DNA of 63,935 nucleotides, counting the filler, from Craspedostauros australis (taxonomy: Eukaryota): NCBI GenBank assembly GCA_030167865.1. It is 10 parts of 10 records of this genome, joined end to end, with 100 filler letters (N's around TTAATTAATTAA, not from the genome) between each part and the next. Parts side by side here need not be neighbours in the genome. Positions count along the whole stretch, not along the records: positions 53,353 to 57,947 come from JALAGF010003821.1; 9 more parts are not named here. One strand, written 5' to 3'. This document shows positions 1 through 63,935 of this stretch, one piece after another; the stretch's first letter is position 1, and the number at the start of each line of letters is the position of its first letter. The notes beneath the pieces were generated by a model. The model saw nothing but the letters and a program-made list of their open reading frames with translations, ran no database searches and had not been told where the DNA came from. The position numbers and the translations under genes were made by a program.

Positions 1-2439
1 TCAACAGATCCCTCTGCCTCTCCCTCCACTTCCCCCACCAACAGCTTCCCACAGTCCGATCAATTCTTCGCGATCTTGGACCTCCTCGCACCATCGCTTC
101 TGACACCACCGACATCCATCAACGAATCAGCATTCGCAGATCCTGGCAGTATTCCGCACAAAGTGCTGGACTGGATGGCACGTCCGCAGAATGAACATGT
201 GACACAAATGATCTCTGGTGCCAACCATACCAATCACGCCAACACAGTGAGAAGACTCCTGGAGCACTACGGCTTCATCAGCTTGTACTACTCCATGAAT
301 GGAGAGGGTTGGACCGTGGACTTCGATCTTCCTTCCGATGGGGATATCTGCGGTTGGAACGATGGCAGTCGGGGCATCGGGTGTCAAGAGGATGGATACA
401 TCGTGAGCTTGCTCCTTCCCGATACCAACGTCCAAGGCGACATCGATCCAGCTCTGTATAATCTACGGAGCTTGGAGGATGTGCAGTTGCAGGCCAATCC
501 CATCACGGGGTCACTGTCATCGCATGTTGGCGATCTTACGAATCTCAGGGCCTTGCAACTGCATGAAAGCGGCCTTTCGGGCGAGCTGCCGACAACCCTT
601 GGTGCGCTGACCAAGCTGGAGATCTTTCGATCACTGGCGTCAATGGTGTCTGGTAAGATCCCAACCGAAATCGGCCAGTGCACGCTTCTATCTGATCTGG
701 AGATGAGTAGATGCCAGCTAACAGGGCAGATCCCGAGTGAGCTTGGCAAGCTAACCAAGTTGAATGGGCTGTGGGTGCATTCAAACCAGCTGAAAGGCCG
801 GGTCCCAACGCAGATCGGCCGGCTGACAGCAATGACGCGGCTTTGGCTGTATGAGAACAAGTTGACTGGGCCCCTCCCAACCGAAATCGGCAAGTTGACT
901 GACTTAGATCGGATTTCCATTCGCACAAACCTGTTCACAGGGTCCATCCCTTCCGAATTGGGCAATTTGAACAAGCTATCCATTCTCTTCGCATACAGTG
1001 CAGGGTTGACGGGCACTCTCCCGACAGAGATGGGCAAATTGACGAAGATGCAAAATATGCAGTTGCATGATAATAGAAGGCTGCGCGGGACAATCCCATC
1101 AGAGATGAAGAACCTAACAATGATGGAAGTGCTGAGCATCAGCGAATGCTCATTGAGCGGGAGGCTCCCAACAGAGCTGGCAGGGATGAAGGCGTTGCGG
1201 GATCTCTACCTCCAGAACAACAATCTTGATGGTCCGATCCCGAAGGAATGGGGAGCACTCAGCAAGCTGCGGGACATGTGGCTGAGTAACAATTCGTTGA
1301 GCGGGCAGATTCCGTCCGAGCTGGGCGAATTGGGTGCTCTGACACTGATGAGCTTGCATACCAATGCTCTGACGGGGCCCTTCCCCTCCGAATTCGCCCA
1401 GCTCAAGGCGTTGCGCACTTTGGACATCTATGGAAATGGGCTGAATGGACAACTCCCCACCGAACTGGGTGGCATGGTGGCATTGGCTGGTTTCATGGCA
1501 CAAAGCAATTCGTTCACAGGCCGGATCCCATCACAAATTGGAGACTTGCAGCAACTGACATCCCTGCGACTCAGCACTAATGGTTTCAGTGGAACTGTCC
1601 CGACAGAGATCGGGAATCTGAGCAGCCTCACTTCTCTGAAGATTTCTGTCACTCAATTGAGCGGGCCAATCCCTTCCGAGCTGGGGCAGTTGACGAAATT
1701 GACGCTCCTCCGCCTCCATGACAACCGATTCAATGAAACGATACCGTCTGAACTGGGCTACCTGCGTCGGTTAAGAGCTTTGCGCCTCTATGCGAACCGA
1801 CTGACAGGCACCATACCAACCGAAGTGGGCAAGATGACATCTTTAACGCTTCTCTCAGTCCGGGGGAATCGGTTGATCGGGACGCTTCCGACCGAGGTGG
1901 GCAAACTAGTTGACCTCTCGGCCTTCTTCGGCTTCAGCAACAACATGGTTGGGCCAATCCCTTCAGAAGTGGGGAAGCTGAGCAAGATGAAAAAGTTGCA
2001 ATTGTACGACAACGGCTTCAACGGCACCATCCCAACACAGCTTGCAGCATTGACCAAGCTGACAGACTTCAACATCCAGAGCACCTTGATCACAGGCAAT
2101 CTGGACCCGATCTTTTGCTCCGGGTCGAGCATGTTGGCAAACCCGGCGGTTTCGTTTGGGGCTGACTGCAACGGAGACCCAGCGGAAGGGATTCTATCCC
2201 ACGTTGTGTGTTCGTGCTGCACGGCTTGTTGCGGGCCGCTGGGTTGTGTGGAACAGAACGAAAACGCCAAGCAATGTCGTGGAGGATGCGTGGCATGCGA
2301 TACGAATGTCTTCGTCGCCAGCTGCGAGGAATGCCCCATCTCTGCACAACAGGAGCAGGTTTGCTCAAGATCGTGCTTAATGGATATGAATGAAACGAGT
2401 GGTGTCTGCGAGGCGAGGACACTCTTTGGCGGTGCCTGA
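1..2439 (+). CDS. LRR receptor-like membrane protein A, 3' part (stalk end, LRR cap, roughly 23 plant-type 24-aa LRRs, Cys-rich C-terminus); 5' end outside the window
   Basis: Frame open from base 1 to TGA 2439; repeated LxxLxLxxNxLxGxIPxE(L/I)G units; C-terminal ADC..VCSCCTACC cap; 1-1170 appears identical to 5278-6447. Confidence 0.9.
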   Translation, partial: STDPSASPSTSPTNSFPQSDQFFAILDLLAPSLLTPPTSINESAFADPGSIPHKVLDWMARPQNEHVTQMISGANHTNHANTVRRLLEHYGFISLYYSMNGEGWTVDFDLPSDGDICGWNDGSRGIGCQEDGYIVSLLLPDTNVQGDIDPALYNLRSLEDVQLQANPITGSLSSHVGDLTNLRALQLHESGLSGELPTTLGALTKLEIFRSLASMVSGKIPTEIGQCTLLSDLEMSRCQLTGQIPSELGKLTKLNGLWVHSNQLKGRVPTQIGRLTAMTRLWLYENKLTGPLPTEIGKLTDLDRISIRTNLFTGSIPSELGNLNKLSILFAYSAGLTGTLPTEMGKLTKMQNMQLHDNRRLRGTIPSEMKNLTMMEVLSISECSLSGRLPTELAGMKALRDLYLQNNNLDGPIPKEWGALSKLRDMWLSNNSLSGQIPSELGELGALTLMSLHTNALTGPFPSEFAQLKALRTLDIYGNGLNGQLPTELGGMVALAGFMAQSNSFTGRIPSQIGDLQQLTSLRLSTNGFSGTVPTEIGNLSSLTSLKISVTQLSGPIPSELGQLTKLTLLRLHDNRFNETIPSELGYLRRLRALRLYANRLTGTIPTEVGKMTSLTLLSVRGNRLIGTLPTEVGKLVDLSAFFGFSNNMVGPIPSEVGKLSKMKKLQLYDNGFNGTIPTQLAALTKLTDFNIQSTLITGNLDPIFCSGSSMLANPAVSFGADCNGDPAEGILSHVVCSCCTACCGPLGCVEQNENAKQCRGGCVACDTNVFVASCEECPISAQQEQVCSRSCLMDMNETSGVCEARTLFGGA

Positions 2440-3264
2440 TGAAATCAATCCATAGAGGTCAATGGAATTCAAATCTTGGAATTTGTGGTCTCAACCTCGC
2501 TTCTTTTTCGTGTGCATGAGCTGACATTCGAAAGAGATCTAGACCGCACTAGTATGTATGTCTGTTTGGCGCGAGTGACAATCTAGTCAGCACAGCAGAC
2601 AGACAAACGACAGTGTGCGACAACGAAAACAGTCACTATTGGAGTAGGCGGTCGAAGTCTGGGCCGTTGTGTCTCCAACAGTCAAACATACGATCGTTGA
2701 CGTGCGTACATTTGTTGACAGTTGGTCATCAGACAAAGTTACTCTTTCAATGCGAGAACACGGGATTCATACTTACTCGTGAATCAAAATGCGAATTCTT
2801 GTTGATGACATTTTGGAAACAATGTGACAGCTGCCCAACTGCTGCGTATTGGCACAAACAATGTCTGCATGCATGAAGGAAGATTCCCACCTTCCACTCG
2901 ATCGGCGCAGACAGTCATGGTTCAACTAATTCCGTCGCCTGTGACAGGGCCAAGAATGTCAAATCGGGCCATTTGAGTCACATTTTGTGTGTTGCCACAT
3001 AAACGTGCATCCTGTTGACACATTCCCAACTGCAAAGGGATGAAGTTCATTCACCAGGAGCCAAACGGGTTCTCGTGAGGAACAGTCTCGTTTGCCATTG
3101 TCACCCGCTGTGCGTGGATAGATGTCTCAGTACTTCTCCGTGCGCTCATCGTCACACAGACCCGCCGGCGGCATCAGCTCTCGCACGACAACACAACGCA
3201 TGACATCGGACGACATCGCAACACACCGCAACACATCACATCACAATCCAAGGAGACAAGCATC

Positions 3265-6200
3265 ATGAACACCACCGGCAACAAAATCGACGATCAAGGA
3301 CATGACAACATGGACGCCCAATCGAATGCCCGAATGAACTCTACTGCAACAGACAGCAACAGCGATGGTATCTCCGATGTCGACACCACCACCAGCCTCG
3401 ACGAAAGCAACGATGCCGCCAACAGCAACGGCGACCAGTACCAGGATGTTCTGTTCGCGGTTGTACCAGCGGAGGACAAAAACGGAGCAGGAACCGTTCT
3501 GACGGGAGACGAAGGCGCAAGCCACCACCATCACATGGCAACAACACGCAATGGGGAATCAGAACGCCGCACGTCACCCCTCCAGCAGAGCGGCGACGCT
3601 GCCGCCGCCAGCACCGTAGACGATTACAATGTTGGGATGCGAGCAACCCACGAGCAGCCAGACAGCCCTGAAGGTTTGGCTGCAGACAGGGTGTCGCTGG
3701 CTGATGTCAATGATAGCGGCACCAAAACCAGCAGCAAGACCAGCAGCAGTAGACATGACTCCGACAGCAATAACAACAGCAATAGCAACAACGGCGGCGG
3801 AAGCTGCAACTGCAACTGCGACGCTGCCAACATTCATAACGAAGCTGGAGAACAGAACGTGGATCTATCCGCACATGACGATCTTACATCCGTTTCGTCA
3901 GTGATACCATCTGCAACGCTCAGTTTGGTTGCTCCGCCGCGAAGGGCCACGTCCGCAGGGCCGACATTCCTGAGAAATCCACCCAATCCACGAGGCGGTA
4001 CTGTCGATCATATCGTTGTGTCGCCGTCGCACAGATTCAGACGACTTCGCAGGCAGACGCAGTTCTACCCACATGATGACAAAGCAGGCCACCCACTGAG
4101 CTCGTCTCCGCTTCGTCGAACAACGTCTTGGAATGGGTCCTTGTCCAAGTCTGATCACCGCCACTCCTCGTTCACTCTTTCAGCCAGCTGTGCAGATGGC
4201 GACGTGCGGCGATTCAGCAAGGGGCTACTGGAAGGTGTACCATTGCCCACCGCCGTGTCGCCACGTGATCGGTACGATCAGATCCGCAAATCTTTGTCGA
4301 CTGATAAGTCGCATCGCGCAACTGACAAAGACAGTCAGCAATCGATCATGAAGAGAAGCGCCGATGCAGCTGAATCTGCAGCGCTTGGCAAACACAGAAG
4401 GCCCGTGCACGTCACTTGGGATTACACCAGCCGCACTGGCGCCACCGACAGCAGCAAAATGATGAGGACTGAGCATCCCGGCGACGAATTGCTCGATCCG
4501 GAGAGCCTTGGTGGAAGCATCATGGACAACAGCGACGACCATGATGCAAACAACACCGAGCATGGTCCATCAACGATCTGTAACACTAATATGACGACAG
4601 GCATGTCGCAGAATCCATCGCCGCGGCTTCATGACCCAAGCAACGACGATGACCATGAGATGAACGTCGAAGGCATGTCAGCGCGAACATCGACGCCAAC
4701 AGTATCCTTCAACGATCCGATGCCGCTTTCCATGACAACGTACCCTGCCGTTGTGGCACAAGAAGCGTTGACGCAAGACGAACTGCGAGAGGCGATACGC
4801 GGGGAGATGGAGACCGAGTATCGGGAGAAGATGAACCGAGGCATCGACCTGGTCGTGGCAGAACCTGTCCTCCGTAGTGTGGTATCAGCTCGGCCTGACA
4901 GGACAAGTGGTGCCAGTCGCAATGACTGGCCCATCCAAGACGAAGAGAGATGCGAAGATGCTGGCGACGGCGACGGCGAGAACATTGGTGTCGGCGGGTC
5001 TATGTTCAACAAACGACGCCGCACGCTGAGGGTATGGTTTGGCTTGGTCTGTATCGCCTTGGTTGCTGCGATCATCACCGTTGTGCTGCTACAACGAAAA
5101 AGTGGCACGGATGATGCAACACACGAGAATGGCGTCAATCAATATGACCCTGACTCTGACTTTGACAATGACAATGAAGCAACAAGCTCGCCAACTCCCA
5201 TGCGTGCCACGACCGAAATCCCATCTCTCAGACCTTCAGTCTCAGTCACGCCGACCATCACATCGACCACTGCACCGTCAACAGATCCCTCTGCCTCTCC
5301 CTCCACTTCCCCCACCAACAGCTTCCCACAGTCCGATCAATTCTTCGCGATCTTGGACCTCCTCGCACCATCGCTTCTGACACCACCGACATCCATCAAC
5401 GAATCAGCATTCGCAGATCCTGGCAGTATTCCGCACAAAGTGCTGGACTGGATGGCACGTCCGCAGAATGAACATGTGACACAAATGATCTCTGGTGCCA
5501 ACCATACCAATCACGCCAACACAGTGAGAAGACTCCTGGAGCACTACGGCTTCATCAGCTTGTACTACTCCATGAATGGAGAGGGTTGGACCGTGGACTT
5601 CGATCTTCCTTCCGATGGGGATATCTGCGGTTGGAACGATGGCAGTCGGGGCATCGGGTGTCAAGAGGATGGATACATCGTGAGCTTGCTCCTTCCCGAT
5701 ACCAACGTCCAAGGCGACATCGATCCAGCTCTGTATAATCTACGGAGCTTGGAGGATGTGCAGTTGCAGGCCAATCCCATCACGGGGTCACTGTCATCGC
5801 ATGTTGGCGATCTTACGAATCTCAGGGCCTTGCAACTGCATGAAAGCGGCCTTTCGGGCGAGCTGCCGACAACCCTTGGTGCGCTGACCAAGCTGGAGAT
5901 CTTTCGATCACTGGCGTCAATGGTGTCTGGTAAGATCCCAACCGAAATCGGCCAGTGCACGCTTCTATCTGATCTGGAGATGAGTAGATGCCAGCTAACA
6001 GGGCAGATCCCGAGTGAGCTTGGCAAGCTAACCAAGTTGAATGGGCTGTGGGTGCATTCAAACCAGCTGAAAGGCCGGGTCCCAACGCAGATCGGCCGGC
6101 TGACAGCAATGACGCGGCTTTGGCTGTATGAGAACAAGTTGACTGGGCCCCTCCCAACCGAAATCGGCAAGTTGACTGACTTAGATCGGATTTCCATTCG

Positions 6201-6447
6201 CACAAACCTGTTCACAGGGTCCATCCCTTCCGAATTGGGCAATTTGAACAAGCTATCCATTCTCTTCGCATACAGTGCAGGGTTGACGGGCACTCTCCCG
6301 ACAGAGATGGGCAAATTGACGAAGATGCAAAATATGCAGTTGCATGATAATAGAAGGCTGCGCGGGACAATCCCATCAGAGATGAAGAACCTAACAATGA
6401 TGGAAGTGCTGAGCATCAGCGAATGCTCATTGAGCGGGAGGCTCCCA
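3265..6447 (+). CDS. LRR receptor-like membrane protein A, 5' part (disordered N-terminus, one TM helix, Pro/Thr/Ser stalk, LRR cap, first LRRs); cut by gap
   Basis: ATG 3265, intronless; TM VWFGLVCIALVAAIITVVLL after KRRR; joining 3265-6447 to 1171-2439 gives a 1483-aa ORF. Confidence 0.9.
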
Positions 6448-6547
6448 NNNNNNNNNNNNNNNNNNNNNNNNNNNNNNNNNNNNNNNNNNNNTTAATTAAT
6501 TAANNNNNNNNNNNNNNNNNNNNNNNNNNNNNNNNNNNNNNNNNNNN
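6448..6547. other. Artificial contig spacer (N44-TTAATTAATTAA-N44); also at 9260-9359, 14412-14511, 38063-38162, 45099-45198, 47861-47960, 53253-53352, 57948-58047, 62569-62668
   Basis: Identical 100-bp structure each time; the 12-mer places stops in all six frames. Confidence 0.97.
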
Positions 6548-6789
6548 CCATGTTGAATGTGAACGGTGTTGAAGGTATTCCGTCTGCTGCGGGCAGCTGT
6601 GATGGATACGGTATAAACATTGCAACAAACCAACACCGCAAACGCCCTACAGCCTCACATGACTATTTTCTAACTGCTTTCTACTCCTTTCTGTTTTCAT
6701 TTCCATTTTCGCATAAATTGCCACTACTTACACTTGCGCTCATACTTACATGGACACATCATGGACCTGCACATCAATGCCATCCACAG

Positions 6790-8048
6790 AGGTAATCAAT
6801 CTGAGTTACAATGCGTTCAGCGAGGCTGCAACTATCCCATCAGAAGTCGGTGGGTTGGAATCATTGCAAAGCTTCACCGTGATGTCGTCCAACATCGGCG
6901 GCAACATACCAGCAGAGCTTGGACTGCTAAACAAACTCCAAGTCTTCAAGATGAAAGACAACAAGATCAGGGGCAATATACCCTCACACATCGGCAACAT
7001 GACCAGTCTGGAGAAGTTACATCTCAACTCTAACAACCTGTCGGGGCCCATCCCAGAAGAGATCAGCCAACTTGTCAACCTCAAGGAATTGGAAGTCAAC
7101 AACAATCGCATCACGGACTGGCCAGAATCACTATTTGAGAACCTCACAAAGCTCCGCTCCTTGCAAGTGCGACACAATCTGATCCAGAGTACCATCCCGC
7201 CATCCATCGGCAATCTCATTGACTTGCAGGGGTTCCATTTCAAAGGCAATGAAATGTCGGGCTGATTGCCATCTGGAATTGGGCTACTTCGATCGTTGAA
7301 AAGAATGTATGGAGGATCAACCGGGCTGAGTGGCCCACTCCCATCCGAGATCGGCAACCTCCCGAAGCTCGAATGGTTGATGTTACCCCACACCTTGCTG
7401 ACAGGCACCATTCCGCCCGAGATCGGCAATTTGCCTGCCATTGTCCGCATCAACATTGGAAATAAGTTACAGAACAATCCATCCAATACCACTTCACGAC
7501 TCGGGGGTACTTTACCAACCGAGGTGGGCCAGCTGAGCGCCCTTGTGCGGTTGTTCATCTCTGGCTCGCAGAGTATCAATGGTACCATACCCACGGAGTA
7601 TGGAAACTTGATTGCCATGACCCATTTTCAGGTACGGGACAACCGTCTGAGCGGAGCCCTCCCCAGCGAGCTTGGGCTCCTCACCAACATTCAACATCTC
7701 AGTCTGGAAGGCAATGAATTTTCCGGATCGATCATCTCCGAGCTTGGGCTCCTCACCAACATTCAACATCTCAATCTGGAAGGCAATGCATTTTCCGGAT
7801 CGATCATCTCCGAGCTTGGCAATCTGACGAAGATCGCCGCGTTGTATGTGGAATTGAACGATCTGACGGGGAGCATCCCTGCATCGATTTGCGCATCTGC
7901 GTTCCTGGAAGAGGCTGATGCGGATTGCGACAAGGTGGTGTGCACATGTTGCAATGGTCCCGTTTGCTGTGGGGCGATTGAGGACAAGACGAGTATCTTC
8001 GAAGAGGCGAACTGTCCTGTTGAAGCAGATGGAGGGCAGGGCACGTAA
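6790..8048 (+). pseudogene. Last exon of LRR receptor-like gene B with in-frame TGA at 7263-7265
   Basis: Acceptor catccacag|AG at 6789/6790; LRR register continues through EMSG*LPSGIG; ends with ADC.KVVCTCC cap and TAA 8048. Confidence 0.8.
7667..7819 (+). repeat. Recent tandem duplication of one 72-bp LRR unit
   Basis: 7667-7738 and 7739-7810 differ at only two positions (agt/aat, gaa/gca). Confidence 0.9.
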
Positions 8049-9359
8049 AGCAGAGTGATGTCTTTGGCCGCAGATTACTCAATTCCCTTTGCTACAATGT
8101 ACTGCGGTTCCCGGCATTGCACGAATGCGGCAGAGGATGGTACCATACACAGCATACTAGTGACACATACATGTGCATTGGTGTTTTTTTTCATGTGGAC
8201 AGATTGCCCCAGCGTCTGAAAGTGTAGCGCAGGAATGGGTCGGAGTCACATTGCCCGAAGTGCTTCATGGTTACGCTGAGGGTATGGTGGCTGCCTTGCG
8301 AATGGAAGCAGACATCGCGGGACACTGGTCTCTTCCATCGTTGGAGCAAGCCGAAACCTTGCGAAACGAAGCTCCCAAACGGGAGTTGCAGCTTGTCCTG
8401 AACATGACAGTCTTCCCAGATTTCGCAATTCCCGCTTTCCCGCTTCCCTACCTCCGTGGACTCCCTTCCATTTCCGCTTGTTGCTTCGTCAGCGCGCCTG
8501 GTCATATTCGTATGAGTACGGGCACGAATAGGCGTTATGAAATGATGTGAAGCTGACGAACTATCCAAACGCGACGTTGTTACTCCCACAAGACACGACC
8601 TGAACCCGCGTAATCAAGCACCGTATAAGACGTGTAATAACTCATATAATGCTGATGATGGATGGTACTGGTCTCATCCGATGGTGGCATCGGTGAGATC
8701 ACTGAGCGTCGAGGATATTCGTCGGTACCTGACAATGCTGACGACCTCTGCAGAGCCGTCAGGGCCACTGGTACCAAAGATCCCTCCTGCAACAACCGTT
8801 GCGGCTTTCGCACGAGTACGAAGCGTGGCATGAATAGTAGTATGGCACAGCCGTGGCATGAGGCGGTCGTGCGATTTCGGTTGCTGTCGTTTTGGCTCCT
8901 GCATTTTGTGGGAACAACAACGAGTCAGCGAGAATCTTAGCCATCGCGCTTAACGAATTCAATACCGCGGAAAACTGCATTTGATGTCAACTGGCATCGT
9001 GTGTCTGACTTTCCATATTAGAGGGGTTCGAGTGGCCCCAGAACTTGGGTACTGGGACACGCCGGGCTGTCCGAATTCCAGGGGGAGCCCCGCTATTGAA
9101 ACTTGTCTGGACGCAATGGAGACAGCCGCTTTCGTGGGGATTTAGGTCTTTGCAATGCCCATGTGACGTCACGATTCGCTTTCTTCCTTCCCTTTTTCCC
9201 GCACTGTTTCGTCAAACTGTTTGTTTCCTCATGGTACCAACATGGTTTTTCGCATTTTTNNNNNNNNNNNNNNNNNNNNNNNNNNNNNNNNNNNNNNNNN
9301 NNNTTAATTAATTAANNNNNNNNNNNNNNNNNNNNNNNNNNNNNNNNNNNNNNNNNNNN

Positions 9360-12300
9360 AACTTATTTCCAATGTTGATGCGGACAATGGCAGGCAAATT
9401 GCCGATCTCGGGCGGAATGGTGCCTGTCAGCAAGGTGTGGGGTAACATCAACCATTCGAGCTTCGGGAGGTTGCCGATCTCGGATGGGAGTGGGCCACTC
9501 AGCCCGGTTGATCCTCCATACATTCTTTTCAACGATCGAAGTAGCCCAATTCCAGATGGCAATCAGCCCGACATTTCATTGCCTTTGAAATGGAACCCCT
9601 GCAAGTCAATGAGATTGCCGATGGATGGCGGGATGGTACTCTGGATCAGATTGTGTCGCACTTGCAAGGAGCGGAGCTTTGTGAGGTTCTCAAATAGTGA
9701 TTCTGGCCAGTCCGTGATGCGATTGTTGTTGACTTCCAATTCCTTGAGGTTGACAAGTTGGCTGATCTCTTCTGGGATGGGCCCCGACAGGTTGTTAGAG
9801 TTGAGATGTAACTTCTCCAGACTGGTCATGTTGCCGATGTGTGAGGGTATATTGCCCCTGATCTTGTTGTCTTTCATCTTGAAGACTTGGAGTTTGTTTA
9901 GCAGTCCAAGCTCTGCTGGTATGTTGCCGCCGATGTTGGACGACATCACGGTGAAGCTTTGCAATGATTCCAACCCACCGACTTCTGATGGGATAGTTGC
10001 AGCCTCGCTGAACGCATTGTAACTCAGATTGATTACCTCTGTGGATGGCATTGATGTGCAGGTCCATGATGTGTCCATGTAAGTATGAGCGCAAGTGTAA
10101 GTAGTGGCAATTTATGCGAAAATGGAAATGAAAACAGAAAGGAGTAGAAAGCAGTTAGAAAATAGTCATGTGAGGCTGTAGGGCGTTTGCGGTGTTGGTT
10201 TGTTGCAATGTTTATACCGTATCCATCACAGCTGCCCGCAGCAGACGGAATACCTTCAACACCGTTCACATTCAACATGGAAGCAACTAAACGCGCAACT
10301 CAACACGCCAACAACCACAGACAGGAACGCAGAGACCTATGCTCAATACCACGTACCCAAACTCTTCATCAATCCAATCTCCGTTGCGATGGTCCCGTTC
10401 AGCACATTATTCTGCAGTTGGAGCTTGGCGATCGACTTGAGATGCTGCAAGGAAGATGGGAAGTCTCCCGTGAAGGTGTTCTGGGACAGATCAATCTGCA
10501 GTAACTTTTTCCAGTTCTTCAGCACTGGCTCCCACTCGTCCTCGGGGAAAAGCGTTCCTTCGAGCATGTTTTCGGAGAGTATCACAAAGGCCATGTTCTG
10601 GATCATCACCAGTGATGTTGGGATGGATCCTGTCAATAAGTTCTTTGACAGAGCGAGGGTGTCTGGTTGCATAGTTGCAAAGGTAGACGTGCAATGGTAT
10701 AAGTGACGTAGGGGTATACAGAGAACGATGGTGTTTGGATGGGCGGTTGTTAGATGTCGTGGAGCATTGAGCATCAACTCATTGGCGCAGGTGAGATTGT
10801 TGATCTACTGATCCAAACCATGCAATGAACAAATGGAAGAGAACCGAATTCACGGCCAGCCAGCACGCTGCAGCCGCCACCATGTCGATAGCCAACAATC
10901 AAACTTACTCAGTTGGCTCAGCATACCCAGCTCATCCGGGATGGGACCGACAAGGTTGTTGTCGGGCATGTTGATTCTCCGTACCGTCAGCTTGTTGTCG
11001 CAGGTGAGAAAATCGCCCCACTCGCAATGGTGCATGCCCTGCGTCATCCAGTCGTCCTTGACCAACCAGTCGTCGCCGCCTGTGGTATAATACAACACGA
11101 CCAAAGCGTAGCGCGCCGTCAAGTCATCCTCCGTCCAGCCATTGCCGTCGATATCGATGGCTCGACGCGTCTTTTGATCCTCGATGAGCCAATCAAACGC
11201 TTTGGATTGCGGCGTGTTCTTCACATCCAACTGATCCACAGTTGTTGGCGGCGACGCTGATCGAATGACATCCAACAGCTGCACCGATTCCGGCGACCAA
11301 GTGGGGGAGAAAGTGGGCATGGTGGTCGGTGATGCAGATGGCGTTGCTGTTGGTGTGGTCGTTGTGGATGATTCAGTGGGAACCATCGTGATATTGATCG
11401 CAATCAATGCACTGTCGCTATCGCCGCCACTGCCACTTTCTTCCAGTCCAACTGAAAGACCAATCGCAAGGGCGAGGATGGCAACGAGCGCCAACGCAAG
11501 TACAATCGCGTACTTGCGTTGCTGCTGTTTGCCTCGCTGAGCTGCGGCGAGTTCGATGGTCTTTTCCTGCTCTTGCTGCGTGACGACTTGCGCTTCGACG
11601 GCATTCTCCATGACCTCATCTCTCGCGATTTGGAGGAGCTCGCTGTCGTTGACCGCAACAGCTTCGACGGCCGTTGTATTGTCGTCACCCATGGCCAAGC
11701 TTTCCAAGTCGACGAGCTGCTCTTGGCTTGTGATGCTGCTGCTTATGTCGTGGATGTGAGCATAAGCCTGTTCGTCGATAGCGGGGTTGCTGGATCCGTT
11801 GTCGCGCACCCTGATTATCTGTGGCTCAATAGAGGCTTCCTCATCTGCGCTGAAGACGTTGGTGATATTGACATTATCATCGCTGTAATTGCCGCAATCA
11901 GTCTTGCCTTTCGTATCACTCCTGGCAGATTTCGATGGCACGGCGCCGGCCACAGCGGTGCGAGCTTGGTCAGCAGCCAAGGTGGCCTTCGCAGCTAGAT
12001 CGGCACTTGCCGCAGTGATGGCACTCCCTGATTGGATCGCGGTGCTCTTCGTGAGGCTGCCGGTGTTGGTGCATGAGGTGTTGTTATCGTCGTTGCTGGT
12101 GTTCGTCACGCGATGCGCTCCTACCGATCCACCGCTGTTGCGGGCAAGCTTGTCGATAGATCTTGCTCTCGCTGCGTTCGAGCCGAATTGAGAGGAATTC
12201 ATCGTGAGCGTAAAGGCTTCCTTCTTGCTCGACCCAGAACGGCGGGAGTCATTCTCGGGGGCTGAGGATGCTGATGCCGACGGAGTTGTGGAGGCTCTGG

Positions 12301-12892
12301 TCTCCGCCGCCGCACCTTGCTCTTGGGTGCTTGCCTGCGTACCTCCGGCGATCACGGTACCGCTCACAGCAGCTGTGAGTGCAATCGCGACCGCGCCAGA
12401 CGAGGTTCCCCTCATCAGTTCGCTGGCAGCAACGGTGGCCACCATCTGTTCGCTGTCGGCGTCATCATGATCGACAAACTGCGGATGCTCATCGTCGCTG
12501 TTGTGGTGGACTGCGGCATGCGCATCGCCAGCAGGGGCATCGGTGTTCGAAGAGGCGTTCTCACGCAGCTCGTTGGAAGCCTCCAGTTCTGCGGTATCCG
12601 GAGCCTCGTCGATAGACACGATGGGGTTGCTGAGCATCTGCGAGACAGGCTGCGGCAAGTCTCTCGTGAGCTGCGGATCGGCAGACTGCGGATCGGCAGG
12701 AGAGAAGACCTCGTCTTCGTCCATGTTGGACGTCGTCGAATGGTTCTCATCGCCGTGGTATTCATTGTCATTGTCATCGTTAACGTGACCGCTGCTGTGG
12801 CTGTGGCTGTGGATATCACCGCTATCCTCAACGGAAACGGTGCTGTCATTGTCGTCCTTGCCGCGGTGGAGATCTGGAGGTGGAGGAGACAT
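9360..12892 (-). CDS. LRR receptor-like gene B: exons 12892-10909, 10662-10357, 10038-9360 (cut by gap); carries the same in-frame TGA (9565-9563)
   Basis: Phase-1 GT-AG introns (CTGA|gtaagt...caaccag|AC; TTGG|gtacgt...ccacag|AG) keep the LRR register; TM YAIVLALALVAILALAIGLSVGL, PT stalk, RYALVVLYY-type cap; 9360-10279 is the reverse complement of about 6548-7468. Confidence 0.85.
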
Positions 12893-13630
12893 GCTGGTGC
12901 TGGTGGCTTGCTATTCTATTATAGTCGTATGCTGCTGCTGTCTTGGGTCATGAGTTATGAGGAGAACTCTGTGGGCGCGAGAATGACGGAAACCAGACAG
13001 GAGGAAGCGCAGTGCCGAAATACTTTGTCTCTTGTGCTGTTGTGCGCGTACTGAACATGGAGGATGGGACTTTGGCGTTGCTGTTCCATCTTCATTCCCC
13101 AGGTACACAAAGCCGCCCAAGCAAATTACGCTTGGGCAGAATGGCATCACGTCAACAAAACACCAATTCGTACCGCTGTACTATTAAGGAAAGGAACTTG
13201 TATCGCTGGTAACCGTGTACCAACGCTTCCTCTCACGGACTGTCTTCGTTGGTCTTGCTTTCTTCGTCACCCTGGTCAGCTGTCGCCGTTTGTGATGACG
13301 ACGAGAGGGATGAAAACGATTGTGAAGCGGGACAGCGGCGAATAGCAAAGAGCAAGAACATAATGACCTCGTTCTGTGTGCTAACCGTGACATTTTGTTG
13401 CTGCTAAGCCCCGCAACTATGGTACTCAGCCCCATTTATTAGGTGTATTTGACATTATTCCAGGAACACCCAACATTTTGTCCGATTTTCACTTTTCTAG
13501 ATCGTGACCTAATTTACCGGGACTTAATACACTGCGTTGAGACAGAAAAGTGAATCGCCTGAAATCCTGAAAATCTTAGATAGGGTTACGCTATTGCTCT
13601 TCAATTGTCGTTGGTCCAGGCACAAGAGAG

Positions 13631-13825
13631 ACCGGACAAAACCGGAGAAACTCAGTCAGACCGGACAGACCGGACAAAATGACCGGACAAACCGGACAGA
13701 CCGGACAAAACGACCGGACAGACCGGACAAACCGGACAAAACGACCGGACAGACCGGACAAACCGGACAAAATGACCGGACAGACCGGACAAAACAAGCG
13801 AATCAACCGGACAGACCGGACAAAA
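13631..13825. repeat. Tandem array of ACCGGACA(A/G) units, about 16 copies, with a roughly 31-bp higher-order period
   Basis: Directly visible: gaccggacagaccggacaaaccggacaaaa(c/t) repeats. Confidence 0.92.
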
Positions 13826-14096
13826 CTCAAGAATTTATCGGACTATGTAACGGACGTTTGGTCGAACGTAACGGACATTTGGATCGTGAAGAAACAGACA
13901 AAACTACTTCGCACAGAGTGACACAAGCCAACCCAAACCACAAGAACAGATCAGCGAAACAAGACAACAAGCCAGCTTTGCACTGAAGTATGGCATCATG
14001 CCAATGCAAATGNNNNNNNNNNNNNNNNNNNNNNNNNNNNNNNNNNNNNNNNNNNNNNNNNNNNNNNNNNNNNNNNAAGAGTTCTGCTCCATCATC

Positions 14097-14411
14097 CTGA
14101 TGGTATTGCACAATGACACAACTGGCTTCAAACACATGCTTCTGCTTTTCTGTGCCATGCAAAAAGTGATCTCCAGAACGCTGAAGAACTCCAGTCTCTC
14201 ATTGAAGGTCTCATGATGCAACTGTGCTCTGCTCTTGAAGTTTTCAAGTTCTGGCCCATCGAGCTCATTTGGTGTTCACATCATATTCTTTTTCCATACA
14301 ACTCGTCCTGTGCGCACGATCAGTAATGATGACTTTTTTGCCTGTGATCTGATGCAACAATCCTTCACAACAAATAGTCAAGTCATGTTTACCTCCTTGG
14401 TGGAGCCTGTG
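14097..14411 (-). mobile_element. Decayed PIF/Harbinger-type DDE transposase C-terminal fragment
   Basis: Frame-broken minus-strand peptides GKKVIITDRAH, NFKSRAQLHHETFNERLEFF, HGTEKQKHVFEASCVIVQY resemble the D..R.RHE..N.RLK.F region of Harbinger transposases; recognised by eye only. Confidence 0.6.
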
Positions 14412-14511
14412 NNNNNNNNNNNNNNNNNNNNNNNNNNNNNNNNNNNNNNNNNNNNTTAATTAATTAANNNNNNNNNNNNNNNNNNNNNNNNNNNNNNNNN
14501 NNNNNNNNNNN

Positions 14512-15485
14512 AACTTATTTCCAATGTTGATGCGGACAATGGCAGGCAAATTGCCGATCTCGGGCGGAATGGTGCCTGTCAGCAAGGTGTGGGGTAACAT
14601 CAACCATTCGAGCTTCGGGAGGTTGCCGATCTCGGATGGGAGTGGGCCACTCAGCCCGGTTGATCCTCCATACATTCTTTTCAACGATCGAAGTAGCCCA
14701 ATTCCAGATGGCAATCAGCCCGACATTTCATTGCCTTTGAAATGGAACCCCTGCAAGTCAATGAGATTGCCGATGGATGGCGGGATGGTACTCTGGATCA
14801 GATTGTGTCGCACTTGCAAGGAGCGGAGCTTTGTGAGGTTCTCAAATAGTGATTCTGGCCAGTCCGTGATGCGATTGTTGTTGACTTCCAATTCCTTGAG
14901 GTTGACAAGTTGGCTGATCTCTTCTGGGATGGGCCCCGACAGGTTGTTAGAGTTGAGATGTAACTTCTCCAGACTGGTCATGTTGCCGATGTGTGAGGGT
15001 ATATTGCCCCTGATCTTGTTGTCTTTCATCTTGAAGACTTGGAGTTTGTTTAGCAGTCCAAGCTCTGCTGGTATGTTGCCGCCGATGTTGGACGACATCA
15101 CGGTGAAGCTTTGCAATGATTCCAACCCACCGACTTCTGATGGGATAGTTGCAGCCTCGCTGAACGCATTGTAACTCAGATTGATTACCTCTGTGGATGG
15201 CATTGATGTGCAGGTCCATGATGTGTCCATGTAAGTATGAGCGCAAGTGTAAGTAGTGGCAATTTATGCGAAAATGGAAATGAAAACAGAAAGGAGTAGA
15301 AAGCAGTTAGAAAATAGTCATGTGAGGCTGTAGGGCGTTTGCGGTGTTGGTTTGTTGCAATGTTTATACCGTATCCATCACAGCTGCCCGCAGCAGACGG
15401 AATACCTTCAACACCGTTCACATTCAACATGGGAGCAACTCAACACGCAACTCAACGCGCAACTCAGCACGCCAACAACCACGGA
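14512..15485 (-). repeat. Third, 5'-truncated copy of the LRR gene B exon-3/intron-2 segment
   Basis: 14512-15431 matches 9360-10279; similarity decays in the intron by about 15485 and exons 1-2 do not follow. Confidence 0.85.
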
Positions 15486-17099
15486 CATGTGACATAATTG
15501 GGACAATGTTGCGTCTGGCATGCGTCCGCTTGTCAGAACCTTCTCATTCTTCGCAGCGTCGGAGTTTTTTGTGCAGAGGGACAACGCGGAATGTGCCTCA
15601 AGCACCTATCATCCCAGACGCGCTTTTGCTTGTTCCTTGGTGGTTGCGAGCTACGACCATGGGACTCGTTGCTTGGTTCTTGTACACTACGAATATTGAG
15701 TCCATCGACAACGGTCTTGGAAAATAGCGCTCTGGAGAGCAATGCCACGATCGTCGGAGGACTCTGGCCAGCTTCAGTTCGGCTGTCATTATTGTGGAGC
15801 CTCGCAGACGTCCCTCGATGCATTGGCGTGGGGACGTGGAACTGAGAGTAGAAGATTTCCTCTTTGCATGTGATCCGACGAGGAGTTGGACCGGAGGAGT
15901 ATGATGTGTGTACTAGGATGGTATTAGTATTGTGTCGTGGTGTTGTGTTGTGTTGAGCCATGTTCCGCACTTCGTGATGTCACCGAAGTCGCGCTGTGCC
16001 TCTTCGCACAATTTGTGAGGAGAGCGCCGTCACCGCTTCCGTTCCACTCCCCAAAATACGTCGGAGTCTGCCTCACGGATGTGGAGATCACGTGCTCTTT
16101 GATATCTTGCTTGAGTTAATTGTTGGTTCTTGGATTGTGTCACATATGATTATGAATGATCTTTCATGGGACATTCTATGGTCACGCAACGTATATAGAG
16201 GACATTCCATCACGACCCAACGACGACATCGAACAGAAAGTAGTTAATCTATTGTTGCAGAACCAGCGAAGGGCCGAAGTCGGCCAAGTCACTAAGGACA
16301 TTTTGGATTGGAATCAAACGAATGCAAACGGTGACGACGAAGCGCGGCTCCTGCGATGGCGTTGGTGGTGCAAACATCAACTGCAACGAGCGAAGTCGCG
16401 CAGACACAACAGGCATCGCTGAGCGTATCGTCCTCCTCATCTGTTGTGTTCCGTTCGTGTTGGCGAGTTGCCGCTGCCGCTCTGCATGGACCGCATTGAC
16501 GACACAAGCTCGGAAACGCACTAACCACATCTCCATTGGTCGCCTGTCGAACTCCTCTGCAAGTACTATTCCGATCTAATACTCCAAACCAGAAGCAGAC
16601 CATCTCTCTGTCTCCAGTTGCAGTTGTGGTCGCTCGTCAGCAGCATTGAAGCCCAAGCGAAGCGGAGTGCAGCATTGGATCGAACAGGAGATCACATAAT
16701 AGCAGTACCACACAAGCACGAGGACGACCTCCCAGTGCAGTACGTCTACGACTATCAAGTGGGAGAACTGCACCCAGACCAGGCCCAAGTTCCAATCCAG
16801 AGACGAAGCGAGCAGGAGCGTGCGACCACCTCATCGCATCTGTCAAAGCGCAGCAGCTTCAATACCGCAAAGGTCATTCCATACCACGCAAACAGCATCT
16901 CAAGTCAGCTCTCCCACACTCGCACAGACGCCATCACATCACATCACGTTGCACTTGTGTGCTTGATCCCACGAACGCTTCTGAGAGCATCCATCTCCTA
17001 TTCAACCCAGCGTCCAAGTCAACGTCCAAGTCAACGTCCAACCCACAATCTTCCCAATCCAACCAATCCACAGCAACAGCAACGGCACTTCTTCACATC

Positions 17100-18812
17100 A
17101 TGACCACCTCTGTGGCGGAATCGAACTCGTCGGTGCACGTCCACAGCAAATGGGGCATGATTGCGTCGTGCGCCTCACCATCGCACAAAGTCGAGCAGGA
17201 CGATGAGTACAAGAGCGAGCAACCCCAATCCGCACGTTCCTTGGCCACGTTCTCCACCACGGCCTCCTCGATCGTGCCAACGTCGCCAGTCTCGTCGCCG
17301 TCGACAAAGAAGAGCAGCAGAAGGCTGGCATTGCGGGAAGCAACGGCGACGATCGCCCGCAAGACCATCTTCCGATGTCGTCACAAGTCCAACGACAAAC
17401 CCGTCTGCCACAGCAGCAAATCGGACGTTCGGACGACGCGCAACTCGCCAAACAGAGCGGCGAAATCCAAAGATCGGAGCCTTGATCGCACTCGATCGCT
17501 CAACGTGGGTCGTTCCGAACCCCATCCATTCAAGGATCGTGTCCGCGATGCGCGACGCGATGCGGCGTCCGTGACATCCAACGATGTGTCGATTCGCAGT
17601 CGCCGAAGGCTCTTTCTCAAGGAAACCTTGTCTCAGTACTCCGTCGAATCGCCTATCCAATGGGGCGTGGATTTGGGTGCCTCCCTCTCGACACTGTCAC
17701 CCATCACACAGGCATCGCCATCGCGCAATGGTCGCAGTCTCCACGACAGCACGCCTTCCTTGATCATCGCGGCGCCGCCGTTTACTTGCTGTGAGGGTGA
17801 CGACGATGATGATGGTATCGACAGCGATATCGAAGTGGAATCCGTTGTGCATGCATCCGTTCCATCGCCATCTCCGCCAAGCGACGCCACACAACAATCC
17901 AATGCAACCGAATTCACAAAACACAAGCACAAACGCGATGGCGAGAGTGAGAACAAAGACACAAAGCAAGCGGAAGACCACAACCAAGAGGCACAATCAA
18001 AGAAGAAAGCGAAGAAGGTAAAGACGAAGGATGGAAACAAGTTGAAGAAGAACAAGAAGAACAGCAAGAAGAGCAAGAAAGCGCTGTTGGCTGATGCTTC
18101 CTATGCCAGCAGCGAAGCCTCCCGAACGGCCAAGCCAACCAAATCCTCAAAGAAGGACAAGAACAAGAACAAGAACAAGGTATCTTCGAAAATGAAACTG
18201 AAGACGAAGGGCAAGAGCAAAACGAAGAAGTCGAAACGCAAGAAACCAACGTCGGAAGCATCGGAAACCTCCCGCAGGAGCCAAACCTTGCTCGCCGCTC
18301 CAACACCACGCGGCGTCGAAGAGCTGCATCAGCAAAGCCGCAATCCGCATGGCGATGGAGAACAGCGACGACGGCAGCCAGAAAGTCCGCTTGCTTCGCC
18401 CCGAACGACCGTGTCGCGCAAGCCATCCTCGTCGACCTCATCGAGATCGTCATCATCCATGCAAAGCGCATCGCGTCGATCCATCTCCAGCACGCCGCTG
18501 TCCCCCAAACAGAAGCGAGAAGTGAGCCAGCGCCAGCTGCATCAGCTCAAGGCCATCAACCGCACGAAGCGCATCCAGCTGCTGCGCCAATCCTCAGCCG
18601 TGCTGTGCCAACAGAAGCAGAAGCAGCAGCAGTACAGATTCATGGTGATGCACCTGGCCGTCAAGGAGGCGCTGTTGCACAGCAGCGCCATGGACTTTCA
18701 GCGCATGACGAGAGAACTCATCTCATCGGCAGCGCGCAAGCACAAGCGGCAGGAGGCTGCGACGTGTCTGCAAATTTGGTGGCTGAGCAAGCGTCGCGGA
18801 CGGGCTGTGTAG
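17100..18812 (+). CDS. Ser/Lys-rich low-complexity protein with C-terminal IQ-like motif
   Basis: Long ORF (first ATG 17100; frame open from 16959); ends EAATCLQIWWLSKRRGR. Confidence 0.7.
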   Translation: MTTSVAESNSSVHVHSKWGMIASCASPSHKVEQDDEYKSEQPQSARSLATFSTTASSIVPTSPVSSPSTKKSSRRLALREATATIARKTIFRCRHKSNDKPVCHSSKSDVRTTRNSPNRAAKSKDRSLDRTRSLNVGRSEPHPFKDRVRDARRDAASVTSNDVSIRSRRRLFLKETLSQYSVESPIQWGVDLGASLSTLSPITQASPSRNGRSLHDSTPSLIIAAPPFTCCEGDDDDDGIDSDIEVESVVHASVPSPSPPSDATQQSNATEFTKHKHKRDGESENKDTKQAEDHNQEAQSKKKAKKVKTKDGNKLKKNKKNSKKSKKALLADASYASSEASRTAKPTKSSKKDKNKNKNKVSSKMKLKTKGKSKTKKSKRKKPTSEASETSRRSQTLLAAPTPRGVEELHQQSRNPHGDGEQRRRQPESPLASPRTTVSRKPSSSTSSRSSSSMQSASRRSISSTPLSPKQKREVSQRQLHQLKAINRTKRIQLLRQSSAVLCQQKQKQQQYRFMVMHLAVKEALLHSSAMDFQRMTRELISSAARKHKRQEAATCLQIWWLSKRRGRAV

Positions 18813-19341
18813 GATAGCACCAATGCATAATGTCCATGTAACTTAGAACAGTAGATGAAGTAGTGTAGGGTATGGTAGATCTCGGTTGGTTCTGGTAGCG
18901 GTTTCAGCAGTGCAATCTGCGAGAGAGACCAGCCGCACCAACAAACAGGGAGACGGAGACAGTCACAGAGTCACGCGTCGTTTATTATCCGTCCCATAAT
19001 ACGTCTGCACGTTCACCAGAATGCACCTTTCTCCCTCAATTCCGTCATTTCGATGTTCTTGAGAAAACGCTTTTCTTCGTTTCTGTCCATTTCCGAGTAT
19101 TAGTCGGCTTGATCGACAACGTTTGATCAAGTCGACTACACCACAGAAACAAAACGAAATCAACGAAAGAGAGCAACAGCAACAAGAATCGGCAACGCGG
19201 ATGGATCGACCATGGCGCAAGGGGGTGACACCAACTGCTTCATCGCCGCTGCCGCTGTTGCTGCCATCATCCTGCCAAGAAGCACATCTTGCACATCAAG
19301 AAGGAACGACACAACTCGCAAAGCATTGCACCGATTTGACC

Positions 19342-20455
19342 ATGCCACCCATCCGACCACAAGTTTTGAACGACGCCTTCCAAGCCGCAGCTGATCAGGC
19401 GCGACAACGGTTGCCAGCTTTGAGCCACAAGCAGGAGGTACGGTCTGGTGGTTGTGATAGGATGGGGCATGGGCTGTGATGTTGCTGTTGGTATCGTCCC
19501 CATGTCAGGCGGTCTTGTTGTTGGGAGGATGCGAGCGTCTGCGCTGGAGGAACGGAGCTACATCAACCATCATTGCGTGTTGCTTCGTTCATTTCGGTGT
19601 CATCAGTCGCAGTGGCAGAGCACGCACTCTCTATTCACGCCTCTGATGGATGGCTGATGAATTGGCTTTCAAAGCTGTCCACTGTATCATATTAGTCGAT
19701 AAAGCACCTCACATATCATCCTGTATGCTTCCTTCTCCACGTCACCACTGAACTATTGCATTCATCCACACCAACTCTCTTTTCTTTCTCACCCCTTTCC
19801 AATACTCAATGATACTCAACGAGCAGGTCGCGCGGCTGTATCGCCATGCCTTGAAGCTGCTGGACAGCTGGGCCATCGATCGTGACGTCTTCTGCGACGA
19901 AGCCGAGAAGATCCGCGCCAAGTTTGATGCCGAACGTGGTGCCAATCCTGGCAGAGCTCTGCACTTGTTGAATGTACGTTGGTGGCGGGGCTCTTCGAAC
20001 AAGCGTTGCGACCAACGCAAGCAACAGTTCTGTGTGCTCTATTCTTCTCTGCGATACTGTCGTGTTGTGCTATGCTATGCTATGCTGTGTACATACGTAA
20101 CTAACGAACTTTATATATCTAACCCAATCTCACCTTGTTTCTCCCTTCCACCTCCTTTACCTTAACTTCCCCCAACTGAACCAACCACGGCACCAATCAC
20201 TATACACAGGCCGGCAAAGAAGAGCTGTACAACTACACCCACCCTGACAAGTACTGCGTGCCATTCATGCCGGGCGGCTCTAAATTCATGCGCAACCCTC
20301 CGCTGCCACTGAGCGTGTGCTTCCCCGACGGCAACTACCCCGCCGACGCACCCGACTACGAATTCAACAACGACTTCAGCATCGCCACACCGGAGAGTGG
20401 ACGCAACGGAACCGGATACGTGCTGGTGGATTTCGGAAAGAAGAACATGGAGTAA
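19342..20455 (+). CDS. NDUFB9: Mitochondrial complex I subunit NDUFB9/B22 (LYR family); exons 19342-19437, 19827-19973, 20210-20455
   Basis: Two phase-0 GT-AG introns give SHKQE|VARLYRHALKLLDSWAIDR...LLN|AGKEELYNYTHPDKYCVPFMPGGSKFMRNPP, the LYR and HP..Y..P..PGGS..RN signatures. Confidence 0.9.
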
Positions 20456-20840
20456 GCGCGCAGGCACACCAAGACATACACGCAGCGTGTGGTTGGCTGA
20501 CACAACGATAACATTCTAGCGAGAAGTGTGTCTCTCTCTCTCTCGTGTTGGATAGCCTCCGACTGTCTATCTGCATCAGAGTAACATCAACGTTGTTGCT
20601 ACAAACATGCATGCAAAACGTTGGATTGGGAAGTGCCTACTCGCACTGGCATATGTGGCAAAACGCTTTCAACAATCATCAGGCTGCACACTCGTACACG
20701 TTCACATGAAAGCTTTTATGTGCTGAACTGTACTGTATTAAAAATGTTACTTTCTCTATCTGTCTCCAAAGTGCACGGATAGGCACTGTCACACGAGATC
20801 CGCCGTATCACACGGCGTTCCGTCATAACTATATAATGCT

Positions 20841-21977
20841 CTATTCCGCTTCTGAAGCTGATGCATCCGCCTTGGCGTCGGCCTGATTGGCCATCCAAAT
20901 GAGATTCATCATGGCCGTCTGCTGCATCTGGTAGATCTGAAAGCTCTCACGCCGCTGCTGCTTGATCTCGCTGGCGCTCTTGGCCGCCATCGCGATCTCC
21001 TGCTGATCGACGCCGGAATTGAGGAGCAGCTGCAGGCGCTTCTTCGACGACAGCTTGCGCGCCGTGGGACTCGCGACGCCACGTCGCATCGTCGATCGCA
21101 CCTCCTCAAAGACCTCGAGGTTGCACGATTGTCGTCGTTGGTGTTGCCATTCGACGGTGATGGGGCAGCCCTTGCTGACGCTGGGGTTGTCGCCCAGCGT
21201 GATGGGCATCTCGATGAGCTCGATGGCGTCGAAGCGGACGGATTTGCGTTTGGGTGGCGTCGTTGCGTCCTGTTCTGCGAGTGCATCGACGTCCGTGTCG
21301 AGCGTGGCATTCTTGTATTGGCCGGCGCCGTTGTTGCTGTTGTTGTTGGATGATGATGATGAAGAAGAGGAAGAAGCGGAGGCCGTACTGGAATCACCAG
21401 TGGAAGTGGAAGCAGCCACAGTTGCAGAAGCTGTAGCCGACGTCTCATCATGTGCGGCATCATTGTTCTCCACAACATCGACGGCATTGGCAACATCTGC
21501 CATCTCACTCAGACTGCCATAGTGACACAGGTAGTCAGTGTAGGACATGGAAGACGAGAAGGAGTTGCCTGGATCGCCGTTGCTTGTCGTTGCCGCAGTT
21601 GTGGAAAAGGCATCCTCATGGACAGCGTCTTCACTTGTGGTGGCATACGTGACGGGGTAATCGTATTCATCGCAAGCAGTCTCCACCACCGAAGGTTCCT
21701 CCTCTTCCTTGTCCTCCAGACTGACACCGGACGTCAGCTTGGACAGCCAGGTCTCGTAGTCATCCTGGCCGGCGGAGTCCACAGCATCGGTCTCCGTCGC
21801 ATCCGTGCTGTGTTCGCTGTATTCGTTGTCGTCGTCATTGCTATACTCATTGCTATACTCATTGTCATCGAACGCAGGTGATGAGTCCGCCATGTTGGAA
21901 CTGCTCGAGGGCGCAGCCGCAGATGCCGACACGCCTTGATCCAGCTTTGGTTCCAAGTGAGATGCGTGCGGTGGCAT
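20841..21977 (-). CDS. Uncharacterised protein with acidic disordered N-terminus and SVRF...LGDNPSVSKGCP motif domain
   Basis: 378-aa ORF; motif KRKSVRFDAIELIEMPITLGDNPSVSKGCPITVEW followed by helical segment. Confidence 0.8.
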   Translation of the reverse strand: MPPHASHLEPKLDQGVSASAAAPSSSSNMADSSPAFDDNEYSNEYSNDDDNEYSEHSTDATETDAVDSAGQDDYETWLSKLTSGVSLEDKEEEEPSVVETACDEYDYPVTYATTSEDAVHEDAFSTTAATTSNGDPGNSFSSSMSYTDYLCHYGSLSEMADVANAVDVVENNDAAHDETSATASATVAASTSTGDSSTASASSSSSSSSSNNNSNNGAGQYKNATLDTDVDALAEQDATTPPKRKSVRFDAIELIEMPITLGDNPSVSKGCPITVEWQHQRRQSCNLEVFEEVRSTMRRGVASPTARKLSSKKRLQLLLNSGVDQQEIAMAAKSASEIKQQRRESFQIYQMQQTAMMNLIWMANQADAKADASASEAE

Positions 21978-22717
21978 GGCGATGGCGTCGTCGTCCTTGT
22001 TGTCAGGAGAGAAGCTGCCGCTCTGAGAACATCCACAGATTACGATTTATGAATGGCATAATCTTCTTTGAAACATTCGCGATCTGCCACGAATTTGCAA
22101 CCAACAACACAGAACACTCAGCACAACGCAGAAGATTCAACGCAACGGATCGCTTCTTGGCTGTAACGCACGAACGCTTCTCTCTCTTGTGTGTCAAACA
22201 GACACAGGACTTGCTCGCCGCCGTTTCGGGTAGATCAACCATCAACCATAAGCCCCTCATGTGACTGAAAAGTGTGTGTGTGGTGATTCCATCGTTCCCA
22301 ATCAGACTTGTTCGTTAGTGGAGAACAACGCCTTCTACGAACTTTAACGGGCTTTCTATTCTTATGCAATCCGGATATTTGTGACATCAACGGTCGTAAC
22401 GAACAGTTCACAAATTTTATCGGACTCTATTTGGCGAGAACAATCACTTGTGATATTCTTACTTGCCGTTATTTATTGGATCATTCTTGCCGAAGAGTTG
22501 ATTCACGCACTGCCCTGTCGCAATGATAATGAATGATGTCTGGCGTTCCCGTTTGCGTGTCTGAACTATCCGAAAAGTCATCTTTGTCACCCGCTTGATC
22601 CAATCGATTCAACCCGTCATTCATGACGTCGCACGTGACACTTGTTCGAGTTTGTTCCATTTCTGACGAACGCACACATCACGTTTCTCATTTCTTTGGA
22701 TCTTTGGTGGATTATTG

Positions 22718-24274
22718 ATGGTCATCCACGCGGTCTCGATCATCATCAACGCCAGCATCAACAACATTGGTGCAAGAGACAAGCACCTTCGTACCACAAT
22801 CGCGATGTTGCAAACCATCACAAGAAGATCAACATCCTCTCTCATCTCGAGTCCCTTCTCCTTCCAACCTCGCCACCACACTTGTCACCACCCTTATCAT
22901 CACAAGCGTGGATTGATACCATCTCTGCATCCATCGCACATTCACCACAGCATGAGACACTCCAGCTTCGCGGCGTTCGTTACCTTCTGCTGCTTCGCGT
23001 CATCACCATCATCACCCAAGTACTCGAACACGGTCAAGGCTGCATCCGCATCGGCTCCTCTCGCCTTCCTGCAATCGCACCGACAATCAGCGCAAGACAG
23101 TGCCTTCCTCGTGCGCATGAGCACCGAGTCTTCTTCAACAACGACGACAGCTACGACAATGGCTAATAACACAACAGATGACCAAGACCAACGTCCCACA
23201 CTGAAGGGCGTCGTCTTCGACATGGACGGCACGCTCACGGTCGCCAACTTGGACTTCGACGACATGTACGCGCGCTGCGAGATTCCCAAAGACCACGACA
23301 TCCTCACCTATCTCAATGACAACCCCGCCAACCTCACACCGCAACAGATCCAAGCCAAATTTGACATCATCCAGGACATGGAACGCGAGGCAACACAAAC
23401 GTTGCAGCTGCAACCAGGCGTGCCCGAAGTCTTGCAATGGCTGTCGCACAACAACATCCCGATGGCCTTGATCACGCGCAACACGATGATCTCCGTCGAT
23501 GGCATGTACGACAAATTCCCCGATCTGCCGCGATTTGAAATCGTCGTGACGCGCGATGACGCGTATGCGCCCAAACCGGATCCTGCCGGTATGCATGCCA
23601 TTCGGAAGCAATGGAATTTCGACGCCACATCGATCGTCATGATTGGCGATTCGTACACCAACGACGTTCAATTTGGAAAGGCCGCCGGCGTCGCCACGAT
23701 CTGGTTGGATCTTGACGCCACGACCGAATCGGACGCAATCTGCAATCGCTTTTACAAATTGGCACGGCAGCTCTATCTGAACTTTGAGATTTCCGGCATT
23801 GCGGAATTGCGCAAGTACCCGGTCCCGCAACCCACAACGCCTGCGACAATCGCGGCTGCGGCCGGCGAATTTATCGGTGGTGACAACGCTCCCGATAGCA
23901 CGGGCAACACGCCGCTCATTTGGGCCGCCGATGCGGGACATGAGAACGTCGTGGCCCAATTGCTGCAACAAGGTGACAGCATCGATATCAATGCGCGCGG
24001 GTACTTGGGTGCTACGGCCGTGTGTCGTGCCGCGCGCAGGGGACATACGGCAGCGCTCAAATTACTGATCGAAGCGGGCGCCGATTTGGATATTCCCAAC
24101 GACAAGATGCAGTACCCCTTGCATTTTGCTGCGTTCAAGGAAATGCCGGACGCTGTGAATTCGCTGTTGGATGGTGGTGCCAACGGTTGCGTTTTGGACA
24201 GAAAGGGCAGAATCCCTGCGATGGACACGAAGAATGAAAGCATTCGAGAACAGATCATGGCAAGGATGCCGTGA
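22718..24274 (+). CDS. HAD-superfamily hydrolase fused to ankyrin repeats (start uncertain: ATG 22718, 22806 or 22952)
   Basis: HAD motifs VVFDMDGTL, LITRN, KPDP, MIGDSYTNDV; ankyrin motifs GNTPLIWAA, GATAVCRAA, QYPLHFAA. Confidence 0.88.
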   Translation: MVIHAVSIIINASINNIGARDKHLRTTIAMLQTITRRSTSSLISSPFSFQPRHHTCHHPYHHKRGLIPSLHPSHIHHSMRHSSFAAFVTFCCFASSPSSPKYSNTVKAASASAPLAFLQSHRQSAQDSAFLVRMSTESSSTTTTATTMANNTTDDQDQRPTLKGVVFDMDGTLTVANLDFDDMYARCEIPKDHDILTYLNDNPANLTPQQIQAKFDIIQDMEREATQTLQLQPGVPEVLQWLSHNNIPMALITRNTMISVDGMYDKFPDLPRFEIVVTRDDAYAPKPDPAGMHAIRKQWNFDATSIVMIGDSYTNDVQFGKAAGVATIWLDLDATTESDAICNRFYKLARQLYLNFEISGIAELRKYPVPQPTTPATIAAAAGEFIGGDNAPDSTGNTPLIWAADAGHENVVAQLLQQGDSIDINARGYLGATAVCRAARRGHTAALKLLIEAGADLDIPNDKMQYPLHFAAFKEMPDAVNSLLDGGANGCVLDRKGRIPAMDTKNESIREQIMARMP

Positions 24275-24691
24275 TGTGATGGGTACGGATGATAGTGCGT
24301 GGAATATCGTCAAATATGTCATGATTTCAATCTCTGCTCCTTTTTACTTCAATTACGGTTCTGTGTGAGTCATGGGTCTGCGCGTTGACTTCCAGTCGTC
24401 GATCTCTGGTTCTTCGCTTGAGTTCATTTCATTTTATTCCGGTTGGATACCAATGATCTGAATCCCCACCAGATCCGCTGCATGTTCCCTCATTGTTCTT
24501 CATGTATGGATGTGTCCGTGTGTGTGTGTGCCTGTGCCTGTGTATGTGCATGTGTGTCTATTGCTACCTGTCTCTGCTGCAGCCAGGACGATGCTGCATC
24601 CATTTGAGGACGGGGCAATCACTTGTCATACTTGCTTGGCAATGCCCACCACCACCAGGGGCACGTTGCTGATTGCCGCTTGGTTGTTTGC

Positions 24692-27305
24692 TTACTGCAC
24701 ATATCCCAACCATGACGGGTGCTGCAACGGACCATCCTCCTCGTTCATGCGGGTAGTCTTGCGACCTAGCTCGCGAGCCACAGCTCCCCAGCTTGGAGCA
24801 TCCTTGGCATCCACAGCCGTGTTTCCCTTTGCCGTCGCTGCATCCATGCATGTTCCGAGAGTATCGGAAGCATCGGGGGCGGAGGCACCATCACTTCCCG
24901 CAGTGCGTCGACTCGCGACCTTGGGCACATCGGGTGGACTCGAATTGGCCTTTTCAACATCGCGGACAGCATCATCGCCGCCATTTCCGTCTCGACCATT
25001 GCGTTCACGGCTGTCACTGACATCGCGAACAATATCATCGCCGTCATTGATAGATCTGCTGCTTCGGCGGAAGATACCAAAGATCGCCTTGCCTCTGCTG
25101 CTTCCACTGGAACGCGCGGGCATCTTTGAATCCTGGAAGGAATCTTCGCCAACTTCGCCATCCTCAAAGATCCCCATCTCATCATCCGTAGCCCCAATGA
25201 TGGAAAGCTGACGACGGTTGGAGCGGCGTTTGTCGGGTGTGCCACTGGTGCGGATGTGACCACTGTTGATGAGGTCATGGTCACGATCATGGTCACGATC
25301 ATGGTCACGATCAATATCTTTGTGACTGTCAGCCTTTGACGAAGCTACAGATTTGGGTGGAGACATTGGGTCTGCTCCATGAGCGCGTTGTGCTTCCAAG
25401 TCACATACATCTTCGTCAATGCCATGGCCAGGATTGGGTACACCGCCGCCACCGCCAGCTTCAGCACCATCCATACCACCCGGCACCAACTCAGCATCGT
25501 GCAGATCTGGGATTATGCCGACGCAAGTGCCGTATGGCAACTTGCTCGGACTACCATCGCGTGTGTTCGCTCCCTTGCTGGCACCGCTGTCATCTGGATG
25601 GTGATGATGATGGTAATGGTGGTAGTGATGCTCATCATGGACCACAAGTCGGTTATTCGCAGATCTTCCCGTCGCTTTGGTGCCACCACCATCGCTGGCA
25701 GCCGCGGCTGTAGTGCCGTCGATTGGAACCACGGCCAATCGGTCCGAACAGCTCAGCGTCAGCACGAGCCCCATTGCAAATGCGCCGCATGCCAAGGCTG
25801 CCGACTGCCCACCAGTCTCGAGGCTGCATTGCCCATCAGATGCGAAGCACACGCTGGAGAAGTCAATGATGATGAGGAACGTCGATGCCTGCATCCCAAG
25901 GGCCAGGAACCACACCAACGAAGAGCACTTCCAGCTCGAACCCGAACCAGAGAACCAAAACCGAGACCAAAGAGCCGAGATCCCAAGCATGGGTGCCAGC
26001 ATGGAGGCGATCTGTGCGACGAGCACCATACGCTGATCGGTGATGAGGAAGACCCGTGACGAATATGCCCCGCAAACACCATCGAAGATCGTCGCGCCGA
26101 AGGGATCTTGTGACGGTGTCGCAACTCCGCCATCTTCGTTGGTCTCGACGACGTGAAAGCGGAAAAGGCCGACATGGGCAGATATCGCATCATCGAACGG
26201 TGGTTCGAGATCGAAATCATGGTCGATGGGTAGCTTGGTGCCGTTGAGGAGAGTCGTGAAGCTGTCTTGACTTGGCTCGAAGGAGAGGAACTGACAGGAC
26301 AGGCATGCGTAGGAAGCGCAGAGGACACCGAACAGGCCCGTGACGGCAACCACGAATCTTTGCGATGGATAGTGAATAGGTCCGATGGTATGAAGCGAGA
26401 AGAAATGAGTGAAGGAGAACGGGCGGTCGTGAGAGTTCCATGTGAGGCAGTGCAAATCGGAGACACTGATATGATCAATACAGTCGCTGTCATCACCCAG
26501 AGCATGCATCGTGGCAATACAATGCCATGCACTCCCAATTGCTTGTGTTCTTCACTTACTGCAAGACAGCATGTGGTTGGCGGACGATCCATTGCGGACC
26601 ATCACCGTTTGAACCATCCGTGGCACCGAAGGATGGTGGGATCGTCTTCTCATCAAGCATCGAGATATCTTCGCGAAAGCTTGTTGTGATCTTGCTCCCA
26701 CGTGGGCGGCGATCGTCGCGGTGATGGAACCGACGAGAGCAGTTGCCGCTTCTGCTAGTGCCATCGTCGCTCTTGCTGCCACCGGTGCTGCGCGAAGTGA
26801 CGCTACGTTGTTGATCGAGATGGTCGGACGTCTCGAACGCCCGGAGGTCTTCGCTGTTCTCCTCGATGACAGTGAACGTTCCGACGTCGTTGGGCATGGC
26901 GGTCTTGTCATCGTAGATGACATCACCTCCGTCATCGGCAATATCGAAGGTCAACGAACCGATCGTCGTGTTGTCGTTGTGAAAGATCGTGGTTGTTTTG
27001 GGGTACGGATGAGCGGACGTTGGATCATCGTCAATGTCATCATCAATGTCATCGTCGGCATCTTCTTCGTTCGTATCGATGTCTGCATCTGTGGTTCGCT
27101 CCCATCCGTCATCTTGCTCGTAGCTTCCGTCGTCCAAGTCTTGTTCGAAGGCATCCACGAAGGCTTCGCTGCTGTCGATGGCTTCCGACATTGTGGTTGT
27201 CTTGTCGAGCAATGCTGACTGTGCCTCTCTGTGCTTGAGGTCTGTTTCGATCTCTTTCGATGATGGGATTGTGGTGATGGGCCGCATGAATGCAACGATG
27301 CCCAA
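24692..27305 (-). CDS. Four-TM claudin/PMP22-like membrane protein with long disordered termini; exons 27305-26560 and 26357-24692
   Basis: Phase-2 intron (CA|gtaagt...cgcaaag|A) joins the two ORFs in frame; four hydrophobic segments, GLF motif in loop 1, C..C in loop 2; family assignment by eye. Confidence 0.7.
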
Positions 27306-30300
27306 GAGTGAGTTGGAATGGAGCTGAGTGAGTGAATGAGTGGACGGTCCAAATTCAACAACGATCCATCGATCAGTCGATCAGTCGGTGGCATCTTCCA
27401 ATATCGTCAAAGGAGCAAGCAGATGCCAATCAGGCACCAATTCAAAATCAACTCATGTGCAGATGCAAGCAGGTGAGATGTTCCGACTTACCGCTCGTTT
27501 GTGACGATGCGACGAACGCAATGGCTGCTGTTTATCCTGATGCGATGCGGTGTGCGGTCGCCTTCAGTTTGTGTGTTGCTGGAGCCGTCGAAGAAGAGTG
27601 ATCGATCATGATTGCAAGAAAGGCACATCACGGCGCTGCCATGCCGCAGCTCGATGCCATCGCCAACGATGGCAGGGAGCACCCGAGATGAAGAAGACGG
27701 AAGGATGAGCATCACCGTCGGTATCATCGCCATCATTACCATCACTGCCATCACTGCCATCACCAACCTCCATCAGTGCCAAGAGATGATTCATCGCAGA
27801 AACCAACGGCCAAAAGCAACTGCCACAATCGGACATGGGCTACATAGCTGCCTCATCCATGTGGCTGTGTCGTCGGACACTCCATATCTTCGTGGCCGGT
27901 ATCGTTGTTGAAGGTAACGGCAACAGCTTTGGCAAAGTCCAGATGTCGTCGGGTCCAGACACGATGGACATCGTGGGCATCGTGGACAGCACACTTGATG
28001 TGCTGCGATGTGTGCGAAATCGATCCAAAAATACGAGAAATCGCACATCAACGGTCACATCAACAAGTCCGGATTTTGGAACCCAAGTCAGCGTGGTCGA
28101 ATGGGTCATGCACGAATGACAATAGATTCGTTTTGCTTGGTGAGATCTGCCTTGATGAGAACCTCACACCTCTCCTGGCGAGCACGAAACTGTTCTGATG
28201 GGTGATGTGCCATGGGTTGCCGACCAGGATGGTGGGCGCCGTCCTTCTTCCTCCGCCTCCTATCTGCAACGTCAGCGTGGTGGCAAGGTGGATGCACAGG
28301 CTGCAAAGAACGAACCCAACCAAGCTGGATTGGAACCTTCGCGGATCGATCTCAACACCGACGAACAGGATGTACGACTCGACGATGAAGGCAAGAGGAA
28401 GAGCTGAGAGTGTTTGTTTGTGCTAGCGGGGAAGGATGAGCACTCAACGTTGACAATTGCAAGTATTAGCACAAGAGAAAGAAGTTTCCAACAGCGTTCT
28501 TGACGAAACATCAACAGAGTGCTTTGTGCCTGAGTATGTGAATCAAGTGTGAGTGTTGTGCTCTTCGTATCGTACAACTACTCGCAGAGCAATGATAGTA
28601 TTCCACACAAATGCGGCGCAAGAGAGATCGTGAAAGTTCCCGCAACCATGTGTCAGTTGCAACATCACCGCCGATTTTTGGTCTCCATGTACTATTATTT
28701 GGCCAGGGGTCGGCACTTGGCAGCAATCGTGCCAACGAACGCTTTAGCACATGAAGATATGTGACGAAAATAGCGCAGAGCAGCACCAATGCTTGTGAAA
28801 GACGCACCAAGGCAGATGAGATCGTGGATCTTTCTCATGCGACATGGTTGCGGTGAGAAACAATGCAGATGGAGGACGAACTCATGGTACACGCTTTGAC
28901 ATGTGAACACCAAGCGGGCAACATGTTGGAGGATTCCCGAATTGATACTATACTCTACACTCTCTGGAGAGAGAGAGAGAGAGAGAAGCAATGATCGTGC
29001 TCGATGTAGGCTTGGCGCCACATGAATCTCTTCTCTTTGTGATCATCTTGTTGGCAAGATTGTCCCAGCAACACCATTTGAGTTGATCCAAACGAGTGAT
29101 TTACACGGATGTAGCGCCGCCCGCCACAACACAAAAGACCGCCGCCAACACCATCGCGCTCCCTTTCATTGTTTGCTCTGGTGCTTGGCGAGTGTGTCGT
29201 CGTCTAACCACGACAGTAGCGATGGAGGTATCGCCATAAAACAGGATGACCAACATGAAAGAAGATGAGGATCCCCGTTGCTAAAAACATGCACGTCGCC
29301 GAACTCCCCGTTTGTATCAGCAGAATGTCCCTCCACATTTGCGGCGCCCTTGCACATTGATCATGGTGGCTCCAATGCGATAAAATTGCGCGTGCGCGCA
29401 CCGCATTTGCGCAGCTGCACCCAATTTGTGGGGATTCAATTTCCGCAGCGACACACGAGCGGACATTCCGACCGTTTGTTTTACAGGCACAAGTCATCTC
29501 AAAACGTTATTTCGTCGTTGAATTGTAAATCGTGTCGCCAACTTTCATAAGCAGCAGCGCGATCTTTCCGTTATCGTTCGCCGTTGGTCCAGGCATTGCG
29601 CGCCAACTGCACCTTGTGTGGCACATCCATCTGGAATCGTGCAACCAAGAAGCTGCCGAATGTGGCGTCGTTACGGCAGTCCGCGATGCGAATAGTGTTG
29701 TCCACGCGAGATGGCCCAAAATAGAAATCGCAACGACGATCACGTGTGAGCAAGACGAGTCGCCAACAGAAACAGAAACCGCAACTCCGCCATCTTACTT
29801 GCAACAACAACAAACCACGATCCCCACAAACCATTCCGCACTTCCACATTCGATTCTCCAAAAAGCGAACAGAACAGCAACTCAACACAACACAAGAGGC
29901 ACAGGGTCTTTCCTTCTTTTGCTGATGACAACGGAAGCGTAGTCGCAACCTCCACTTTTCACATCCTCTCTCTTGGGACAGAAAGAAGCAGAAGAGAGTG
30001 TGACAGCTGCGAGTAGGGTATAGTACTCTGTGACCGACAGTTACAACTCATTTGGTGGCTTCACTCCATTTCACTTCGACATCCTCCATCACCCTCCGTC
30101 ACCCTCCATCACATTTCACTTCGATTCACTGCCATCAAGCTGACCATCAGGTCACACAAGTGAAGCACAAACACAAACAAGCCGCAGTTGTCGACGCAGT
30201 TCATTGAAGTCGGTCCTCATCCATCAAGTTGGTCTGCTCATAATTCAACTCGGGCTTCAGATTGCAGCCGACAGACAAACAGAAAGGAACAACAAGCTGT

Positions 30301-30349
30301 TCTTGCCAACCAATCAACCAACCAAGCACAACAACAAGCAATATCCACA

Positions 30350-32438
30350 ATGAAGATCACCAACAGCCTCACGAGGATGGTGATGCTCTGCATCTTGACA
30401 TCGGCAACCGCGACGGACGACGCCGCACGCGCCACGAACCTGCGTGGATTTGCCAGCAACCAGGAACGCTCCCTGCAATCCCTGACCGTGATCTCGTCCG
30501 ATCCAACGGGCAGCGACCTTCCCTTGCAACGATGCCACGGAGATTGCGACGACACCGACCACTGCGCCGCTGGTCTCGTCTGCCACCAACGCAATCCCGG
30601 CGACGATGTGCCAGGCTGCTCCGGCGGTGCCAACGACATGTCCTATTCCGACTACTGCGTGGATCCGGCGGATCTGCCAAGCACCACCTCGAACCCAACG
30701 ACGGGCAGTGGTTCGGGGCCCACCTTGCAGTTCGACTTCGTGCGCAATGACGACTCGGGCAATTTGGGAGAGTGTGAAGGAGGTAAGATTCATTGTACTC
30801 GTTTGTGTGTGTATGTGCATGTGTATACTGTGTATGTGCACGTGTGTGCACTGTACGCTGTGTGTATGGTATGGTGTGGTATCGTATCGTATGGTACCAC
30901 ATCACACTACGCTACACTGCACCCGCCGTATGTTCCACGAGCATTGGTGCGCGATCGAAAATGCGTCGTGTTTTGTGTCGGATACACATCTTGGCGCGAA
31001 GAACACCATGTATCGCATTGTATCTTTTGTTGGGGCGCGGGAATGAAACATCACGCAGTTTCGAACTTCGGAATGCGAAGAGAATGCGAGGATGCCACTC
31101 ATACTTTACCTGCGAGTACTCACCCCTCTAATTCCATCACCCATTTTCATTGCATTGCATTGCATTTCATTGCATTGAAACTACCCATGCGCACTCTACC
31201 ATTTTCACTGCTTGCAGACTGCGACACCAATGACCACTGCATCGGCAACCTCGTATGTTACCAGCGAAATGGCGGAGACGACGTGCCTGGTTGCCTGGGC
31301 ATCGACGGAAGTAACTCGGACTACTGCGCTCAGCCTGGTCTGGTGGTGGATGGCACAACCGCGGCCACCACAGGTGCTACCACTGCTGCAACGACAACCA
31401 CCACAGTAGCGGCCACAACAGCGGCCACCACAGCGGCTACAACAGGTGCCACAACAGGTGCACCGACAACCACCACAACCAACAGCGGAGGCATGCTTCA
31501 TTACCAGTTCTTTGCTACCGTCCCAGCTGATCTCTTCGATGAATGCCAAGGAGGTGAGTTCTTGCAATCGATATTGCTGCTGGCTTGAATACTATTATAT
31601 ATACGCACTGCAATGTGATATGGTATGCTGCGCTCATGAATCTAAGCTGTTGTCCATTTGCATTTGCATTCACACTTACACTTCCTTTCCTGCCTTCTCT
31701 GGACACTACCTGCATCTAACTGCGACTGATTACTTCGTTCTGTGCCGTTTATGAAACCGAACAGATTGTGACACCAACGCGGACTGCAAGACCGGCTTGG
31801 TCTGCTACGAGAGAGATGAGTACGATCCAATCCCAGGCTGTTTGGGAACGGACGGCAGCCGCTCCGACTACTGCGCTCCTCCAGGCTTGGGCGGCACCAC
31901 CACAACCCAGGCAACCACCACGAACGGAGGCACCAGCAACGGCAACGGCGGCGCACCCCTCGACTACTACCCCATCCGCCTTTACTGGGAGAGCGGATAC
32001 TACTGGCAGGAGACCTACAGCGAGACCTTCTGGTGCATCGGATGCCGCAACGACAATTGCTACGACGGCACCAAGATGTACCTCGACGACTGCCGCGACG
32101 GCCGCGAAAAGCAACGCCGACCCAGGAAGTTCCGCATGGAGTTCCAGAACAACAATGAATTCCTGATCCGCCTCAAGGACACGAATCTATGCTGGCGACG
32201 CGACGGCCTCGACATCCACCTCGACGGCTGCAACGCCAACAACGGCAGGCAGCTGTGGAAGACGCACCCCGGCAGCGGCGTGGGTCTTGGTGATAAGTTC
32301 GAATTGACGCAGGATGGCATCGAGTCGCGATGCGTGACACAACGCCATCATCCCAAGTACGATGAGGAGGTCGAGATCGAGTGGTGCTGGCAGGCGCGAC
32401 CTGATGAGACCTCATTCTGGAACTGGTACACGGATTAG
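30350..32438 (+). CDS. Frustulin (diatom cell-wall protein): signal peptide, three acidic Cys-rich (ACR) domains, Thr-rich linkers, Trp-rich C-terminal domain; exons 30350-30782, 31218-31553, 31765-32438
   Basis: Spliced repeats CHGDCD, CEGDCD, CQGDCD each followed by C...LVC..R....(V/I)PGC...SDYC; phase-1 GT-AG introns. Confidence 0.88.
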
Positions 32439-32954
32439 AGTGGATGCAGATGCAGATGATAGTACTGGTAGAGTATCGCATGTACACGGACGCATGGATG
32501 GGATCAACGTGTAACTTTAAAGGATGAATGAATGAACAAGGAGATCGTGAATGAGTTTTCTTCTTCGTAAATTCTCCGCACGCTTAAGTAAGTTGGGTGG
32601 TATGGACGAAGCCTGTGACATTGTTTTGCCTTAAATGTTGAAAAGGCCCAATGCCATCGCGCCTTCCTTTGCAGACATGTCATTGTGGGAAGTTCGTCAT
32701 GTTGCATTTGTTCACATGCGCAACACGGAAGAGACAGGCAACCAAGCAAGAAAGCAAGCAAGAAAGCAAGCAAGCAACCAAGACAGTCTCATGGAATTGG
32801 AGTTGGAACAGGCAAATCCCCACCCGCGGAGTGAACTGTAATGCATATAATGCGAGTGCGAGTACAAGTAGAATAGCAGAACACACACACACTCTCTCCC
32901 TAGCACAACAACGACAGTGACGATCACAGCAATATAAATCAGAAGAACAGAGTG

Positions 32955-35942
32955 ATGGCCGCCTCATCCCGCCAAATCCGCGGCCTCACGGACGACGGAG
33001 ACGAGGAACCGCTGAGCTTGCTGCGTGCGCCCATCTCGTTGCAATCCACGCACACGACGACTGCTCATGCATCATCACCCATCGCTCATTCGCACAACCA
33101 CCACCGAGCCGACGATATCTCCTCCATGACATCTGCGTCATCGCCGACTCTGTACGGTCGCGAGCCTTACACGCAACCGACGTACGCTGCGCCAAGCAAC
33201 ATGCTGCCACCTGCGCCAGAACTCGACTCGGCCGAGAACACGCCGCGCACCAATCCTTCGAAACCGAGCATCGCGCAGCCGCAAGAGCTGCCTTTGTCGG
33301 ATTCGCTCTATTCGAGTCCATCGTCGTCACCGCGACATGCGAGCAACACCGACGACGACGACGACGACATGAACATGACGTCCTACATGCACTATCTGCA
33401 GGAATCCTCACCGGCCAACTCCAGCTGCTCCACGCCGCAATCGACAAACACCACATCGTCTTCGATGCATCGACAGCGCACGATGCCGTGCATGCCTTCG
33501 CTGGATCGAGAAGCATCCACTTCGGGGCCTCCCACGACCATTTCGACCACGAGCGTGCAGCCGCCGCCGTCGTTGCTGTTTGCTACGAGCGAGGGAACCG
33601 GTGGGGAACGCACGGCGAAAACCAACAACCGATCCACGAGGCAGCTGGACGATGCGGAGATGCAGCAGCAGACAGATTCGCAGAAGCAGCTGTTGGATGC
33701 CTTGCCGGTTGCGACGCAGGTGGATGCCCAGCATCCCGGTGCCTTTTCCGTTCCCACGACGCACGACTTCATCAGCGCAAGGCAACAAGAGGAGATGGCC
33801 AAGATATTGGCCGAATCCAAGGACAACAACAGCAACAACAGCAACAGCAACAACAGCAACAGCAACACTGCAAGTAGTACCAACAGCCTCGACATCGCAC
33901 GCGGCGTACCATCGCGACCACCCTCGCGATCCTTCCGACATCCATGGCAAACGGAATATGCGGCCGTGACGCCCAGCGACGATTCAGAAATGGCAACGAC
34001 CAACAACTCCCTGCATGGACGCAGGAGCTTCAGCAGTCGGGCGTCGTCATCCTTGTATCCATCGCTCGATATGCTGCGGTACATCACGGGGACTTTGGAG
34101 GATGCCGACGACAATCCACAGCAGGAAGAGGAGAGTCTGCCCGAAGATGGTCTCGAGGCCACCAGCGATGACATGCCACAGCAGCAACCAGCAACACGTT
34201 TGCCAAAGACGGAACCCCTCATGCACGCCACCGTCGTGCGTCGCATCGTCACGCCCAACTTCCATGACAGTCTGCAATCCAGCTTCACGAACGAGCCCAG
34301 TGTGGGTTCCGACGAACCCACCAAATCGCAGCGATGGTACCGACGCATGGATCGGTGTTGCAAGTGGTGGATCGGTATCATGGTCGTTGTCTTGTTCATC
34401 TTTTTGGGATTGGGTGTGTGGTGGTGGGCGGTGGCGCAGCGTGGTCAATCCAAGTCCCAGGAGAAGTCTGCTGCTGCGCAAGCGCCTGTTGCATCGCCGA
34501 CGGCGGCGCCCACCATGTCTCCACGATCGGCGACGACAGCACCCACCATGGCACAGCGATCTGCGACAACGGAACCCACTATGTCACAACGATCTGCGAC
34601 CACGGAACCCACCGCAGCACAAGACACTGTCTTCACAGAACGCTTCATACAACTGTACAGCTTGCTATCGCCGTCCTTGACGCCTGACGATGGCGCCTTG
34701 ATACAGCAACCATCGTCACCGCAGCACAAAGCCATGGCGTGGTTATCTTCTGACGACGATGTTGTTTACGATTTCACCAACGCGCCCATCTCCCAAACCT
34801 TGCAACGGTACGCATCGGCCGTTCTCTACCATTCCACCAACGGCGATCGTTGGGACAAGTCTATTCAATTCTTGTCCTCGTCGAAGTCCATTTGTGAATG
34901 GAACAATCTCGACTTTTATGAGGGCGACATGGATAGGAGCCTCGGAATCATCTGTGATCCCACCGATGACGAGGTCATTCACATTCAATTGGGTGAGTGC
35001 AGGACTACTTCTGATCTCGAGAGAGCACGCTGGGATACTCTGCGTTTGGTGCCAATGTTGCTGCTTCGGCTGTTGTGAATGTTGCGTGTCTCCATTCTGC
35101 TTTCGTCACGCTCCGGCTCACAAGGCTATTGCACTTCTCTGTCTAATTCTATTCACTCTTTCCTCTCTGCACTTCGTTTCGACGCGCTCATGGCTTCACC
35201 CTCGACAGCCGGCAATGACCTCAACGGCACAATACCGACGGAACTGGCGTTCTTCACGTCGTTGGAAAAGCTGGATTTCGATGACAACAATCTGCACAGC
35301 ACCATCCCCACCCAAATCTTCACAATGCCAAACCTTCAGTACTTCTGGTTCCTGAAGAACTCCATCGCTGGCGCCATCCCGACCGAAGTCGGCAATGCGA
35401 CATCCCTATGGAGCATCGACTGGAACCAGAACAAACTGACGGGCACGATCCCCACCGAACTCGGCCTACTGACGAACCTGCGCTACCTCGGCATCAACGA
35501 GCAGGCCAACCTGCACGGCACGTTGCCAAGCCAACTGGGCCGACTGCGCGAACTCGTGGACCTGGATCTGCACGGCAACCGACTGCGCGGCGCCATTCCT
35601 CAAGCGGCGGGACGATGGACGCAGCTGCAGCACCTGTACCTGCATTCCAACGCGTTGCAAGGCGAACTGCCGACGCAGATGCAGCATCTGACATCGATGG
35701 AGGTGTTCTCGATCTACAGCAACGTGGACATCACGGGCGCGTTGCCAGAGCAGCTGCGCGAATGGCGCACGCGCGGTGCATTGCAGTCGGCGTATTTGGA
35801 TGACACGAGTTTGACGGGATCCTTGGACGACATCTTGTGTGTTGGCGACTGGGAGTCCCTCTATGCGGATTGCATCAACGAAGTGGAGTGCACATGTTGC
35901 ACGCATTGCTGCGATGATGAGAATGGATGTAAAGTTAATTGA
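32955..35942 (+). CDS. LRR receptor-like membrane protein C; exons 32955-34992 and 35209-35942
   Basis: TM WWIGIMVVVLFIFLGLGVWWW, PT stalk, QRYASAVLYHST cap, phase-1 intron G|gtgagt...gacag|CC, LRRs, ADC..VECTCCTHCC end. Confidence 0.88.
34509..34613 (+). repeat. 33-bp coding tandem repeat (PTMxxRSATTx, three copies) in stalk of LRR gene C
   Basis: PTMSPRSATTA-PTMAQRSATTE-PTMSQRSATTE-PT. Confidence 0.85.
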
Positions 35943-36163
35943 ATTAAATTGAATTCGTGATGCGTGGATCAAGCAAAGTAGTAGAGTGCTCAATGCCGCC
36001 GCATGAAGACCGAGCGCAAGTGGGTAGAGTAATGTGGTTACAGCTATCGATACAGCAGCTTGATGCTCTGTTGTGTGGCGATGTATTGTTGGGTACAAAT
36101 GTCTTCGCTGTTGCAAAAGACAATCAAGGTGCCACTCTACTGACCAAAGTCAGCACGGTCTCG

Positions 36164-37291
36164 TCACAAAGGTTGCGCCGAACTGTGCACCCACCACGTC
36201 AATCTCGGCGTGCGCACCTGACGGCCGTACACAACAGCATTCTGCGGCGTGTCAAAGATCACAGCCAACCCTTGGACTCCACCCTGCGCATGTAGCTGAT
36301 AGCCGTTATCAACAAGCATCTGGACGGTCGCTTGCGTCTTCGGCCTCATATTCCAAAAGATATGCTTGACGCGCTGTGACTCCACGAGCTGCTTGGCACC
36401 ATCCCAAATAGCCTTGTCATTGCCACCCGTATCGACTTGCAACAGAATGTCGGGGCCCTCTGACATCCAGCCTTGTTTCGTGGCGAAGGCGTCCAACGAG
36501 CGGTCCGCGCCGTCAATGATATGGGGGTAGATAACGGGCACGTTGGCCTGCCATCTCTCCTTGTTGAAATCGATGGTGCGACAGAAGAGGTTGTTGCTGT
36601 GATCGCTCAAGTCAAAGGAGTAGGACTGAATGCCAAAGTGTGCAGCGCAGGCCGAGTACCATCCCATATCGGAACCGACGTCGACGAAGACGTAGGTGGA
36701 CTTGCCTTTGGCGGCTTGCAAGATGGATTCCATGGCGCCGATGCTGGAGGCGTGATGTGTGCCGTACATGTTGATGTCATGTCTTGGACGGGTGTGATCC
36801 GTGGCGAAGTCGAAGTCGAGTTTGGTGGTGTATGGCAGATCGATGGTCCTTCGATTGAATGTGACTTGCGCAGAATTGATGGCCGGCGTGCAATCGTACG
36901 GTTGGAATGGGCCTGGAGTTGCAGCAGTTGCAGGAGAGCCCGAAGTTTCTGGTGCCGGAGTTGCTGCGCCATCCGCTTGCTCGGCACCCGCCTCCCGTTC
37001 CTTCTTCTTGCGTCTCACATGTCCGAACGCCCCGAAGATGGAATGCTTGGCCTGCCCTGCTTCATTGACCTGCCCCACCTCGTCTGGCTTCACCATCGTT
37101 GGTGCAACCGAGAGGAATCGACACATCACAGTTCCGAAGCAGATCCCCAGCAAGGCAAATCGCAAGAAGTCCCACAACTGCAGAAGTCTCGATTTGCGTG
37201 GTGAGGATGGGTGCGCGTCAGCCGCATCCACGGGCGAAGCACGCTTCTTGCGCCTTGTTGCCGTCTTGTGGCCTTTGCGGAGCTTCGCCAT
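36164..37291 (-). CDS. Membrane-anchored FkbM-family SAM methyltransferase-like protein
   Basis: N-terminal TM; FVDVGSDMGWYS and SLD...ILLQVDTGGND motifs (degenerate versions of DVGANIG and KIDVEG). Confidence 0.75.
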   Translation of the reverse strand: MAKLRKGHKTATRRKKRASPVDAADAHPSSPRKSRLLQLWDFLRFALLGICFGTVMCRFLSVAPTMVKPDEVGQVNEAGQAKHSIFGAFGHVRRKKKEREAGAEQADGAATPAPETSGSPATAATPGPFQPYDCTPAINSAQVTFNRRTIDLPYTTKLDFDFATDHTRPRHDINMYGTHHASSIGAMESILQAAKGKSTYVFVDVGSDMGWYSACAAHFGIQSYSFDLSDHSNNLFCRTIDFNKERWQANVPVIYPHIIDGADRSLDAFATKQGWMSEGPDILLQVDTGGNDKAIWDGAKQLVESQRVKHIFWNMRPKTQATVQMLVDNGYQLHAQGGVQGLAVIFDTPQNAVVYGRQVRTPRLTWWVHSSAQPL

Positions 37292-38162
37292 GGTTGTTGT
37301 CGTTGCTGCTACTGTCGTTTTGTGCGAGATGCTCTTGTATTATAACAATATCTGTTATTGTGGTGCCTTGCTTTCAATTACAATCTCTCATTACATTATG
37401 GTAAATACAGTTGTACTTCGCTGGGTGAAAGTGTTGGTGTTTGTGCTTGCAAGTGCGTGCTGTTGGATGTGGGTATCGGAGTGAAGGTGGCCAAACACAC
37501 CAAGGAATGACTGTGGCCACCAGAACGCAAAACACGACACACGGCAGTGCCTGCGCAGCACGCAACAATAGTTCCACTGAGGACACGAAGACGTTAATAG
37601 AGGTTATTTAGACGTTTTAGGCAAGACCAACACCAGTTAGTATTCCGTGTCTTCTGCACGTTGTCAGGAGGATGATCCGTCCTTCAACCGGCTTTGACGC
37701 CGTTTGATGTTGAGAACGAGGCCGTGTCAGATGGTGGTGAAAACTGTAGTAGACTTGGAAGTAAGCTGTGAAGATTGTTTCTGATTGCTTGCTTTTTATG
37801 TGTTAAGCTTACTGTTGACAGGACGATCGAGTAAAAGGGCAGGGTTCATGCTGTCGTGCTTGAGCCGTTTGTGTTGTACAGCAACATGTCGTGGTGGTTC
37901 TGCGCATACTCAGCTGTTCAGTAGCCCCATCCGTAGAGCAGTACTTGATCCACGGGTATGGATATGCTTCAAGATGCCTGCAGGATTTGCAAGATGGTTA
38001 GCTGAACAGGTGGCGCAGTTGCATGAGCTGGAGGACGAGCAGAGCATGGATTGTGGTTCAACNNNNNNNNNNNNNNNNNNNNNNNNNNNNNNNNNNNNNN
38101 NNNNNNTTAATTAATTAANNNNNNNNNNNNNNNNNNNNNNNNNNNNNNNNNNNNNNNNNNNN

Positions 38163-39581
38163 ACGGAGCTGACTGACTACTTCCAACACGTGGGAGGAAG
38201 ATTTGAAGTAGCCAAAATCCAGGCACCATCCACAACGACGCTCGGTTGGCTGCTGTACTCCACACGACAGATTGACGCAGATGCTCTGGAAGAGGAGCTC
38301 ACCAAGCTCGCGAAGACACAGGTAGCAATCACGTGGAAACGGATCTCGGATGGTGAGAAGTACGACCCGAATCGGGATACAAAGAAAGACCCCCGGGCGT
38401 TACACGTGGAGTCAAGCACAGAAGACAGAGCTCTGGTGGCGAAGGTACTCGAAGTGTACTACAGCACACAGGCAAAGAAGTTCCCACTGGGGGTACGAAT
38501 GCGGATCATCACACCCCTCTCAGGAATCGTCAATACCGACATGAGGAAAGGGTGGTTCGAACTGAGGGAACGGCAGATGGAATGGTGTCTGAATGTGGTC
38601 GCAATGACGACATACGACATCATACCAGAATGCCTACAGGAAATTCCAGAAGGATCACACCTCACACTTCGGGAGATGATCATGAGAACCAAGTCGACTT
38701 CAGGCAACATCCGAACGCCTTTATTCACCTCGGTGGACAAACAGTGGAGGGGAAATGGCTATGTGCTCCAATTTCATCCAGACAAAACAGCGGAAGCCAG
38801 AATGGTGGTGAAAGGACTGCTGGTCAAACTGACCGCCGACTACGGAAGTGATGTGGAACGAGTATTCACTTCAATGGCCCGTGTGGAATCAAGGACGATG
38901 CGATGGGATGAAGAGTCCAAGAGAGTGATCTCGGAAAAAGACAAAGAGGTTGAAGCCGCGATGACCATAGACGAGGACATGCATTTCGTGACAGACAAGA
39001 CACAGGAAGAGTCCAGCGACGAGGAGGAGGAGAGATTCGAGAGCAACGTCAGAAAAGAGAAAGACTACGGCGAAGAGGATACTATTCCATCCATGAGGGA
39101 CAAGAAAGCATGGCGAAAAATTAAGGAGACGAAGACAGCACAAAGAAAGAAAGCGCAGAAGAAGAAGGAGGAGGAGGCTTCGGTAGCATCATCTATCACA
39201 GAAGGAAGCAGACAGACCACGGGAACACAACGAGAGAAAGTGGCAATGCTGCAAGAACAGATGGGGAAAATCCTGGAAGCGAGAGCACAAGGGTCGGTAA
39301 CATCGACACTCTCGGGTAGCACAGGACGGACGACAGGAACGACAAGGGCGATGATGGCATCGATGCAGAGACAGATGGAGGAGATGCAAAGAATGTTGAT
39401 ATCAACGAATGAGGAGAATGCAAGACTCAGGTCCGAGAGGCAAGATGTGCAAGAACGGACGGATGTAAGACCACCGACGGTCCAGTGCGATACACCAGCC
39501 ATCAGAATGGGCGACAACCAGGACGAGGTGCATGACAATGAAGGAAACGGGGAACCGCAAGGTGACCCGGAGAAGGGTTAG
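38163..39581 (+). CDS. LINE ORF1, C-terminal half with coiled-coil-like segments
   Basis: 38163-39328 is the reverse complement of 45199-46364; merged ORF1 is 931 aa. Confidence 0.85.
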   Translation, partial: TELTDYFQHVGGRFEVAKIQAPSTTTLGWLLYSTRQIDADALEEELTKLAKTQVAITWKRISDGEKYDPNRDTKKDPRALHVESSTEDRALVAKVLEVYYSTQAKKFPLGVRMRIITPLSGIVNTDMRKGWFELRERQMEWCLNVVAMTTYDIIPECLQEIPEGSHLTLREMIMRTKSTSGNIRTPLFTSVDKQWRGNGYVLQFHPDKTAEARMVVKGLLVKLTADYGSDVERVFTSMARVESRTMRWDEESKRVISEKDKEVEAAMTIDEDMHFVTDKTQEESSDEEEERFESNVRKEKDYGEEDTIPSMRDKKAWRKIKETKTAQRKKAQKKKEEEASVASSITEGSRQTTGTQREKVAMLQEQMGKILEARAQGSVTSTLSGSTGRTTGTTRAMMASMQRQMEEMQRMLISTNEENARLRSERQDVQERTDVRPPTVQCDTPAIRMGDNQDEVHDNEGNGEPQGDPEKG

Positions 39582-42500
39582 ACCCGCAGGGCAAGATCGA
39601 CAGCCAGTGGCAGCACGGCGATTGCATCTGAGCCCACAACAAGCGCCTACGGACGATAATGTCATACCGCGACAGCAAGACCGTAGAAACGACGAGGGAA
39701 GCAGAGGGGGAAGGATGATCAGGGTGAGGAGGAACATGCTGCGAAAACAGACAGGGCAACTAAGGATCGGACTGCAGAACTTCGGAGGGTTGAGAAGCAG
39801 AGCAGGGGATGTAGATGAAGGGCTGAAGAGATGGATGAATGAAGGGGAGTTTGATATCTTTGGAATAACGGAGGTGAACGTGGATTGGAGAACGACGACG
39901 ACAGAGCACTCACTCAAAGGAAGGATACAAGAGTGGTGGCCCACGGGAACGGCAGTGGCAAGGACGGCGAACAATCAGACGTGTGAACCGGCTCATGGGA
40001 AGCAATGGGGAGGAGTCGCTATGATTAGCAGATTCCAGGCCGCAATAAGAATAATGGAGCAAGGAGAAGACAGTACGAGATTGGGAAGATGGGTTTGGCA
40101 ACGATACCGAGGAGCACAACAACAAACGCTGCGAGTGGTGACGGCATACAGACCGTGCAGGCCGCGAAGCAAAGGGTTTTTGAATACACACGCACAGCAA
40201 CGAAGATACTTCAACGAGAGGGATAAGGACAGAGAGCCAAGGACAGCGATGATTGAGGATCTACAGAAGGAGATCATAAAGTGGCGAAGTGAGGGAGATC
40301 ACATTGTGGTGATAATGGATTGTAATGAAGACACCGATTCAACCACAATGACGAGATTCAGAGCAGCAACCGGGCTTCGCAACACAATGGAGTATGCAGG
40401 CAACGAAGTGCGACGGATGCCGACTCACCGCCTTGGGAAGGTACCGATCGATGGGATATTCGCAACAGCAGCAGTGAAAGTGGAAGGTGCCGGAATGAGC
40501 AACTGGGATGAAGGAATACAGATGCGGCAGGCAGATCATCGATGTCTGTGGATAGATATAAGCATGGAGGCAGTGCTGGGACAATCGATGGCGCAGCTGA
40601 GGAAAGCAGTGACAAGAAGAGTGAAAACGGAAGACCCAAGGATAGTCGATCGATTCAATATAGCATACGCGAAGCATCTGAAAATGCACAAAGCAAAGAA
40701 GCGAGCATTTCGGTTGGAGCGACAAGCAGCAACAGAATGGAATGTGGACATGGAGAAAGAAGCAGAAAGGTTGGATAGAATCAGGATCGAAGGAATCTGG
40801 AAAGCAGACAAAGCTTGTCGAAGGCTGAGGATGGGAGGAATCCCGTATTCCAGGGAGTATAAGATCGTCGAAGCCCGAATAGGCATGTGGAACAACATTG
40901 TCAGAAAAAGGAAAGGGGCAAATGTCTCGTCCACCACCATTGTAAGACTTGCAAAGCGGGCCCAGGAAGACAGGCCAGTGAAAGAACTAATGCGAGTGAA
41001 CGACGGGGAACTGGAGAAGGAACAACAAGCGGCGTATGAGGCATTGCGAACGTTCCGAACAAGAGCCACGAGGGCGAGAGAGAACTGGCTGGAAGGGCTA
41101 GCGACAGCAAGAGGCAGAGCGGAGTTACAACAACAGGCGAACACAGATGAGAAATCCGAGAAGCAAAGGCAGCAGAGGAGCGCAAAGGAGGCTACAGAGC
41201 AACAAATACGACAGCTGCGCAAGAAAGAGAGGGTGAGAGCAACGTATAAAAGGATCAGAACAGCCACGGGAAGCAATATAGCGGCGGGTATATCAATGGT
41301 GATAGCCCCGGACGGACAAGGGAATTGGGTAGAGCGGACGGGTAAAGAAGAAATTGAGAAGGGATGTATGGAAGAGAACAAGAGGAGGTTCAGGCAAACG
41401 GAGGAGACGCCATTTATGCATGGAGTCCTGGCGAAGGAATTCGGGTATTTGGGAGTGACTGAGGCAGCCGATAGAACGCTGAAGGGAGACTATCAACCGA
41501 AACCATGGGTCGATGAAGGAGCACGGAAGCTACTGCAAGGGTTGAAATCGGTGGCCAAACAACAAATCCCAGCAGGAATGACAACCGACGAATTCCAGCA
41601 AGGGTGGAAAAAGGCCAAGGAAGATACCTCTGCGGGGCCATCAGGGCTACACTTTGGGCACTTCAAGGCTATAGCTCACCATCGATCCAACTCGGACTTC
41701 GAAGCCAGCATGACGTCGGTGGCGATGAAGAGTGGGTACTCGTATAAGCGGTGGCGCAGAGGAACCGACGTGGAGATCATGAAGAAGGCCAACAGCTTTC
41801 GAGTGGACAAACTCAGAACGATTGTGCTGTTTGAAGCAGATTTCAATTTTGCGAATAAAGCCATCGGAAGGAAGGCGGCGAAGCAGGCGGAGCAGCAGAA
41901 GGGCTTCGCAGAAGAACAATATGGCAGCCGGAAAAGACACCGCGCCATTGATCACGCGCTGAACAAACAACTCACAATGGACTGGGCGAGACAAACACGA
42001 ACCCCGACAGTCCTGTGCACAAACGACCTAAAGAGCTGCTACGATCGGATCGTGCACTCGATAGCGTCGTTAGGATTGCAGAGACAAGGGATAGCGCAGT
42101 CGGAAGTGGTGTGCATGTTCAGCACGCTCCAGCACCTTGAGCATTACATCCGCACGGCGTACGGCGAATCCAAGCATACGTATGGAGGAAGCGGATGGGT
42201 GGTGCCTATGCAAGGTATTTACCAAGGAAACGGAGCAGGGCCTGTCATATGGGCAGTGATCTCGTTGCCTATATTGGAAGTGATGAAGAAGGAAGGACAT
42301 ACCGCGCGGTTTACGACAGCAGTAAGCGGCGAAGAAGTGCAGATGGTAGGATACGCATTTGTGGATGATACGGACCTTGTGGTGAATGCGCGACAAGGAG
42401 AAGGCATACAGGAGGCAATCCGGCGCATGCAACAAAGCGTAACAAGGTGGGAAAGCCTGGCGAGGGCGACAGGAGGAGCACTAGTTGTCGACAAATGCAT

Positions 42501-45098
42501 GTGGTGGGCGATCGATTTCAGATGGGAAGAAGACGGATCATGGAGGTACGCAGAGGACGACGAGAATCCTGCGAGTCTGATGATGCGCGGGACAACAGGG
42601 CAGCTGCAGAAGATGCCAAGAAGCGCGGCGGGTCAGGCATTCGAGACGCTCGGCGTCAAGCTCGCTCCGGATGGAAACGGGTCTGCGATTGAATCGACGC
42701 TGCAGGGCAAGGCCGAGAAATGGGTAGAAACGGTACGGGCATGGCGAATGAGGAAAGAGGATGCAGAAGTGGCAATGCGGACAGTATTGATGAAGAAGCT
42801 GGAATACGTCCTGCCGGTGGCGCAGCTCTCGCGAACTCAATGCGATAACGTGATGCGCCCCGTGTGGAGCACGATGATGTCAAAAATCGGATTCAATAAA
42901 GGATTCCCCAGAGCCATGGCGTACGCGTCGCACGAGTGGCTTGGGGCCAATATGCATGAGCTACACACGACGCAGGTGGTAGAACACGTGAAGATGGTAT
43001 TGGAGCACGGAAGCAGGGACAACATGACAGGCCGGCTGCTAAGAGGCAGCATACAGGCGATGAAAACCGAAGTGGGCGTGGGCAACTCGGCGTTCGAGAT
43101 TGATTTCAATCAGTGGGCATTCCTGGCGACAGATTGTTGGGTCAAGACGGTCTGGCGAGAAACGCATGAATGCAATATAAGGTTGAAAGAAAAAACAGAC
43201 ACGGCTGGGTTGGTCCATGAAAGAGACGAGTGGTTGATGGTGGCGCTAATGAGAGAAGGATACAGCAGAGAGCAACGGGTCCGATTGAACAGGTGCAGAA
43301 TAGTGATGAAGGTGGTTAGTGTGGCAGACGTGGTCGAAGCAAGGCGACGACGATCAGTGGCGAGCAGTCCAATGGAAAATGGCAGCAAGTGGAGAGGAAG
43401 AGAGCACATCCAATGGCCGAGACAGGGACCGCTGCCACGGAAAGATTGGATGTTATGGAAACAAGCTATGACGCGTATAGCCAAGAAAGCAAGGCACAGT
43501 GAGGAATGGGAACTGGAACAGGTCGGCGCGGTACGGGCCGAGAATGGAAGAAAACTGTGGACGCGCGATGGGCCGAGGAAGTGGTCTGAATGGAGCAGCA
43601 GAGAAGGAATGGTTCCGGGCATGGAGCGATACCAACGTACGCAACGAGCATCGAGCGGGCCACCGGAAGGCGGGCGAGCGGTGTTTGTGCGAGAAGTGCG
43701 TCAGGAGCTACACGTGGTTGGGACAGGCGGCAGAGTCCAGCGGAGTCAATCCAAGTCTGACAAACGATTGAGCAAGGCGGAAAAGCAGTGGCTGGAGGCA
43801 GTGGCAGCAGGGGATGCAGTGGTCAGTACAGATGGATCGTTCAAAAGCGGCAGAAGCACGGCGGCGTACTCACTCAACAAGCATGGACGGCGCAAGGGGT
43901 TGGTGACAGCAGCAGCAGTGGTGCAAGGTCGCAAACAAGTGCAGAGTGCGTACCGTGCAGAGCTAGGAGGGATTCTCCAGGCGCTGCGAAGAGTCGAAAG
44001 CATCATGCAGCGCGACCGCCAACGGCATGACACAGCTGGTAAGACAGTGGTAGTGGCGTGTGACAACAAAATGGCAGGCATCCACGCAGTCCAATACACG
44101 CAAGACGTCAGTACGGCAGTTCAGCACTTCGACATCCTCAGGGAGATACGGGGTATACAACGCAGGTTACCAGTACAACTACGGTACAAGCACGTATATG
44201 GCCACCAGCTGGAACGAGACCGCGGCGTGGCACAGGATGAATTTGCGTTTTGGAACGATGAAGTCGACAAGCAGGCCGGAGCAGCGCAAATGAGCGAAGC
44301 TGCATGTAGTGACAATGAATGGGGAGCAAATGAGTGGTCGGTGTGGCTGGACGGCGAGAAGGTATGCAAGAGTTTGACGGAGACGCTCCGCAACTACGTA
44401 CAAGGCCAACGGACCAAAGGGTGGCAACGCAAAGTGGGCCGTATCCGTAAGGAGCAGATGTCAGCAGTGGATATTGTAGCGGCGAGATTAGCCATGGGGC
44501 GAATCACGACAAGGCGCAGGCAATGGGTGGCAAAGCATGCATGCAGTTTCGGACCCGTTGGCAGAAATATGCACAAATGGAAATTCTGGGCGACCAGCCT
44601 GTGCCCAATATGCGGGCAGTGCGAGGAAACGACGGACCACGTCATGCAGTGCCAGCACCCAACGGCTGTAGCGGTGCGACGGGCAGCTATGAAAGAGTGG
44701 GAAACAGGAATGCTGGCAGGGAGGGGAAGCGGGTTGATGGTACACGAATTAGTTCGGCAGGTAGGCGCATGGTGCGACGGGTTGAGGTTGGAGAACGAGC
44801 AAGGGCCACAACTGAGCAAGGCCGTTGAAGAGCAGGCAAGTATAGGGTGGAATATGATGGTGAGGGGCCGGTGGTCTAAGAAGTGGGGGCTAATGCAAGA
44901 GCAAACAATGGAGCTCCACGAACAGCCAGGGACGGCGGCGAACTGGATTGCAAGAGCGATAGTGGGGTTGTGGGAAGTACGGTGGAAGGCGTGGGAAGCG
45001 AGAAATAAGGTACTGCACGAAAGCGAGTCAGGGATCGCGGTCGCAAAGCTGACACGAGAGGCAGCGCGTGCAGTACGCAAAGAATGGAGGAAGGGCGT
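39532..45098 (+). CDS. LINE ORF2 polyprotein: APE endonuclease, reverse transcriptase, RNase H, CCHC zinc knuckle (3' end cut by gap)
   Basis: APE: GITEVN, MDCN, IDGIF, ADHR; RT: NDLKSCYDRI, QGIYQGNGAGP, FVDD; RNase H: STDGS, AYRAELGG, ACDN, HVYGH, NDEVDKQA; CPICGQCEETTDHVMQC. Confidence 0.93.
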
Positions 45099-45198
45099 NN
45101 NNNNNNNNNNNNNNNNNNNNNNNNNNNNNNNNNNNNNNNNNNTTAATTAATTAANNNNNNNNNNNNNNNNNNNNNNNNNNNNNNNNNNNNNNNNNNNN

Positions 45199-47741
45199 CG
45201 TCCTGTGCTACCCGAGAGTGTCGATGTTACCGACCCTTGTGCTCTCGCTTCCAGGATTTTCCCCATCTGTTCTTGCAGCATTGCCACTTTCTCTCGTTGT
45301 GTTCCCGTGGTCTGTCTGCTTCCTTCTGTGATAGATGATGCTACCGAAGCCTCCTCCTCCTTCTTCTTCTGCGCTTTCTTTCTTTGTGCTGTCTTCGTCT
45401 CCTTAATTTTTCGCCATGCTTTCTTGTCCCTCATGGATGGAATAGTATCCTCTTCGCCGTAGTCTTTCTCTTTTCTGACGTTGCTCTCGAATCTCTCCTC
45501 CTCCTCGTCGCTGGACTCTTCCTGTGTCTTGTCTGTCACGAAATGCATGTCCTCGTCTATGGTCATCGCGGCTTCAACCTCTTTGTCTTTTTCCGAGATC
45601 ACTCTCTTGGACTCTTCATCCCATCGCATCGTCCTTGATTCCACACGGGCCATTGAAGTGAATACTCGTTCCACATCACTTCCGTAGTCGGCGGTCAGTT
45701 TGACCAGCAGTCCTTTCACCACCATTCTGGCTTCCGCTGTTTTGTCTGGATGAAATTGGAGCACATAGCCATTTCCCCTCCACTGTTTGTCCACCGAGGT
45801 GAATAAAGGCGTTCGGATGTTGCCTGAAGTCGACTTGGTTCTCATGATCATCTCCCGAAGTGTGAGGTGTGATCCTTCTGGAATTTCCTGTAGGCATTCT
45901 GGTATGATGTCGTATGTCGTCATTGCGACCACATTCAGACACCATTCCATCTGCCGTTCCCTCAGTTCGAACCACCCTTTCCTCATGTCGGTATTGACGA
46001 TTCCTGAGAGGGGTGTGATGATCCGCATTCGTACCCCCAGTGGGAACTTCTTTGCCTGTGTGCTGTAGTACACTTCGAGTACCTTCGCCACCAGAGCTCT
46101 GTCTTCTGTGCTTGACTCCACGTGTAACGCCCGGGGGTCTTTCTTTGTATCCCGATTCGGGTCGTACTTCTCACCATCCGAGATCCGTTTCCACGTGATT
46201 GCTACCTGTGTCTTCGCGAGCTTGGTGAGCTCCTCTTCCAGAGCATCTGCGTCAATCTGTCGTGTGGAGTACAGCAGCCAACCGAGCGTCGTTGTGGATG
46301 GTGCCTGGATTTTGGCTACTTCAAATCTTCCTCCCACGTGTTGGAAGTAGTCAGTCAGCTCCGTCGTGATTTTGCTGATCTGTCCTTTTGCTTCGATCTT
46401 CACCTTCAGGTATCCTTTCTCTCGTGCTGCCTTGTAGATCGGTCTTACTCCTTTGAAGAATTTCTTCAGGTTGGTCATGTCGGTGGGGAATGACTCCATG
46501 GCGTGGACGATAGTCTGATCTTCATAGGGATTCCATGGGATGAGTTTTGCTGTTGCATTCACTCTTTGAATCGATCGTAGAAACTCCTTGCATGACGCAA
46601 TGGCCGCATCGATCGCCGTTCCTGCGTCGTTCGCCCCGTCTCCTCCTTCTATCATCATTTGTACGTCGCAGTACCTCGTTTCCACCGCCTCGTCGCGACC
46701 TGTTCCTCTCCAGTTCAAACCGCTTTCATTGCTGCCTGCCTGTGTGGCATCGTCGCAGTCCATGCTTTCTTCTGGTTTGTGGAGTTCTGGCTCTTTCTCC
46801 TGTTGTTTCTCGTCTCCCCTGCTGCCGATTGCATTCTCCTTTGGTCCTTCTTGTTCCTTGTTCTCTTCATCGTCGTCTTGTTTGGCTGCCTCATCTTCCT
46901 TTTCTCCTCCCGTTCTACGCAGGTCCGTCCTTTTGTGTGGTTGTTCCTCTTGCATCGCGTGTCGCGGGCTCCTTGTCGTCCTCTTCTTGTTCCCTCCTTC
47001 TGCACCTCCTTTCTCTTGTTGCGCGTCGTCTCCTCCTCCTTTCGTAGTCTCTTCCCATTCGTCGTCCCATTCGTTCTCATCTTCACTGCTGTCGTCCGCT
47101 CCCTCTTCGTCCCTCTTCTTCTCCCCCGTCTTGTCTCGTGTTTCTGCCTCTGCACCCTCGTCCTCGTCGTTTGCTGTCGGTTCCTGTACCCGCGTTGCCT
47201 GCTTGCTCTCTTCTCCTTGCTTTTCTCCATCATCCTTCGCCGTACCTTCATTGTTGCCTTTCGCATTCTTCATCTTTCCCCACTTCTTGCTCAGTGCTCT
47301 TCGGATGGCGTCTTCCGATGACCCCACGTATTGCTGTCCTGTTTTTTCTTCTTGGACGTTGATGCCTTCTTTTGCGATACATTGTTTGCAGACCACCGGG
47401 AACCCTCTCGGTGTTGTCAGCCCTTCTTCTGGCTTAATCCATGCCCTACACTCTCTGTGTGCCGGCTCTCCGCACGCGATGCATCTGACTGCTGCTGCCG
47501 CCCTTCCTCTTCCCTTGCAATACTTCCCTGCTGCGCACTCGACTTTTCGTGCCCCTCTCCCTTGCTTTCCATCGTTCTTGCCCGTTTCTTGCCCAATTCT
47601 TCTCCTGCTCAATCCCTCTTGCGCCTCTCCCTCTCTTCTCTCTACTCCTGTTGTTTTGTTGTTGTTGATTGCTCCTCGGATATACGCTTCCATCGGCATT
47701 TGGCCGGACGGTCTCGTCATCTTGCTCCTCGGTGTCGCCAT
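45199..47741 (-). CDS. LINE ORF1, N-terminal part with PHD-like finger (same element, contig in opposite orientation; 5' UTR to 47860)
   Basis: ATG 47741; CAAGKYC..CIAC....HREC..CKQC is a C4HC3 pattern; overlaps ORF1 at 38163-39328. Confidence 0.85.
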
Positions 47742-47960
47742 CGTTGGTTCGTTGTCTTACTGGTTATTTTTGCTGTCTGTTGTCTTTCTTTTATTTGTTT
47801 ATTCGTGTTTGTTTGCTGCGACAATTTCTTCCGGAATTTTGGTTCCTTTTGGAAATTGTGNNNNNNNNNNNNNNNNNNNNNNNNNNNNNNNNNNNNNNNN
47901 NNNNTTAATTAATTAANNNNNNNNNNNNNNNNNNNNNNNNNNNNNNNNNNNNNNNNNNNN

Positions 47961-48841
47961 GCAAAGAAACCAGTACCAGTGCGAGAATTGTCATCCTCGT
48001 TTGACTTCCCACCACCAACGTTGTTTCCCTCCGCATCACACTCCAAGGTTTGCAACAGCTCGGCGAAGTCCTTGGGATTGGGAAAGTCCTTGATGGAGTT
48101 TTGCAGATGCAGGTATTCACGCGGCTTCCCACTCAGCACTCCGCCGACGACGGGTACGACGTGGCGGATGAAGAAGCGAGCGAAGTACCCCAGAATGCCC
48201 GACGTCTCTGGATCTGGTTCCGAAAACTCCAGCACGCAGAACACCGCATTCGGTCGCAACAACGTATGGATTTGGCAAAGGGCATCCTCGCGTTCTGGAA
48301 CGTTGCGAATGCCAAATGACATGGTGGCGCCGTCAAACAGTTCGGCATCCTCGCCTTGCTGCTCACGATACGTCGCCACCAACTTGCGCGCATCCGCCAC
48401 GCGTAACGAGATGCGATCGGCCATGCCGCGATGTGACACCTTGTCGCGTCCTACATCCAGCATGTTCGACGACGGATCCACGCCCACGATCGTCGCATCG
48501 GGCATGGCCTTGCCCAGCAGCAGCGCCACGTCGGCCGTGCCCGTCGCCACATCCAGCAGCCGGCGTGCCGTCGTTGTCTTGCGCTGCACGACCTGCACCA
48601 TCTCCTCACGCCAACCAATGTCCATGTTCATGGCCAGCACGCGGTTGATGGTATCGTAGCGCGTCGCGATCTGATCGAACATGCTGCCGGTGCCAAAGTC
48701 GGTCGGCGGCGTTGCGACGGACAGCTTGCGGACCTGGTACGTGAAGATGCCCAGCAGGGGCATGATCACGATGGCGGCCTTGACGGTCCAGTTCAATTGC
48801 AGCGGCTTGGGCTGGCGCACTGGGATCGTGTTGGACGACAT
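47961..48841 (-). CDS. UbiE/MenG/COQ5-family quinone C-methyltransferase with N-terminal TM (3' end cut by gap)
   Basis: MFDQIATRYDTINRVL, LLDVATGTADVA, MSFGIRNV, VLEFSEP, YLHLQNSIKDFP. Confidence 0.9.
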
Positions 48842-49445
48842 GGTGATACCAGATTACGCTGAGTGTGCTATTATCCTCGCGTGCAAATACTCGTATGATG
48901 TGCTCTCGCCTACTGCTATGTACAAGTCTGCTCGGCGTCGTTTGGTCTCTGTCAACAATCACTTCGTGTTCAGTTCGTCGAGGATGTCGTCTGATTGCGG
49001 TTGTGCAATGATCATCGTCATGGTCGGTTGCTCTGAGAGGTTGAAGTTGGTGTTGTGTGCTTTCTTCTCTTCAAAAGTGGGTGCGTCATCGACGAAGATT
49101 TTCGTTTCGTTGTTTTCTGTGTTGTGGAACGTGAACCATCGAGTCACGAGTGGTCTCGGCAACAACAAAGAGAACTCGAGTTGGATTTTGGTACGATGCC
49201 AATCCCGCATTCCTCCATTTGTGGTGCAGATCCGCCGCCGTCTAGGTACTCCAGATGTAGAACTCCTGTGGGTGGCCAGAGGAAGCGGCAACTATGAATG
49301 CAAGAGATGCCTGAGGATTCAACCATTTTAAAAACATATAATATTATATGATGTATACTCTACATGACAATGTGTTACCTCGACTATGAAGACACTTGCT
49401 CGACAAATACTCTCCGGACACTGACGGCATGCTCGATCGCTTGTT

Positions 49446-52400
49446 TCAGGCCAGCTGCGAAGGCAGCACTTCATCCGACTGAGCTGTTGGTGCAACATCC
49501 GTGATGCCATCTCCAACGCCCACCAACAGATGCTGGGGTCCGTGCTCCATGAGCCGCGCAGCATCATCCAGGACGGGCTCCCTCACCGCTCCCATCACGC
49601 CGCATTTCTGGTGCAGCACGCCGCTCACATACGACCGCACCAAGGTCAAGTGCGCAAACGTATCGTGATGACCCGAGATGACGGACTCGTCGATGACGCA
49701 TCCATCCGCGATGGTGATGTGCGTCGGCTCGTAGGCGCGGCAGGCGAAGTAGAGCAGGCGTCCCTCCACCTTGATACCCTGAAAGCGCAGGACGCCGTTC
49801 ATCATGGGCGTTCCGGATAGCACCCAGGTGAACGACCAGATGGAAACCGACCAGCAGAACGACTGGTACACCATGTACAAAGCGAGGCACCACGGCGTCG
49901 TCCGCTTGTCGGTTCCTAGGAACGTGATGCCTTCCAGGATGCGCAGCAGCACGGTCCACACCGCGGACTGAACGATGATGCATGCCACGACGGCTGGAAC
50001 TGCATCGGACGGCGTCTGCGGCTTGATCAGCCTCATCCACAGTTCGTAGGCTGGGATGAAGCTGCCTGCTACCACCACTAGCATGATGCCGTACAGCAGC
50101 GTATTCGTCGCCATGAGCAGCACATGCTCACAAAGTGACAAAGGCACGTTGCGCGGATGACGCTCCGACCGCACCACATTCTCCGTGATGTGCGTTTGTG
50201 GTGGCACCACCGAGTTTCGGATCTCCACACCTGGTTCGGCAACGGTCATGATGCCGATGCTGCTGTCTTCGACGGTGATCTTGGCATACTCGTTGCCATC
50301 CTTCACGCACGGGTTGAAGACGGAGATGAAGGACCGTCTCACGGAGACGAGGTCCACCTTGGACGGGAAGAATTTCTCTGCGAACACCTTGGATGTCAAA
50401 TCAATGTCCATGCCAAGAGCCATAAGGATGAGATTCCAGATGATGGAGTTGAAAGTCAGTCCGTAGAGGATGAAGCACCCAAGCGTGAAATGAAAGTCAC
50501 ATGCCCAGTCTGCAAACTGCGAAATGACGCTGGTGCTTGCTTTTCCGGGTCGCTTCTTCCCGATGAGCACCCATTTGAAGAGGATACTTGACATGAGAAG
50601 GAAAGAAGATGTGAGCCCAAATAGCACAATCCAGTATTGCAACTTGGAGTATCGCCAGATTGGGAGCTCATCGCGGACGAGAATGTCGATGGTCAGAAAG
50701 CAAGTGAATGCAAAGTACAGCTCGATGAGCAGCCAGATAATCTTCATGGCGCCCAGTGTGATCCATTGGGAGTCGTTGCTCGGTCCTGCGGCATCCCTGA
50801 CCCCACCGTTCTCACCCTGTGGATTGTCGGCATTGTTCCGTGGGTCCGTCACAGGAACGTTGACATCGATAAACCCAGGATTCCCTTTGATCACAGTGTT
50901 GGGAGGTGCTTGGGCACCTTCGACCAGCACTGCGAGGTTGCACACATGGCAGGAGGATCCAACCTTCGCGCCGGGGCACAGAGTGCCGTCGACCGTCGCA
51001 TTGGCTCCGATTTGGATCTTGCGGAACCTCATGCTGGGGCCCAGCACGTCGTCTTCCCAAGCGCCGAACATGCGGCATCGGATGGCTTGGGTCACTTTGG
51101 CATGGGCACCCATCGTCACGAGATCAAACTCTCGGATGCATGAGTCGATACGCGACGATCGATGAACGTTTGCGCCCATGAGATAGCAGAATACTGTCAT
51201 GAGCGGCGTTCCCAAGACGAAGCGGCCAACGAAAAGTTCCCACAAGTGCATCAGCCGATCTACGAACCACCATCGAAGGAAATTGATGCTCGTTTGGTGG
51301 ATACGTCCCTCTCGATATCTGCCGATGACAATCCATTTTGCGAGAACAACCTCGATGGTGAGTGTGAGGGACCAGAATGGGATGACGAGTGGGTACCACA
51401 CCCAAAGGTACGGGGAGAAATCGATGAAGAAGAGCACATGAGTGCGGTTGTCGTTGACCAGCACCCTGCCGATCTCAAATGCAGGAATGATGGGCAACGC
51501 GAAGATGAATAGGACGGCGAGCGCGCCGATGGCCTGGATGAAAGCGACGGTCGGTTGTGCCAGAGGCTTCTCGTTTCGCACTGTCTGGATCCTTTTGAGC
51601 GTTGGGAGGTTGGTCGGAAGCGGCTGCCCGATGGATGCTTCGAGGTAGGTCTTGAGATCAAGAACCGACGGAAACATCTCGAAGCAGTTGGGGGGAATGA
51701 CGGTGTTGTATCGCCGTGCGAGCGACTGCCGAAGCTCAAGCTCCATCATGGAGGATAGTCCGACATCTTTCCATTTGTCTTCGGTCTTGACTTGTGACCC
51801 AGTGACATCCTTCACGATCTCGTTGAAGTCCATATCTTTGATGTCGAGGTCTTGGATACAGGACTTCCGCAACGAAAGACGCTTCGATTGAGATGCCAGG
51901 TCGCCATCGCGTACGCTAAAGAAATTAGACTTTCCGATCACGTCCAGCACCATCTTCTGCGTTCCATCATGAAGACGTTCGCGGTTGCGTCTTCGTTGAA
52001 TCTTCCCGCTAGTCGTCTTGGAGATGGTGCGCTCTTCCACAGCCGTTACGGTTGCCGGTGTCAACCCAATCCCTTCCATCACAGCACGCTTGATCTCGTT
52101 GCAGACCGCTGCTGCTTCCTCGGCATGAGACGATCGAATCTCGAACACGATTTCCAACCGCCCATCGTTGCCTGATTCGTCTGATGAGAATGCCGCGACG
52201 CAGCCAGGACGGACAGCGGGCGATGCCTCTTCGACAGCATGTTCAATGTCCTGTGGGTAGTAGTTGACGCCGTTGACGATGATGATGTCCTTCTTTCGTC
52301 CACAGATGTAGAGATAGTCATCTTGGTAGAAACCGTAGTCACCGGTACGGAGGTATGTTTTGGCTGGAGCGCTGCTGTTGTCGCTGCCGTTACTGCTGCT

Positions 52401-53252
52401 CGTGTTTCCGTCTGTGCTGCCGCTCGACGTTGCGGTGTCATCAGCTGTGTCGCTCTGCAACAACACTGCTTGGAATGTTTCCGAAGTTAGGCCAGGCTGA
52501 TTGTAGTAACCAGCTGCCACCGACGGCCCTGCGATCCACATCTCTCCCGTTGAATTGTCTGGCACGAGCTCACGTGTCTCTGGGTGCACGATGATGATAT
52601 CAATGGAGTGGTGCAGAGTGTCACGATGGGCGATGGCCACGAATGGATGGAGATCTTCGCGTTCACGGATGGATGATACCTGGAATCCCTGCTGATAGCT
52701 CACGCCAACCACGTTCTCCGCCAGACCGTATCCGGTCATGAACCACTTCTTGCGCAAGCCGTGTGGGCTGAATGCTGCGGAGAACAGTTCAGTCGTATCC
52801 AAGCGGATGGGTTCCGCAGCGTTTTGGAAATAGCACATGCTGGATAGATCGAGGTTGGGGATAGGATCCGAGCGATCACCTCCTCGTGCCTTGGCCTCAT
52901 TGAACTTACGAGTAACCAGTCTGTAGCCAAAGTCGGGAGCGACCGTGAAATGGCACTTGTGCTTGGAGATGAGATCCATCCAAAGCAATGGATTGCGGAT
53001 GAAAGAGACCGGTGACATCATGTGCGTACGGAAAGCGCCCGCCAATGGGACGATGGTCAGCTGGATCAGGCCCAGGTCGTGGTACTGCGGCAACCATGAA
53101 AATGTGGTGATGCGCTCGGGCAACTTACTCATGTCACCCAAATCATGTTCAAGGCACTCCAGCCAGCCACTGTGCAACAGTTCAGCGTTTGCTCTCAATG
53201 CATCGTGGGTGACCATCACACCCTTCGGGTTTCCCGTGCTTCCAGATGTGTA
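49446..53252 (-). CDS. Fatty acyl-AMP ligase - carrier protein - Pls-type membrane terminal domain fusion (5' end cut by gap)
   Basis: YTSGSTGNPKG, SWLPQYHDLGLI, AAEPI, YGLAE, LRTGD, YPQDIE, KTTSGKIQR; carrier motif DVGLSSM; three modules of paired TM helices plus beta-rich repeat with KWIVIGRYREG..FLRWW and FKWVLIGKKRPG. Confidence 0.85.
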   Translation of the reverse strand, partial: YTSGSTGNPKGVMVTHDALRANAELLHSGWLECLEHDLGDMSKLPERITTFSWLPQYHDLGLIQLTIVPLAGAFRTHMMSPVSFIRNPLLWMDLISKHKCHFTVAPDFGYRLVTRKFNEAKARGGDRSDPIPNLDLSSMCYFQNAAEPIRLDTTELFSAAFSPHGLRKKWFMTGYGLAENVVGVSYQQGFQVSSIREREDLHPFVAIAHRDTLHHSIDIIIVHPETRELVPDNSTGEMWIAGPSVAAGYYNQPGLTSETFQAVLLQSDTADDTATSSGSTDGNTSSSNGSDNSSAPAKTYLRTGDYGFYQDDYLYICGRKKDIIIVNGVNYYPQDIEHAVEEASPAVRPGCVAAFSSDESGNDGRLEIVFEIRSSHAEEAAAVCNEIKRAVMEGIGLTPATVTAVEERTISKTTSGKIQRRRNRERLHDGTQKMVLDVIGKSNFFSVRDGDLASQSKRLSLRKSCIQDLDIKDMDFNEIVKDVTGSQVKTEDKWKDVGLSSMMELELRQSLARRYNTVIPPNCFEMFPSVLDLKTYLEASIGQPLPTNLPTLKRIQTVRNEKPLAQPTVAFIQAIGALAVLFIFALPIIPAFEIGRVLVNDNRTHVLFFIDFSPYLWVWYPLVIPFWSLTLTIEVVLAKWIVIGRYREGRIHQTSINFLRWWFVDRLMHLWELFVGRFVLGTPLMTVFCYLMGANVHRSSRIDSCIREFDLVTMGAHAKVTQAIRCRMFGAWEDDVLGPSMRFRKIQIGANATVDGTLCPGAKVGSSCHVCNLAVLVEGAQAPPNTVIKGNPGFIDVNVPVTDPRNNADNPQGENGGVRDAAGPSNDSQWITLGAMKIIWLLIELYFAFTCFLTIDILVRDELPIWRYSKLQYWIVLFGLTSSFLLMSSILFKWVLIGKKRPGKASTSVISQFADWACDFHFTLGCFILYGLTFNSIIWNLILMALGMDIDLTSKVFAEKFFPSKVDLVSVRRSFISVFNPCVKDGNEYAKITVEDSSIGIMTVAEPGVEIRNSVVPPQTHITENVVRSERHPRNVPLSLCEHVLLMATNTLLYGIMLVVVAGSFIPAYELWMRLIKPQTPSDAVPAVVACIIVQSAVWTVLLRILEGITFLGTDKRTTPWCLALYMVYQSFCWSVSIWSFTWVLSGTPMMNGVLRFQGIKVEGRLLYFACRAYEPTHITIADGCVIDESVISGHHDTFAHLTLVRSYVSGVLHQKCGVMGAVREPVLDDAARLMEHGPQHLLVGVGDGITDVAPTAQSDEVLPSQLA

Positions 53253-53353
53253 NNNNNNNNNNNNNNNNNNNNNNNNNNNNNNNNNNNNNNNNNNNNTTAA
53301 TTAATTAANNNNNNNNNNNNNNNNNNNNNNNNNNNNNNNNNNNNNNNNNNNNG

Positions 53354-56300
53354 TTCAGCCTCAAGCGGAAATCGTCGAGCGACGTCGATGCCGTCGGCAG
53401 TATCGATGAACAGCACATCACCATCGTGTCTGCTCCCGCAGATGGCGACGATGCCGGCGATGATGCCGACTGGGCCGAACACTCGGAGCCCCTGCGGCTC
53501 TCCAAACGAGATGCGCATCGCAGTCACCAGTCCGGCGACGTAAGCAGGGCGTCCACCACGAGCACCACAGAAATGTCCGTCTCCAGCGCGTCGGATTACC
53601 AATCATCCAGGCGGGAAAGCAACCTCAGAGGCTCGATACTCATGCGCAACGTCTCGCAACGCCCCGTCCGAATGCTCAGCATCAACGCCAATCGATTGAG
53701 GGAGTACTCTCACGAGCGGCTGGATTTCAGTCGGATCAGGCTCGTGGGCAGAAGCGAGGAGATGAAGACACTGAACCAGATGCTGGATCGTCACGTCTCC
53801 GAATACGCGCAAATGCCTTCCGCGTCGTCTACCTCAGGCCGCGATGCTCCCACAGAACGGCCGATGCCGAAGCTTGCCCGCTCTCAAAGCCGGCGTCATG
53901 AATCGCGTCGCAGCCTGGCGCTGTTGGCCGGCCTGTCCGGTTCGGGCAAGTCCATGCTGGCTCATCAGCTGCAGCCCGAGGCGGTGCGACGCAAGCTCTT
54001 CTTCGTTTCTGTCAAATCGTCACTTGTTCGTGCCAGGGCGGGAATCGAACCCGCACCCTCCCGGGGAGGACAAAAGTAAATCCAGTACTTCACGCGTCCC
54101 AGCGCTCCTGACACGTTCGGTACAAGTGAGATATATATACCCAACAGCAACAGTTGTCAGTTTCCACCAAGTTCGAGAACAATCAGAACGACCAACAGCC
54201 GCTCGAGAGCGTGAGGTCGGCCATCAGCAAGCTCTGCTTCAGCATCGCGCAGTTGCAGCACGATACGGCGTCGGCATCAATTCCTTGCCCGGCCGCATCC
54301 AAAAGCCGCGAGCAGCTGCGCCAGTTCCGGAAGGACCAGTACAAGAGGTTGAAAACGGCGATTTCGAGGGGATTGGGACGCACGGCACTCGCCGTCCTCT
54401 CGAAGCAGGTGCCGAACCTCGTTGATATTGTGGGGACGAAGCATCGTCCACATATGAACCCCGAGAGCGGCAGAGGCGAGGGCACGTTCAGCGACTCCTG
54501 CAGCATCGGGAGCTTCTCCACCATCAGCGACTTGCATCATGCCGAACGTAGCACGCTGGATTACGGCAAGCAGGCAGATCAGCTCCGATTCGCCATCATT
54601 CGGTTCTTCCAGATCGTCACGTCCATCACACCCATCGTCTGGATCGCCGACGATCTGCAGTGGGCTGACAAAGCCTCGATGGAAGTCATCGAGAAGTGCC
54701 TGCTGGATGGCAGAGTCTCGTCCCTCATGGTCGTGGCCACCTATCGATCCAACGAGATCTCCCACACACTGAAAACAGCCTTGGACAAGTTGAAGGCGAC
54801 GCATCACGAACGATCGCTGCACCTGGCACGCATCAACGTCGACGATTTCAGCACCGACAACGTCAAAGAGCTGCTGATACAGCTGCTCGATCCAAAGTCT
54901 CCACGCATGGTCGACCAGCTCGCCTCCACCATCTACGAAAAGACCCACGGTAACGTCTTCTTCATCCAGCACTTCATCCGCATGCTGGTCGACAACGACT
55001 TGCTCAACTACAACATCGGCCTGACGAAGTGGTCCTGGAACGATGACAATGTTCGCAAACGATCATCGGCAACGAACAACGTCCTCGACCTGCTCACGGA
55101 CAAGTTGCAACACTCCGAGGAGGCGCACATCGTGCTCCCGCTCATGGCGTGCCTGGGCAACACCACCACCGTCGACATGATCCGCCGTGCCGTCGAAGGA
55201 TTCTCCGAGCATTCGGGACACTCTGACTGGTTTCGCAACATGTTTGGCCAGTCGCCCCTTGACGTGGCCAAGGAGCTATCGATGATACTGGACACGTGCC
55301 AAAAGGAAGGCTTCATCTTGCAATCCAGCCAGCAGTACAATGTGGTTAGCACAGCGTCTCCATCAAATTCCGGTGAAGACGAGAAGAACGCAGCGGGGGA
55401 TAACGATAGTGGTGCCATCAACCAGCGAAGAGAAGCATCCAACCAAGCCATCGCCAGGAATCTCAACGCTAACCCCAACGCCAGCACCAACGCCAACGCC
55501 AACGCCAACACCAGCGTAGATACAGATATAAACACAGGCGTGGACACAGGCATGGACGCAGGCACTGAGAAGTCCGTTTCCTTCGTGCATGACAAAGTCC
55601 TGGAAGCTGCGCTCAACCTCGTGCCTTCCGACAAGCTCCCCGAGCTGCGGTTCCGTATCGGCGAGATCTTCGTCGAGAGCCTCGACGATGAAGACCTGCG
55701 GGATTCCATCTTCGTCATCGCCAACCTCATCAATTCTCGTCTCGATTTGCTCCCGGCGCATGTTGGATCACGGTGCCATCCCTTGCGATTCCGCGTGTCT
55801 CAGCTCAACTACCAGGCGGGATGTGATTCCGTCGCATGCGCGTCATTCCGAATAGCTGCAGATTACTTCAAGCATGCCATCGAACTGCTGCCAAACGATC
55901 ACTGGGTGGGCGAATACACAATGTACTCGGTCCGTCTCTACACAGCTGCCGCCGAATGCGCGTCTGTCAATTCAGACCTACGCTTGTTGGAGGAGTACGC
56001 GCAGCCAGTGCAAGATGCGGACTGCCCGCTAGCAGACAAGATGCGAGTCTATCACGTGCTCCTTGGCACGGGGAGGAGGATCGCAAAGCCTGGCGATGTT
56101 TCCTTCGAACCGATCGCACTTGGTCTGGAGACCTTGCGCAAGCTAGGGTGCCGGCTTCCGAAGAGTAAGGCAATGCAAAAATTCGCGACGATCACTGGCC
56201 TGATCGGTCTGTCGTCGAAGGTGAAGAACAAGTGGTCGCCTGCCGTGCTAGAAAAGCTCGAGATTACAACGGACAAAGAGGCGCGTGCCATCATGGTGAC

Positions 56301-57492
56301 GTTAGACACTTTAGGCGACGTCTGTTACATGATGCAGCCCGACTTGATGCCGCTGATGATTCTGGAGAACGTCCACCAATCTTTCAAGCGTGGCCTCACC
56401 ACGTGGTCGCCTCCCGCATTGGCCTACTCCGGCTTGATCATCAATTGGTTCTTGGGGAACGTGAAGGCAGCCACGGCCTACGCTGAGCATGCCATGAAGT
56501 TATTGGAGGAGATGGATTGCCGTGACGCGGAGAGCCGGACCATGGTGACGGCCTACCTCGGGGTTTTCCATTGGACTCGGCCCTTCGCCATTTGTCGGCC
56601 CGAGCTGATGAAGACCTACGAAATCGGAATGTCAACAGGCGATGTGGATGCTGCCGGATGGGCCATCTTTCAGTTCCATTACATTGGTGTGTACACTGGC
56701 AGCAACCTACGACAAATGGAAGAGGGTTGTCTGCTGTACACGCAAGTTATGGATGATCATGGCATGGTGAGGCAAAGGGAAGTATTCCGTATGCTGCAGC
56801 AGGTCATATTGAATTTGCTGGGACGGTCACCTCATACGACGATGCTCAAGGGTGAAGCCTTCGACGAAGACGTGTCGCTTCCAAAGTACAAAGAAGATGG
56901 ACAGGACCTATTGGTCCTGGGCACCGGCAGTAACAAACTACAACTGGCCATGTACTTTGGAGAGCTCCAGCTTTGTGCGGACTTGTCGCTAACATCCTTT
57001 CCAATTATCATGAAGAACGCCCCAGGACAACCGGTCATCGTCTACGCCACATTGGCGGCTGCATTGAGCTGCAGCTACGCAGCGGGGAAGCATTCTAAGA
57101 AGCACAAAACGTACAAACAGTACAAGGCAATCGCCAAGAAGAGCCGGGGGCATCTGGAGAAATGGACTCGGGAAGGATGTCCCAACACGGATCACTTGTT
57201 GGAGATGGTCAACGGTGAACGATTCGGTTGGAAAGGGAAAACCGGGGTGGCGTATGCCCATTTCAAAGAGTGCATCCGCTTGTCAGGACGGAGAGGGCAG
57301 CTCAACATTCAGGCTTTGGCCAATGAGAGGTTAGCGGAGATGTGGCTGCGGAATGGAGAGCACGACGATGCTTCCTATCATTTCGACGAGGCACTGAGAT
57401 TGTACGGAGAATGGGGCGCACCAGCAAAGGTGCGGATCCTGCGAAAGCGATTGGAGGCGACGGGGATGCTGCAAGTAGACGCATACGATTAA
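53354..57492 (+). CDS. STAND-class P-loop ATPase with helical TPR-like C-terminus (COG3899/AAA_16-like), interrupted by a 150-bp insertion; 5' end at gap
   Basis: LVGRSEE, Walker A GLSGSGKS, Walker B WIADDLQWAD, THGNVFFI, FVHDKV, QALANER...YGEWGAPAKV; removing 54010-54164 fuses the two ORFs as LFFVSTKFEN. Confidence 0.88.
54029..54114 (-). tRNA. tRNA-like cloverleaf with long variable arm, anticodon position GGA (Ser-like); probably element-borne and not a translational tRNA
   Basis: Minus strand: GTGTCAGG/CCTGGCAC acceptor, GCG-CTGGGA-CGC D arm, GAAGTA-CTGGATT-TACTTT anticodon arm, CCTCC-CCG-GGAGG variable arm, GCGGG-TTCGATT-CCCGC T arm. Confidence 0.75.
54131..54139 (-). promoter_or_regulatory. 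TATA box upstream of the tRNA-like sequence inside the element
   Basis: TATATATAT beginning 25 nt upstream of the cloverleaf 5' end. Confidence 0.55.
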
Positions 57493-58093
57493 GTGTTAAA
57501 CGAGCCATCAAGATCAGATACGGGCACGTCCACATCACGAGAGAGATTGTGATATCAAGTCCAGCAGTGGACTCGGGGGAAGGGATTCCTACCACAACTC
57601 AGAAGGAAATTGTGACGCGGTTTTCGCCATTCTACTGGTGGTCTCCGAAATTCAAGAAGTCCAACGAGTTCTGCCGCAATTGACACGATGGACAATATGT
57701 AGTCTGAATTTAGAATCCAAAAATGTAACGAGACTTCGTGAGTCGTCGTGCGTACTCGTATGTATTACAGAGATTTGTGGAAGCGCCGTCCATACAGCCG
57801 CATCTCCTGTCGTCGCTGCCGGCGTCTCATTCGGAGTTGTTGCTGCTGTGTTCGTAGTCTTCGTCGTCAATACAGTCAGCTTTCATTTGGTACAACAGCA
57901 CCTTCAGCGCTCTGTCCGGATCAATCGAAAGAAATGACAATGGATTTNNNNNNNNNNNNNNNNNNNNNNNNNNNNNNNNNNNNNNNNNNNNTTAATTAAT
58001 TAANNNNNNNNNNNNNNNNNNNNNNNNNNNNNNNNNNNNNNNNNNNNTGGGATTGGGACAGCTGCATCGACGAGTACTTACTTCGAGACCATC

Positions 58094-59744
58094 ATGCAAC
58101 GATGTTCGCGATCCATCAATGTGGTGGAAGGTGAGATGTTCTCGACTGTGTGCTGGGGCACGATACAGCAGCTGGTCAGAGCACCTCGGTGCACGGTGCG
58201 GTTGGATTCGCAGTATGTTTGCGACGGCTCGCCTGATGCGAACGAAGCAACGCAGCGGGCACTGCCGACGCCCAAGTATTTGGCGCAGCAAGTCATCCAG
58301 CATCACTTCACACTGGATACGCTCAACATCATGATCATTGGTGCGGGACCGGTGGGGCTGCATCTGGCCAACGTCCTCAACCACGTCAAGGAGAATCAAT
58401 CGATCCGCATCCTCATGTTCGAAAAACGGGTGGAGCGTCTGGGTCGCAATGAATCCTATTCCAGAGATTGGATCACCGAGATCGGCTTCAGCACTTGTAC
58501 GCAGGGAGATCCGCGCGTCGTCAACTACCTCGACGAGGTCGTGATGCGGAAAGCGACCACGAATACGACCGTTCATGCTGAGAATCAGAGCACCAACAAT
58601 GCTGCTAGCAAGGATGCCGCCAAGAAGGAACGCCTTGTCAACTTGCCACCCATGGTCATCGAAACGCTCCTGCTGCTCTCCAACCGCGATCTCAGCGTCA
58701 AGTTCCTCTTTGACGATATTCGAACACGCTGGCATCTGCTTCAGGATGTGCCGAACCTCATCGTCTTTGATGCCTCCGGTCATCGCATGGACACGTTTCA
58801 GCGGACTGGCACGAAGGTGGACACCGACAACCGTTCCTTTCTGGGGCGCATCCTGTACACCACGGATTCGCAACGGTCCATCGACGTCACTGAATGGTCG
58901 CCAGACTTCACGTTCAACACCGCCACGACACCATACAAGTGGCAGTACATAGATAATACGGACTACCCGGTGCTGAAGGACCTCAACTTCTTGCCGCGGA
59001 TTGTAACAGAAACAACAACGCAGAACACTGTGCTGTATCCGATCACACCAGACGGCGATGCATTCAAATTGTGCATGCTGAAGCTCAACGACGTCCGATT
59101 CGCCAAGCAGGCGACAGGGATCTACAGCACCTGGAAGACTTACATGAAGAGCGTCATGCAATCGAGCCACCCGCTCTGCACCGAAGAAGCATGCGGCGAG
59201 GCCGACGGCTTCGATTGTGACACATACTGCAAACTGGCCTGGGGATGGGAGGCCTCCAAGCACTACCGGCGCGACATTTACAACCGCATGAAGGTGGAAT
59301 GGCCCTACTTCTCCACCATGTGCCATGTGCGCCGTGGTGTCATTGATACCAGATCAGTTTGACGTCTTCGATCAATTCTTTCAGCTCGGCATGGCAACCG
59401 GCAGGCCCATCCAGAAATTGCCCATCGCGGCCTTTCAGCACAAGACGGTGTTCGAGGAGAACAATCTGATCCAAGCACTGCAGTACTTCCGCGCCCATTC
59501 CGGTTTCTCCTATCCCATTGCAAGCACGTTCTCGTACGCACCGTACATCTACAACGATGTCGTCGTTCCGTTGACCGCAACGACCGATGCCAGGATACGC
59601 AACGCGCCGGTGCTGAGAATCGGTGATTCATTGTCGTCCAGCAACGCAAATCTTGGTAACGGGCTTAGTCAGCATCTGCAAATCATTGAGAAGTTTACGG
59701 ACAACTTGCAGTCGTTCCAGACACCACACCGGAGCATACAATAA
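58094..59744 (+). CDS. FAD-dependent oxidoreductase/monooxygenase-like protein split over two frames near 59325-59362; 5' end may lie in the gap
   Basis: Rossmann IMIIGAGPVGLHLA..FEKR, VFDASG, and in the second frame VLRIGDSLSSSNANLGNG (GD motif). Confidence 0.65.
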
Positions 59745-60119
59745 GAAGGTGGACATGTGTCCCTATTAGCACTGCTTCAGATCAACTCTTCGAAGCCGGG
59801 GCAGATGTTGGTGCATCCAATGAAAAATGTGGAATGCACTGTGAAGTTATTGTATATCTTGGGACGTGCGTTATGTAACGCATTGCATGCTCTACGGGCA
59901 GATAATATCGCGTTGGAGGTATGTCTACAGACACTGTGTGTCGCATAGTCCAATTTCGCATGTTCGAGGCATCCTCATATGTAGTCGTATCTTCCGCAGT
60001 CCACCACACCACCGCTCTATTCCCAATTGGATGCTTCCAGTTGTCCATAGAAGGAGGTATGCTGGATGTGCAACACAGCAAGGAACACAGATGCGGGAGC
60101 ATTGCGTATCCAGCCAGCA

Positions 60120-61049
60120 TCACATGTCATTGCCATGATTCCCATGTTCCATTTCGTACAAACGCAGCAGCGACTCACCCGTGGGAAACAGCTTGCTGTT
60201 GGAGGTGCGGCCATCAAACTTGGTCTTTGTGAAGGAACGCCACAAGTGGAGATGTGCACGTGGAAGGCAACGTAGTGTGTCCATTGCAGGCGGTCTGGGA
60301 AGTCGGATGGCATGATCATGAAGCCTTGGAACAGCATGGAGACACCAAACCACCCTGCCACGAGCGTCATGTTGAGAAGGTACCAGAAGAGTTAGTTGAA
60401 CTTGAGCATTGCCATGATAATGAACGAGGCGAGGAATGCCAGCAACCCAGTGCCTGAGATCGAATCAAAACCTTGCATCATTTGGTAGACAATGGGATGG
60501 CAGTAGTCATTGAGCAGCTCCTTGTCGAAGATGCTGTGCACGATGACCACGAAGGGCAGCATGGCGACCCTCATGAAGATGAAGAAATCCACACAGTAGA
60601 ACAGCACTGCTGCACGCAAAAGGATACTCTCATGGTCATCGCGTTCACCGAGCTCCCAAAACAGCGCACTGACCAGCAATACCAGCATTGAGTGCATTGC
60701 ATGACAACGCGTGCGAAGAGGATGCCTGGGTTGAGCCAGATGTGTTGGGCCAGACGTTGATGAAGTACCAGGACGTCAATTCCATGATTGCCGCTAATCT
60801 GCGCAAACGGAGCAAGTCCTGCTGTTCCTCATGCATGAGCTATTGTTGGCTGTAGGTGCGCTGTACGATTGCTTACGTGCTTCAGTGCTTCATACTGAAG
60901 CAGCTATCACCATCAACGAATGCCTCACCATTCTCCGCTGGAACATTCTGCGGTCAACCACTGAAGGGCTTGGCCCATTCGTGGACCGTCTTCTTGTGGA
61001 TGCGGGCGTCATCGTCGACCATGGTGACGTAATGATCGGCATGAGTTAG
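60120..61049 (-). pseudogene. Decayed ABCG/White-family transporter membrane-domain pseudogene
   Basis: Fragments NPGILFARV, LFYCVDFFIFMRVAMLPF..FDKELLNDY, LFQGFMIMPSDFPDRLQWTHYVAFH with stops and frameshifts; boundaries approximate. Confidence 0.75.
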
Positions 61050-62239
61050 GATTCGAGCTCAGTCGGCGCGAATCGGTAGGAGATGCCTCGTGAACTGCCA
61101 GTTTCGGGATAACCGTGAAATGCAGTTCAAGAGGGGTGTACTTGTCAGAAGATGTGTTACTGTAATGATGAGTAGATGAGTGCTTTCGTACTAATCTCTG
61201 TCTGTGTTATTATGAGTTAGCTAGTGGTCTTGGTAGGATGAAGATACGATGTCACACAACTTGATAGGGCCCTGCACTGATTAACTTAGTTCAGTGCTGA
61301 GGGCTGACGTTGATTGTAGCTCCTTTTTCTCTTCACACGTAGTCACACTGCAGTATAGGCCATGACGCTTCAGTTGAGATGGTCATACCGCAATGGCTGT
61401 GGTTGGAGTTCACCTTCGGATTCCCTTGCTTGAGTTGAAGCGAGTTGGATATGCCTGCCATGACTACGACAATGGCGTAGTAGTCATTGGCATGGAGGGA
61501 ATCGAGGTATGTTGTAGTGAAAGGATTTGAGGAGCATATAGTTCCCAAAGTGAAGCTGAGTCAGATCGGCCATGGCATGCGTCAGGACTGATTCGTGAAT
61601 GGAAGAGAGAAAGGGGGAGGATAGATTCTGGTGATCGATCAAGTCGGAAGATTTCGCGCCAAAACAAGAATTTCTCCCATTGGAGGAAAACACCCTATCT
61701 GATGATAGTCTGTCCCTTATTGAATCTCGACTTAGGTAGTCTGTCCCTGATTGGACTCCAACTTCCTGTGTTTTTGCTGTTCTCGATGACAAATGATGAG
61801 ACCAAATTTCCATCTTGTTTCACACTTTCCTTTCTCCATTTTTGCATTCACGCTTCGCGTTCGATGTTCCACTCGTACAATTCTCTTCATGTGGTGTGCG
61901 ACTGATATGTTGCCGATCTTCATGTGGTGTGCCACTGACTTGTTGTGGTTCCTCATGCAGCTTCAGAGTATCTGTGATTCCTGACAGATGTCACCAGTCG
62001 GGAAGGTTCCAGGTTGTGGAGGTTCCAGGTCGTGAAGGAGCTTTGGCCTCCTGGGCATCATGCCATTCCCCTACCATGCTGCCTCATGCACAACATCGAA
62101 CACACACACAAAATGATCCAAACAAACAACAAACCAAACTCTTCATCTCATAAATCCATCCAAGTCGTCAACCAATCACACCAAACAAACAACTATCAAC
62201 CCTGAACGATCAATCACCAACCACCAAGTACCAACAACC

Positions 62240-62568
62240 ATGATCTACACCAAGACAGCTTTCGTCGCATTTCTCGCTCTCGCCAAGACGGCAACGGTCC
62301 ACGCCGTGCTCCGCGGCAGCAGGACTCCCGTGGATCCAACCGAGGAACTCCACACAGCGATGAACAAGATCCGCATCCTCAAGGACGCCGACGGTGACAC
62401 GAACACCAACAAGGGCAACAAGAACAACCAAGTGCCACCCACTGAAAACCCGGCTGATCCAGAAACGACCGTGCTAACCGCCTTGCCGACCTCCCAGCCC
62501 ACTCGCCTGCCAACATCCAAACCATCAGCTGCCCCAGTGGTCTTCGATTCCACCATCGAGGTCATTTG
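62240..62568 (+). CDS. Secreted protein N-terminus (signal peptide, LRG motif, PTSxP repeats); cut by gap
   Basis: MIYTKTAFVAFLALAKTATVHAVLRG...LPTSQPTRLPTSKPSAAP. Confidence 0.7.
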
Positions 62569-62668
62569 NNNNNNNNNNNNNNNNNNNNNNNNNNNNNNNN
62601 NNNNNNNNNNNNTTAATTAATTAANNNNNNNNNNNNNNNNNNNNNNNNNNNNNNNNNNNNNNNNNNNN

Positions 62669-63913
62669 ATGGCCAAGCCGAAACGTTGGGTATACAGTTG
62701 CTCACAGGTGCAACTACTTAAAACGCACATCCAGACCGGAGCCATCCGACCCGAGTGGACCGCAAAAGAGGTGTGGAACAACTCCGAAATCGCACGCCAA
62801 TTCATCCAAAGCGAATTTCCCCGGAATCTGTCGAATCTGCGTGCGAAGGTCAGACAGGAGCAAAGTAAGTACCTTGGATTCATGACGTGTGCAATCATGA
62901 TTTGCTCGACTACTGTGTGCGTGACTCATAAAACGTGACTAAAATTTTTTTACTCGTGATTGGGGTTTTCAGTCCAGAGAGACGCCAACGAATCTCCAAC
63001 CGTGTCGGAGCTTGCTGCGCACGCGAAATCGATTCGGGAAGCTTCTCGAATGGTCCGGAACGACATCAACCTGACGAACCTAGACAACAACAACAACAAC
63101 GCAACAACGCAGCCACCACCACCATCGCAACAAACAAACACCATGAAACACCCTCCTTCACCACCAGTCGCCACCACTGACGCCGATGTCATGAAGTGGC
63201 TCGACGCAAACAACAACCACGCTCTGCCCGTCACGCGCACATTCTACCGCAACGCGAATGGCGAGCGTATCATCGACCTCACCTTCGAACTCACTGGTGG
63301 CACTTGCCACAAAGACCTTCGTGTGCATGTTGCGCCTGGGGGCATGTCTGTTGTGCTTGAAGTTGCACAAAATGCTGCTGTTGCAAACATCGAACGTGTT
63401 CACGACCATTTGCGCGATGAGTTTACGGTTGCGAACGGTCTTTGGGTGTCTCCCTTCAACGACGAGAAGGCACGTGCAGATGCAAGCAAGACATCATTGT
63501 CGCGTATGAAACAGCGCAATGGAGCACCAGTGCGCACACAAACTGTCGATTTGCCGTTCGCTGTGACAAATCGATGGGAACGCGCTGACGATCGCGTTCT
63601 CAACGGGATCAACTACCTTGAACTTGAAGTTCCAACGAACGACAAAGAAGCTTTGGTGCGGGCGCCTGTGCTTATCGTCCGTGTTGTTGAGCAAAACAGT
63701 TCTCATCCCATCGTCTCTATCGTTCCCAAAGCTCGTTCTCCACATAATCGCCCTGTGTTCGCTGGCTTGTCGCGGGTTGGGGCGACTAAGCCCCAATTCC
63801 GTGTTGACATCAACACGCGTCATACATGTCTTCCCTCCCGTTGCGATGACTCCAGCATCGGTACTGGGACATTTCTTCAAGCGAAGACATACGAGAAGCC
63901 AGCCGCGATAGAG
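62669..63913 (+). CDS. Uncharacterised spliced gene (exons 62669-62864, 62973-63913; continues beyond window)
   Basis: Phase-1 intron A|gtaagt...ttttcag|TC gives a continuous frame to a further GAG|gtaagt donor at 63914; second exon is absent from the ORF track because it has no stop in the window. Confidence 0.65.
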
Positions 63914-63935
63914 GTAAGTAAAAGCAGAATGACCC

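Follow-up and report, generated by a model that had tools for sequence, protein, structure and literature searches.

A 150-bp mobile element lies within a coding exon of an ATPase gene of Craspedostauros australis, flanked by a 5-bp duplication of its target, and carries, antisense to the host gene, a degenerate tRNA-like sequence preceded by a TATA element. We put forward, as a tentative candidate, the interpretation that this element is the solo LTR of a Helenus-type TRIM. The insertion was found in a stretch of 63,935 nucleotides of joined genomic records (the window), and its features are collected in Table 1.

Table 1. Features in and around the element, with positions counted along the window.
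Feature	Position	Strand	Basis
Host ATPase gene, upstream part, open to the contig start	53354..54004	+	Open frame; AAA_16 residues 193-236; contig from 53353
Target-site duplication GTTTC, left copy	54005..54009	.	Sequence; 155-base removal restores the best-scoring junction
Candidate intron GT..AG, 149 nt, hypothetical	54005..54153	+	Read from sequence; profile score
Mobile element, 150 bp, TG...CA	54010..54159	- (strand of the tRNA-like unit)	Sequence and contig match limits
Inverted repeat, 8 bp, left arm TCACTTGT	54020..54027	.	Minimum-energy fold of the whole element; limits read manually
Degenerate class II tRNA-like sequence, anticodon GGA, long variable arm, discriminator G	54029..54114	-	ARAGORN, Rfam, fold
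B box GGTTCGATTCC	54041..54051	-	Pattern scan, sequence
Inverted repeat, 8 bp, right arm ACAAGTGA	54122..54129	.	Sequence and minimum-energy fold
TATA element TATATATAT	54131..54139	-	Lies 16 bases before the 5' end of the tRNA-like sequence
Target-site duplication GTTTC, right copy	54160..54164	.	Sequence
Host ATPase gene, downstream part, to the stop codon	54165..57492	+	Rest of the AAA_16 domain, TPR-like repeats

On the plus strand the order is GTTTC, TGTCAAATCG...ACAGTTGTCA (54010-54159), GTTTC, so that, as originally predicted, a segment starting with TG and ending with CA is enclosed on both sides by a perfect direct repeat. Textbooks give TG..CA termini together with a 5-bp duplication as the signature of an LTR. 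The TG..CA ends and the duplication of 4-5 bp that characterize Helenus elements (TRIMp3) are thus both present at this single insertion, the window copy being the only one with both flanks visible. The termini had also been described as near-inverted. This holds for the outermost bases, with inverted agreement at five of the first six positions (manual count), but over a longer span only 8 of 20 positions agree, and the element therefore lacks the inverted repeats, some 10 bp long at least, that mark TIR DNA transposons and MITEs. Further inside the element, the 8-bp inverted repeat of Table 1 brackets the tRNA-like unit, and the arms of this repeat pair and lengthen the acceptor stem when the element is folded in full at minimum energy.

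The host gene encodes an AAA_16/TPR ATPase of diatom type, with the Walker A motif GLSGSGKS at 53930-53953. The insertion site is 51 bases past this motif, inside the AAA_16 nucleotide-binding domain, and the event thus strikes the nucleotide-binding domain of a signalling-type ATPase. Open frames extend on either side of the site (53309..54079 upstream and 54130..57492 downstream), and the offset between the two halves requires the removal of a length equal to 2 modulo 3, which 155 bases (the element plus one repeat) fits. This removal yields ...RRKLFFVSTKFENN..., encoding LFFVSTKFE, and, scored on a profile built from 105 homologue segments, the excised junction reaches 52.6 bits, compared with 42.2-45.0 bits for five variants joined at canonical splice sites and 30.9 bits for read-through. 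The motif that follows Walker A is present in 108 of the 120 homologues listed. Its spacing is nearly constant, by manual reading of the segments, and the excised form fits it free of gaps. The proposal that deleting the element and one repeat restores the ATPase frame was thus borne out by the best-scoring junction.

The closest homologue, P0003, is colinear with the downstream part over about 1,200 residues (E 8e-150), and the BLASTP alignment of the downstream frame opens at LSVSTKFE / FSVNSKFD. We considered whether P0003, which reads FFFSVNSKFD, shares a two-residue insertion with a spliced form of the host protein, and rejected this, as the excised form aligns to P0003 equally without gaps. 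By manual count the excised form has 5 of 12 identities with P0003 and the spliced form 6 of 12; these near-equal values mean that P0003 does not discriminate between the two. A search among same-species protein fragments for one that crosses the mRNA junction returned only a relative of 102 residues, 57% identical, that does not reach across the site. As a whole, the sequence and the junction test support the conclusion, in agreement with the prediction, that the 150-base segment was inserted into an exon and that 5 bp of the target were duplicated. The insertion is probably recent, judging from the intact state of both halves of the host frame and from an 84-base contig identical to the window copy.

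Within the 64-kb window the element is present in one copy by self-comparison. Further copies, the existence of which was a check set by the original prediction, were detected in the one public sequencing run listed as containing words of the element, although only a small share of them; no run recorded as RNA was listed. The contigs of this run are of uncertain kind ("RNA?" is a guess), and they display the repeat rather than the exon flanks of the ATPase locus. Three records with unlike left flanks (agreement 0.62) begin to match at position 54010, whereas in two other left contexts, each from one record, the match begins at 54003 and at 54008; on the other side, one record (record 5) matches as far as 54159. 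The ends implied by the direct repeats are therefore also the points at which matching starts and stops in unrelated contigs, and this agreement makes the boundaries of the element more than a chance matter. Together, the unlike flanks and the shared limits point to a mobile element with several copies and sharply defined ends. The 84-base contig mentioned above covers 54010-54093 and has a word depth of 127 against 15-23 in the flanked records, a depth that is not to be taken as a copy number. In one contig the TATA element differs in length by 2 bases, those at 54131 being absent.

Searches beyond this run were negative within their respective scopes. A 22-mer from the left end of the element gave 0 matches in a metagenome scan, and a 22-mer pattern of the variable and T arms matched 5 loci, by pattern only and with no tRNA in any of them. 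A scan of viral contigs gave 0 matches to the element, and its one fully open frame, of 51 residues, had 0 matches in a representative protein library and 0 among longer proteins.

The minus strand was predicted to carry a TATA element, 16 bases, an 86-nt cloverleaf and a perfect B box, and all of these were seen, in the sequence itself, by ARAGORN or by pattern scanning. ARAGORN reports a tRNA-Ser(GGA) of 86 nt at 54114..54029 on the minus strand, antisense to the ATPase gene, and no other tRNA or B box was detected by the same two methods in the window. The further claim that this is a complete tRNA-like gene fared less well: the ARAGORN cloverleaf stands, but on several grounds the sequence is degenerate. 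It gives no Rfam match at the gathering score, the best match, to tRNA-Sec (E 0.002), having 27.4 bits where 47 are required. Although the cloverleaf comes out as the minimum-energy fold, its z-score is only -1.87 and 11 of 200 shuffled sequences fold equally well. The exact B box, taken alone, is within chance expectation, since at least one match occurred in 36 of 100 shuffles of the window. Box A is partly kept, with G for T at tRNA position 8 (manual reading). A functional nuclear tRNA-Ser would pass the covariance model, possess U8, A14 and a purine at 37, and be followed just downstream by a T-run terminator; here the score is below the Rfam threshold, the bases are G8, U14 and U37 (manual numbering), and no run of T4 or longer follows. 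As predicted, no such run occurs on the minus strand between the cloverleaf and the end of the element. The minus strand of the contig remainder (53353-54029) has none either, there being no A4+ on the plus strand, and a T4 run sits inside the cloverleaf itself. Copies of this kind swell the number of tRNA genes predicted, and they can inactivate or remodel the genes in which they land.

These features are consistent with the following scheme, in which the LTR class of the element and its Pol III activity are both inferred. A non-autonomous element of 150 bp integrated into the coding exon of the AAA_16/TPR ATPase and duplicated GTTTC. It carries a compact antisense unit of Pol III type, consisting of the TATA element, 16 bases and the tRNA-Ser-like cloverleaf with its intact B box, which no terminator follows. 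Of the classes considered, the best fit for the segment now present would be a solo LTR, produced when the two LTRs of a Helenus-type TRIM ("TRIMp3") recombined. Such a TRIM is a miniature LTR retrotransposon whose LTRs contain a tRNA-derived Pol III promoter and which relies on an autonomous LTR element to move it in trans. A tRNA-derived box A/box B sequence, as expected of such an LTR, is found here on the evidence of ARAGORN, the exact B box and the Rfam clan match (E 0.002).

Several observations count against the Helenus solo-LTR interpretation. No second LTR, PBS or PPT was seen beside the window copy. In the 43 proteins scanned from window ORFs, which sample 64 kb only, there were no LTR-retrotransposon proteins (integrase, RVT_2 or gag), and the only reverse transcriptase was LINE-like, with an endonuclease domain. 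The left flank of one contig record (record 1) resembles the TCGTTTC of the window, with at most one change over 36 aligned bases. Target likeness of this sort is commoner with site-selective transposases than with Copia-type integrases, and it therefore weighs against a solo LTR. So does a contig that links the right end at 54159 back to 54008 in head-to-tail fashion, with two bases between the ends, a join that the simple solo-LTR picture would not predict. The weak inverted likeness of the termini (8/20) was counted on the same side. In the fungal Helenus families the autonomous mover is of Copia type, according to the part of the published account used here (PMC10886601).

Some of these observations favor a second possibility, that the element is a small non-autonomous one of another or unknown class, for example one of cut-and-paste type that is mobilised by an integrase-like transposase generating 5-bp duplications with a preference for TCGTTTC-like targets, with the tRNA-like unit as a passenger or structural module. 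We consider this rather unlikely. It would accommodate the likeness of two independent left flanks (window and record 1), the TC with which the left flanks of the window copy, record 1 and record 5 all end, the head-to-tail junction with its 2-base spacer, and the lack of LTR-element proteins among the window ORFs scanned. In addition, unclassified small elements do exist in diatoms, since the six introner families listed for the only diatom that has any in Dataset S2 of PMC12130899 are all of class "Unknown". Opposed to this are the poor terminal inverted repeats (8/20), the combination of TG..CA and a 5-bp duplication that belongs to LTR elements, and the lack of any candidate transposase in the window ORFs scanned; further, the flank likeness comes from one contig record.

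It appears improbable that the element is instead a tRNA-derived SINE, copied through target-primed reverse transcription by a LINE-like element at 39469-45098 of the window. The resemblance to tRNA-derived SINEs (SINE2) is appreciable, comprising a tRNA-like internal promoter with a B box, the absence of an own terminator, small size and dispersal, and the window does contain a LINE-like ORF that encodes endonuclease, reverse transcriptase and zf-RVT domains. (The contig of that ORF has no direct repeats, and the ORF is LINE-like, not of LTR type.) But the element differs from SINE2 in having a 45-base TATA leader, TG..CA ends and no tail. Nor does it begin with the 5' end of the tRNA-like part or immediately beside it: 45 bases of repeat, including the TATA element, lie upstream, as record 5 reaches 54159, and the SINE is disfavoured because a Pol III transcript would not carry this upstream segment. 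At the opposite end three contigs share the match limit 54010, and the element terminates in ...GATTTGACA, with no A-rich or simple-repeat tail. No significant match to the contig of the LINE-like ORF was obtained, the best being 20 bases (E 1.1), in a comparison with a contig from which the LINE 3' end is missing.

We give a small probability to the idea that this is a target-selective, tRNA-like-bearing, miniature LTR-type introner in a diatom. At the edge of the exon, the GT of the left GTTTC is the one canonical donor that is in frame, and an acceptor CAG lies 6 bases inside the right end of the element. The duplicated GTTTC would thus supply the donor and the element the acceptor six bases from its end, and each insertion in this orientation would be excised as a 149-base intron, leaving a 6-base scar that would be in frame at any codon phase and free of stops in all three. 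Every copy would add an antisense, terminator-less Pol III unit within a gene. If the segment from the GT of the left duplication to the CAG in the element were not spliced, the host protein would stop 24 codons into the read-through, past Walker A. As a donor, GTTTCT matches the usual 5' splice sites poorly, and the in-frame product of the 149-nt splice, ...LFFLSVSTKFE..., scores 45.0 bits against 52.6 for exact excision. That the segment is an ordinary old spliceosomal intron (GT 54005..AG 54153) with a tRNA gene on its opposite strand and a GTTTC repeat by chance is very improbable indeed, for although an in-frame GT..AG pair exists and the BLASTP alignment opens as though LS were exonic, P0003 fits the excised form as well and is non-discriminating, the spliced form is 7.6 bits lower, these 150 bases are found in several unrelated contexts, with limits at 54010/54159 that are not intron ends, and the tRNA-like part is below Rfam thresholds and has no terminator.

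There is published precedent for introns of this origin. In the part of Gozashti et al. 2025 (PMC12130899) used here, Copia-family solo LTRs form working introns in Panicum virgatum; six introner families are given for Thalassiosira oceanica, with splice-column spans of 74-194 bases by our own subtraction and none of 149; and seven other diatom assemblies are listed with 0 introners. Our element resembles introners in being short, multi-copy and located in a coding exon with an in-frame GT..AG, and, in the terms of that source, the duplication would provide a co-opted 5' site while the element itself would bring the 3' site (PMC12130899). It differs in that introners are introns removed from mRNA, while here the splice sites are candidates read from the DNA sequence. 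If it is spliced, the insertion would be a concrete case of a retroelement end making an intron with an in-frame scar, and if the introner interpretation is true it would tie a TRIMp3-type element to intron gain.

Returning to the Helenus interpretation, the original prediction had offered "Ajax in oomycetes" as the tRNA-bearing precedent. This was mistaken: Ajax carries a piece of 5S rRNA and is described from two nemerteans, and the tRNA-bearing TRIMs are the Helenus elements of fungi, animals and Selaginella (Kojima 2024, PMC10886601). The words oomycete, stramenopile and diatom are absent from the portion of that paper used here. As described there, Helenus LTRs measure 120-323 bp and contain a tRNA-like sequence with boxes A and B, the tRNA parts being mostly judged non-functional; the duplications are of 5 bp in fungi and Selaginella, and many solo LTRs are flanked by 5-bp duplications (PMC10886601). 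Our element agrees with this account in its size of 150 bp, in its 5-bp duplication, in its internal tRNA-like sequence with a conserved B box that is unlikely to be a working tRNA, and in its resemblance to the flanked solo LTRs. It differs in four respects. Helenus has two LTRs in direct orientation around a short internal part with a PBS and a PPT, whereas the window holds one lone 150-bp copy; only part of box A is retained; the tRNA-like part is preceded by a TATA element, and the word TATA does not appear in the consulted portion of PMC10886601; and the host is a diatom-like stramenopile, a group absent from the phyla in Table 1 of that source. No report of a diatom TRIM or of Helenus in diatoms was found in the literature searched, which lacks the bulk of the subscription journals as well as Repbase and Dfam. 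As a concept the tRNA-bearing LTR is already in print, and if the LTR structure is confirmed the host lineage alone would be new. Helenus-type elements, which the 2024 description limits, in the part used here, to fungi, animals and one lycophyte (PMC10886601), would then reach the stramenopile algae. The comparison with Cassandra and Ajax is more distant. In those elements the small-RNA sequence is derived from 5S and not from a tRNA, and the 5S of Cassandra has conserved Pol III terminators, transcription stopping in the 5S of the 3' LTR, whereas here the sole T4 is within the tRNA-like part; the design principle, a Pol III small-RNA promoter within a miniature LTR, would nevertheless be the same (PMC10886601, in the part used here).

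The element lies in the contig at 53353-57947, within a plus-strand ATPase gene whose upstream frame (53309..54079) encodes a Walker A motif, GLSGSGKS, at 53930-53953, and whose downstream frame (54130..57492) encodes the remaining AAA_16 domain and TPR-like repeats. The downstream frame is colinear over about 1,200 residues with P0003, the closest homologue (BLASTP, E 8e-150). The best match to the host protein has 33% identity, and the nearest named relatives, from the diatoms Cylindrotheca fusiformis and C. closterium and a Bacillariaceae MAG, have 24-27%; on this basis the source is described here as diatom-like. Six translations across the site were scored against a profile of 105 of the 120 listed homologues; among the 15 left out, 12 lacked the motif and three, including P0003, had a long insert. 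The highest score, 52.6 bits, went to exact 155-base removal, followed by the canonical GT..AG options (45.0, 43.6, 42.3 and 42.2) and by read-through (30.9). The excised junction, LFFVSTKFE, aligns by eye without gaps to the motif that follows Walker A in 108 homologue segments (aromatic-aromatic-aliphatic-x-G/A-K-F/Y-D/E). This top-scoring junction bears out the original prediction that deletion of the element and one GTTTC restores the ATPase frame. Short protein fragments from the same species were also searched and gave one relative, which did not span the insertion site.

A second line of evidence comes from X1, the one public sequencing run found to contain words of this stretch, which was compared as contigs and whose kind is given, as a guess, as RNA. 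Matches start exactly at 54010 in three contig records, the left flanks of which agree mutually at only 0.62. Two more left contexts have match starts at 54003 and 54008, and in one record the match ends at 54159. An 84-base contig corresponding to 54010-54093 is identical to the window and has a word depth of 127, the flanked records having 15-23. X1 contains the 3' end of the host gene with only 6 changes over 623 bases (99% identity) and so comes from the same organism or one very close to it. As matches start and stop at the positions that the direct repeat marks as ends, these are the ends of a repeated unit. The insertion thus has two independent grounds, the protein junction and the X1 contigs, and we consider it very probable that the element is real, multi-copy, mobile and inserted in an exon. 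Further copies were sought in metagenome data, where two scans gave 0 loci and 5 chance loci, and in viral contigs, where a scan gave 0 matches. Several other high-depth X1 contigs match 55475-55515, where the ATPase gene encodes a low-complexity run rich in Asn, Ala, Thr and Asp, and continue into unlike sequence; this run is a simple repeat common to other loci.

Coordinates of the element's features and of the contig spacers
Feature	Position	Strand	Basis or remark
Left GTTTC	54005-54009	+	sequence
150-base segment, TG start, CA end	54010-54159	+ (reading)	sequence
Right GTTTC	54160-54164	+	sequence
TATA element TATATATAT	54139-54131	minus	sequence; 16 bases, then cloverleaf
86-base cloverleaf, tRNA-Ser(GGA)	54114..54029	minus	ARAGORN
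B box GGTTCGATTCC	inside cloverleaf	minus	motif match
8-bp inverted repeat	54020-54027 and 54122-54129		brackets cloverleaf; fold of whole element
Contig spacers (44 N, TTAATTAATTAA, 44 N)	6448-6547, 9260-9359, 14412-14511, 38063-38162, 45099-45198, 47861-47960, 53253-53352, 57948-58047, 62569-62668		

The features first described for the element, from the GTTTC repeats and TG/CA ends to the TATA element, cloverleaf and B box, are all correct in kind and position, as is the lack of a T4+ run 3' of the cloverleaf, none being present within the element or over the 676 bases that remain before the contig start. When the whole element is folded, the inverted repeat lengthens the acceptor stem. The second plus-strand frame (54009-54161, 51 codons) is open across the entire element and had 0 matches in two protein libraries.

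As a tRNA, the "complete tRNA-like gene" first described is of poor quality. No Rfam match reached the gathering score anywhere in the window, and at a relaxed threshold the sole clan match was tRNA-Sec, with 27.4 bits (E 0.002) where the gathering score is 47. Although the cloverleaf is the minimum-energy fold, 11 of 200 shuffles fold equally well. Read from the sequence in standard numbering, the cloverleaf departs from the usual tRNA bases, with G8 in place of U8, U14 in place of A14 and U37 in place of a purine, and a T4 run lies within its anticodon/variable region. It is a tRNA-derived module and no working tRNA gene; the long variable arm, discriminator G and anticodon point to a serine tRNA as its probable ancestor.

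Without splicing, the protein would end 24 codons into read-through. None of the six registers permitted by the repeat provides, on reading the sequence, a GT..AG boundary for exact 155-base removal. The in-frame canonical options pair the donor GT at 54005, in the left duplication copy, with a CAG acceptor whose last base is 54153 or 54147, and would add 2 or 4 residues, respectively, within the conserved motif. The donor, GTTTCT, is weak. The BLASTP alignment with P0003 begins LSVSTKFE / FSVNSKFD; we rejected it as support for the form with two extra residues, since the excised form also aligns without gaps (5 versus 6 identities in 12, by our own count). This copy may be an intron or a knock-out allele. 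Solo LTRs acting as introns have been reported (PMC12130899), and passages of Dataset S2 of that paper give six introner families for the diatom Thalassiosira oceanica, all of unknown class and none with a 149-base span, and 0 introners for seven other diatom assemblies.

The window consists of ten contigs chained by spacers and is no single chromosome stretch, so that genes on opposite sides of a spacer are unlinked; a separate gap of 64 N is at 14013-14076. Its G+C content is 52%, and its ORFs (LRR, ankyrin/HAD, ubiE-type methyltransferase, AMP-binding enzyme, LINE-like reverse transcriptase) look eukaryotic. The contigs starting at 9360 and 14512 share their first 953 bases (9360-10312 / 14512-15463; 99.5% identical, the first 921 identical), and an LRR-coding ORF at 6717-7262 (+) has Pfam scores equal to those of 9566-10111 (-). 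These are apparently fragments of LRR genes, repeated or allelic, at the ends of contigs. An ORF of 1,876 codons (39469-45098, +), open into the contig end, has weak endonuclease/exonuclease/phosphatase, RVT_1 and zf-RVT matches and is a LINE-like non-LTR retrotransposon.

That the element is a SINE is disfavoured. The repeat includes 45 bases that precede the Pol III start and contain the TATA element, the element has no tail and its far end is sharp; the contig of the LINE-like element stops short of the LINE 3' end, which limits the comparison of tails. A MITE was rejected because the terminal inverted repeats are too poor (8/20).

The combination of TG..CA ends, 5-bp duplication, 150-bp length and internal small-RNA promoter is the signature of a TRIM solo LTR. 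The predicted solo LTR has in its favour these termini, the duplication and the repeated sharp ends, and against it that neither a second LTR nor a PBS or PPT was seen and that no LTR-element protein was found among the window ORFs scanned. A solo LTR of the Helenus type (TRIMp3) is the best single explanation, unproven and somewhat short of an even chance. Two further points weigh against a firm assignment. In one other copy in X1 the left flank resembles the window's TCGTTTC, with at most 1 change in 36 aligned bases, which hints at target choice. In a 213-base X1 contig the right end, 54159, is followed by two bases, TC, and then by 54008, which may reflect a tandem pair, a nested insertion or the junction of a circle.

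The original prediction named Ajax as tRNA-bearing LTRs of oomycetes. In the portions of Kojima 2024 (PMC10886601) drawn on here, Ajax is a 5S-bearing group from two nemerteans, the tRNA-bearing elements are Helenus, defined there as TRIMs with tRNA-derived sequence in their LTRs, and there is no mention of oomycetes, stramenopiles or diatoms. The tRNA-in-LTR kind is therefore already in print, and the literature searched gave no report of such an element in this lineage. The same portions consider the tRNA parts of Helenus mostly non-functional and describe numerous solo LTRs flanked by 5-bp duplications. The 150 bp of our element fall within the Helenus LTR range given there, 120-323 bp, and its GTTTC duplication is 5 bp long, as are those of Helenus in fungi and Selaginella.
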